Assembly: GCA_038496445.1 (NCBI GenBank)
Contig: JALMLS010000438.1
Span: forward strand, 1 to 64,000
Origin: Trichosphaerium sp. ATCC 40318
Taxonomy: Eukaryota > Protista > Tubulinea
Direction: 5' to 3'
Length of the DNA: 64,000 bases
A model generated the notes under the pieces. It was not told the origin of the DNA, ran no database searches, and was given only the letters and a program-made list of their open reading frames with translations. The translations under genes and the position numbers were made by a program. This document shows, piece after piece, positions 1-64,000 of this stretch (its first letter is position 1; every line of letters begins with the position of its first letter).

Positions 1-7
1 AAGAAAG

Positions 8-415
8 ATGCGCCTCTCTACTATTTTTCTCTTATCTCTCGTTATCCTTTCAGTCTATGTTGCCACCAGCGAAGCAGCAGTACGCTATATAGGCTTTTAC
101 CATACAACTAACTCAAGCCTATAGTGCGGTGACTTTTGCAGTGGATGCCCTACTGTAGCCAAGAAAATGAGGTGTTGCTTTAACAAACATAGAAGACCAG
201 AAAGTTCTTTCGAGCGTTGTAGGACTCAAGAACCCCTATAATTCCAAGAGTGCTCCGTAGCCTCTGCACTTATACGGCTCCAGAAATCTTCATGTTGTAA
301 GATCAATAAAACAAACTGAGAATTCAGTTACGGCACCTTACAATGTTGATTGTAGCAAAGTTACAGGCTCGAGTTTTGTGGATTGCTTAAACTCAAACGT
401 GTTAAACTTGAGAGA
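8..415 (+). pseudogene. Degraded inverted copy of the 4581-4877 gene fused to a fragment of the LRR gene
   Basis: 8-335 matches the reverse complement of ~4535-4877 but has an early frameshift/stop; 344-415 matches the DCNKVTGSSFVELVKLKHVKLER codons of the LRR ORF near 5790-5860. Confidence 0.75.
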
Positions 416-1463
416 AACAAGAGCTATTATTTATCACAGCGTACTACAAGCGGAACATTGGTTGTTAGCAGACGTGTACTGTTTCGTTGGAAAGACGCAA
501 GTTTCAGTATTGTGGTCACAGAAACTTTTTTTGGACTTGAGGATCTTCTTATCTTAACCTATGTAAAGTACCCATAAGGATATACACTAGTGGAGAATTT
601 GCATATTAGTACAAGGGCTACCTATGTTCAAGAACCATGGACTTGATTATCGATGATTTCAGTTTGTCATAAAGTTTCCCGTTGATAAACAAAATCGATT
701 AGCCCACCGCTTCGTTACAAAGGGGTAGAACGTCTGAATTGGTTTGTACCGATTAAGGCTAAACACGTGATCACTTGTTTATCTCTCTGCATCACAGGGA
801 GTGAATGGTTTTGATTTCAAGGCGCGGACGCTATTTCTCCTTTTTTGAAGTTGATGTGTAATTCTCCTCTTTTCAATCCATAGCAAATGACACAAAGACA
901 CTAGGTGGCATTTTTGAACTTCCTAACGTTTTTATGAACCATCAGGCATTTGGCGTGTATTGTCAATTGACACGCAATTTGATGTCTGTTTTCAGGTAGT
1001 TATAGCGCGAACCGTAACGTTTACTCGGTAACCACTTGTGTTGTATGACTTTATTTTCCGTAAATGTGTGCAACGTCCCATTCGCTTTATTTATTTCTAT
1101 GGCTTTTAAAATATACACCCGACGCACTTTAACGCCCGTGTCCACGGTATAAGCAACTATTTATTGTCTAGAAGTGTAATGTTATGTGTGTTGATGTCGA
1201 TAGTTGCTTACTCCACCTGCTTGCGTACTTCAGTGATGTTTGCGGGTGTGAATACGTAAAAGGCAATTATTCCTCTTACAACGAATTTGTCATGTTGTTT
1301 ATTTTGAAAAGAATACATTCCACGTTAAAACAGAGTCTAGGCGTTTTTTCCAAATACGATTGTCGGAGTTCGTAATTTCAACACTTGTAAAACAACATTG
1401 TCGCTAAGTCACATTTTTACGTCTAGTCACAAGCCCACGCCTTCCTGTGCGTTCGCCTACATA

Positions 1464-4098
1464 ATGAGAGTATTTTTAACTACTTGTGGTACGTCTACAA
1501 TAAATTTGATCTACAGCGTCACCAATTGAAAAATAGTAGCTCGTTACGGTGACTCATAGTATGAAAAAACTAGAATACCATATTTAAAGTGAGTTTAACC
1601 ATTTAATGATTTTTTTTTAGTTATGCTCGCGGTGTCGCTTTATATTGCCAATGCACAGTATGGAAACAAGGTATTTATACTAGAGATGCAGTTACAAATA
1701 TCTGCAAAAATATGCACGCCATCAGAGAGCGGTTCTCTTTATACAACAGCCGATGGCCTAGACGTAGAATGTGATGCGGAAAGAGTCCCAGTTGATCTAG
1801 GCAATTACAGTCTTGTCATAATTCCTCCACCGATCATGAGGTTGCTGGATGCTGAAGAAATAAGCTCTCTTACTAACTACGCGAATAATGGTGGCCGTTT
1901 ATGGATTATTGGCGAAAGAATCGGTGGACAAACTACAGAAGCGATGTTAGATAACCAAAACTCTATACTAGAGAGTATTAACGTCACTTCAAGATTTGCA
2001 GCATACCGTGTTGATAAGGACTGCGAGGTTCGTAGTGTTTTTTCGGATTTTTTCAAAAAAAAACTCGTCATGACGGTCTTTTATACCGATTTGTCTATTC
2101 TTGACTCTATAAATATCCTGGATATATTGTCACACTTATAACTCCTCGAAAAATCGTCGAGGAAACCAGTAGCGTTCACTTTTTTTTAATTTTTTTTTTG
2201 ACCATTTTTATTATTGTATTGTATTGACGTTTTGTTAGAGCGGATACTTTGTACCAAATGATTATATGCTATTCAGTAATGCTTCCACAACATCACCTCT
2301 CCGTACTATAGGACCTGGAAACATAACAGTAGCAGAACCTGGTAAAATAATTGCTGAAGCTAATGCTACAGGCATTGTTTTAATAGCAGCTGAGCGTAAG
2401 TCTTTTTTTTTTTCCTTTTTTTTGTGGGATATCACGTTCGCTTAGTAACTTTTTGTTTAACAGGTAACATCGTGTTATTTTCAGATTTATTTCTTGTGGC
2501 ATCTGGGTTTGATTCTGGTACTTGTGCTGTAACATTCAGAACAAATGGAGCTTTATTAAACCCAATTGTTATTGAGATTGTTAATTCACCTATCCTCCCT
2601 CCAACTACAATGTCACCTACAACGTCATCTCCAACGCCAATACCAACGACACAATCTCCAACACCTATACCAACAACACAATCTCCAACGCCTATACCAA
2701 CAACACAAGCTCCAACGGCAAGTCCTGGGGTTTGTACAATATGTGGATGTATTCCACCTCAACCTTTGTTCACTTGTGAAAATGGTACTTGGACGAAAAA
2801 TGGAAGTGTAGTTGGGAGCATGAATATATTGGCTGTACCGATTATAATTGTTGGTGCGTGCAGTTTTATTTATCATTTAGTATTATTTTAATACTCTAAA
2901 TATTCCTACTTGCAATTTCTCCGAAGAGAAAAGAAACGTTACTTGCTTTGAGTCACAAGTATTGTTTTCTTTTTTCTTTTTTTGTCATTTTTTTTTTGCG
3001 TTCGTTGCATCGCTATTAAAATACACTGTTTGTTCAGTTGTTTATTTATTACTTGTAAAATACTTTGGTTAGGGTGCAATGTTTTTCTTATTAGTATCTT
3101 GGTATTTGTGGCAGCCCAAAACTGACTTTTTTGACAAGGTGATGTATTTGTTGGAGCAAATGAGACTATTACATTTGGTCGTGATAATTCTTTGTTAATA
3201 GACGGTTGTATAACCTTAATGGGTAATATAAATATTACCTTAAATAGCACAGAAATTGAGGATATAAAATTAAAGTACGTAACTTGCGACAACGAAACAC
3301 CAGAACACTTTTTATCTTTGTTCAAAAAAGTAAAAAAAAACTTGAATCTAACAACAAAATCTAGTGGTGGTAGCTTTCAACTGTTAAAGTCTACATGTAA
3401 CGTAAGTGTTACAGATGCATCTTTTACAGTACCATCTGATAAAGATTGCTATAATATTACACCACAGCCTGGTATTAGACCTTTTGGTGATTCTGGACAA
3501 TCTGTTTGGGTTTCGTTTAGCATAAACACTAATGACTGCAATAGTGGCTTTGTACGTGTTTTAACAACTACCTTGAGTTTAAAAACACGAATTTAAATTT
3601 GAACTTTGTTTGCTTTTATTGGCTAGGCGTGTCACGTGATTTAAAAAAAAACGTTGTTAAGCCAAAAAAGTTTTTTGTGTTAGTTACGTTCGTTCTAGTT
3701 CTTACTGATTGTTTTAGAGCATGACATGGATAATAGCTATTACTTGTTCTGCTAGTGCATTCTTAATAGTAGTTATCATACTATTGGTGATATTCTTTGT
3801 ACCTCCAATAAGGTACAAGCCACAATAGCACTCTTTTTTTTCTTTTTTTTCCAAAATGTCTCTTTGTTTGATCAAGTACTAATCAAACTGATAATTAGTG
3901 TTCGTGTTCTTCCTTATAAAAGACAAATACATAAAATACGAAAGAGAGGTAAACAAGCATCTAAAGTCAATTACTCGGTAAGAACGAAGAAGAACAATAT
4001 TAACAATTCTTTGTTCTTTATCCAATACGAAATACTAACACTTTTCTTTCCAGACTTCAACAAACTCACTCCATTCTCTAAATAGCCAAACAATGTAA
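1464..4098 (+). CDS. Multi-exon type-I membrane/cell-surface protein (signal peptide, Thr/Pro linker, Cys-containing domain, C-terminal TM)
   Basis: ATG 1464 with GTACGT intron to 1620; ORF pieces 1623-2141, 2424-2891, 3192-3596; PTPIPTTQS repeats; TM WIIAITCSASAFLIVVIILLVIFFV near 3725-3800, then a basic tail. Confidence 0.7.
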
Positions 4099-4580
4099 GC
4101 TTGAAATAAAGTAATTTTTTCAAACAACAACTACGTTTGTGAGTTTCCCTTGATAGTTCTATTACACCAAGCCAGCATTTTGGTTTTTACCCACTACCTC
4201 AATAAATAGTTATGTACTCCACCTAGAATAAGTGACTGATTTGCGATAAGTACTGCAATCTCAATTCTTCAGTGGTCACCATTGAACTGTTGATTCATGC
4301 AACTGTGTGCTGAGAGCACGTTAAACTTAACAGGAGAATGTGGTGGCATTACAACACCAACAAAATCTCATTTTTTAAACGGTTAGCTGAGTACAGATTT
4401 TTTTGCTGAGTTTCTTAGCCGTCGGTTAACCGGCTACAGATTTTTATAGGGACCAGACAACGATCACTTCTATTACAAACAATGCCAAGTAGTTTCTAAA
4501 GCGGGCTATAATACACTGTGTATACCGTACAGTGCCGCAACTGAATTCTCAATCTCAACGTGAGGTTTGTTTTATTGATC

Positions 4581-4877
4581 TTACAAATGAAAGGGTTCTG
4601 GAGCCGTACACGTGCAGATTCCATGAGGGCTCTTGTTATTACTGGTAGGGTTCTTGAGCCAAACAGTTAACGAAAATTCTCTCTGGTCTTCTATATCTTC
4701 TAAAGCAACACCTATTTTTCGTGAGTATATCACGACATCCCCTGCAAAAGTAATCGCACTATGGCTTGAGTTAGTTGTATGGTAAAAGCCTATATAGCGT
4801 ACTGCTGCTGCTTCGCTGGTGGCAACATAGATAGAAAGGATAACGAGAGATAAGAGAATAATAGTAGAGAGGCGCAT
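4581..4877 (-). CDS. Small putative secreted protein (98 aa)
   Basis: Intact ORF with hydrophobic signal peptide MRLSTIILLSLVILSIYVATSEA; paralogous decayed copy at window start. Confidence 0.55.
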   Translation of the reverse strand: MRLSTIILLSLVILSIYVATSEAAAVRYIGFYHTTNSSHSAITFAGDVVIYSRKIGVALEDIEDQREFSLTVWLKNPTSNNKSPHGICTCTAPEPFHL

Positions 4878-5448
4878 CTTTGTTTGTGGTTAGTTTTGTT
4901 ATGTTCACGCCGAAAACGTATGGTGAGCCATCCCTTTTTGGGTAAACAGTAGAATGTGAGTCTCTCAAGATGCCTTAGCGTAAACCTTTTTATACATAGT
5001 TTTGTTGGTGGGCACGTGAGATTTGGAGATATTCTGTTTTTTTTAGTTTACCTTTTTATGTCGTTCGTAACTATTACACTCACAGGTTGTATTGATAGTT
5101 TCAAAGTTGTGTTTAGCCGTTTATGATCTGGTGTGCGTCGCATATAAAGTTCACAAAAAGATCAAGAAAATTGAGTCTTTAGTCTAAGGATGGGATACAG
5201 CACCCTGGCCTCAAGGTGAAGATTATTTGAGGAAAACACTTTCATCATACTTTCAGATTTCTTCCAGATTTCAAAAACTTGAAATATTTCCCCCGTTGTA
5301 AACTAATATATCTACACCTTTCAGGTTTTGCCCAAAAGTATTTCGCTTTTGGTAATTTCAAGGTACAAAGTGGTCACGCAAATTGTTACCTTTATCTTGC
5401 TAGTACTTTCATTAATCAAGATCTAGAGTCAAACTTTTGTTAATATGT

Positions 5449-6714
5449 TTATTCAAAAGGTCCTCCACGTGTAATTAAAACAATACCTAGCTTGTCAATC
5501 TCTTCTACAAATGTACTGGCACTAAAGTAACCAATCTCAAAGAATATGAGACTTTTTAAATAATGCAAAGAGCTACGTCTGATCATGCCACACTGTCCAA
5601 GTTTAAAGTACTCTAGGTTAACCAAATGCTTAAACCCTGAGCCCTTAATCCTTTTACTTGATAATGAGAGGTATTTGAGATGATTCAAGTACTTGAAGCC
5701 TGAGTCTTTTACTTTAAAGCAGTACTGAAGGCTGAGGTGATCAATATTTCCCATGAAGCTCAAACTTATGTTTTTGATCTGTTTACATCTCTCAAGTTTG
5801 ACATGTTTAAGTTTAACCAACTCCACAAAACTCGAGCCTGTAACTTTGTTACAATCAATGAGTGTTAATCGCGAAAGATTAGCCATAAACTTCAAACCAG
5901 AATCAGTAATGTCAGACTTCCAAAGTTCTAGTCGCTCAAGATTGTAAAGGTGCATTAAGCTATTGTCCGTTATATCACAGTACTCTAGCTTTAGGTACTT
6001 GGTATTTTCCACAGATATGATTGAATCCTCATTAATACGTGTAGGATAAAATTGTGAACTTTGCACGTGAATTGTGTGCACATTACCAAGGTGTTTAAGC
6101 CAATCATTGTTTATCCCAGAGAAAGCAATTTTGTGTACACCACTCAGAGCCTCTATTCCTTTAGCTGTGATATTTCTTACACTCACATATATTGATTGTA
6201 TGTACAGACTTGAGAGCTTTTATAGAAGCATCTGTGATATCTGTGCCACGCAAGTTTATAGTATGTACTGATTTCAAAGCTTGTATTGAAGCATCCGTTA
6301 TTAAAGTGTTTACCAAGCTAATACTATGGATACTGTGGCCCCCTTCTGTGAGTACAATGATATCTTCATCGTCTATTAAATTGTTATCCATTTGTATAGT
6401 GTGAACACCACAAAGGCAAGCCATATCACTCTCAGAGAGAATTGGTATCTTGGAAGTGTAAGCACTTTTGTGGCCAAAGATAATCGTAGTGTTTTAAGCA
6501 AAGGACTTCCTTTGAGAACACTGCAATCTGACAATCTTGGTATGTCAATGGTATAAAATCCAATATTACAGCGAATGATGGTATTAAACACGTGAGAAAC
6601 TGTAGTAGTGCTAATACGGTGTCTTCGTCCTAAATAGCTTAGAACATACGTCAATATCTCCGTTGGTAGGTTAAGGAGCAAATTAATATCTGATTGGGTT
6701 TGCTTGGCCATCAT
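5449..6714 (-). pseudogene. F-box/LRR protein split by two frameshifts (pseudogene or assembly errors)
   Basis: ORFs 6376-6714 (F-box LLNLPTEILTYVLSYL), 6161-6424 and 5449-6186 (LxxVHTI repeats) join without introns; one shift is an extra A in a homopolymer near 6175. Confidence 0.75.
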
Positions 6715-7139
6715 AGTAGCAACAGTATTGGGTAAGAATGCCTGGAATTTAAGATATATCCAAGAAGCATTAAGTGAAATTTCTATTTACTCTTTGACAC
6801 GTGGCACTTATTGTCCGTTGCAAGCAAGTTTGCAGATGAGAAATTAGTTTACTAATCTAGACTGATGTTATATGAGATGTTCTACACTTTTCTTGTAAAG
6901 CAAATATACGATAGTAGACCACTATGATCAATGGTAAAAATACACAGGTCAATAGCATTGAGCCAAAAGTACTTAGAATGGCACATTTTTATGCTGCAAA
7001 AATGGCCAGAACAGCCCTTTTATCTCATAAAAGAGCTCAACGCAATGAATTTAGGTCGGTCGTTTGTCAAGTAATTCTGATACAAATAACCTTTTCTGAG
7101 CTTAATTATTTCCACAGAGATGTAACAGTGAACAAATAT

Positions 7140-7898
7140 TGTTTGTTTCATTCAAGTTTTGAGACAGACTGACTTTTAGCAATAATCCAGTTTCTGCCCG
7201 ATCTGTCAGATCTGACGGATTTGACACTTCTGACAGATCTTGCAAATTGTCATTTTTTAAATGTGAGCTACCCTTATGCCTGTCGAGTGAATCCAACCAT
7301 TTCAAACCCACGTGATTTAAGAACCCATAGCAAAAATTTTATACATATTTGACGCCTGGCGGCGTTTACAAAGCCTACAGCAACGCTGGTGCTGTTTTGG
7401 GAGGTTTTAACGTTATTACAGTGCCTTGCTATTTGGATGCTACCATAGCACTTTTGTTAGCGTGGGGTAGGCGCTAGCGTAGCGCTACTAGTAAGTTATA
7501 CACGTACGTTGATTTTTTGAAGCAAAACATAAAGCAAACAGTGTTTGAGGCATTCATACAGTGTTTGGCGGTAATACGATAGCTTTGTAGGACATCATAC
7601 CTTTTTAATTCGCTATTAGCGCATTGAACACTTCTGTGGTTTGATCGTACCGTGTACAGTTTGCGTAGGTAAAATGCTGTGATCATCTTCCATGGTCTAT
7701 TGAAACTTACATTGAAAATTGTGCTATCACTTACCGTAAGGTGCCTAAGTCATACAATGAAGAACAACATTGTAACACAAATAGTTCACATTGTGATAGA
7801 TCTACACCATTTTGACAGAAGTGTCAGATCTTGCTAGATCTGCTAAAAGCGCTAAAAACTGAATTTCTAGAAAATATTAGACTTGAATGAAACAGACA
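7140..7898. mobile_element. Non-autonomous TIR DNA element (TG..CA ends, Ginger/Tdd-like), copy 1
   Basis: TIRs TGTTTGTTTCATTCAAGT / ACTTGAATGAAACAGACA; subterminal ~9-bp AGATCTGAC-like repeats; ATAT/ATAA flanks; empty site present at ~29350-29410. Confidence 0.7.
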
Positions 7899-8002
7899 AT
7901 AATAAACAATCCGATTAGAGCAGTGCTTGAAAAAAAAAAGTGAAGACAAAAGTGCCAAAACACGTGATTTATTTGAAACTACTACAGTTCTGAGTTAGAA
8001 AG

Positions 8003-8530
8003 TCACTCTACATTCATATTTGACCTTTGAGAAACTACAGCCTGAACAATATGTTGAAAAACTGCTTCAACATCTTCAGTGTTTGTAGCGCACGTGCGAA
8101 AATGTTTCATACCACCATTAGCGGAACAAAACTTTTCAGCTTCATCGACACTCACTTGTTCTTCACCAGCTAGCTCCGCTTTATTTCCAACAACGCAGAA
8201 CACCAAATTCTTCCCTCCTGCAGTGTCTAAAAACTGTTTTTTCCATTTTAGAATATTCTTGAATGTTTGGAGTTCGTTGACGTTGTACACGATAACGCAG
8301 GCATCAGATCCTCCGTAGAAGGCGACAGCGAGGGAGGTGAAACGCTCTTGACCTGCTGTATCCCAGAATTGAGCTTTTATTTCTTTGTCACCACAGATAA
8401 CTTTTTTATTATGAAAATCGGCACCAATTGTTGGTTTGTACTTGTCTTTGAAGGCGTGTTTGACGTATTGATTTAATAAGCTTGTTTTACCGACTTCAGC
8501 GTCTCCAATGACCATAATTTTAGCTGTCAT
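8003..8530 (-). CDS. Divergent intronless Rab7-like small GTPase
   Basis: GDAEVGKTS, YKPTIGADF, WDTAGQERF, AFYGGSD motifs; G4 is NKAE; no C-terminal Cys. Confidence 0.9.
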   Translation of the reverse strand: MTAKIMVIGDAEVGKTSLLNQYVKHAFKDKYKPTIGADFHNKKVICGDKEIKAQFWDTAGQERFTSLAVAFYGGSDACVIVYNVNELQTFKNILKWKKQFLDTAGGKNLVFCVVGNKAELAGEEQVSVDEAEKFCSANGGMKHFRTCATNTEDVEAVFQHIVQAVVSQRSNMNVE

Positions 8531-8745
8531 GGCGTTGCGTTGCCTGTAATGTTATTGAAAAACAAAGACCTTTTTTATTTGATGAAAAACTGTTCGTGCC
8601 ACGTGGTAACAGCTTTCATGAAAAGAAACTTATTTTGAATCAACATAGCCATTTTGGTATGTCCAACAAACAGACGGTCAAAATTTAAGTACTAGAGCGT
8701 TTTCTAACTGTTACAATTAGGCAAATACAAAAGTAGTTCGAGTCC

Positions 8746-9481
8746 TCAATAGTCTCTTGAAGGAGAATGCAACCTTGTAGTACAGTCATATTCTTTTTTC
8801 CGTAAGCCATTGACAAATATGTAATGTTTCTTTAACTGTCCATCTTTATACCAGTACTTGTATTCACCTTCAAGCTCATAATTGACATAAGTTAACTTCT
8901 CAAGCATTTGTCCATTGTTATACCACTTAATGCACTCTCCTTCAATAGCACCATCAACGTAACTATATCTCTCATACAACTGACCGTTTCTATACCATTT
9001 TTTCCACACTCCATGACGCTGTCCATGATTCCAATAGGCTTGAAGTTCACAATAAGGTGGAGGATGGATATAATTATAAAATTTCTTGAAGAAACGTATC
9101 TTCAACCATTTACCATGTTTGTTTAAGTTATTATCAAACCTTGTTGTCGTGGCTGTTTGTTTTGATAGAACTGACCATTTTACATAAACTTCAAAGTCTA
9201 AATCCATAATATCCAGCTGTAATTCAAGAGGCAGGTACAACAAGCGACAAATGTTCTGTGAGGGCTTGGTATTAGCCTAAATAAAATAAATACATTACTA
9301 ACCTATTGTGCGTACCCTTCAAGTCAAACCGTTAATAAATACTGCCAAGGCATTCGGTTTAAAATTAGTTTGGTCTATAAAACAAGCAACCAACAGCATA
9401 TTTATTTTACTGTTTGACTTGAAGGATACTCACAATAATACTTGAAAGCCTTATAACACGTACTGTGCGTTTTTTGGCCAT
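8746..9481 (-). CDS. F-box-like + MORN-variant (YwqK-like) repeat protein, 2 exons
   Basis: Exon 9464-9481 (MAKKRT), GTACGT..TAG intron 9277-9463, in-frame exon 8746-9276 with LLYLPLELQLDI and KWYxNGQL repeats. Confidence 0.8.
9304..9437. mobile_element. Short MITE-like inverted-repeat element inside an intron
   Basis: ~40-bp imperfect IR TATTGTGCGTACCCTTCAAGTCAAAC / GTTTGACTTGAAGGATACTCACAATA with TA at both ends. Confidence 0.6.
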
Positions 9482-9559
9482 TGTATTATTTAAATAATTT
9501 GGGAAGAACAATCTTGACAATTTGTGTCAGAACTTTTATCTCATTGTATCCAACGTGAT

Positions 9560-10390
9560 GGTGTATGATATCCTGTAGTAATTGGTACGTCTTTGGCTGA
9601 ATGTAGCGTATGTGTCCCTTGTTTCAGACTATGAACTATTTTCGGTGTAAAACATTGTCAGGTATTCAGAGCTAGATTATCTAAGCACGCCACTTTTAAA
9701 ACAAAATTATTTACACTCTTGTCAATAGTTTTTAAGGCTTGACGCTTGAGGACATAGTAGTCACACATATTGTGAATAACCAACTTCATGTATTATGTAT
9801 TCACTTACAGTGATGTAGTCTACAACAACTCTAAAAAAGTGTCTAATATGTTACTGTTTTAAGTGTTTTTTTAGCTCATTACACATGTTATCATTTTTGT
9901 TCCTGCCTTTTTGTAGATGTTAATGGTTGTGTTTAATAGCTTCATACGTTTCTATTGAAAAGTAACATCACAATAGCGTGCCTCAAGTGTGGGAGTTTGT
10001 TGAAGAAAAACAAGAAAATAATGTATATCAGGTGCAGGTTGAGCAACACTTGGTATTGTATGGTTGTCCAGATATAATGGACGCAGGAAAAATACCGCTT
10101 GAGAAACAGCTCAAATACATAGATTTGTGCCAAATAAAAAATATAATAGAGTTGGGATTGAAAGCAGTACACACTCATCACAGATGAGAGCATTTCAAAA
10201 ATTGGATTAGGTATGGATAATCCACTTACTGGTTGTTATGGTATCACCAGATCGTGTATGAAAGTGTTGTTGGTGTAGAAACAATTGATTTTCACAAGTG
10301 TAACAGAAGAATCCACTGCTAGCAAAGTAAAATTGATAAGATGTACAATATTACAGAAAAAAGTATAAAGGCAGACGTGTGAAAGTATGT
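9560..10390 (+). pseudogene. Decayed LRR-family remnant
   Basis: Fragments such as IDLCQIKNIIELGLKAVHT and ITDESISKL resemble repeats of the 46444-47811 gene; many stops. Confidence 0.5.
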
Positions 10391-10419
10391 CTTTTACTAA
10401 AAACGGGATTTTACACTGA

Positions 10420-13400
10420 AAACAAATAGCATATTAAAGAACTGAAAGATGTGCAGTACAACTTTGTTATTGTTGACTGTTTTTTCGTTTCTTTTGAGAG
10501 CATGCTTGTTTAGGGTTGGCCTTTCTTAAGGACCAAGGTACAATTGCTTTCCTTAAAGCTGGAACATAGAAAACAACCAATAAGAAAATAATAATTACCT
10601 ATGAAAAACAGAAAAAAGTAAGAAAAAGATAAAAGTGACAACTACCGTACAAGAACGATGCCAACTGTGGTCCCTATAGCAATAGCGGCAACATTACTAC
10701 TTACACATTCAGATGTTAATATTAAAATATCAAGGCTAGTTCCAGACGTTAATGGTAAAGCAGCAAAAAAATTGTTTTCTTAGTACCCAATATTTGATCT
10801 TTCTTGCAGAGTCTGAACACATTCATCACTGACCACATCAACAGTTCCGTTTATACAAGGCGAATTGATAGCTTGTATTCTCTTATCAGAAGATGTATCA
10901 ACATCTGTGACATCAACAACAAATGTACTACCAGGTAGTAATGTCAAGCACCCTGAAACAGTAACAGTACTACTTTTTTCTTCATCAAAAATCAAAACGA
11001 CATCACCAGAGTTTGTGAACTGTCCATTGATTACAGTAGGTTTAGATATAGTTATTGACTTTGCATTGTTTACATTGCGTGTAAATACGCAAATATCAGT
11101 GTCATTACATTGTAAACAGGTCTCATCTTGACATTCAACTAAAACAAAATTAAAAACATTCAAACTAGATGAAGAAATTGTCGGTGAGTAAGGAGATAAC
11201 GACATACTTGCGCAATCTACTAAACTGTTCTTCGAAATAAACGCAATTTCTATTGTATTATCTTCCTGCCAAGCAAGAGCCTAATGGGATAACACGTTTA
11301 ATAGGGTGGGATTCAATGTAAAGGGTTTCATTTTTATAAACTCTTGTTTTTCAATAACACGTGAAGTATGTGTGTAACGTACAATTACTTGACATTCTTC
11401 AGCATCATATACTGATTGCGCCTTAGCTATCATAGAATGTGTACTGTCATTTCTTACTTCATTTAATACACTTGGAGGAGAGTCCTAATGTAGTTTTGAG
11501 AAGTTAAACATTACAAAGAAAAAAAAAAAAAGAGATCTTTTTGATTATCATACTGAAAATGCTGTGTTGTATAAAACGTTTTCATTGACAGCACGGAGAG
11601 TAACGAACGAATACTTTGATTCATCTGTAGGAATAATAGTCATTAAAGACGATGGGTCTCCTTCAACGGTTGTATTGTGAACAGGCTCAAGACTAGATGC
11701 GCAAGAGGTAAAGTTGAAAATGAGAAGCATTTCTTTTTGAGGTCCTTCTTGTAACTGAAGTAATACAAGTTTCTTCTCTGAGTTGTAAGTAAGTTGTATT
11801 TCCTCTACGTTACTAAGAGACTGTGGAACATCAATAAATCGTTCTGTAGAAAGCTACATAGAAGTCATAAACTCTGTAGAAGCTGAACTTGTATTCAAGA
11901 TAGAAAGTTTTTTGTTTCTGGTTTTAGGTACCGAGGCCGCATCATTGACTATTTGAATTGATGTGTAACTAACGACATTGCCTTCTAAAGAAGCATACAA
12001 CAAGCAAACATCACTTATTTTCACCAAAGAAACAGCAGTTACATTGGAGAAACCTGTAAAAAAAAATTAAGTTAGCTGACTTCAACCCATTAAGAACATG
12101 TATACATACTAATAAAGGGTGTATCAATGCCTTGTTTTGTAAACTTTGTGATGATAAAATCTTTTACGCTTGGCATTGGCGTTGATATAAGCACATTGAT
12201 TAGAAAGTAGTCCGCAACTAGGTCATAGTTAAGAACGAAAAAAAAAAACACAACTTTTTCTAGATTTTGAAAGGCTAACCTTGTATACCCTGGTAATCCA
12301 CAATTCCTAATGCCGTAAGTAAAACAGGTTCAATAAACTCCAGAACCTATTAAAACAACTTAAAAATATTGAGTACAGGACTTTGAAACAGCATCTCTTT
12401 GCGCTTGATCTCAAAAAAAAAAAATAAAATAAGAAAACGTACTCCGCCGTTGAAACTAATGGATGTTGCCATAAGTCCGGAACTACCAACAAATATAGCA
12501 AGTATAAAAGAACCATTAAACGGAGGGATGACAACGACAGAAGCCTCAGAAATAATAACTGGAGGAAAAGTTGCAACACCAGCAAAAAGATCTTGAGTTG
12601 TGATTATTAGAAACAAGTTCTCGATTTTTGCATTCAAGCATACCTGCACGTGTAAACAACCGTACAACAACTGAAGTTACAGAGCCATTGATACCTAGAG
12701 CTTATATTAGTCCAATAATAAAATACAAAGAACACGTGCGCAAGTACGGAAAAAAAAAAAGTTTTGAAGAAATTTGAGAAAAGTACGCCCAAAAGCACCT
12801 TGTAAAGTGCTGTACACTTATAAACGACGTACGGGAATCCGCTGCGTAAACAAAGTATTGTTGCGAGTCTAAATATCCTGTAGATAGATATGGGTCGGTT
12901 ATATCACTAAAAGAAAGAGAAGAACCATCCACAATGTTAGAAGTATCCAAGTAAGTGTTTAATTGTGGATTCGAGAATTGTGCAGTTACCGCTGCGTACG
13001 AGTTAGATACACGTGCCAGAAATCAAAACTGCTTAATAGAAGTCGTTTAACGCACTTCCAAGAATAAATACAAGTAGTATCAGAATCATAAAAGCAAAAT
13101 GTTGAATAGTTCCACTAGAGCCTCTATTACGCGTGCTTAAATATTAATTAAGGTTTGGGTTTTAAAAATTTATGTAAGAAAAAGTCAAGTATTCTTCACT
13201 TTGTGATGCTCAGTTCTTAAATTATTGGTACGAGAACAGTTCCCATTGTGTCGATATTAAATGTTATATACATACGTCACAATATTGTGTTTGTCAGTCA
13301 TAAAAACTCACCTCATAGCATTGTAACCTGAGCGAACCTGTGAACTCTATAAGATGTGATAGAATCACAGAATTGCGTCCTACAATGGAAAAGAGTCCAG

Positions 13401-13476
13401 CAGTCTATGAGTACCCGGATTGCTATTAGAGAAGTATCAAGCCGTTGTCAGGAGTTCAACTTAAAGGGTTGTGAAT
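10420..13476. repeat. Inverted segmental duplication, left arm (partner 26177-29302)
   Basis: Near-identical reverse-complement sequence over ~3.05 kb, including introns and upstream DNA. Confidence 0.95.
10467..13089 (-). CDS. Multi-exon type-I membrane/cell-surface protein, copy A
   Basis: Signal peptide MILILLVFILG, spliced exons, VSGCLTLLPGS domain, C-terminal TM and basic tail. Confidence 0.7.
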
Positions 13477-13778
13477 CAATAACATATTAAGGGATCAACG
13501 CGCTGGCAGGAGTGCACTATCAACCTATATTAATAACTGATGAAGGCATCAACGTTGATGCATGGTGTACATAGAATACAACGTTAGCCAAAAGCTTAGT
13601 GGTTAAAATAATCCGTTTATTGATGTTTTCCTACAAATACAAGAGGATATAGGGGTTCAAAAGAGCAGATTATCAACTGACAGACAACAAGAACTTGATT
13701 CAAAGGTAGTCAGAATTTTTTTGTTCTTTGTTCGAAGTACGGTTTTCTGCCTTCCTCCCCTAGGTTTTTTGGACGCCA

Positions 13779-16700
13779 TTAACCTGGTGGTTTACCTGGC
13801 TTATTGAGCCTGTTCTCCCTTAACATAGCAAATACTTTAGCACGATTCTCTTCAACGACCTTCATTAACTTCTGTCTGTGTGCTGCAGACTTTACTTTCA
13901 ACTCTTTTTCTAATAATAACTCTGTCATTGCTAGTAGCTTTGTACCATCAACTGCTGCTTTTCTAAACGTCTTTTTATACTCTGGCATCATCATAATCTT
14001 CTCAAGCCATGTTTGAACATCTTCTTGAGACCACTTCGCAAGATCTAAAACGAAAAAGAAGGTGAACAAAGAGTTAAGTTAAGCGGGTTTTTTAAGTACC
14101 CATATCACTCTTTTGTTGTGCTAGACGTTGTTTCTTGGCCGCTTTATCAACAGTATCACGTAGCTCCTTAGGAAGAGAACGCACGAAACCTAAAGGAGAA
14201 CATATAAATCAACATTGCTCAAAGAGACTTAGACAAAAGAGATGGACATACTTGTATCTATTTCGAACACATCAAAGTTTTCTGCCATTTCTGAACGAGC
14301 TCCTCCGAAAAACATAACACGTGTACCAGCACTTGATGCATGATGGAAAGCACGTGCCACTTTACCTTTTTGGTTACATTTCATCCACATCTTGTCAGCT
14401 GTAATCCAAGTTAAAACAAAACAAAAGTTTCAAGAAAGTTCACGCATTCAAGCAATTGTGTGCGTAGCTTACCTATGTTCAGGATGTACGTGTCGTCAAG
14501 TAACTCTCCAGAAGGTGACATACCACCATGAATGAGAAGTTCTTGGCCATTTACGATAGCTGCAGCATGTGCAAAACGAGGTGTAGGCACAGGACCAACA
14601 GTTACAAGTTCTTGCCATTTCCAAGTTACTAGAAAAAAATACAACGTTAGAGGCACGTCAACTGGCTACCAAATAAATGCTTACCAGTATCAAGTATAGC
14701 TAAGTTATTTGTGACCTGGTTTGCTCCGAATCCAGTACACCTTTTGATATTATAAGTAATCGAAGAGGGCGGAAGAAAAAGGAAGAAATAGGTGTCTTAC
14801 CCTCCAAAAACATATATTTTTGATCCGGCTGCAGTAGCACTATGACCAAATACACAATGTTTATCATCCCATTTATGTACTTCAGTATTCTTGAAAGCAA
14901 GCCATACAGCTGCATCTAACTTGTTCTTGTCTAATAACTAAGGTTAAGGCGACTCAACAAACAAACATAAGGGCGAGACTTCCCCTTAAAGGTAAAAAAA
15001 AGAGCGATTAAATTCACGTGACATACCCATGTTCAATACGTGAATTTGTTTGTAAAGAGGTACAGGTTCACCCTTTTGATTTAATCCACCAAGGAATATA
15101 AGATTTGGTCCAATACTTGTACAAGTATGCATGAAGCGACTTGGGCATGGTTTTTTGTCATTCTTGAACTTTGCATCCATAAATTTGTTCTTGGCTAAAA
15201 AAAACTCCAATTAGCCCAAGGCTCGCTCTTCAAACAAATAATAGACAAAAAATTTTTACGTACAAACACTATAGTATGCTCCTGGATGATCTTTTATGTG
15301 GCCACCTTGAATAAGTGTAAGTTTATGTATCAATTCAACTTTGGGCTTACCATATAGAAAGATTGTCTTGTTGTCTCTCATTAAGGCACCGCTATGCCCT
15401 ATAAGTTGACCTATCTTACCACCTGCTTTGATAGTCTTTTGCCATGATTGGACACCAGCTATAAATCGTTAGGATAACCTCAAAGAACCATGTAAAGTTA
15501 ACCACAAAATCCACGTACATTTTCCAACAGCGAAGCTCCCTACTTCGTCCAATATTTCTACATTACGCTCTGGAAGAGCTTGTAGCATATGTTGTAAATC
15601 AGATCGACACTCAACATTATTAGAAGCACCAATACACTCGCCACCAATGATGTAAAATTTATCACCTGTTGAAAAAAAAAGATGTTATTGTGGATAGTTC
15701 ATTTATGTGTTTTTTTACCAGCTTGTGTTACTGAATGCAAGAATCTATTAGTTGGAGCAGGTTTACCAGCATTCGGAGCGAATTTTTTAATGGTCACTTG
15801 TCACAAAGTAAGCAAATAAGACTACGTATCATTTCGAAAAAAACAATCAAAAAAAAAAAAGATTTTTTCTCTTCACCTGTTGTTTGAGATTCATGCAAAG
15901 CAGCACAACATTGCGTTAGTTTATTCATCCAAATATCTTTATGTGTAGAATCCAAGTAGTAACTACTGCGTTGCATCTCATAATAGATTCTAAACGACTT
16001 GTCTTTGTTCATAGCTGTTTTTGACGATTAGTATTAATTCCTTCAGACAAAACAAAAATGTTCTTACCATTCGCTTCATCTAACGATGATACATCAACGA
16101 ACAACAGATATAATAGCGCAACAACCTCATTATCATCATTTTGGGTGATGATAAGGTAATCATTAAAAAGGATAAGATGGACACCCTTTCGAGTCACAGA
16201 CTTCGTTCTTGGATCATATCTATTGAAAAAAATCCAAGTTAGAAAAATACACGTGACAAAAGGTTTCCTAATGTACTTACAAGTCTGCATTTCCATGGTA
16301 GCTAAAACGTCTTGTGGCTTCCATTAAATTCAAATGTCCACGTAACTTCTGTGTCCATTGAGAGAGATTTTCTTTTTCGGTTTGTTTCGTATTAATCTCA
16401 ATATTCAACTCTGCGATCTTATGCCATGCTTCCTTTAGTTTATGATGTGTCTCGTCTGTATCCTATACAATATATTAATTGATAACCCTTTCATCTCCCT
16501 CCGATAATATGAAGGAAAGAGGGGAAAAAACACGTGACATTCACGTGGTGAAGAAAATTGCAGAAAAAGTTGACGTACATCGAAACGTTTTAAGAGTTCT
16601 TTCAAAAGCATTTCATAACGAGGTAGACGTTGGAACGGTTCAGCCAATAGAGAGTCAAGAGGAAGTTTATACTTGTTCTTACTCTTCTTCTCCTATAAAA

Positions 16701-19700
16701 AAAAATACTTTTTGAGTACACGTGACAGAACGAGCGAAGTGCGAAGGCGTACATCTAAAAACTTTGCAAACTTTGGTTTACTTTTTTTCAACTTTTTGAA
16801 AGTCGATGTAGCGTCCATGTACTGACTTGAATAATCATTGTATACTTTCAAATAATTAATCTAAACAGTATATATAAGCTCTAACGCTCAAAATGGTGAA
16901 GAAATCGCTAGACGTTACCAAACCAGGTTCAGTGAATACTTTTGCCATTGATTGTACACGCTCTCTAACACTTGTATTCCAAGCCTTCTCGAATTGTGCC
17001 AAGAGATTTTGATTGAATAGTAGGATTTGTTCGAGATTCATAAAGATAATGCGAACATCCTCTTGCCTAAGAATCTTTGACTTTGGGTTGTTTAGAGGTT
17101 TCAATATCTCCTAAAAAAAAATAGCGTTAGAATTTTTGAGATTTTTTATTTAAATGTATTTCGTGTATTCGTACCATAACAGTGAATACCAATTTATCGA
17201 CGAAAGTACGTTCTATAGGTTGTATTAGAGTTAATAATTCATATAAGAGTGTTCAATAATGTGTACCAGAAGTAACAATTTCGTATAAAGCCAGCTGAAT
17301 TTTTATTAATAAACTGATACTCTTATCATCTTGTTGTTGTGCATACCACCCAGGTTTATGCCTAAAGAAAAAAAATACGTTAACACGTGATTGTAAAAGT
17401 ATTTATATAAGCAAGTTTACCCTTTATACGAGCAATCCAACTTGGCTCCTTTTTGTAATGCATCAGCAACTCCATTATAATTGGAAGTCTAATAAATAAA
17501 ATAAACAAATGAAGAAAAACAAAAAACCCATTAAAACATCAAAAGAAACAGCTATGTTTCTTTGTGTTAAAACAAAGTGAAACCACGTACTTGAATTGCC
17601 AAAATAAGTCTTTCATTCTCATCCTTAGGATTATCTACTTGTGGTACATCAGGTTTATTAGGTGCAGGCGAACTAGGTGTCATAGGTTTCGGTGCTTCAC
17701 CTGCTGGAGGTGGAATAGTAGCAGGCGGTGTAGCTATCGAGGTTGGAGGCGCCGGTGCTTCGCTATGTATTGGTGGAGGAGCATGCGCTGGTGTTGGTTT
17801 ATGTGGTACAGGAGCTGGGGCATGAGTAGGTACAGGACCTGGTGGAGGACTTTTGAACTAAAAGAAAAATTAATACCGAACATATGAAAGCGTCTTTGTT
17901 TTTGGAGGCTAGTACACGTACACCTGAACCTGTAGAGCTATCGCTTGTACCAGATGTCATTGATCCATCTGACAGAAGTCGTTTTAATCCATTAGCAAGG
18001 GCAGCATTAGGATGTGCTGCTGGAGGCATTGGATTAACTGGACGATTTGGAACAGGACGTTGAAAGCCATTGTCTGTTTGTGGGGTTCCAGTTGCTGATT
18101 GTGTCTCGGAAGGCATCGGAGAATGGAATTCTCTGTCTGTACAACATCAGTGAGCAAATAAAAGGTTGTAGCGAAGCGAAGGAAAGGTAGTAAGAACGGG
18201 AAAATACTTTGACTTTTTTTGGTTTTTCTCGCATTTTTGTTGAGAACTTTTTTAATGGTTTTCAGTGTATCGTTTAGGAAAACGTGTAGCTATAGTATAA
18301 CATAGTTATATTACCTGCACTCCTTGTTGTTACCCGCGAGAAAGGTGCTGTAGACTTGCTCAAACTAAAATAAGTTTAGTATGCGTATTTTAATGAAAAA
18401 AGCTGAAAAACGGCTTTGTTAGAGCACTCTTGATGGTATGGCCGACCTGTGATTTCTTAAACTGACAGTTCTACGAAGCGTACGTAGTTGTCTTCTCATT
18501 TTGATTATATATACACACGCAGGAAAAAATTGTCACGTGGTATCAAGACCGGAGTGTTAAAAATAAAACTGTCGGTTTTGTGGTTCAACAAACAAAAAAA
18601 AAATAAAATCTCCGAAGAAAAAAAAAAGTCGTACACGTTTTTTCCTGGGAGTGGAGCCATTCCGCTTACTGGTTCATCACTACATATAAATGTAAGTAAC
18701 ATATGAGAGAATTTTTAATAACTCATGTACGACAAAGAGCAAAAATACTTCCAACACGACACGTGTTAGGTAATGTTTTTGTGAATGCTAAAATTTTGGT
18801 TCGTTCTCATTTTCATACTTACCCATCTCTGTGTACACCCATTTTGAAAGGTGTTCTTCGCTGTGGTAATGCTGGTGCACCGCTTGCTATATTTGTAAAG
18901 TAAGTAAATCGTCATGAAGTCAGAAATTAATACGTACAAGGAGATGTAGTATGAACACGTTGTAGTTTTTTTTGGTTTCGTGTTGCAGGTCCTGTTGTTT
19001 GCCTTAAAGTACTCTTCTTTATAGGTGTTGACTTGCGATGATCCGGTGGTGATCTGAAAGGCTCTGGAGTAGCCTTTGGTATGCCATTATCCTTATCTTT
19101 TCTTGTTTTCCTCTTACTCTTTTTGAGTGTCCTGTTCTTTGATGAAATGATACTTGACTTCGCTCTACGGCTTTTTTTGGCATGCTTGTGATCTAAAGGT
19201 ACATCTCTATGAACGCCCTTCTTAATAGGTATATCTCTATGTATTCCTTGACTAGGCTTTGGTGGAGGCGTCGATGCTCTTTGCGGTTGAAAACCGCTAT
19301 CAACTACAGGAGTTTGCTTCAACTTTGGGAACATGTTTTGCTTCTTCAAGTCGTCAGCTGAGGAAGCACGCGCTGGTGGAGGTGCAGGTCTTCCCTGAGG
19401 TGCTAATGTGTGCATAACAGGTGTACTCTTGAGTCCAGTACGTAATGGGGTGGCCTGCCTTGGTACAACAGGTTCTTTCTTTGGAGTTGGTCGTAACTTC
19501 ATTTCCAATGACCCAGCCGACCCATTAACTTTTGGTTCAGTAGGACGCGGACGAAGCGCTCCTGTTGGCCTTAATACTGGCATTACCATACCAGTAGACT
19601 GCTTTGGTCTTCCTCCATCCATACTACCCATCTGAGGCTTCCTCATTGCATTAGGTACGACTTGATCTTGGGTAGCTTGTTCTGGTTCTGTTCCATTTTC

Positions 19701-21373
19701 GTGAGCTTCTGATGTTGTTATGGCAAAAGAAGACATTTCCTGTTTGAGTTTGTTCACGTTTTTCTCCTATGTATTTTATGAGATTTAAGTTGCTTGTATT
19801 ACTGTGTATGTTTTTGAAGTGCTCTTACATCGCTTGAACCGTTTTGGACAGTACCACGTCTTGATCCTACTGGACTATTTGAGAAATCTTGGCGAGATGC
19901 TTCCTTGGCTAGTTTTGCTTCTTTTACTTTAAGCAGCTTTTTAATATCACCATTAAGAGCTTTATCAACTGGTCTGTCACCCTATCATAACAATAGTCAT
20001 AATCACAAGCTATACCCATAGTAAAACGTACATACTAAAAAAAAACAGAGTTAGTAATTAAAAATAACGAACTTTGTTGACGTACGTTATCTTCCATATC
20101 CTTTGATCCACTATTCTCTATAAGTTTAACAACAGCTCTTTTACTTCCTTTATACGCCGCAACATGAAGCGGTGTTTGGCCCTAGCCAGAGTAAGATCAG
20201 TTACATTGAAGAAAAAAAAACCGTTGGAAAAAAACCTCCTTTGCAACGTACATAACGGTCTTGTTGATCAACATAGGCACCAGCATCAAGTACAACTTGA
20301 ATAACACTATCATTATCAAAATGCGATGCAACATGCAAAGGACTCCATCCCTAGAAGAAAAAATAAACAAACTCGGTTCACCAAGATTTCACGTGACAGT
20401 ATTTTTTCTTCACGTGTTTTCTCATTCTTAAACAAAACAAAAGAATAATATTCGAATAACCGTACATCTTTCCTTGCTGCTTCGCAATCAGCTCCTTTAT
20501 TTAATAGAGCCTGAGCAATCGTAGCATTCCCGGTAGCAGCAGCAACGTGCAATGGCGACATGCCCTATACCGAAAATAAGCAAAGAGTACACTATGCGTC
20601 TACACTATCTTAATCTACGCTTACCGTATTATCGAGAACATCTGTAGCGCCATACGCTAGTAATTCATTGACGATAACCTAAAGAGAGAGGTAAGTTGTC
20701 AGCACTATAAACTTAAGTGTGTAAACGCTGTAGCGATAATCTATAGCTTGAATAACTGTTCAGCACGGTTTTTTTTTCTTGAATAATCTCAAAAATTACA
20801 AGTAGTAATTCGCACCAAATGCTGCTCTTGACACGCCAAGTGCAATACAGTCCAACCCTACATTATCAAAACGTTAGTAAAAATTATTTCAAAGGAACCA
20901 AAACCAAAAAAGTAAAAAGTAATTGGTGCGATTTCTCGTCACTGTTGAAGCTACGTACGTCCTTATCTTGGCCATTGATATCAACACCTTGTAATAAAAC
21001 CGCTTTAACCGATTCAACGTTACCACTCAATACTGCAAAGTACAATCTACGCCAAACCTTCACAAAAAAAAAAAAAAGTGAGACAAACATTAATAATAAT
21101 TCCGAACTTCTCGAGTTAATGGTAATTTAACCCATTAAAAGAGATCCGTACCGCTTCTGTAGGCGCAAGGCCGTTTCCTTCATCTAAATTAAATAAGGTT
21201 AACAACGCTCACGTGCCAGAGTATTCGAAACAGTACCAAAGCAAAGAAGGTCTTCTTCCGCTACAGCAAAATCTCCAAACTAAAAACAACACGTGAGCAT
21301 TGATAAAGCGTTATAAAGTCACGTGATAACGTTATCGTTTATTAATAGGTTTTATTTATCGTACTTGTTCCAT
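13779..21373 (-). CDS. Ankyrin repeats - Pro-rich - RhoGEF (DH-PH) - Kelch repeats - SAM protein
   Basis: Ank (MSPLHVAAATGN, GQTPLHVAAYKG), DH (IIFMNLEQILLFNQNLL, LAEPFQRLPRYEMLLKELLK), PH (LILFNDYLIIT), Kelch (PTPRFAHAAAIV..LIHGG), SAM (WSQEDVQTWL..AHRQKL); exons chain via GT-AG introns. Confidence 0.75.
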
Positions 21374-21630
21374 GACGAGAGGCCGCCACTTTCAATTAGG
21401 CTTGGTTTAATAAGTACACATTTCTTTGTATTCATAAGTCAGGCTATTGTATTCCAAGGAGAAGCCGTGTTCACTCGTCATCATTTGTGTCATGGAGTGG
21501 GTAAGTCCGTTTACTGTCACACAAGGATATTTACGAAGAGTAAGACAGAAGAATAACAATCTACGGAATCAGGGAAAACCGAAAATTGACATTTAATTGA
21601 AGGTTTTTTTTTGGTTCTTTTGTTTTTTTA

Positions 21631-22722
21631 TTATACAAGCTTACGTCTAATGTTCCTCCTACGGTTCGTATTACCGCTTGGGTGTTGTATCATACGCTTA
21701 AAATCAAGTGTGTATGGCTTTCCTTGTATAGTAATATCAACGTTTGGTTGTTTCGCTTGGTAAGCAGCCTCTATCGTATCTAAAGAAGAGGTAAGAATCC
21801 AAACAATTCGACAGAAATGGAAAGAAAGTCTCGATTCGTGCCAACGTCTGAGGACGGGTAGTCCTTCCAAGAAGCAAAGTTTAGCATCCACTGCCATGTT
21901 GGTGTTCCAGATGCATTATCGTCATCGTTTGTAGATGAAGACGAAGCAGGTTTTGAAAAAAAGTTTGCAAGCGTTGGTTGTCCTATTGGTTTTTTCGCTT
22001 TTTTAGGCGAAAAGAAGGCTGCAGATGCTTTAGATTGCTGTACAGGCTTTTTTGGCTTTGTTTTCTGTGGGCTTGGAGCTGAAGGTGTTGATACAGGTGA
22101 GCTTGGAGGCGATGGCTTAGGCACCTTTCGCGCCTTCTGTATTTTTTTCCCTGTCTTGGTTTTTTTGATTGGTCTAGCATCGCTGACATCCGTTGTGTCC
22201 AGCTTTCGCTTTTTAGTAGGGGCTTGGGTATCTCTAGGTTTTTTTTTCTCTAGTGTCACTTTAAATGTTGCCCTGTACGCTACTGCGTTAGTTCGAGCGT
22301 GGAATGTAGTGTCACGTACCAATCCAACTCTTTTGAAGGCAAGAATGAGAAATCATCACCTAGCAACCGTTACAACAGAAAATGTGTCAACTTTTCGCTC
22401 ACCATTATGCAATTCGTACATGAAGTACTTGTCATCGCATAATGTTAAAGTTTTTTCATCTTCACCATCTTTTATAGAATAAATACTCGCAGGGTTAGTA
22501 CCAAGCTAATATGACGTCAATGAATGTAATACTAGCTGTTTCTCTTACCCAAGTCAAAACTAAGTTTGTTCCACCGGCATGAACATTTGGCTTCGCCTGT
22601 AATTTAATATGAGCTTTACTGATGCGTTTATCCTTTTTGCTCAAGTCTCCTCTACCAAGTATTATTGACCTCCCGCGTTTTATCTCAAAACGCGATACAT
22701 CGTTCGACAGAACGAATGACAT
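21631..22722 (-). CDS. FHA (PNKP/aprataxin-like) - PIP box - WWE domain protein
   Basis: IILGRGDL..DKRISKAH and LGTNP FHA motifs; QPTLANFF PIP box at 21957-21980; WWE WQWM..WKDY..IEAAYQ..YTLDFKRMIQ..RRNIRR. Confidence 0.75.
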
Positions 22723-22819
22723 ACTTTTTAAACGCAAAAAACAAAAAGACAAAAGAATTGAGGAAAAAGTCAAACTGGTACAAAAGAAGTGAAATTCCAC
22801 ACAAGCACCCAGAGAAGTA

Positions 22820-25696
22820 ATGTCACAAACGTCTGGCTCATTTTCCGCTTCCAAAAGCAATATTTTCTTCTGCGTCAAACAACGGGAGTACAGATCACTG
22901 GAGGTATAGTTTTAACGCACGGACAAGATTAATAACGGTATTTAGCCTTCAAGGCAATTTTTGAGGCAGTATGGCAAGTCGTTACATCACATTCACACAA
23001 TGGACGTTGCTGATGACTTTATTGGACACAGAGTACGTGACGTTAACAAAGAAACTTGACACCACGCTTTTTTTAAAGTGGCTGCTTTGTTATCGTCTAC
23101 AAATCGTTAACGAACCCAATCAGTAGCAATTGTGATTAATGTGCTTCTTTTTTCAACCAATCAACATTGATAGGGATGTGTGAACACAATCGCGTTCAAC
23201 AAGGAAGGCGACTTGCTACTTACAGGTTCAGACGATCGTTCAGTAAAAGTATGGGATTTTTATTCACGAAAATGTCTCACGACGCTCTTGTACGCCTTCT
23301 CGATGCTCTTTAACCCAGAAGCATTCATTTTAACACCTTATTAGCGGTCACGTATCAAATGTCTTTGCAGGCGTATTCTTACCTTACAAAAACAACCAGT
23401 ACGCCACAAACGACGCGCAATATTTCGTAAAACGATACTTAGACAGCCTAAAAGAAATCATGCCGTTATTAACTTTTTTTCTGCAAGTACCCTTGAACTC
23501 ATTTTTTACCTACAGAGAGATCGTTTCAGCTGGAAATGATGCAGATATAAGACACTATGATATTATCCGTAAAACGTGTACAGTTTATAGACATCATGCC
23601 AAGAAGATTCTACGCGTTACTGTTAATCCACGTGGACCTACACAATTCTTAACGTGCTCATCAGATGGTAAGAAAAAAAACCGAAGTGCAACTTTTTCGA
23701 TTGTATTGGTCTTTTTGTGTCTTATTTTATACTGTAGGTACTATACGTATGTTCGATGTAAGGCAGAAATACTCTAATACTACATCCCATACTTTTTATG
23801 GTAGTGACAACGATGCACCAGAAACACAGGTTCTTCCACAGGTACGTATTTAATATTTTTTTTTAACATATGTATTTTTACTGTTTTTAGGCTTTTGGTG
23901 GTGGCCGTGCTTCGGCGTTTGAATCTCCTATGGACAGTCTATTATTAAACTATTCAAAGGATAGCAAGTTATTTTCGTAAGAGTCAGCTGTCTACCCAGT
24001 GAAAAATCAAAACAAATCGTCATCTTGAACTGAAGTTTTTTTTCTTTTCTTTTTTTTTTCTGCTAACGCTTTTACTTAGGCGACGGAACAATGATTTATT
24101 TTACGTGGATTTTCATCCTTTAGATGGTAACAGATTTATTGTTGCCAGTGCTAAAGGTATAATTTAATGATCTAACTAACTATCTTTTTTTTTTCATGAC
24201 TCTTTTCTTACCTGTTTGTAAGGCAATGTGCGACTCTTTGACCTACGTAAAATTATTGATAATGACCCTGGAAGATCCTATATAAACATATACAGAAACG
24301 TACCTGTCCATGAACCTAGTGATGAACCACCACCAAAATCTGCATCGTATGTTTATTTTTCTCAGTTCTCTTCTGTTTTAAACTCTTTTTCTTGTCTTTC
24401 CTTGACATACTGATGATTTATCTACTTAGATTTGAATGTACTGGGGCAGTGTTTAGTAAAGACGGTAAAGAAATTGTTGCAACAGCGTTGAATGATCATA
24501 TTTATGTTTTCGACACTGAGACAAATTATGAGAAAGAGTACGATGCTGATATGCTTTGTTCTTCTTTCCCTTATTTATTCTTCATTTAGTTGGGGACTGG
24601 ATTACTTTTCAAACCCTGTTATAATAAAAAGACCACCAAAGCCAGAGCATAGGTAATAAACGAGTTACAAAGTAGAAACGACGAAAAAAAAGTGAAGGCG
24701 CCAAATTTTTTTCTTTGTTTTTTCTTATACTTTATTCCGGAATTTCTTCTCTTCCTTGATACCTTTTTAACTTTTATTACTTGGTTTTGTATTTTAAAGG
24801 TATTTAATAAATATTCTATCATAGCCGCATAAAACGACGAAAGAAAAAGAGCTGCAAGACTGGTGACCATAAAAAAGTTCGAAAATCTTTGGCTGATGAT
24901 TCAATGAATACAAACAGTTCAACTCAAGAATCTTCATCACCTCAAACAGATAGTGAAGAATTTACAACGTAAGTATTGTTAAATGCAATAATAACCTTAT
25001 ACCACTAGCTTAAATTAACGATATTCCTTTTTAGGGCTTCTACTGGAAGTACTGAAGCTGAAGAGTACTTAACATATAAACAACAATACAAAGGACACTT
25101 CAGCATGAGCACCATAAAAGGCGTTAATTTTTATGGGCCTAATAGTGAGTTTGTTATGAGTGGTTCTGATGATGCTAAGATATTTATATGGGATAAAAAA
25201 TCCGGCGAATTGCTCACCATACTTGATGTAAGCGTGAACAACAAAACTTTTAACAGAAAAAAAGCCAAAAAATCCTTTTCCCGACCGTGACTCTACAGCT
25301 ATTTTTAAATTTTACTCAATCCTTTCATTACTTAAGTTTATATTATAAATTTATGGAGACATAACGTTTGAGACATTCAGTAGTGGTTGTGACGCTAACT
25401 TCTTTTGGAATTTTTTCTTGCTTTTTTATTAAAGTACTAATCGTTTTTTGTTTTACTAGGATCATGAGAGTGTTGTCAATTGTATAATAGGACATCCACA
25501 TGACCCTATGATAGTATCGTCAGGTATAGATGATGTTGCTAAAGTATGGGAGCCATTTGGAGACTACCCAACAGTTGATGAACTTCGAGAAAGAAAATAC
25601 ACATTCAATGCAATAGCTCAAGAGAACATTGCAGAGTATGATAGAGAAAGGAGATTTATGCATGTCACAGGTGATATTCCATGTAATACACAATAA
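22820..25696 (+). CDS. WD40 protein, DCAF8/DCAF6-like
   Basis: GHRGCVNTIAFN..GSDD, GHVSNVF, TIKGVNFYGPNSEFVMSGSDD, VVNCIIGHPHDPMIVSSGID. Confidence 0.85.
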
Positions 25697-25799
25697 ACAT
25701 AAAAAACCAAACAAGACACTGCACTTGAGGAATAGCCGTGAACTTGTTTTCTTAGCAGGTTTTTTATCCTAAAATGCCGTGCATATGAATTCACAAAGC

Positions 25800-26000
25800 T
25801 AGCAATTTCTAGTACAAATTCAACACCTTAGCTGTTATTGATAAGCGATTAGATATGCTGATAGTGTGTACTTCTGCCAATGACCAACAGTTCTAATGCA
25901 GATGTGCCTAGAGGCTATGACATCATAAACTACCGATTTCAGGTACTTCTATTAATCATCTCATTACTTGATGTCAAAATAGTTGTTATGAATACGTGAG
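25800..26000 (-). pseudogene. LRR-family remnant
   Basis: Decayed LAEVHTISIS-type repeat; a similar remnant (GINALAGVH) lies at ~13490-13580(+). Confidence 0.4.
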
Positions 26001-26176
26001 TGATGTAACTTACATGACTGGGAAATACACTTAAACATTTCGTCATTGCGGCAAAAGCCGAATATTATTGTGCAAGTTTTCTGTCATTTAGAGCGCTTTT
26101 TACAAAGATAGCTCGTAGCATGTGTTTGTAGTGTTTTTCTGCTTTTTTTGCGTCTCGCTCGCAACGCTCCTGAAAC

Positions 26177-29100
26177 ATTCACAACCCTCTAAGTTGAACT
26201 CCTGCCAACGGCTTGATACTTCTCTAATAGCAATCCGGGTACTAATAGACTGCTGGACTCTTTTCCATTGTAGGACGCAATTCTGTGATTCTATCACATC
26301 TTGTAGAGTTCACAGGTTCGCTTAGGTTAATATGCTATGAGTTTTTATGACTGACAAAATATTGTGACTTTTATAACCTTTAATATCGATGCGATGGGAA
26401 CTGTTCTCGTACCAATAATTTAAGAAACTGAGCCATCACGTGAAGTTTACTGACTTTTTCTTACATAAATGTTTAAACTTAATTAATATTTAAGCACGCG
26501 CAATAGAGGCTCTAGTGGAACTATTCTACATTTTGCTTTTATGATTCTGATACTACTAGTATTTATTCTTGGAAGTGCGTTAAACGACTTCTATTAAGCG
26601 GTTTTGATTTCTGGCACGTGTATCTAACTCGTACGCAGCGGTAACTGCGCAATTCTCGAATCCACAACTAAACACTTACTTGGAAACTTCTAACATTGTG
26701 GATGGTTCTTCTCTTTCTTTTAGTGATATAACCGACCCATATCTATCTACAGGATATTTAGACTCGCAACAATACTTTGTTTACGCAGTAGATTCCAGTA
26801 CGTCGTTGTTAAGTGTACAGCACTTTACAAGGTGCTTTTGGGCGTACTTTTCTCAAATTTCTAAAACGTTTTTTTTCCGTACTTGCGCACGTGTTCTTTG
26901 TATTTTTTATTATTGGACTAATATAAGCTCTAGGTATCAATGGCTCTGTAACTTCAGTTGTTGTACGGTTGTTTACACGTGAAGGTATGCTTGAATGCAA
27001 AAATCGAGAACTTGTTTACTAATAATCACAACTCAAGATCTTTTTGCTGGTGTTGCAACTTTTCCTCCAGTTATTATTTCTGAGGCTTCTGCCGTTGTCA
27101 TCCCTCCGTTTAATGGTTCTTTTATACTTGCTATATTTGTTGGTAGTTTCGAAATTAAGGCAACATCCATTAGTTTCAACGGCGGAGTACGTTTTCTTGT
27201 CTTTTTTTTTTTTTACTATTGCGAGAATCAAGAGCAAAGAGATGCTGTTTCAAAGTCCTGTACTCAATATTTTTAAGTTGTTTTAATAGGTTCTGGAGTT
27301 TATTGAACCTGTTTTACTTATGGCAAGAGGAATTGTGGACTACCAGGGCATACAAGGTTAGCCTTTCAAAATCTAGAAAAAGTTGTGTTTTTTTTTTCGT
27401 TCTTAACTATGACCTAGTTGCGGACTACTTTCTAATCAATGTGCTTATATCAACGCCAATGCCAAGCTTAAAAGATTTTATTATCACAAAGTTTACAAAA
27501 CAAGGCATTGAGACACCCTTTATTAGTATGTATACATGTTCTTAACAAGTTGAAGTTAACTTAATGGGTTGAAGTTAGCTAACTTAATTTTTTTTTTACA
27601 GGTTTCTCCAATGTAACTGCTGTTTCTTTGGTGAAAATAAGTGATGTTTGCTTGTTGTATGCTTCTTTAGAAGGCAATGTCGTTAGTTACACATCAATTC
27701 AAATAGTCAATGATGCGGCCTTGGTACCTAAAACCAGAAACTAAAAACTTTCTATCTTGAAAGCAATGCAGCTTCTACAGAGTTTATGACTTCTATGTAG
27801 CTTTCTACAGAACGATTTATTGATGTTCCACAGTCTCTTAGTAACGTAGAGGAAATACAACTTACTTACAACTCAGAGAAGAAACTTGTATTACTTCAGT
27901 TACAAGAAGTACCTCAGAAAGAAATGCTTCTCATTTTCAACTTTACCTCTTGTGCATCTAGTCTTGAGCCTGTTCACAATACAACTGTTGAAGGAGATCC
28001 ATCGTTTTTATTAATGACTGTTGTTCCTACAGATGAATCAAAGTATTCGTTCGTTACTCTCCGTGCTGTCAATGAAAACGTTTTATACAACACAGCATTT
28101 TCAGTATGATAATCAAAAAGATCTCTTTTTTTTTTTTTCTTTGTAATGTTTAACTTCTCAAAACTACATTAGGACTCTCCTCCAAGTGTATTAAATGAAG
28201 TAAGAAATGACAGTGCACATTCTTTAATAGTTCAGACGCAATCAGTATATGATGTTGAAGAATGTCAAGTAATTGTACGTTACACATACTTCATGTGTTA
28301 TTGAAAAACAAGAGTTTATAAAAATGAAAACCTTTACATTGAATCCCACCCTATTAAACGTGTTATCCCATTAGGCTCTTGCTTGGCAGGAAGATAATAC
28401 AATAGAAATTGCGTTTATTTCGAAGAACAGTTTAGTAGATTGTGCAAGTATGTCGTTATCTCCTTACTCACTTACAAGGTCACTAATAGTAAATAGTAGT
28501 TGTACCCACAATTGGCATACCTGATACAAGTCCGACAATTTCTTCATCAGTTTGAATGTTTTTAATTTTGTTTTAGTTGAATGTCAAGATGAGACTTGTT
28601 TACAATGTAATGACACTGATATTTGCGTATTTACAAGCGATGTAAACAATGCAAAGTCAATAACTATATCTAAACCTACTGTAATCAATGGACAGTTCAC
28701 AAACTCTGGTGATGTCGTTTTGATTTTTGATGAAGAAAAAAGCAGTACTGTTACTGTTTCAGGGTGCTTGACGTTACTACCTGGTAGTACATTTGTTGTT
28801 GATGTCACAGATGTTGATACATCTTCTGATAAGAGAATACAAGCTATCAATTCGCCTTGTATAAACGGAACTGTTGATGTGGTCAGTGATGAATGTGTTC
28901 AGACTCTGCAAGAAAGATCAAATATTGGGTACTAAGAAAACAATTTTTTTGCTGCTTTACCATTAACGTCTGGAACTAGCCTTGATATTTTAATATTAAC
29001 ATCTGAATGTGTAAGTAGTAATGTTGCTGCTATTGCTATAGGGACCACAGTTGGTATCGTTCTTGTACGATAGTTGTCACTTTTATCTTTTTCTTACTTT

Positions 29101-29302
29101 TTTCTGTTTTTCATAGGTAATTATTATTTTCTTATTGGTTGTTTTCTTTGTTCCAGCTTTAAGGAAAGCAATTGTACCTTGGACCTTACGAAAGGCCAAA
29201 GCCTGATAAACAAGCATGCTCTCAAAAGAAATGAAAAAAAGTCAACAATAACAAAGTTGTAGCTCACATCTTTTCAGTCTTTAATATGCTATTGTAGTTT
29301 CG
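26177..29302. repeat. Inverted segmental duplication, right arm
   Basis: Reverse complement of 10420-13476 with small indels, including a ~60-bp intronic insert near 28471-28531. Confidence 0.95.
26541..29206 (+). CDS. Multi-exon type-I membrane protein, copy B (shorter cytoplasmic tail)
   Basis: Paralog of 10467-13089; a small indel gives TGA at 29204-29206. Confidence 0.7.
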
Positions 29303-29424
29303 AATAAATCACGTGTTTTGGCACTTTTGTCTTCACTTTTTTTCAAGCACAACTGTGGCTCTAATCGGATTGTTTATTATTTGTTTCACTGTTACATCTC
29401 TGTGGAAATACTTAAGGTTAGAAA

Positions 29425-30518
29425 AGGTTATATCATTCAAGTTTGCTCTAAATTGTTGTAGACTTGACGTGGATTTAGTCTTTTCCGTCCGATCTTGTAG
29501 TTTTTAACAGATCTTGCAAGAACTAACTGAAGTTGCAAGATCTGTCAGATCTGACTAAACACGAAAACCAAAAGTCTCCAACAGCAAAAAGATACAAAGT
29601 TGCGACACCACGCGTTTTTAACCATTATTTTATTTTGTACATTAGCTGTTCTATGACGTATCTAAGGCCAGTTGTCCTAAACTCTAAAACGGATTATTAC
29701 GCTATGTTAATGCCGCACACTTAGCGCAAGATACTTGGAAGCGCTTGTAATTTTTTTTGAGGTTTTAACATTGTGTCACGTTTTCTACTCCTCTTTATGC
29801 CTGAATATGTGCCAGCATTCGCGCTTGTGCTAGTAAGTTAACAGCAAATCATTATTAATTCGTACCTGTTTTTATGGCTCCTTGGGGTAAGTAGTAATGA
29901 TAGTGCGCACCTAAGTAAAATACTGCGATCGTCTTGTTAGATGATGACTTTGGCACATTGCTTTTCGTCTTGCCTTAATGTACATAAGGAAGGCAAGCGT
30001 GGTACTTTATCACGAGTTATAGAATGTGATGCATTCATTGTACTGGTTCCACCAAGTTTTTATCAAAGCTGTCAGTTCTTGCAAGAACTATCAAAACTGA
30101 GATTTCGTGTTTTTTGATGCAAATGGCATTCAAGGTAATTATTACAAACTTTTTCGTATGTGGTCAGCAATATCTTACCACCACTAGATATGAATGATAC
30201 GCCACTCGGTGGCACACTTGTTGTGCTGCTAGATGGAAGTGGCACCTACATTACTGAAACAAACAGTGATGGTACAGGCGCTTACTCATTCGGTGCAGCA
30301 GATGGAATCCTACCATCAACACCATACATGATTTGTGTCGAAGTACCACTTCAAAACAATCCAACAGCCACTGGTCAAGGTGGAGACAATTCATCAAATC
30401 TGACAGAACTTGTAGGAACTCACAGAACTTACAAGATCTGTCAGTTTTGTTAGTTCTTGCAAGATCTTACACTTTGATACTTCTGCCAAACCTGCTGTAT
30501 ACTTGAATGATACGGACA
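29425..30518. mobile_element. TIR element copy 2 carrying a captured SdrD-B/Cna-B-like gene fragment
   Basis: Right TIR ACTTGAATGATACGGACA (30501-30518), decayed left TATCATTCAAGT, AGATCT subterminal repeats, internal similarity to 7140-7898; fragment at 30101-30394. Confidence 0.65.
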
Positions 30519-30721
30519 ATACAAACGACAAAAAAACCCAAATCTTACAATACCTGAACAATACGCGAGTGGCGGACTCAAAATGGAAGATATCTCATGT
30601 TGCTTGTATGTTGATAATACGTGTTAGGTAAAGGACTAGCGTTTATGGCTAGTGCCTAAAAAAAAGTCAAGTAGCTTCTATTTGTTTTTATTCTCGTAGC
30701 TAGTACGTTGACTGTTGTACA

Positions 30722-33624
30722 ATGTCATCAGTAGTACCCCTCGAACATGAACCCATTGTTACGCTATCATGGACACCATTTGATGACTACAAAGACGACA
30801 AAGGACACGTTAAAAAAGGAGCTGAAGATTACTTCCATCCACCGTTACTAAACAACCATAAAACACCATTTGATGATAACGTTGAGGTAATACGAGACCC
30901 CGTTCGTATACTTGATTTAAAACTGTTTAAAAAAAAACTTGTGCACGCGCTGTTACTCTAATTTGCGCACGTGTTTAACGTAGTTTACAAGGTTGATCAA
31001 ATAACACTTCAAAAATTTTCATCAGGTGAAAATTTAGACCAACCAGATCTTCTTGGTGAGAAAACAAAGCCACCATTAATAAGAGGTGGTAGTATACTAG
31101 CTCTAGGCGAAAAAGTTACGTCGTTCATAATAATGACTCAAGAAAACGGAGAAATTACCAAAACCGGCTCTTTTATTATATTATTAAATGTCAGTTTAGT
31201 TGGAAAAATCGGACTCTAGCGAATCAGAAGCTCCTGGTGGTAACCCATTTCTATCACCTACGTTCACTGTAAGCTTAATTTTTTGACATATCTGGATACT
31301 GTGTAATGGCTTATTTATATCTATTTTAGACGCCCGAAACAAGTGGTGGAGTAGTGTATGATCCAGATCAATGGGATTTCTTTTTAGACAATAGTAAAGA
31401 GCAAAAAAAAAAAGAACGAGAACAATCAAAGACTGCAACGCCAGTGTCACCTACAACAAAGAAAAAACCTCAAAAAGACACCAAAAAATCGCCTTAAGTC
31501 AGTACCCAAAGACCAAAAGAAGGAGACGATGCTGGTGATGGTAAGCGAATAAAAGTGTTGCCTTTTTTTTTATTCTTTTTTTCTTACTTCTTTCTTAGGA
31601 GTTCTTAAAATAACTATCATGGAAGGAAAGGGTTTTCCAGAAGGAAACCATAAAGTAATGGTACTGTTTTTAGCGTATTAATTTAATATATCTATAACCT
31701 TATTTTTTTAAAAGCTGTTCATTGCTGATAGCCCTTCACGTGGAAAAGTAAAATCTGACGTCGGATTTGGAACAGAACCTTCTTTTTTTAATTTATTTTT
31801 TGTTCATATATGGGATAAGAAGCATGAACGAGTACGCATTCAAGTACTGGTACGTTATACCCACAACCTTTTAAAAATAGTTTTAAATTAATACACATTT
31901 TTTAGGATGAGCATGATTCGATTCAATATATTTGTACTATTAATGCTAGAGGTCTATCACCTCAACAAAGAAGATCAATTTGGCTTCCTTTAGATTACAA
32001 CGGTGAAGAAACAGATGCTGAAATCCATGTCTCTGTAAAATGGTCTCCTAGGGAGCGACTTCCTTCTATTCCAAATGATAGAACACGAGTAAGGTAAAGG
32101 CGAGACTACAAAATATTGTGAAAATTTTTGGTTGTTTTGCTTTTGTATTTCTTAAAGTTCTCGCAGGCTTCGACCCCGTTTGGTTATCAAACTTGATAAA
32201 CATATTGTAAAAGCTGGAGAAAGTATTACTGGTAAAGTTAAACTACTGGTTGGTACCGCAATATATTATAAAAAGGGTATTTCTGTTAATCTTATGGGTC
32301 AGGTTAGTAATACGTTTTCATCTATCCAATGTTATAACTCATTCTCGGTGTAGGAGCACTTATCTTTTTATACACTAATTAGATCACAATCCACGGGATT
32401 AAAAGAGCATAGAGACTTTCTTCAAAAGTCCGTTGTGCTTGAAAGAAACTCATCAAAATCACCAAAAGTACGAACCTAAAAAAAAAAAAAACTCTTAAAG
32501 CGTTTTGTAGTTGTGGAAGGCTGGATACTATTCGTGGAATTTTAAGATGGATATACCTGTTGACACACCACCAGGATATGCAGCAAGATGTGGTTTTATC
32601 CGTTATGTCGTTACAGCTAGCGTTGACAGTGACCGTACACTGAGTTACAGTATGTCTTGTGATATTTTAGTATATGTTCCATAGCACTTACAAACTGACT
32701 GATTTCAGCGCTTCCTGTTCAAATACATACACCGTTTATATCTAAAATATCTCCAACAGATAAAAATCAAATAGCAAAGGTACGTATTAGCAACGTAAGC
32801 ACAAGAAAGCTGCATATTGTAAACGAAAAAAACAAGCTTGAATTTATGCAACCAATTTGCGTTTACTAATACTTCGAAGGAATCGTCACTGAGACATGTT
32901 ACAATCCGTATTGAACTAGAAAAGTGGATTCATACCTTGGGTACAAACTTGCCTTTAAAAGTGGTAAGTAGTGGTCAGTTAAAACACTTTCACCAGTTCA
33001 GCAGTACACGTGATTTTTTTTTGCATAACCTTTGAGCTAGATCGTAGACAACAGATCAAAACATGTTGTTGGTACCCTGAAAATAAGAATATTCGAACGA
33101 GTAAGCGTTATTACTACAAGTGGAACATTCGTTGTAAGCAAACGTGTACTTGTTTCAAGATTGCTTAGAGCAGTTTGTGGTATCGGCAAGACGTAAGTTG
33201 AAAAAGCTTCTTTCCATTTTTTTTTCCATAAAACTTGACTTTTACGATGACCTCTGAAGGCTGTATTACCAATAATCAGTACTTTTATGTCATGTTAGTA
33301 AAACTCAAATGTAGGTAGAGTATTTAAAACTGTTTGAGATATTGTCAGGCTGCATCACATGTGAACTCACTTCTGTCTTTTTTATAGATCTGAACGAGAA
33401 TTTAATGTATTGCTTCCTAAAAAATACAACCAGCAATCTATCATGCAATCTATGGGATCTAAGCACTTTAGAGTAGACCACTATATTCTAATAAAGAGTG
33501 GTAAAGATGCAGTAGTTCGTAAACACAAGCAGGTAATTAAAAAAACTCAAAAAAAAAAAGCCAACTTTTCACCTAACTTTTTATGTTCAAGGTTTTGCAA
33601 GTTCCTTTAGTACTTGTACATTAA
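30722..33624 (+). CDS. C2-domain + arrestin-fold protein
   Basis: C2 (GVLKITIMEGKGF..IWLPLD..EIHVSVKW); arrestin-N (AGESITGKVKL..GYYSWNFKMDIPVDTPPGY..GFIRYVVTASV); arrestin-C exons. Confidence 0.75.
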
Positions 33625-33942
33625 AATAATTCACTTGAATTCATTACTTACTATTCTATTTTTAACTGATAATGCATTCAAAACGTCTTTGTTGTGCTCA
33701 CACAAAATAAAAAAACCAATAGTTCAAAAAGTTTGCACTTTTTTTGCAATCAGTGATCATTCCAGCTTGTACAAGCGCACCTAAGACTATGAGGAAATCA
33801 TGTAAAAATGGAGTTGATTATTAAGAATGGTTACCATATTGTATCATGACTGTTTTAGGGAACCATCCGACTATATTAAAGATTCATCTGACATCATATC
33901 TATTGTTCTAAGACGTCCGAAATGACAAATGAATCAACACGC

Positions 33943-34340
33943 CTATATTCTTTCCACTGTATAATACACAAAGTGCTGGCAAAGCAACATTGGTACAATT
34001 GCAAGCTGCAGCATTAACAATGTAGGGAACAGTAAATCAAATAACAGACCCAGAAATATAGTGACAACAGTTCCCCAAGTTGTACAGTCATAAAACCAAG
34101 CTGAAACTGCTGTTGAAAAAGATACGAGTCCACCTATAGAAGCTATTGCCCTAGGATAGCTTCCAACCACCATATGTGTTCTTTGGTATGTTTCAAACAG
34201 TCTGTTTGCTAGGGAAACTACCAACGCTCCCAGCATTGTGCCTTTTAGCAAAGGTGTTAGGTGGGACCTTTTTAAGTGTTATTGCGTTAGTACTCACCAC
34301 AATACGATGCGTAATACCCTAATATGCTCACAATAGGTGT
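33943..34340 (-). CDS. Hypothetical small multi-pass membrane protein (possibly pseudogene)
   Basis: Hydrophobic 102-aa ORF plus a short upstream exon; no clean start found. Confidence 0.3.
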
Positions 34341-34722
34341 AATTAGGCTTAGATATAATATAACTAGAATCATTTGTCACAGTGAAGCTGTTGTTCGCTA
34401 TTACAACTATATTTAGCCAAATGAGAATACTGTTGACCTAATACACCATTAATCACTGAAGGCTCTTTGTTGAGTGCGCATATTGTACGACATGTTTTAC
34501 TTTGTTTGAACACCAAGCTGGTCGCCCCAACTGTGTTTGTTTTTCACCTTGGATTCATGTTCTTGTCATTTGTCTACGCAATTACCTGCTGGATGTTGAA
34601 TGTACTAGAGAAACTAATACAGTGCATATTCGTTATCATTGCATGATTGTTAAAGAATATTTAGGTAATGAAGGACGATTTGGTACTTTATTTGCTTAAA
34701 ACAATACTTTTCATATCTATCT

Positions 34723-36541
34723 TTAGTTAACACGTGATGCATAGTCATCGGCTATGCAATTTGCCCAACTCTTAACACCACTGAATACTTGGCGACCTTG
34801 AAGATAGAAAAAGTCAGAAAGGCTATGTCTGTTGGAGGAAGCAAAAAAAAAGGAGAACATATGAGATAAGTACCTGCGATAGGTATGTTTGATGGAGGTT
34901 GAACAAAACTTCCAGATTCCTCAATAGTGTATGAGAACTTTACACCTTGTGGATCATAAACCCAATCAGTTGTAATACCACTTGCTTGATAAATAACCTA
35001 TTTCAAAAAAATTATGAACATAAAAAATCACGTGACCTTTTCCTTCACAAAAGATAAAAAAAAAAAAGAATGTGATTGAGTTTTTATGTCATTGTTCTTG
35101 TGAGACACAAGAGTATTAATGTCGGGCGAGATTGGTCGAGCACTTTCACTTTAATTGTCTGACTTTAAAATTATCGTACTTGGCAGACAGTTCCTTGGCG
35201 CCACACTTCGCCACCTGCATCAACAATACCTTGTACACCAGCTATTTTTATGAATTAGGAGTTTAAACGTTTTATGTTTTGTAGTCGTGCCTCTTCCACA
35301 CTTGTTCAATGCGTCATTGTCAGGAGGGTAAGCATTACAATCATATCCCCAAGGGTGCATCCACATCTAAAGGTAACATTTAAAACTCCTCCATAAAACC
35401 ACAAGAAAACGAAGAAGAAAACTGAAACGTACGTTGCCGCAACAATGAATGTCGATGTATCCGACTAGAGATGATCCTAAGCCTATTGCGTAATCTCTGA
35501 TTGCTTGCGCTTCGTCTTCTGAAAACGGTGAAGGTCCTCTATACGATCCAGATGAAGGACTTCCTGAACTTCCACCACCGCCGAAACCTTTAGCAAAATT
35601 TCTGTTTAAATCTACGCCACGTGCTGTGCTTCCTGCGTTCACACGTCTGAGCAAAAATTAGTCTACAGTCTGTCTTACAAACCACACCTGTTCTTTCTCC
35701 ACATTCTATCGTTAGTCCAGCAATAATCGAAACCGTCTGGGTTAGTAATAGGAGCAATGTGCCTAAAACGTTGATGGTTAAACAAAAATTGAAAAAAAAG
35801 ATCAAGGTCTTGTTACCATGTAAACTTTTGGAGCAAATCTGCGTTTTCTGGTCTCAATAATTGATCAATTATCCAGTTAGAAGTAGTGGTTGTGATCCAC
35901 TCTCTTGCATGAATAGTACCAATCAAGAAGATGTCAAGAGGACCTGTTCCAAGTACAACAACATTTATAGCTCTTCCTTCCAGGCTCTTGCCAAATTCTT
36001 TAACTTGAACGCCTTCCAACCCATTAATCCACGCGTCAACCGCACGTTGATCTCTGTAATCGTCGAAAAAGTCTGCGTCTGGTTTTGGATTGGCCTTGGC
36101 ACGTGAGTTCCAAAAAAAAAACAATTAAAAATAAAATTGTACCAAACGGTTTTGTTCTTCATCAAATAGCTCTTGAACGTTATCTATTATGATTCTGGTA
36201 TCTTTTGGTAACGCCAGAACATCTTTAACGCTTTCTGGTGGTACCTAAAGCAAAGTAAATTGACCTCTATTTGGAACTTTCTAATGATACGAATGAAGCT
36301 CAAAAAATGTATGTGACAATAAACATAACAAACATCGTACCACAATGCTAACGGTTTTCAAAACACGATCTTTACCCCACACTGTACCTCCAAACTTCTC
36401 AGAAAATTCATAAGCGTCATCGGTCTCAGTGTAATTGGCAATAGAAATAACTTTCCAATTATCATAGCGAACACGTGCGCAAAAAGCTGAAGATAGCAAA
36501 ACAACTAACAGCACTAGAAGTGCCTTCGATGTAGAGAACAT
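34723..36541 (-). CDS. Secreted zinc carboxypeptidase, family M14A, with prodomain
   Basis: Signal peptide; IHAREW, NPDG, MWRKN, GVDLNRNF, YRGPSPFSE, IDIH, SYTIE motifs. Confidence 0.9.
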
Positions 36542-36948
36542 TTCGGTGCTGATTTGCTCCCGGTCTATCTTGGTCGTTGGTAAAAATGTTATCTGTAAGC
36601 GAGTGTACTTAACACATCAAGCGAGCGTGTTCTATAAGGCACATTGCGCTTTGATCTTATGGATCATAACAGCGAAAAAGCTTGGCTCGGGTTAGTCTAG
36701 GATTGTGTTGGAACCTTTATCTACTGCGTGTACGTACACATTATGTCACTTTCAAACATGCCAAGCGGAGAACTAACCGTATGTACAACCATGAAGTATT
36801 TACGTGCACTTCAAAAAAAAGCAACAATCTCGTATAACGTGGTAAGTGTTATTTATATCAAACATATTTATTTAGTACAAGCTCATACATTAACAAAAGC
36901 TGTGTTTAGTGCGTACAATGACCTATCTGCTTTTTTGGGGCTTACATT

Positions 36949-41425
<4,477 letters not shown>

Positions 41426-41800
41426 ATTACGCGTCAAAAGGTACTTAGAAATTACAAAAAGGGAGAGAAATGTTGAGACTTTTTTTTCGCGTCAACGAAA
41501 TCAGCGCTATAACTTTAGACCATTTTAAGAGCTCCTGAAAGAGATCGGTTTAGTGTCACATCCTAATATGGATTAGAGGTACTTCATGGCGGATTCAGAC
41601 CTAGGATTCAGACCTCCTAGCCATGAATTATCACGTGCTTCACTTTGGAAGAACAAGTCACACCTGAAATGTAAGAAGACAAGTCCAACACTTCTGTCGC
41701 AAGAGCTAGATGACAAGCAAGGATTCAAAGCTAGGAACCATTGAGCTGTTTTTCAAACAAGGGCTTTTTTGAAAGCTGTTGCTCTATCACGTGTTGAGAT

Positions 41801-41808
41801 AAAAAAAA
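41801..41808 (-). terminator. Pol III poly-T terminator
   Basis: Run of 8 T on the minus strand at the end of the closing stem of the tRNA-like unit. Confidence 0.6.
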
Positions 41809-41939
41809 GATCCAACCCTTTCGGGAGAGAATTTTGCTACCATTACACCACAGGGGGTTCTTGTCCCCCCGCCGGGAATCGAACCACGGTCCTTAAAATT
41901 TACAGTTTTATGAGTTTCAGTTAAATTACTATTGGATCT
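41801..41939 (-). tRNA. Circularly permuted tRNA-Tyr(GTA)-like gene (3' half 41864-41912 precedes 5' half 41835-41857)
   Basis: Anticodon arm TAAAA-CTGTAAA-TTTTA, T loop GGTTCGATTCC, CGGGGGG-A, linker CAAGAA, CCCCCTG, D arm TGGTGTAATGGTAGCA; 8-bp terminal stem; T8 terminator. Confidence 0.75.
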
Positions 41940-42943
41940 GAAATTTACTGTTTGTAATTAGTCCTTTAAACACAATAAAACAGAGAGAAAAAAAATTGTG
42001 GTTTTTGGCATTCTGCTTTTTTTCTCACTATCTTTCGAAGATTTATACAATGATACGTACTTACCATTCATAACAATAGGGAAGTTTGGATAAAACCATT
42101 ATGTTTAGTGTTGACAAAACATATCTTGGGCTTCTCCTGTGCCACGAAAGTGATCTATTGTGGGGAGAAATTTATAAAAGCAACAAAAATAACTTGTATC
42201 TTTAATATATGCTTGGTTGTTGCTTAATGTAAAAAATTATGAACAAACTTCACAGCATTATTTTCCCGGAGAGCTGTCTATGAAGTTTTTTTGATAGTGC
42301 TTAGAGAGAAAAGTAAGATTGTCTTCATGTTGTCCTTCATTAATTGTAGATTCAAGATAATCACCTGTTTTTTCAAAAGCTCCAAGATTGTTAAAATATC
42401 CACATATAATGGATAGAAATTTGAGTCTATCTTGGTCATTGTTTGCTGAAAATTCCATAAAACCAGCAGCTCTATTAATAAAATCTTCCCAATCATTCCA
42501 TTCTAATCTCATATCATCACCAAAAACAATTTTATTTTGTGGACTCTTCGTGCACCTCTATTTTATTGGAAAAAAGTCAGTTATGGCTTTGCTAAAGTAT
42601 TGATGTTTTTAGCATGCCACATGGCAAAAAAAGGCTTAAAAACAAAACATCTACATTGCAATAGATACCTTTTTTTTTGGAACATAGAAGTTTAATGCCA
42701 AGTCATGTTTTGTATTGTCATAAAGAAAATAAATACTTCTATATCTTTCATAATAGCTAATTTTGCTTTTAACAATGAGTATTAGCATTGAATGGGGTGA
42801 GAAAATAGCACGTTTCTCATAAAAAAATCTACAAGCAACAGTTACATAATAGGTTAATATTAATATTGATCAAATGTTTTGCACAAAGTGAGTTTGTCGT
42901 CAGAAACAAGGTTAAATTCAAAAAAAGATGAGTCAAAAAAAAA

Positions 42944-43678
42944 TTACATTTGACTCTCAATACGCCGTTCCCACGTGACTATATTCAAACCAAACTCTCT
43001 TGCTTTGGCCTCTTGTTTACCAACACTAGTGTAATAGTGCCGTTTAAGGAAATAACGGGCAATATCGCGCCAATCTTGTGACAAGCTTGAATCGCGTATT
43101 TCTAAGTTCCAATAATATTTTACTGTCTGCTTCCAAAAACTAACGTTTGACATTATCCCTTGCCATCTCTTACAGACAACGAGTAATTTTATGATAGATT
43201 TAGAAGGATTAGAGTAGATTGTAAGAATAAATATTATAAACCAGATTTCCGGACCCACGTTTTTTCTGAATTTTTTGAAAGAAAAAATTCGAAAAAATAG
43301 AATTCGATACAAAAACTGAATGCCTATACCCACCAATGGATCACTATATGTGAGCGAAGGTCGGGTTCTAGTTCCGAGCACAGCGAGAACCCGACTGTAA
43401 GTGAACCAGGCGCTTTCTAGTTAAGTGGACTGCCCTAGCTATGCATCTTTCTGCATCTTTCTACACTTTCGAATTTTTGTTTTCGGAAAATTCGGAAACA
43501 ACTATGGCCCCCAGATTTCGGCGCATAATTCTTCTCCTTTTATACGCATAGGTGCGTTTTCAGCGTCCAAAGTACGTATAAGTTTACTTAAATCTCCGCC
43601 AAGCTCTACAAACTCTGTTACAAGGTAATGGGCTAGATGTTCATCCTGGAGCTTCTTTTTACGCATTGAAGCTGTCAT
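42944..43678 (-). pseudogene. F-box-like gene disrupted by a MITE (may continue into exons at ~42060-42560)
   Basis: Removing 43250-43510 plus one TSD restores MTASMRKKK..EELCAEIWFIIFIL..LLVVCKRWQGIMSNVSFWKQ. Confidence 0.75.
43250..43510. mobile_element. 261-bp MITE with 9-bp TSD (Mutator/MULE-like)
   Basis: Perfect CCAGATTTC at 43241-43249 and 43511-43519; ~45-bp imperfect TIRs; internal 10-bp hairpin at 43360-43395. Confidence 0.85.
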
Positions 43679-44074
43679 TTATGCTAAATACGATATTGAA
43701 GTGTTTTGACGAAAGTTGACGGATCCCGTTCCATTCTTTGGCAATAGGGTTTAGCAATGTGTGCCCGATTAGCTCTCAGGGTGTAATAAATATGACCTAC
43801 TTTGGTATGTGGGTAAAAATTGTGCACGTGTAACATGCGAGAGTGCTTGACACTTATGGATGAGATGATTAGCATTGCACTACCACAATCATAGGTATTT
43901 GAACTTGGCAAGGTATCTAAAAATACCCCACAATAGCTGTCACATAAAATAATACAAAATGAGGATTGTCAATCGATACAGCAGCCTTGCCTGGCCAGAT
44001 TGCCATTGTAAAATGACTTTGACTGCTAAGTTAACATAAAGAAATTTATTTCACAATCCTTGTCTTGACCTTGT

Positions 44075-44962
44075 CTATTTAACCTGTTTACCATTGATCC
44101 ACTTTTCTTGCATCACAAGTTGTCCAGATGGAAGCCATGCTTTTGAGGTACCATGTTGTCTACCATTAGTCCACATACTTTGAGACGCAAGTTGTCCATT
44201 CTCATACCAGTTTTTCATAATGCCATTCGGTTCACCATCTTTCACAATTGTTTGTGCCTTTAGTTTCCCATTTTCATACCATTCTTTTACTTCACCTGTT
44301 TGTTGATCATTAACCCACATACTTTGACATGATAGTTGTCCATTCCTATACCACTCTTTACCTACACCTTTCTGTATACCATCAATCCAAGTTCCGATTG
44401 ATTTGATTCTTCCATTGTTGTGGTAACAAATGATTTCACCGCTTGGTTTACCATTAACCCACATACTTTGTGCCTGAAGTTTACCATTCTCATACCACTC
44501 TGTACATACACCATCTTGTTTACCATCAAGCCAACTGACTATTTCCTTTTGTTGTCCATTTGTATACCAATGTTTTATTTTACCATTTTGCTTATTGTAA
44601 ATACAACTACCATGTACTTTGAGTTGTCCATTTGGGTGCCATGCTTTTGTTTCACCATGTTCTTTACCATTAGCCCACATGACTTGTGATTTCATCTTGC
44701 CATTGTCATGCCACATGGTTACCTTTCCATGTATTTTACCTTTAACCCATACAGATTGAACATAAAGTTGTCCATTACTATACCACTCTTTGCTTTCACC
44801 ATGTTTTTCAGTATCGACAAACGTTGTTTGTCCTTTGAGCTGTCCATTATCATAATACTCTTTACCTTCAACAGATCCATCAGTTCTACGTGTGAAGATC
44901 CCTTTGACTTTTCCATTATCATGATATGTTTTCACTTGCTCTTCTTCTGGCGGGGAACTCAT
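44075..44962 (-). CDS. MORN-variant (YwqK-like) repeat protein, intronless
   Basis: About 12 repeats of ~24 aa with the EWYxNGQL..WVNGKxxG pattern. Confidence 0.85.
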   Translation of the reverse strand: MSSPPEEEQVKTYHDNGKVKGIFTRRTDGSVEGKEYYDNGQLKGQTTFVDTEKHGESKEWYSNGQLYVQSVWVKGKIHGKVTMWHDNGKMKSQVMWANGKEHGETKAWHPNGQLKVHGSCIYNKQNGKIKHWYTNGQQKEIVSWLDGKQDGVCTEWYENGKLQAQSMWVNGKPSGEIICYHNNGRIKSIGTWIDGIQKGVGKEWYRNGQLSCQSMWVNDQQTGEVKEWYENGKLKAQTIVKDGEPNGIMKNWYENGQLASQSMWTNGRQHGTSKAWLPSGQLVMQEKWINGKQVK

Positions 44963-46443
44963 GATTTGTTTTGATTTAAATTGAGATAAACTAACGAGAA
45001 AAAGTAAGTAAGAAATACTGAGCAGATAATATTTGGTTTAAGGCGCCTTTAATATTCTTATATTATTCCAAGTTTTGTACTTGAGCACGTGTAAACCAAA
45101 ATACTTCGTTGTAACACGAGTTTTGATGAAAAAATGTGCATGGTATTCGTAAAAAATTATGGAAAAAACTCTGTAGCAAGGGAGGGGAGAACGTATTGTT
45201 TTTGTTTCATTCTCGCTTTCAATAAACAACAAAAACTACGCAATGTTGCGAAGAACTCGCTCTCCTTTGTAAAAAGAGTTGGCGATACTTTTACAACATA
45301 CACTCGTCCTATGGCTTTAGGGTTTCGAGGCCAAAGTGCAAATCAAGCTGTTGAGAATGAAAAACAAAATAAAAGGGCAAACACAACCATTACGCCTTGG
45401 GACATGCAAAAAACAACGCTATAACGTTGTAAAGCAGTGATATTCGACAAAAAAACTTTTTTGTTTTTCCTCCGTTGCGTAGCACATTGCTTGCGAAAAT
45501 TCGGCGTGTGGAAGGTTTAAAAACAATTTTGTACCTTAAGTGTATAAAATAACCAAATCCAGTTAGAACGCGTTCAAATTAACCACTGCGAGTACTAACA
45601 GCGATAAACTAAGAAAAGTAAATAATTACGCTTGTTTATGGTTTTCGCAGATATAAAGGTAAATTTGCGGTTTATACACTGTGAGTAGTGGTTTTCTTAC
45701 CTTTAAAGAGTGTTGTTGGTTTATCCTCCGCTTAATACGAAGTTAAGTTGTGGTTCTTCGTTAGTGCATCGTTTTCCAATACTTTCGAATCACTTATGGG
45801 CCTTAAAGTGATTTATTAGTAATTCTGCTTGTTCTAGGAGTAGAATAGTAGGTGCCTTTTCAACCAAAAACGTCTTTACCAATACCACGTGCCTGTAGTA
45901 TTTTGTTACACTTTTTGTTTTTTGCTGATTCCCTTCAATAACATCATATAATGTTTGTAAGTCATAAGACATGTGGTCAGGTACAGTAATTAACGTGCAA
46001 TTACTTTTTACTGGCCGTATTTGCCTTGTATGGGAACCTGTTTCTGCTGCTTTGCGCTCCTTGCCGTAACTGGCGAATAACGCTTTTCTAACATTAAAAA
46101 CAGTAGAGTACCATGTGATTCAACTTGTTTGTCAGGAATCTTGCCTTGGGGACGTAACTTACCCATCTATAACTCTCAGTTGACGAAAAGGCAAGACGTT
46201 GCTATGTGAAGGCTAGCATCGCTCTGTTTTTGTATGTCGTTTGATTTGCTTTGCAGAATGCTCTTCTTTTCAATTAGGTCGCTTCGCATTTATTCCACAA
46301 ACTACAATACAAATACTAGCTGGCAGCTACTGTCTTTAAATTTGATTTATTATTTAGAATATTGCACGTGAATAAATTAGTACAACAGTGTTACTAGCAA
46401 CTGGTTACTAAGGTCTTATTTTTCTGCCTTAAATGTCATAATA

Positions 46444-47811
46444 TTAGTATCCATCTACCTGTACACCTTTTGCTTTGAGATCACTAATACATTCGTTTGC
46501 AATAGAAATGACGCCACATAGATTGATCCTGTGTATGCTTGTCAATGCTTTAATACCTTTGTCAGTTATATGATTACAAAAACACAAGTTTATGTCTTTT
46601 ACACCAGACAGTGGAACAAGCCAATCATCTGTTGCATTTGTGCAAGATATATCTATGCTATATGAAGCGGTAAGACTTTTCATACACGATCCATTAATAC
46701 CTTTACAACCTGATAGATCAATTGTATGTACACCAACTAGTTTTGATACACCTTCATCCGTGATGTGTTGACAGTTATATACGTATATTGTATGTACACC
46801 AGCCAATGCTGAGATACCAATATCTGTTACCTGCGTTTGATTCAAGCATATTTTGTGTACACCAGCCAATGCCGAAATACCTTTATCTGTGATGCATTCG
46901 CATTTGTGTAGGTATATTGTATGTACACCAGCTAATGCTGAGATGCCATTATCTGTCACTGAAGTGTTGCTCAAACGTATGGTATGAACACCAGCCAATG
47001 CTGAGATTCCTTTGTCTGTGATTTTACAATGCTGTAAGTGTATTGTATGCACACCAGCCAATGCCGAAATTCCTTTGTCTGTGATATGTTTGCATTGGTT
47101 GAGGTTTATTGTGTGTACACCAGCCAACGCTGAAATTCCTTTGTCTGTGACGGATGTAAAAGATAGTTGTATTGAATGAACACCAGCCAATGCTGAAATT
47201 CCTTTGTCGGTGATACACATACATTCATTCAATTTTATGGTATGTACTCCAGACAACTTAGACAATACTTCATCTGTAATTTTTGAATGTGGCACACTTA
47301 TACTTGGTACTCCTGCAAGCGCTTTCAAACCCTCTAGTGTAATTTTATTCCTTGCACCTATATAAATATGTTTGAGGTGTTTGACGAGTGGTATTATCCC
47401 TGAGTCTGTAATTCTTGGACACCCAAACAATGCCAAGTTCTTTACACCACAAATATAGTTCAAACCTATGTTTGTTATGTTCTCATTGTAAAACAATTCC
47501 AGGGAGTGAACACCGGAAAGAAATGCGAGATCTTTATCTGTTCCTCCGGTACAAAACTGGATTTTGGTGTTTTTTAGGAGAGGACTGCCATGAAGGCGGG
47601 AACACTGTTCACGTGACTGAAGCTTGATATAATTGTAGCCAATATGATGGTGAACGATGTCTGATAATCGTTTACAGCTTTGAGAAACGGGAAATCGTAC
47701 CAAACGCTGCGTGAATGATAGTATATGAGCGAGTATCTCTGTTGGTATGTCTAAAAGCTCAATATCGTACGAATTCTGTAATTGTCCATTAAAAGCTGCT
47801 TTAGAACGCAT
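46444..47811 (-). CDS. F-box/LRR protein, intronless
   Basis: LLDIPTEILAHILSF F-box; many ITDKGISALAGVHTIxL repeats. Confidence 0.9.
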   Translation of the reverse strand: MRSKAAFNGQLQNSYDIELLDIPTEILAHILSFTQRLVRFPVSQSCKRLSDIVHHHIGYNYIKLQSREQCSRLHGSPLLKNTKIQFCTGGTDKDLAFLSGVHSLELFYNENITNIGLNYICGVKNLALFGCPRITDSGIIPLVKHLKHIYIGARNKITLEGLKALAGVPSISVPHSKITDEVLSKLSGVHTIKLNECMCITDKGISALAGVHSIQLSFTSVTDKGISALAGVHTINLNQCKHITDKGISALAGVHTIHLQHCKITDKGISALAGVHTIRLSNTSVTDNGISALAGVHTIYLHKCECITDKGISALAGVHKICLNQTQVTDIGISALAGVHTIYVYNCQHITDEGVSKLVGVHTIDLSGCKGINGSCMKSLTASYSIDISCTNATDDWLVPLSGVKDINLCFCNHITDKGIKALTSIHRINLCGVISIANECISDLKAKGVQVDGY

Positions 47812-48066
47812 AGTGAGCACTGGGGTTTTTTAAATAAACAATATAATGTAGTTCTTGTGCTGTGACCTAACGAACTCTAAACTTAAAATGATTCAGAGAA
47901 TGTTTGTTGATCACGTGAAGGACTTCTATGAGTGACTTAACTACAACGCTCTTCTGCAAATATCCTCAACACTGGGTAACTGTTTTAAAATATGGAGAAC
48001 GTCAGCACTGATTGTAGTCTAGGTGCTGGAATCGAATTTGTTAGTGAAACCAGCAAAGTTGGTAGT

Positions 48067-49739
48067 TTATTTTTGTTTTATCTTATTGCTTTGTTTAGGA
48101 GGTAAATACTTATCCCATTTTTTATCTTTAAAGTTTTGAGTGAATCCCATTAGGAACACTGATCCAAAAAGAGAAGGAAAGTACTAAAAGAAAAAAGTAA
48201 GAAAATATTACTACCAAAAATAAAAAAAATTTGCTCTCGTAAATCCTTGCCTTATAAAAAATAAGTGTAATACTGTTTAAAACACCTTCTGTGTATATCT
48301 CATCACCGCGTGATATAGCTGTTTTATACTCTTGAACAGCACTCTAACAGTAAAATAGTCAAAAGTAAATAGTTGTTTTGGCTTCACAAAAAAAGAAAAA
48401 TTCCTAACCTTTAAGTTGTATGCAAGCGTTGCTGCAGTCTTTTGCATAGCCTCAGGCATTTCCATATTCTTATTATCAGCCATCCTTAAGTGATCGAGAA
48501 ACTCAGTTTCAAGCGGACCAGGGCAAATCAAAGTGACGTTTAACCCTTCCATCCGCACACTTTCAAAAAATCCTAGCAAGAAAAAAATAAGAATGTTCAA
48601 TAGTTCCGATAAAATCCAAAATGACCATTCATAGCTCATTTGAGCAGCATGGATTTACTACGAAAATTACGGCGACATACCTCTCATTCCAACCTTAGAA
48701 GAACAGTATATTGAAGCCATTGGTTGTGATAACAAACCTAAGATTGTAACACTAAGCTTGGAAAAACAAAACAGGATTACGAGAACTCATACCTGCCATT
48801 GAAGCAACAGGCGCAATAGTGCCTTTTGATGCTCTGATATACTTTGCAGCATGTACAGTGACGTATATAGCACCTCTGAGGTTGACATCTATTAGATTAT
48901 TGATTGTTTGTTCTCCTTCAACATAGCTATCTGCAACACCAAAAGATCCAACACCTTCGAAATAAATTATTTAAAAAAACATCCAAATTGGTAGCACTAT
49001 GAGCCATCAGGACCCAAAAAAAAGCAAGCCGGTAAGAACTGCATCAATGTATTTACTCACGAGCTCATTTATACGCCAAAGTAACGTTGGCATAGCGAGA
49101 TTTTAATAATTTATTTTGGTTGATGAAAAAAAAAAGAAATAAAATTACGATACAACGCTGACTTGCCTGCGTTTGGAATGAGTAAGTCTATACCACCAAA
49201 ATGCTTTACTGCAGACTCAATTAGATTCCTTTTAAAGCGGTTAATAATTTTGTTTTGTTTTAGCGTACTTTGATTGTTGAAAGTCCTTCACGTCAGTCTC
49301 GACGATAAGAGGAGTTCCTCCCAACTCTGAAATCTTTTTTGCAACGGTTTTTAACTTATCCCCTCGTCTCGCCGCTATTACTACGCTAAAGAGATGTGAA
49401 ATCACAAACACACGCAGTGTTAGTACTTCGCGCCGTCTTTAGCGTATGCTAAAGCTAACTCTTCTCCAATCCCTGAAGACGCACCAGTTATCACTACAGT
49501 CTTATTCTTGTAGCTTTTATTGCCTGCACAACATTTAAAAGTCGTATTAGACTGCCTGTACCCGCAAAATACGCGCGAACGCTTTTTGCACACCGCCACA
49601 GTAGGTACAAAGCTCCTAAAGTAGCAACCGCATACGCTACAGGCGCGTACACTGAAAGTGTCACACGGAATGTCTCATTAGCTTCAAGTTCATTGCTCTG
49701 CGCGAAAGAAATGCCAGTCCAAGGCGAATTCCAGTCCAT
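48067..49739 (-). CDS. Short-chain dehydrogenase/reductase (DHRS7/11beta-HSD-like) with N-terminal TM
   Basis: VITGASSGIG, NAG, YCSSK catalytic motif, CPGPLETEF. Confidence 0.9.
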
Positions 49740-49969
49740 CACCAAGATTAACCGGTTGACAGCTAAAAAACTTATTACTTCCTTTCAGATGGCGTTTTTA
49801 GGTTAGCAATGATGTTATAACCGCAAACACGAACAACAAAGGTGTTTTGCATGACATTGCTACAACTTTCGTGAAACGTACTGTTTTCTTTTGAGAGGTA
49901 GGTACTGAAGTAAGAAGTGTATAACGGGACGAAATTACACAGCTAGCAGTATTTTTAAGTCATGTCAAA

Positions 49970-52900
49970 ATGTCACAGACAATCTTATCAAGCATGAGGT
50001 GTTGGGTGTTGGCACTTTTATTGCTTATTCTAACATGCCACACGCTTGCTCAGCCACCTACAAATAGTAACGTGACTGATCCAAGCTTAATCGAGAAACA
50101 GGAAGAGAAAGACGAATCAGTGTTCAGTTTTAGTATCTTATTGATACTGGGGCTTTTGTTAGTGACTTTTGTGATTGGCTATGTGCTACGGGAAACAAAC
50201 TTCAAATATCTACACGAATCTGGCGCTGGTATTATTCTAGGCGTACGTATAGGACATAAACGAGTTGAACCGCTAAAAAACTTTGACGTAGATTGCCGTT
50301 GGCGCTATTATTCGATCTTTTGCGAGCGAAGACAGGCTAAAGCAGATAGCTGTCTTTAACCCAGAGTTTTTTTTTTTAATTCTGCTTCCACCTATCATAT
50401 TCGACGCCGGATACAACATGAAACGCGTACGACCATTATAAACTTCAATTTCCAAGTGTACCAGTCGGGAAGTACAATAATCTTTTCTGACTCTCCGATT
50501 GACACGTTAAACTATTGAAGAGATGTTATTTACGCTGTTAACATACTTTAGGGTCACTTCTTTTATAATTTTGGGAGTATCGTTTCATTTGCGTTTATTG
50601 GCACACTTATATCTGCTTTTTCAACAGCTGGTAATGGTTTAAATACATATACAGTATACTGACTATACTTAGGTATACTCATAGCTGTCAAAAAGATGGG
50701 TTGGATCAACTTAGGATATTTTGAATGTTTTATCTTCGGTATACAACCCAAACCAATCCCTTCTCCTCTTTATCGCTCAAAATATCCCTACACATTGCTC
50801 TACTTATCTTCAACAGTGTTTTGTTTCCAGTCATGTTGAGTGAACCTTTTTTTGACTTGAACTCCTTCTTTACCCATTTTATCGTATACAGGCGCACCAG
50901 CGTAATTTTTACGACTTTTTAACCGTGTTTTAACACCACGAAAGTGAAATTACGGGTTTTTATTGAATTTTTTTTTATTTGTTTTTAAATGTCTTTATTG
51001 TAGGCGCTCTTATCTCAGCTACTGATCCAGTTACTGTTCTATCTATTTTCAAACAGCTTGGTGTAGATGATAACTTATACGCAAATGTTTTCGGTGAAAG
51101 CGTTTTAAATGATGCTGTTGCTATTGCTTTGTATCGGTACGACTTTGTGGTCAGCGCTTATTGTCGCTAGACCTTTGTGGTTGTTCTTTACTAATATATT
51201 TGTGTACAGTACTATTGCCAACTACGCTGGTGGTACTGCAGGTGCTCTGAAGGCCACGTCTATCTTAAGCTCTGTTCTGGATTTTTCAAGAATTTTCTTT
51301 GGTTCTTTCTTTATTGCTGTTATTACTGGCCTGCTTGCTTCTCTTGTACGTTCGCTACTTTAAATTATACCAAGTACTCACATGAGAGCATTATTTATTG
51401 TACTGAAAGGACTATTGATGCTGATCTTTCTTGTAGTTGTTCAAACATACAAAACTTCACAAGTTTCCTATCCTTGAGAGTGCTATATTCCTTATATACG
51501 CTTACTGCAGTTATCTTCTTGCTGAAGGACTTAGATTATCAGGTATTGTTGCTATACTATTTCATGGTATTGTTATGGCTCATTATACATACAATAACTT
51601 ATCAAGGTACAGTTTTTTCCTTCGGTTACTACAACACGTTTTTATCTAACACTAATACAAGGGAGTCGCAAAACATCACTAGAAAGTCACTTGAAGTAAT
51701 AGCTTTCATTGCAGAGATTGTTGTATTTATTTTCTTGGGTACGTTTCGTTCGATAAATGAATAATTTCGCACGTGATTAAGGCAAAACGCCAAAAATAGC
51801 ATGTTGTTAAATAATTATTTTAGGAATGGCTATATTTAGTTTCGGTCAAGATTACGATCCTGCTCTTATAGCTGTATCAATATTGGCTATTCTGCTCACA
51901 CGTGCTATTCATATATTCCCATTGAGTTTATCCATCAACTGCCTACGTAAAGAGGAGCATAGGATCAAGTGGAGAGACTCTACTATGTTGTGGTTCTCAG
52001 GTAATCATTTTGACTATTTTTTTTTTTCAACTCATTTTATTCTATAGGCTTGCGTGGTGCTATTGCATTTGCTTTGGCTTTAAATGCTAGATTATTATCA
52101 GAACATGGTTCAAAGGTCTTGACAACAACTTTGGTTATCGTCGTGGCTACAGTGATCATTCTTGGAGGTAACATTAGCCTATTTCTTTCTTTGACCTAAC
52201 ATTCTTGTCAAGGATTAACCAAGCCGATGGTGGATTGTTTAAAGATTAAAAAGATTTATCCAAGACCTAAATATGATCCAATAGCAGTATTAAGGCAAAA
52301 GGAATTCGTTAGAAAGGTATGAAGAACGCAGATTTTAATTTGAAAACAAAGTTAACTTACCTGTTATTTAGAACATATTTATGAGATTCGATCGTCTTTA
52401 TCTTAAACCTTTCTTTACAAGAGCAAAGGTACCTGGTACAGCTCCTGCACCAGGTAGTGCTACAACAAGAAATATTCCGCTCAGGTACGGAAAAACAATT
52501 AGAAAGTTTTTCTCTCTTTCAACTAAAATGTTGTTCTCTCTGTTCTATTGTACAATTACTAATATTCTATTTCAGTAACATCACAATTAATCAAGCTCAA
52601 GTTGTAAGCGGTGATCATTCAAGTGATTCAGACGACGGTACGTAGATAAAACAGTAAATGAGTAACGTCTAAAGTTTTTTTGTTAGGAGCAGTAAGTCCG
52701 GGTGCAATGAGTCCTGGAGCTGTAAGCCCAGGGGCTGTAAGTCCTACACCTATGTCACCACGTAGTGATGTATCATTATCATCAATCAGAAATGATCAGG
52801 TTGAGGTAGGTGGACATTTTTCTTGAATTCTTTGACCAGTCAAACCTCGTCACATGCTTTTTTTTTCTTGAATAATTTCGCCACAGCGCTCGTTTTTAAT

Positions 52901-52985
52901 ATGTCAATTATCTTATTTAATATCTTTTTAGACAAATATAATAACAAATGACTCAGATACAGTTATCGCTTTAGACGATGCATGA
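49970..52985 (+). CDS. Na+/H+ exchanger (CPA1, NHE8/NHX-like)
   Basis: [64 protein letters not shown]. Confidence 0.93.
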
Positions 52986-53393
52986 TTATTAAATACAATA
53001 CATTTACACAAAACAAACAAAAAAAAAAGAAAAAAAAAAGAAAAGAATGGGTAGTTTATGAGGAAGGAGTTTTATCGATGGAAATATTATTGTATGTACA
53101 TACAAAAAAGCTTCAATAATATTTACACCGAGTACCTTCAAAACAAAAAATAAAAGAAAGCCTCCAAAGACTTTGAAAGCAAACTGCTCGTTTTTTTTCT
53201 TTTTTTTTTTCTTTTTTCTCAAAACACATAAATCTGATGGCAGCAAGCATCAAACAAAGCCTATTTATTAATAGAAATCTATACAAAGTAAGTGTTTGCT
53301 ACACTGCAAAAGTTAGGCTTGCTGCTTACAGGCAAGCTGCCGTTATTACTGGTTTTTCTTGTTTTTAGTTTCATGTTCATTTTTTTGCCTCAC

Positions 53394-54589
53394 TCATCTA
53401 TGAGTCTTGTCATTGTACTTTCCACCTGGTTTACCATTTGAATAGTAACATAATTTACTTAGTTTACCAATCTTGGACCACTCTTTGTACTCTCCTTCAC
53501 GTTTACCATTCACATAAAAACATCGTTTCTTCAAGGTACCACAGTAGTACCACTGCTTGAACTCGCCGTTAAATTTACCATTCTTATACTGCCGCTGGCT
53601 AATCAAAGTTCCATCAACACTCTTTCCAATATACCACTTTTTGTACTCCCCATCAAGGTCTCCGTTTTGATAGCAACAAAGTGTTCTCATCTGACCATTC
53701 TTGGAATTATGTTTGTATGTGCCATCAAGTAATCCGTTTGTATAGAAGCAATGTATACTCAATTTGCCATCTATGAACCATTTTGTGAACTCTCCATCCA
53801 GTTTACCGTCAGCATAGTGACAATGTAGACTCAAATTACTATTGCTGGTCCACTGTTTGTACTCTCCATGCAGTTTACCATTTGTATAGAAACAATGTCT
53901 GCTCAATTCACCATATTTGGACCATTCTTTGTACTCTCCATCAAGGTATCCGTTTGTATAGTAGCAATGTATACTCAATTTACCATATTTGAACCATTTT
54001 GTGTACTCTCCATCCAGGTTACCGTTGACATAGTGACAATTTAGACTCAAAGTACCGCCACTGGTCCATCGTTTGTACTCTCCGTGTAGGTTACCATTGG
54101 CATAGCAGCACTGTACTCTCAAACTACCGCTGCTGGACCATTCTTTGTACTGTCTATGTAATTTGCAATTACAACGACAAAGCACATTCATTTTCCTATC
54201 CTTGAACGTTTCTCTATACTCTCCATGTAGCTTACCGTTGGCATAGCAGCAATGTACACTCAAATTGCCACTACTGGTCCATTCTTTGTACTCTCCATCC
54301 AGGTTACCGTTGACATAGTGACAATGTAGACTCAAAGTACCGCCACTGGTCCATCGTTTGTACTCTCCGTGTAGGCTACCATTGGCATAGCAGCATTGTA
54401 GACTCAAACTGCCGCTACTGGGCCATTTTTTGTACTCTCCGTCACATGTAAGGTACACTTCCCTGTCCGTATCTACTATATCAAGCAGTGTCTCATTTGG
54501 AAGCTTCGTTAGATGACACTTACGCGGCTTTTTCTACAAAATATTGGTTTAGCGGTGTACAAAACAAAAAACAAAACGAGTACGTACAT
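53394..54589 (-). CDS. F-box-like + Cys-rich MORN-variant repeat protein, 2 exons
   Basis: Exon MY (54584-54589), intron 54534-54583, then KKPRKCHLTKLPNETLLDIVDTDREVY followed by GEYKxWxxxGxLSxHCxYxNG repeats. Confidence 0.8.
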
Positions 54590-55716
54590 TATCAGTGTTA
54601 TGAGTTATTTTCAAATCCGGGTGTTCTTGGTTTTTATTCAAATATTGTGGTCTCGTCCAATGAAATGTGAAAAATTGTGGTTTTGGCCTGTGAAATGCCA
54701 CTATTCTTGTTTAGAAGACACTTGAAAACTGTTTTTTTTTACGGAATTTCTATGACAAAAAAGCTTTCGTTTATGGTATGAATAGCTCGAATCGCTTTTG
54801 AACAAGTCTAATCAGTTGTCTACGGTTTAAAAGACACTGTGTCAATTATTGTTCGAGCTTGTTCGAGCTTGTTCGAAAAAATGCGAGAATTCAAACGAAA
54901 TGTTCGAACCATAAGTGTGAAAAATTGTAAATAAAGTATAAAATTATGGTTGAGTAAAGCAAGGGTCCTTGTACGTACTATTTCGTTGTATTTCTAACGG
55001 TGTACTGGTGTAGGTCTAGTTTAAAAGTGACGGCAGTACTTCCAACGCACAGTAGAGGAGGTAAGTTACAAAGGCTAATGTTAGTGTGTTACTACTGCTA
55101 ATGCTAGTGTGTTACTACTTATAATAAGCTCACCAGTGCTTAATATAGAGGTGGCAAATCCGGTCCAGTCCAGTTTCGATATAGGTTTTCCGGTCCGAAC
55201 TAGTAAGAAGTACTTCATTCAGTGAATAATAGTAAAAATGGCTTTTTTTGATTAAAAGTAGTCTTAAACGCTATAAAATCAAAAGTTCTACTCAAAGAGA
55301 GGTTGAAAGCCCCTTTCAAGCCACTTTAACAAAACTAAGTTTTTAGAGCGGTTTACCCTTTGGTAACAGCTGCCTAACCACTACTTTTTAGGTTCCAAAA
55401 TGTGCAGTGACCATTTTGAAATTTTGCTCACGTGATATTTTGGCTACCTATTTTAATACTTTGCATGCGTAGCTAAATGTAAAGTGAAGTATTGGGCTTC
55501 TAGAACGTTTTTGAAACTATTTTCTTTAAAATGCAAAAACAGTGGCGTATTAAAAACGCCAGACACAGCTCAGTGTTTTCGTACACGTGACAACGCGACA
55601 ACAAAACAGTATAAACTATAAGATATGTTTTTCTTCAAAAAACATTTTGTCCGTTCCACGTGATAAAAATAACGCTTCATGTTACATATTTGATACACGG
55701 TTACGTGGAAGATGTT

Positions 55717-58449
55717 ATGTTGGTGTTAACGTTACTTAGTATTGTGAGCAAGCCTAAACTGAAATTTATAAGTTGCCGTTACCTAAGGAATAAGGCTGAC
55801 TAAGTTGAGAAAAAGTGTTACGGCAAATTGTGCGACCATCTACGCGTTTCCAAATGCTATTCGCACGTGCTTTAGTGTGCATTGCTATAATATCTACAGT
55901 AATAGGTACTACCAGTTTGAAACGCGTAACTCTAACATGTTAGGCGGTAACGCACCAACAGTAGAAAGATGGCGAATTTTTGAGCTTTCTTTAAACGGTA
56001 AAATTATCAGCTTCAGTTCACCTTCTTTGGCACTAAATCTATACTTTAGGACCTTCTTCTGGTAATCCATTTATTGATGTTGCTCTTAGGGCTGATTTTA
56101 CGATGAACGGTTCGTTGTTAAAAAGTAAAGCGAATGTTCTTTTGAAACTGACAAAAAAAAACTTTCAAGGGCGTGTCTTTTCGCCAGAAGGCTTCTATGA
56201 TGGCGGTGGTGTTTACAAGGTTCGGTTTTCTCCTGATACTGGTACGTTAAACACCCTGAACAGCTAATTTATCTAACTTGTTTTCTACTTAGTTGGCACG
56301 TGGACATACACGACTACGAGTACTGAAAAATCATTGGATGGTATTTTTACAAGCTTTTGTGTTGGATTAACAATTGGACTGACACGTGTTTTTAGGTCAC
56401 ATGGGTAATATTACGTGTACACCAGCTTCAGCTGGTAATCATGGGCCTGCGAATGTAAAATCAGAAAAGGCATTTGCTTACGCTGACGGAAGGCCTTATT
56501 TCAGGTTAGATTTTTTTTTTTAGTAAATCGTTGTAGTTGACTTGCACTTCTATAGTGTTGGTACCACTTGTTACGCTTGGATTCACCAAGAGGATTGGGT
56601 TATTAACAGTGCGTATTAAAGAGGGTTTTTATTGCTAAACTGTGCCACGTGAGATACCCTGGCAACGCTAAAAGACGCGCCATTCAATAAAATGAGGATG
56701 ACTGTTTTTCCAAAGTGGTAAAAATACAAATTTCTGTTTACTCAGGCTGAGTATTTGTAGGTACACTTATAACCGCAATGAGCCTATATATTATCCATAT
56801 GAAGGAACACCACCAAATAAATGGGATTTTACTACTTTTAACATTCCATTCTGGCAGAACCTGGAACGTCGAATTATTCAGCTTGATGAATTAGGTACAT
56901 TGTTTTTTCAACTTTTTTTTCAAAAGTTTTTGGTCTAATATTGGATACTAGATATAATAGCAGAGCCCATAATAGTACATTTGAATACTTAATATTTCTT
57001 TTGTAGTTAAACATTAGTTATAGTTTCATCCTTATGACTATGGACACTGGTACAGTTTCTTCTTTTTTTCTTTTTCGAATATTGTTGTTTTCTCACCGAA
57101 ATTTGCGCTTCCACACGTTTGATAATGCTCTTAAATTTATTTCTGTACATAACTTAGTTTCCAAATGATACTGTTAATTGTAACAAACCAATTGTTATTT
57201 CAAAAGGCATCTATGAAACGGAGTTTTTCAATTTTTCTTTTTTTTTTTCTTTGTTTATTCTTGAGTCTCACTCTGAGAAATAAAGGGGTTTTGATAGAAT
57301 GGGTGCTTATAACGATGACCTTTACCTCCGTTACCTCATAGCACGTGTTGCTTCTTATAAGAATGTGATGTGGTCTATGGCAAATGAGTGGGATTTGGTT
57401 AAAAGTAAAACTGTTGCTGATTGGGACAGGTGCGTTTAACTTGCGTTTAAAATCCAGTCTTATCATATCCAAGATTCTTCGAAATTCTCCAAGCATATGA
57501 TCCATATCATCGTGAAAGATCAATACATAATGGTCCACATTATTATAATCACTCTCTTCCATGGATTACACATATTTCTCTTCAAGGTAACAGTCGAATT
57601 CGCAAAATATGTTTTCACATTATTTTGGTATTTATGTCTTTCTGTAGGTCACACAGTTTCTCAACTTGACTATATACGAAAAACATATCTACCAAAACCG
57701 ATAACATGGGATGAAGTTGAATACGAAGGCAACGTTCCTGTAAGTATTGAAGGAGAAACTATTTTCTTCAGATAAAAACTTTTGTCACAGGAAGGATGGG
57801 GAAACCTTACACCACAACAAATGACTCAAAGATTTTGGCTAGGAAATGGTAATGGTGTTTATGTTGGTCACGGAGAAACCTATCTTCATAACACTACTAC
57901 TCCAGAAGGCACGTGATATTCTACAATATAAAATCAAGTAACATACGCGTCATTGCGCTTATCCACAACAATAGGCGAGGTTCTTTGGTGGAGTAAAGGG
58001 AACGTACTACGAGGACAAAGTCCAGAACGAATAGCGTTCTTCAAAAAGGTAAGGCATTCGCCGATTTCGATATCGAGGAACTACAAGAGCTTTTTTTTTT
58101 TTTTTGTTCATCTTGTTTAGTTCATGGAAACTCAAAAGTATATGTTTGATGAACTGGATACTATGCAACTAAGTGATGAGACTGCATTCATGCAGTATAA
58201 AACTGGTAGTTATTATTTGATCTACTGGCACGTGCTCAAAAAGCCAAAAACGTGAAAATTTTTTGTAACGATATTTTTAGGTATGATACGGCATCTACGA
58301 TTACTTTAACTCTTCCTGGCACAACATCATATGAAGTTACCTCCATTGATTATTATAATATGACAACAACAACATTAAAAGCAGCTATTCCTGGTACATT
58401 CAAAGCTACTGCGCCTAATCCGTACTATATTTTGCGTTTACAAAACTAG
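55717..58449 (+). CDS. Secreted DUF5060-DUF4038-DUF5605 (putative glycoside hydrolase) protein, about 15 introns
   Basis: [80 protein letters not shown]. Confidence 0.85.
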
Positions 58450-58720
58450 CACCAATAAATTTTTGGTTTCATTCTCAGTTCATAACCAGGCGTTTATTTT
58501 ATGTAAAGGGTTTCCTCAGAGCAACTGAATTGTACAGTTAATTTTTTGAACGTTTTTATTGTGAGCAAGGTAGTAAAGAACGTTTCTTAGTCAAAGTTCT
58601 TAACTTGAATCCACGCCAAAGTAAGAAAGCAAATGACTAACCAGAAGAATTAAGAGGTACAAAAAACGAGCAAGGTTGAAGAATGTAGTTTTATTAGAAC
58701 TGCAAGTAAACAAACTACGC

Positions 58721-60195
<1,475 letters not shown>

Positions 60196-61318
60196 TTACT
60201 TTTGGGTGAGCAAAAAAGTCTGTGCGTGTGAAACGCTTGTCATGTTGAGAATTTTTGAGTTTTCTGAAAAATACTCGCTTCTCGTTAAAAATCGCCTTGT
60301 ATTCTGTTTCTTTTGAGAATCCCGCAGTTTGCTTTAAAGTGGTTATAATACTATTTAAAAAGTGCTAAAAGACAAAGCAGGAGCACCAAAAAACGAGAGT
60401 AGAGAACAAGTCAGTTTAATCGCTTTTCTGCATGTTTTTGATGCTATGGACGCTTTCTTAGTCTGCAAATTTTCTTCCCTAACGGCAAAAACTGCGAGGC
60501 TAGCATACACAACGCATCTCCGCCAGACATGAGCTTTAGCACCTCTACAAAGTGTACTTTTACATAAAACGAACAAGTTGTTTTTTAGTGAGCAACACCA
60601 CGTGGGTTGTAGCTGGTAACCTCTATTAATGTTCGTAAGAACATCCCACCATTGGAGGTTGTTCCCTGCTAACAGGTACAGTTTTGCTAAAAACATAGCA
60701 GCGAGGAACTTGGCTTGTTTATTGGATATAATACATCTTTACGCTCCTTTGAGAGGTTTGTGCGTACCACCTGACTCTTATATGTTCGTTAGACATTTTT
60801 CACTTCAAAGCTGATTATCGTATTAGTGTGCTTTGTAGTAGCTAGAATTGACAGATTTCGTTTTGTAGATCAAAATAGAAGGCAACAAATAGCATAAACA
60901 TGAAAGGACTATCGAAATGAAGGCAAATCTGCGTATTTGTGAAGGTACGGCTAACGGGCAGCTAGAAACAAAAACTCTTGTCTAAGAGCGTCGTTGCTTC
61001 CCGTACATGATGTCACGTGTCAGCACCTTCCATTCTCTTATGTATGAAGCTTGATTGTTGCTATTAATAAACAAGTGTTGTGGTGGTTGCTTATCTCGGA
61101 ATCAAGCATGTTGCTTTGCCATTTTGTTTAAGTTTGAGCGTCTAAACCAATGATTACCTGGGAGTAAATAGATAGTTTGAAGGGGAACGAAAAATCCACA
61201 TTGGAAAAAAAAACGTTAACCCTGTTTGTGACTATACTTGACTATACACGTAGCCATAGTTTGGTTAAAACGTGCACCCGTTTAAACATTAAAACCCTGC
61301 CTGTAACTTTATTACCGA

Positions 61319-63457
61319 ATGGAAAATTCTAAACAAGGATACAATGGCATTTGGAACCGAATTCAATTTTTTAACAACCTGGAAGCCGGAACTAAGAATG
61401 TTGGTTATTATAAAGGAAAAAAAAAAGGAGAGAATACGCTGCTACATAGCACTACGTATGTTGGTGACTTTAAAGGTAACAAAGTAAATAAAAAAATAGA
61501 GAATACGCTGCTACATAGCACTAAGTATGTTGGTGATTTTAAAGATAATAAAGTACACAAAAAAATAGAGAATACACTGCTACATAGCACTACGTATGTT
61601 GGTTATTTTTCAGGTAACAAAGTAAACCAAAAAGTAGAGAATGCTTACCCAGATGGAAGAAAGTACATTGGTGAATTTAAAGATGGTACATTTAACGGAA
61701 AAGGAGAGCTTATGTGGCCAGATGGATCAAAGTATGTTGGCGATTTTAAAGATGGTAAATTGAACGGAAAAGGAGAGCTTACGTGGCCAGATGGAGGAAA
61801 GTATGTTGGTGAATTTAAAGATGGTAAATGCAACGGAAAAGGAGAGCATACGTGGTCAGACGGAAAAAAGTATGTTGGTGAATTTAAAGATAATTATTCC
61901 AACGGAAAAGGAGAGCAGACTTGCAAGATGGCTCAAAGTATGTTGGCGAATTTAAAGATGGCGAGTTAAATGGTAAAGGAGAGAAGACATGGCCAAATGG
62001 AGCAAAGTATGTTGGTGAATTTAGTTTTGGCGAATACATCAAGTCTGGATGCGTTTATTTCAATAATGGTACAAGGTTGGATGTTAATTGGTATTTTACA
62101 CTGCTCGAAGATTGTAAAATAACACACCCTGGTGAGAGAACAATTGAAGCCAAATGGAGAATCAACGAAAGCAAGTTGATCACTTTTCTTGATGTGTACC
62201 AAGCCACACTTAACCTTAAACATGAGGCTCCCACAATCTGGTATATTGGTAGAAATACGTCAATATCACCATCAACCTGGACACGTGACCAGGTGCTATA
62301 TGTGCTAAACAGGATCGAACCAAAGCTTGTTGACTTTTTGAAACCGCAGCAATTAAGGTACGTATTAGTGTTCGAGCTAGCAGATTCCCTTACATTTTGT
62401 TTACGCACAGTGGCAAAGACTTTTTGGAATTGGAGAAAACAATGCTTGTGTCTTGGCTTAACGTACCCTTAGGGTATGCAAACAAACTTCTAGAGTACAT
62501 CAGTTACCTGAAACAAGGTACACTACACCAACGCTTCGCACTTTGTTGACCTTACAAATAGGAGGATCTAGTAATCAATCAAAGCTTGTGGAACGAGGTA
62601 CGCTCTCACTCTCATATGTAATCTTATATTCACATTGATCTTAGTTCCTAAAGACTCAAAGGAGTTTAAAGACTTGGAAAAAGAAGTTAAAGCAGCAACA
62701 AACAATCAAATCGCTATTTACCTTCCACCACACCAACCCAAACCGCTCATGTTCATCCTTGTTGGTGCTTACCGTATTCTCAACCCCAAACTCAGGTATT
62801 TACAATTAAGTTGGTTTGTTTAAAGATTTTCTAGAGACGCATATGAAAACATGAAGCAACAATTGCATGGAGACAAAAGAGAGTTCATTGGATTTCATGG
62901 AACCTCGTCCTCAAATTTGAAGAGTATTTGCGAGTACGTCCTTGTGAATTTCTTATCACTATAAATCTTATCTAATACCATTGTTAGAAGCGGTTTACTT
63001 CCTGTTGGTCACGCTAAAAATACCAGCAATGCAACCGACAATGGTACGTGTTCGTATTCGCTTTTCAATCAACTAAACAGTGTGAAAAAAAAAGGATGGT
63101 TTGGTGACTGTACAAAGGGAATCTATGTATCACGATACATGGATTACAGTCTTAAATACTGTCGCCCAAATGGAGTGCTCACGCCCGTAAAATCAGGAGA
63201 TATTGTTAGATTGCTTATGTTTCGTGTTCTTCCAGGCAAAACTAACTTTGTGCAAAAAGTATGTAAACCAAAACTTGGTAGATTTTGATAGTATCATTTA
63301 GAAAACACTTGGGTTGCAACCGACACCTGGATACGACAGTAATAGCTCCCCTCGATATATGGAGTGGTTTTTATACTCATCGGACCAGGTTTTACCTGTT
63401 TATGTGCTTAAGATACGTGCTATGTACAACAACCGTACAGTGCATGATGATTTCTGA
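61319..63457 (+). CDS. MORN repeats - SAM - PARP-like ADP-ribosyltransferase (frameshift near 61921)
   Basis: YVGEFKDGKxNGKG repeats; SAM (PSTWTRDQV..GKDFLEL..PLGYANKLL); FHGT, GWFG..KGIYVS..YSLKY, GYDS, EWFLY..QVLPVY. Confidence 0.75.
61430..61636 (+). repeat. Three tandem 69-bp repeats (ENTLLHSTxYVG..) in the MORN region
   Basis: GAGAATACGCTGCTACATAGCACT repeated at a 69-bp period. Confidence 0.85.
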
Positions 63458-64000
63458 TTATGAGAATTTGAAATGATTTTGTGAACGAATAAATTGTTTG
63501 TTAGATACTGGTCGTCTCAAATACCCCATTTAATGCTTTAATGCACTACTATTCAACATATAGCTTGTAACGTCATAGCTACCAGTGACATGCTAACCTT
63601 CAATTTCGATGGAATCTGTGTCCAGAATATACCGAAAGATAGAAAAAGAGAACTTCGCTAGAGTATGAAATATTTGTTTTAAACTGATTTGTTAATCTGT
63701 TTTTTCGTTGACTAGTCTGACTCACACGCTTGATCACGATGAATCACACGTTAAACGACTTTAATCAAGCGTTACCAATTACCACCATCTCATGAGTTTC
63801 ATACTTTAAGTACAAGCGATGGTACAGAACATCTAAAGGTTTGTGCAATAAGCTTTGAAAAATACCCATAAAAATACATCAAATCAAGAACAACTAATAA
63901 ATTTTGATTTGCTTGCTCTGAGTAACCCGAGAAATATGAAATTCCATATCTGTATTTGCTAGCATAAATGAAGAGTTTTCAGATAGAAAAGAGCTCCATC

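What the first reader, a model, noticed from the sequence alone, without database searches (positions are those of the whole stretch)
41801..41970. Circularly permuted tRNA-Tyr-like gene with its own closing stem in an amoeba-like genome
Seen on the minus strand, in order: AGATCCAA, leader, C-A, anticodon arm TAAAA/CTGTAAA/TTTTA, T arm (GGTTCGATTCC, one bulge), 3' acceptor CGGGGGG plus discriminator A, 6-nt linker CAAGAA, 5' acceptor CCCCCTG, D arm GTGT-AATGGTA-GCA, trailer with a CCC-GAAA-GGG hairpin, TTGGATCT, T-run. Joining 41857-41835 to 41912-41864 gives a 72-nt cloverleaf with a 7-bp acceptor and the eukaryal Tyr identity set (C1-G72, A73, GTA). The B box precedes the A box, and TTTAAA lies ~30 nt upstream. 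Established: permuted tRNAs are known from Cyanidioschyzon, some green algae, chlorarachniophyte nucleomorphs and Thermofilum, and mature through a BHB motif and a circular intermediate. Here the best-fit junction (24/25) is atypical and I cannot draw a textbook BHB. Inference: either a permuted tRNA with a new processing route, or an uncut/two-piece tRNA mimic analogous to bacterial YrlA Y RNA.
Basis: partly seen in the sequence, partly recalled or inferred. Interest (0 to 1): 0.92.

Follow-up and report, generated by a model that had tools for sequence, protein, structure and literature searches.

The report
YrlA-like permuted tRNA mimic gene
A small RNA gene in a protist-like eukaryotic genome carries all the parts of a tyrosine tRNA in shuffled order with its acceptor stem closed by a loop; this is the layout of the bacterial and phage YrlA 'Y RNAs' that mimic tRNA, a layout I found no report of in a eukaryote, but nothing yet shows that it is expressed.

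Summary
On the minus strand, 41970-41801, lie in order: TTTAAA, an 8-bp terminal stem, a hairpin with loop CUGUAAA, a T arm, a 7-bp acceptor stem closed by A73 plus 6 nt, a D arm, and a T8 run.

That test does not discriminate. Eleven phage or metagenome elements with the same layout, one of them next to a Ro60 gene, also give tRNA calls when re-joined at the same point.

No bulge-helix-bulge (BHB) motif exists at the junction, and 24/25 is not a known junction of permuted tRNA genes.

The best phage match (79% over 58 nt, E 4e-4) lies 59 nt upstream of the Ro gene of mycobacteriophage Myrna, where YrlA RNAs are encoded. A covariance model built from 8 Ro-adjacent YrlAs finds only this locus in the window (34.4 bits, E 4.6e-6). 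That score is no better than tRNA dimers reach, and the two YrlA 5' signature motifs are missing.

Best reading (about 0.5): a Pol III-type, YrlA-like tRNA mimic. Rivals: a relic of a tandem tRNA duplication (0.3) and a true re-joined permuted tRNA-Tyr (0.12).

No RNA runs were listed and no homologues with matching flanks were found. Unchecked first-reader notes report similar loci elsewhere in this genome.

The parts
41965..41970 (-). TTTAAA, a TATA-like element about 26-31 nt upstream of the terminal stem; candidate upstream Pol III promoter
   Evidence: Sequence; TTTAAA occurs once per about 0.9 kb per strand. Its function is inferred.
41932..41939 (-). 5' strand of the 8-bp terminal (closing) stem, AGATCCAA
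   Evidence: Perfect complement of 41815-41808. It pairs in both the MFE and the centroid fold. Chance at this geometry is about 5%.
41913..41931 (-). Leader. AAUUU at 41927-41923 can pair with AAAUU at 41834-41830 directly after the D arm, giving an 'anticodon-stem-like' inner helix of the YrlA layout. The 23 nt at 41935-41913 also resemble a decayed tRNA 5' part.
   Evidence: Sequence. 11 of 23 bases are identical in register to the downstream 5' piece, p 0.005-0.012. The Rfam tRNA model aligns it as acceptor plus D arm at 21.1 bits.
41894..41910 (-). Hairpin with a 5-bp all-A-U stem and the 7-nt loop CUGUAAA.
   Evidence: Equivalent hairpins with 7-nt loops sit at the same place in phage and Ro-adjacent elements.
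41872..41889 (-). T arm: CCG(U)GG / UUCGAUU / CCCGG. The loop is canonical; the stem has one bulged U, or two mismatches in the ARAGORN register.
   Evidence: The extra T is unique to the window in alignment A2.
41851..41871 (-). Closed acceptor stem: 3' strand CGGGGGG (41871-41865), discriminator A (41864), loop CAAGAA (41863-41858), 5' strand CCCCCUG (41857-41851). It has 7 bp, one of them G-U.
   Evidence: The same element, with sequence covariation, is seen in 21 distinct phage or metagenome loci.
41835..41850 (-). U8-G9 plus the D arm GUGU/AAUGGUA/GCA.
   Evidence: The sequence TGGTGTAATGGTAGCA is shared with the Ro-adjacent L114 and many phage elements.
41816..41834 (-). Trailer: AAAUU (inner helix partner), CUCU, and a CCC-GAAA-GGG hairpin.
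41808..41815 (-). 3' strand of the terminal stem, TTGGATCT
41801..41808 (-). T8 run, a candidate Pol III terminator that starts in the last base of the terminal stem
   Evidence: T runs of 8 or more occur once per 1.4 kb per strand.

Best explanation
The locus is a small Pol III-type RNA gene of about 132 nt (41939-41808, minus strand). Its product would be a circularly permuted tRNA mimic of the YrlA kind.

Proposed structure: the 5' and 3' ends pair in an 8-bp stem, extended by an inner AAUUU/AAAUU helix. Between them lie a hairpin with an anticodon-like loop, a canonical T arm, a 7-bp acceptor stem closed by a 7-nt loop, and a D arm. The D and T loops can then form a tRNA elbow while the acceptor end is not free.

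What is shown: the anatomy, its collinearity with Ro60-associated YrlA RNAs of phages, and the absence of a BHB motif.

What is inferred:
1. Transcription starts about 26-31 nt after the TTTAAA element and ends at the T8 run.
2. The RNA is not re-joined into a normal tRNA.
3. Because the acceptor stem has 7 bp and a discriminator A, RNase P and tRNase Z may open the loop and CCA may be added, as happens in M. smegmatis YrlA. That would give a two-piece molecule held together by the stems.
4. It acts as a scaffold or decoy for tRNA-binding proteins, possibly with a Ro60/TROVE-like partner.
5. It arose from a tandem duplication of a tRNA(GUA) gene whose outer halves decayed.
For: (1) The anatomy is exact.

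(2) The order hairpin, T arm, closed acceptor, D arm, flanked by paired termini, is the published YrlA layout (PMC4201824). [quoted passage not shown]

(3) BLAST of 41825-41915(-) against 50,697 phage records gives its best hit in Mycobacterium phage Myrna: 79% over 58 nt, E 4e-4. The hit lies 59 nt upstream of gp227 'Ro' on the same strand. gp227 is TROVE plus vWA_Ro60.

(4) Covariance model R1, built from 8 Ro-adjacent YrlAs, has a single hit in the 64 kb window: 41948-41804(-), full length, 34.4 bits, E 4.6e-6.

(5) Alignment A2 has 22 invariant columns across the T loop and D arm, with the hairpin aligned in all rows.

(6) A pattern scan found many such closed-acceptor elements. At least 13 metagenome and 24 viral matches have 7/7 acceptor pairing (21 distinct after de-duplication), and the acceptor covaries between relatives. 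Some sit next to Ro60-family genes: L114 has a TROVE protein, and the L046 and L019 proteins fall in phrog_850 together with Myrna Ro.

(7) There is no BHB at the junction.

(8) The TATA-like element, the paired termini and the T8 run stand in the geometry of a Pol III small-RNA gene.

(9) Conservation is uneven. The leader looks like a 52%-diverged copy of the 5' part, while the T loop, the 5/5 hairpin pairs and the 7/7 acceptor pairs are intact. That argues for selection on the permuted unit.
Against: - No expression data: no RNA run was listed.
- No homologue shares the flanks, so there is no covariation evidence for this locus itself.
- The R1 score (34.4 bits) is far below the seeds (99-123) and the other phage elements scored (33-63), and is about what tandem tRNA junctions reach (up to about 33). 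Most of the score comes from the T, acceptor and D core that any tRNA dimer shares.
- The two motifs invariant in the YrlA seeds, GNCGA near the 5' end and GGTTAYC before the hairpin, are absent.
- The T stem has a bulged U unique to this locus, and the D stem ends GCAA instead of GCAC/T.
- No Ro60 or DUF2828 homologue lies in the window.
- The metagenome and viral sets were selected with a pattern taken from this locus, so their identical T and D sequences are partly by construction.
- The fold z-score is -0.9, and the tRNA-like layout lies 3-8 kcal/mol above the MFE.
Confidence: 0.5

Rival explanations
1. A non-functional relic. A tRNA(GUA) gene duplicated in tandem with a 6-nt spacer and the locus then decayed. 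The apparent permuted unit is simply the junction of two copies, where the 3' acceptor of copy 1 complements the 5' acceptor of copy 2 automatically.
For: - The leader 41935-41913 matches the downstream 5' part at 11 of 23 positions in register (p about 0.005-0.012), and Rfam aligns it as a tRNA 5' part. A tandem origin is therefore likely.
- The retained part shows damage-like features: a bulged U in the T stem, G10 without its C25 partner, and an all-A-U hairpin stem.
- The covariance model scores the locus no better than true tRNA dimers.
- The terminal stem alone is a 5% event.
- There is no expression or conservation evidence.
Against: - Decay is very uneven. The outer 5' part is about 52% diverged, yet the T loop is 11/11 consensus, the hairpin 5/5 paired and the acceptor 7/7 paired.
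- A T8 run starts exactly at the end of an 8-bp stem that pairs the two ends, and a TATA-like hexamer sits about 26-31 nt before the stem. A random relic has no reason to have these.
- The T run is not where the terminator of an intact second copy would be; it lies 49-56 nt after that copy's first base.
- First-reader notes report several similar loci in the same genome, but these are unchecked.
Confidence: 0.3
2. A true circularly permuted tRNA-Tyr gene. The precursor is cut at about 41912 and 41835, the ends are ligated (24/25), the acceptor loop is opened by RNase P and tRNase Z, CCA is added, and a 72-nt tRNA-Tyr(GUA) is used in translation.
For: - The re-joined sequence is called tRNA-Tyr by ARAGORN, and the join restores the G10-C25 pair.
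- It carries a coherent eukaryal/archaeal Tyr identity set (established knowledge): C1-G72, A73, G34-U35-A36.
- It has U8, A14, G18-G19, U33, A37 and T54-T55-C56, a 6-nt intervening sequence within the known 1-74 nt range, an upstream TATA-like element and a T stretch (PMC3978253).
- No other tRNA-Tyr is in the window, and only one other tRNA(GTA) note exists in the scan so far (unchecked).
Against: - No BHB motif exists at or near the junction, and BHB is the recognition element in all known cases.
- The junction, inside the D stem, is unknown among the 34 described genes.
- The T stem has a bulge, the anticodon stem has five A-U pairs, and 15:48 would be A:C or A:A.
- The D arm is unlike the conserved eukaryotic tRNA-Tyr D arm (my own knowledge).
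- Eukaryotic tRNA-Tyr genes normally carry an intron (my own knowledge).
- The cloverleaf test is passed equally by 11 of 11 phage YrlA-like elements, several with incoherent identities, such as 'Ser' without a long variable arm, a loop with C at position 33, and a 'stop' anticodon.
Confidence: 0.12
3. Something else: a tRNA-derived mobile or captured fragment (SINE-like or insertion), or a recent transfer of a phage or bacterial YrlA-like gene into the host genome without function there.
For: - A 13-nt direct repeat, TTTTTTTT(C/A)TCTC on the minus strand, brackets the promoter-plus-gene unit at 41995-41983 and 41808-41796. It could be a target-site duplication.
- The core is 79-80% identical to phage or metagenome elements.
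Against: - No second copy exists in the window.
- There is no poly(A) tail and there are no terminal inverted repeats.
- The repeat is low-complexity and may be chance.
- The flanks have the composition of the surrounding eukaryotic DNA, and the two neighbouring genes are F-box-like and LRR ORFs.
Confidence: 0.08

Closest known systems
YrlA-type Y RNAs of bacteria and phages (Chen et al. 2014, PMC4201824; structure preprint 10.1101/312249)
   Same: - Same order of modules: paired 5'/3' termini, a hairpin before the T arm, a canonical T arm, an acceptor-like stem closed by a loop, then a D arm.
- Similar size, about 130-150 nt.
- T-loop and D-arm sequences are shared.
- The 7-bp acceptor plus discriminator matches M. 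smegmatis YrlA, which is cut by RNase P and receives CCA.
- The best phage BLAST hit is the element in front of the Myrna Ro gene.
   Different: - The host is a eukaryote, with Pol III-style signals (TATA-like element, T8 terminator) instead of an operon with rsr.
- It lacks the GNCGAAN0-1G and GGTTAYC motifs.
- The D stem lacks its fourth pair, and the T stem is bulged.
- The inner helix follows the D arm directly instead of after a CUAAA-type spacer.
- No Ro60 gene is nearby.
- The covariance-model score is only 34 bits, against 99-123 for the seeds.
Circularly permuted tRNA genes of Cyanidioschyzon, prasinophytes, chlorarachniophyte nucleomorphs and Thermofilum (Soma 2014, PMC3978253)
   Same: The 3' part lies upstream of the 5' part, with a short intervening sequence at the acceptor (6 nt; the known range is 1-74). 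There is an upstream TATA-like element and a downstream T stretch. The re-joined product folds as a cloverleaf.
   Different: There is no BHB motif. The junction, 24/25 in the D stem, is not a known type. The T stem is imperfect. The lineage is not an alga or an archaeon.
Metazoan Y RNAs
   Same: A Pol III-type small RNA whose 5' and 3' ends form a stem, followed by a U-rich tail (inference from the sequence).
   Different: Chen et al. [quoted passage not shown] The Ro60-binding GGUCCGA and bulged-C helix is not recognisable here; AGAUCCAA shares 5 of 7 bases with it at best, by eye.
Closed-acceptor tRNA-like elements in phage tRNA arrays
   Same: Nearest in overall design: a terminal stem, an A/U-rich leader, a hairpin with a 5-bp stem and 7-nt loop, then T arm, closed acceptor and D arm. 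L001 differs from the window in the T-arm region essentially by the one extra T.
   Different: They are prokaryotic-virus contigs, often beside Ro60-family (phrog_850) genes or inside tRNA arrays. The flanks are unrelated. I do not know whether they have been described individually.

Membership tests
Circularly permuted tRNA genes (Soma type) | The 3' part of the tRNA is encoded upstream of the 5' part, separated by a short intervening sequence that bridges the acceptor ends | tested here: met
   41912-41864, then 6 nt, then 41857-41835. The known range is 1-74 nt.
Circularly permuted tRNA genes (Soma type) | Leader and trailer form a BHB (or relaxed BHB) motif at the junction | tested here: not met
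   A scan of 2,881 cut pairs for a 4-bp central helix with 3-nt bulges and a flanking helix found no candidate near 41835/41912. Only a fixed 3-nt bulge size was tested.
Circularly permuted tRNA genes (Soma type) | Junction at a position where BHB introns or junctions occur (15/16, 20/21, 37/38, 50/51, 59/60) | tested here: not met
   The best-fit junction is 24/25, in the D stem, which is not in Table 1 of PMC3978253.
Circularly permuted tRNA genes (Soma type) | Upstream TATA-like sequence within 50 bp and a downstream T stretch, with none in the intervening sequence | tested here: met
   TTTAAA at 41970-41965 and T8 at 41808-41801.
Circularly permuted tRNA genes (Soma type) | Exons carry the ordinary tRNA consensus (U8, R15:Y48, G18G19, U33, U54U55C56) and regular stems | tested here: inconclusive
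   U8, A14, G18G19, U33, A37 and T54T55C56 are present. The T stem has a bulge or two mismatches, 15:48 is A:C or A:A, and the anticodon stem is all A-U.
Circularly permuted tRNA genes (Soma type) | A circular intermediate and a mature, aminoacylated tRNA are detectable | not testable with these tools
   No sequencing run was listed, so read laying could not be used.
YrlA-type Y RNA | tRNA-like module in the order (V hairpin), T arm, closed acceptor-like stem-loop, D arm | tested here: met
   collinear with Ro-adjacent YrlAs in alignment A2; layout as described in PMC4201824.
YrlA-type Y RNA | Near-invariant T and D stem-loops | tested here: met
   There are 22 invariant columns in the T loop and D arm across the window and 7 phage or metagenome elements. 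Exceptions: one extra T in the T stem and GCAA instead of GCAC/T. Five of the 7 comparison rows (L114, L001, L046, L148, L236) came from a pattern taken from the window, so part of this agreement is by construction.
YrlA-type Y RNA | 5' and 3' ends pair into a long stem | tested here: met
   An 8-bp stem 41939-41932/41815-41808 plus a possible 5-bp inner helix. Chance is about 5%.
YrlA-type Y RNA | GNCGAAN0-1G motif near the 5' end (putative Ro60 contact) | tested here: not met
   Absent from 41948-41913. R1 aligns CC-A there without the CG that is invariant in A1. A CCCGAAAGG lies in the trailer, on the wrong strand of the stem.
YrlA-type Y RNA | GGTTAYC / YUAY motif before the V hairpin | tested here: not met
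   It is invariant in the 8 seeds. The window has ATTTAAC.
YrlA-type Y RNA | Encoded within about 4 kb of a Ro60 (TROVE) gene on the same strand | tested here: not met
   tblastn of Myrna Ro and of the L046 Ro-family protein against the window gave no hit better than E 1.5. Linkage may not apply in a eukaryote, and the rest of the genome could not be searched.
YrlA-type Y RNA | Scores as a family member with a covariance model of Ro-adjacent YrlAs | tested here: inconclusive
   It is the only window hit: 34.4 bits, E 4.6e-6, full length. Seeds score 99-123, the other closed-acceptor elements scored 33-63, and tRNA dimers up to about 33.
YrlA-type Y RNA | Bound by Ro60; modified by tRNA enzymes; cut by RNase P when the acceptor has 7 bp | not testable with these tools
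   This needs experiments. The 7-bp acceptor plus A73 is present.

The most novel reading that the evidence does not exclude
An amoeba-like (amorphean) eukaryote expresses a family of Pol III-transcribed, circularly permuted tRNA mimics of the YrlA type, and this locus is the Tyr-like member. RNase P and tRNase Z open its 7-bp acceptor loop and CCA is added. The result is a two-piece tRNA-like particle that can bind, or even be charged by, tRNA enzymes, and that works with a Ro60/TROVE-family partner in RNA quality control or as a decoy. This would be the first tRNA-mimicking Y-like RNA reported in eukaryotes.
Probability: 0.25. Interest if true: 0.85.

Novelty: new variant of a known kind. 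Interest (0 to 1): 0.62.

Why it matters
tRNA-mimicking Y RNAs (YrlA) are described only from bacteria and phages. Chen et al. (2014) state that no tRNA-like module is apparent in the metazoan Y RNAs identified so far. My searches of the held paper library found no eukaryotic example and no permuted tRNA in amoebae.

If this locus, and the similar ones noted elsewhere in the genome, are expressed, three things follow:
- They would link the bacterial and eukaryotic Y RNA worlds.
- They would show that a closed-acceptor permuted tRNA can be made from a Pol III gene.
- They would offer a tractable case for asking what the tRNA module of Y RNAs is for.

There is also a practical point. A 'permuted tRNA' that passes a cloverleaf test after re-joining is not thereby a tRNA gene, because YrlA-like RNAs pass the same test.

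Tried and rejected
- **Reaching more of the genome.** Two single-exon ORFs of the window are not on record in the gene-position collection. A homologue search with the MORN ORF returned only low-identity (21-38%) MORN-repeat proteins, mostly unnamed or named as bacterial. Paralogous or orthologous loci could not be fetched.
- **Organism.** The actin search could not place the organism more finely than amoebozoan or animal type.
- **Rfam.** No family reaches gathering score in the window. No YrlA-type family matched even the phage elements.
- **BHB scan.** Negative.
- **Q-family idea.** I considered that the hairpin loops of these elements are all GUN (queuosine-family) anticodons. This was rejected: the triplets vary (GGT, GTC, GCT, TTA, TAT, ACG and others) and about half the elements have no 7-nt-loop hairpin.
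- **Parent tRNA.** An exact search for the 5' piece in viral contigs gave nothing.
- **L130.** This giant-virus MAG hit is an ordinary tRNA tandem with 3/7 acceptor pairing.
- **DUF2828 protein versus Ro60.** BLASTP and a PDB sequence search showed nothing. Only PHROG membership links them.
- **Short repeats.** The direct repeats D4 and D5 around the locus are probably chance.
- **The search of earlier findings.** The search by sequence was blank. 'Ro60' occurs in no note.
Full report
**1. The observation**

- TTTAAA (41970-41965)
- AGATCCAA (41939-41932)
- a 19-nt leader
- C-A (41912-41911)
- a hairpin TAAAA/CTGTAAA/TTTTA (41910-41894)
- a T arm with the canonical GGTTCGATTCC and one bulged T (41889-41872)
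- CGGGGGG plus A (41871-41864)
- CAAGAA (41863-41858)
- CCCCCTG (41857-41851)
- TG and a D arm GTGT-AATGGTA-GCA (41850-41835)
- a trailer with a CCC-GAAA-GGG hairpin
- TTGGATCT (41815-41808)
- eight T (41808-41801)

ARAGORN and Rfam at gathering score see nothing in the 64 kb as it stands. A permissive Rfam run gives the tRNA model 21.1 bits (the threshold is 29) on 41935-41864, with the leader aligned as a poor acceptor and D arm. The locus is single-copy in the window. It lies between two minus-strand genes, an upstream F-box-like gene and a downstream LRR gene with a signal peptide.

**2. Is it more than chance?**

- The T loop is an 11/11 match that occurs once in the window.
- An 8-bp stem joining the two flanks at this geometry appears in about 5% of random placements.
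- T runs of 8 or more occur once per 1.4 kb per strand and TTTAAA once per 0.9 kb. Finding one directly after the stem and the other about 26-31 nt before it is unlikely, although I judged this after the fact.
- The precursor as a whole is not unusually stable (z -0.9).
- The tRNA-like layout lies 3-8 kcal/mol above the MFE, which is not unusual for tRNAs.

**3. The permuted-tRNA reading**

The review of permuted tRNA genes (PMC3978253) gives the defining set:
- the 3' part lies before the 5' part, with a 1-74 nt intervening sequence;
- a TATA-like element lies upstream and a T stretch downstream;
- leader and trailer form a BHB motif at the junction;
- junctions fall at 15/16, 20/21, 37/38, 50/51 or 59/60;
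- a circular intermediate is formed.

The first two features are met. A scan of 2,881 possible cut pairs for a 4-bp helix flanked by 3-nt bulges found nothing near 41835/41912. The 24/25 junction is not a known type. The T stem is bulged, the anticodon stem has five A-U pairs, and the D arm is not that of eukaryotic tRNA-Tyr (the last point from my own knowledge).

**4. The turn: relatives elsewhere**

I scanned metagenome contigs for the T loop followed within 18-48 nt by the D-arm sequence.
- In 13 loci, the 7 nt after the T stem are fully complementary to the 7 nt before the D arm, across a loop of 1-16 nt. One of the 13, L082, is an ordinary tandem tRNA pair.
- These elements fold with paired flanks, and about half have a 5-bp/7-nt-loop hairpin just upstream of the T arm.
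- They sit in phage-like contigs, often inside tRNA arrays, and are not called tRNAs by Rfam.
- The same scan of viral contigs gave 24 more matches with 7/7 pairing. The acceptor stem covaries between relatives: ACTCGGC/GTCGAGT against ACACGTT/GGCGTGT.

**5. What those relatives are**

- BLAST of the window core against 50,697 phage genomes gives as best hit Mycobacterium phage Myrna: 79% over 58 nt, E 4e-4, covering T arm, acceptor hairpin and D arm in the same order.
- The hit lies 59 nt upstream of gp227, annotated 'Ro', on the same strand. gp227 is TROVE plus vWA_Ro60.
- That is the position at which Chen et al. found YrlA RNAs in more than 250 bacteria and 22 phages (PMC4201824).
- Their description reads: conserved T and D stem-loops, an acceptor-like stem-loop between them, a less conserved V stem-loop upstream of T, a GNCGAAN0-1G motif near the 5' end, and paired termini. 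[quoted passage not shown] This fits the window locus in topology.
- I fetched further Ro-adjacent regions and found their YrlAs. Several have anticodon-like V loops: CTGTTAA, CTGTGAA, CTATGAA. One, in Streptomyces phage Blueeyedbeauty, is annotated in GenBank as tRNA-His(gtg).
- The protein beside the L046/L078 and L019 elements is DUF2828/DUF7788. It falls in the same PHROG (phrog_850, 'RNA-binding protein') as Myrna Ro, over its full length for L046 and over its C-terminal part for L019. L114 encodes a TROVE protein 40% identical to Myrna Ro.

**6. Tests of membership**

- A covariance model built from eight Ro-adjacent YrlAs (A1 and R1) has one hit in the window: 41948-41804(-), aligned end to end, 34.4 bits, E 4.6e-6.
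- On the fetched loci, the seeds score 99-123 bits, other closed-acceptor elements 33-63, and genuine tandem-tRNA junctions up to about 33. The score therefore shows the T, closed-acceptor and D core but does not prove family membership.
- The GNCGA and GGTTAYC motifs, invariant in the seeds, are missing.
- The alignment of the window with Ro-adjacent and phage elements is collinear from hairpin to D arm, with 22 invariant columns. It shows one extra T in the window's T stem and GCAA where the others have GCAC/T.
- No Ro60-family gene is in the window.

**7. The cloverleaf test is not diagnostic**

I re-joined eleven phage or metagenome elements at the same point (end of the D arm to the hairpin). 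ARAGORN called a tRNA in all eleven: Asp, Ser, Thr, Ile, Arg, Gly, His and a 'stop' anticodon. These include the Ro-adjacent Blueeyedbeauty RNA. Several have incoherent identities, such as Ser without a long variable arm or C at position 33. One of the eleven, L082, is the ordinary tandem tRNA pair, so ten are closed-acceptor elements. The Tyr identity set here (C1-G72, A73, GUA) is coherent, but I estimate it could arise by chance at the 10% level.

**8. Origin, and function versus relic**

The 23 nt before the hairpin match the downstream 5' part at 11 positions in register (p 0.005-0.012). This suggests a tandem duplication of a tRNA(GUA) gene. If so, the outer 5' copy has diverged by about half, while the T loop, the hairpin and the acceptor complementarity are intact. 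That pattern, together with the promoter-like element, paired ends and terminator, favours selection on the permuted unit. Against function stand the bulged T stem, the missing D-stem pair and the lack of any expression or conservation data. No RNA run was listed, the genome is not in the protein or gene collections, and no relative shares the flanks.

**9. Verdict**

| Reading | Probability |
|---|---|
| Eukaryotic, Pol III-type, YrlA-like closed-acceptor tRNA mimic, possibly opened by RNase P/Z into two pieces as in M. smegmatis YrlA | about 0.5 |
| Relic of a tandem tRNA duplication | about 0.3 |
| True re-joined permuted tRNA-Tyr | about 0.12 |
| Other | about 0.08 |

The host is a eukaryote with amoebozoan/animal-type actin, not an alga. 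The held paper library has no report of permuted tRNAs in amoebae or of tRNA-like Y RNAs in eukaryotes.

Unchecked first-reader notes of this scan list about a dozen 'permuted tRNA' or 'YrlA-like' loci on other pieces of the same genome. I could not inspect them, and they are leads only.

Noticed in passing
L126:389-536 (Streptomyces phage Blueeyedbeauty, MH536814.1 about 67004-67151): The RNA upstream of the Ro-like gene has the full YrlA layout: GGTTATC, a hairpin with loop CTGTGAA, T arm, closed acceptor and D arm. Part of it (locus 393-465) is annotated in the record as tRNA-His(gtg). This is probably a mis-annotation of a YrlA-type RNA.
   Followed up: partly
L046:2855-2978(-), L078, L057, L220, L246 and other viral or metagenome loci: Closed-acceptor, circularly permuted tRNA-like elements sit inside phage tRNA arrays. 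Eleven elements with a hairpin were re-joined and all became ARAGORN tRNAs; one of them, L082, is an ordinary tandem tRNA pair. Acceptor stems covary between relatives. Whether any of them is a real permuted phage tRNA rather than a Y-like RNA is open.
   Followed up: partly
L046:3992-5407(-), L019:3109-5427(+): DUF2828/DUF7788 proteins next to these elements match the same PHROG (phrog_850, 'RNA-binding protein') as the TROVE/vWA_Ro60 protein of phage Myrna, although BLASTP and PDB sequence searches see no similarity. DUF2828 may be a divergent Ro60-like family. From my own knowledge it also occurs in eukaryotes, which would make it a candidate partner to look for in this genome.
   Followed up: partly
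L114:2622-3159(-): Besides the seed YrlA, model R1 finds three more hits in tandem next to the Ro60 gene (66.5, 34 and 24 bits). The locus therefore appears to encode several Y-like RNAs.
   Followed up: no
window 41983-41995 and 41796-41808: A 13-nt direct repeat (12/13 identical; TTTTTTTT(C/A)TCTC on the minus strand) brackets the TATA-like element plus the RNA gene. It could be a target-site duplication or a chance match of low-complexity sequence.
   Followed up: no
window 41977-42048 (minus strand): Upstream of the locus lies a TATAAAT box (about 42046). It is followed by an 18-nt imperfect inverted repeat (42034-42017 / 41994-41977) that ends in a T8-9 run. This may be a second tiny transcription unit or only A/T-rich spacer.
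   Followed up: no
window 41941-41953 versus 41896-41908: A 13-nt direct repeat (12/13 identical; AAAC(A/T)GTAAATTT on the minus strand) links the region just upstream of the terminal stem with the hairpin loop region. It is probably chance.
   Followed up: no
window 40463-47820 and 53394-61969: The neighbourhood is rich in repeat proteins: F-box-like, LRR with a plant-type LRRNT_2 N-terminus, an ORF with repeated '...ALAGVHTI...' units that I read as LRR-like (not scanned against Pfam), and MORN_2/MORN. There is also an actin gene with an N-terminal intron at 58721-59803(-).
   Followed up: partly
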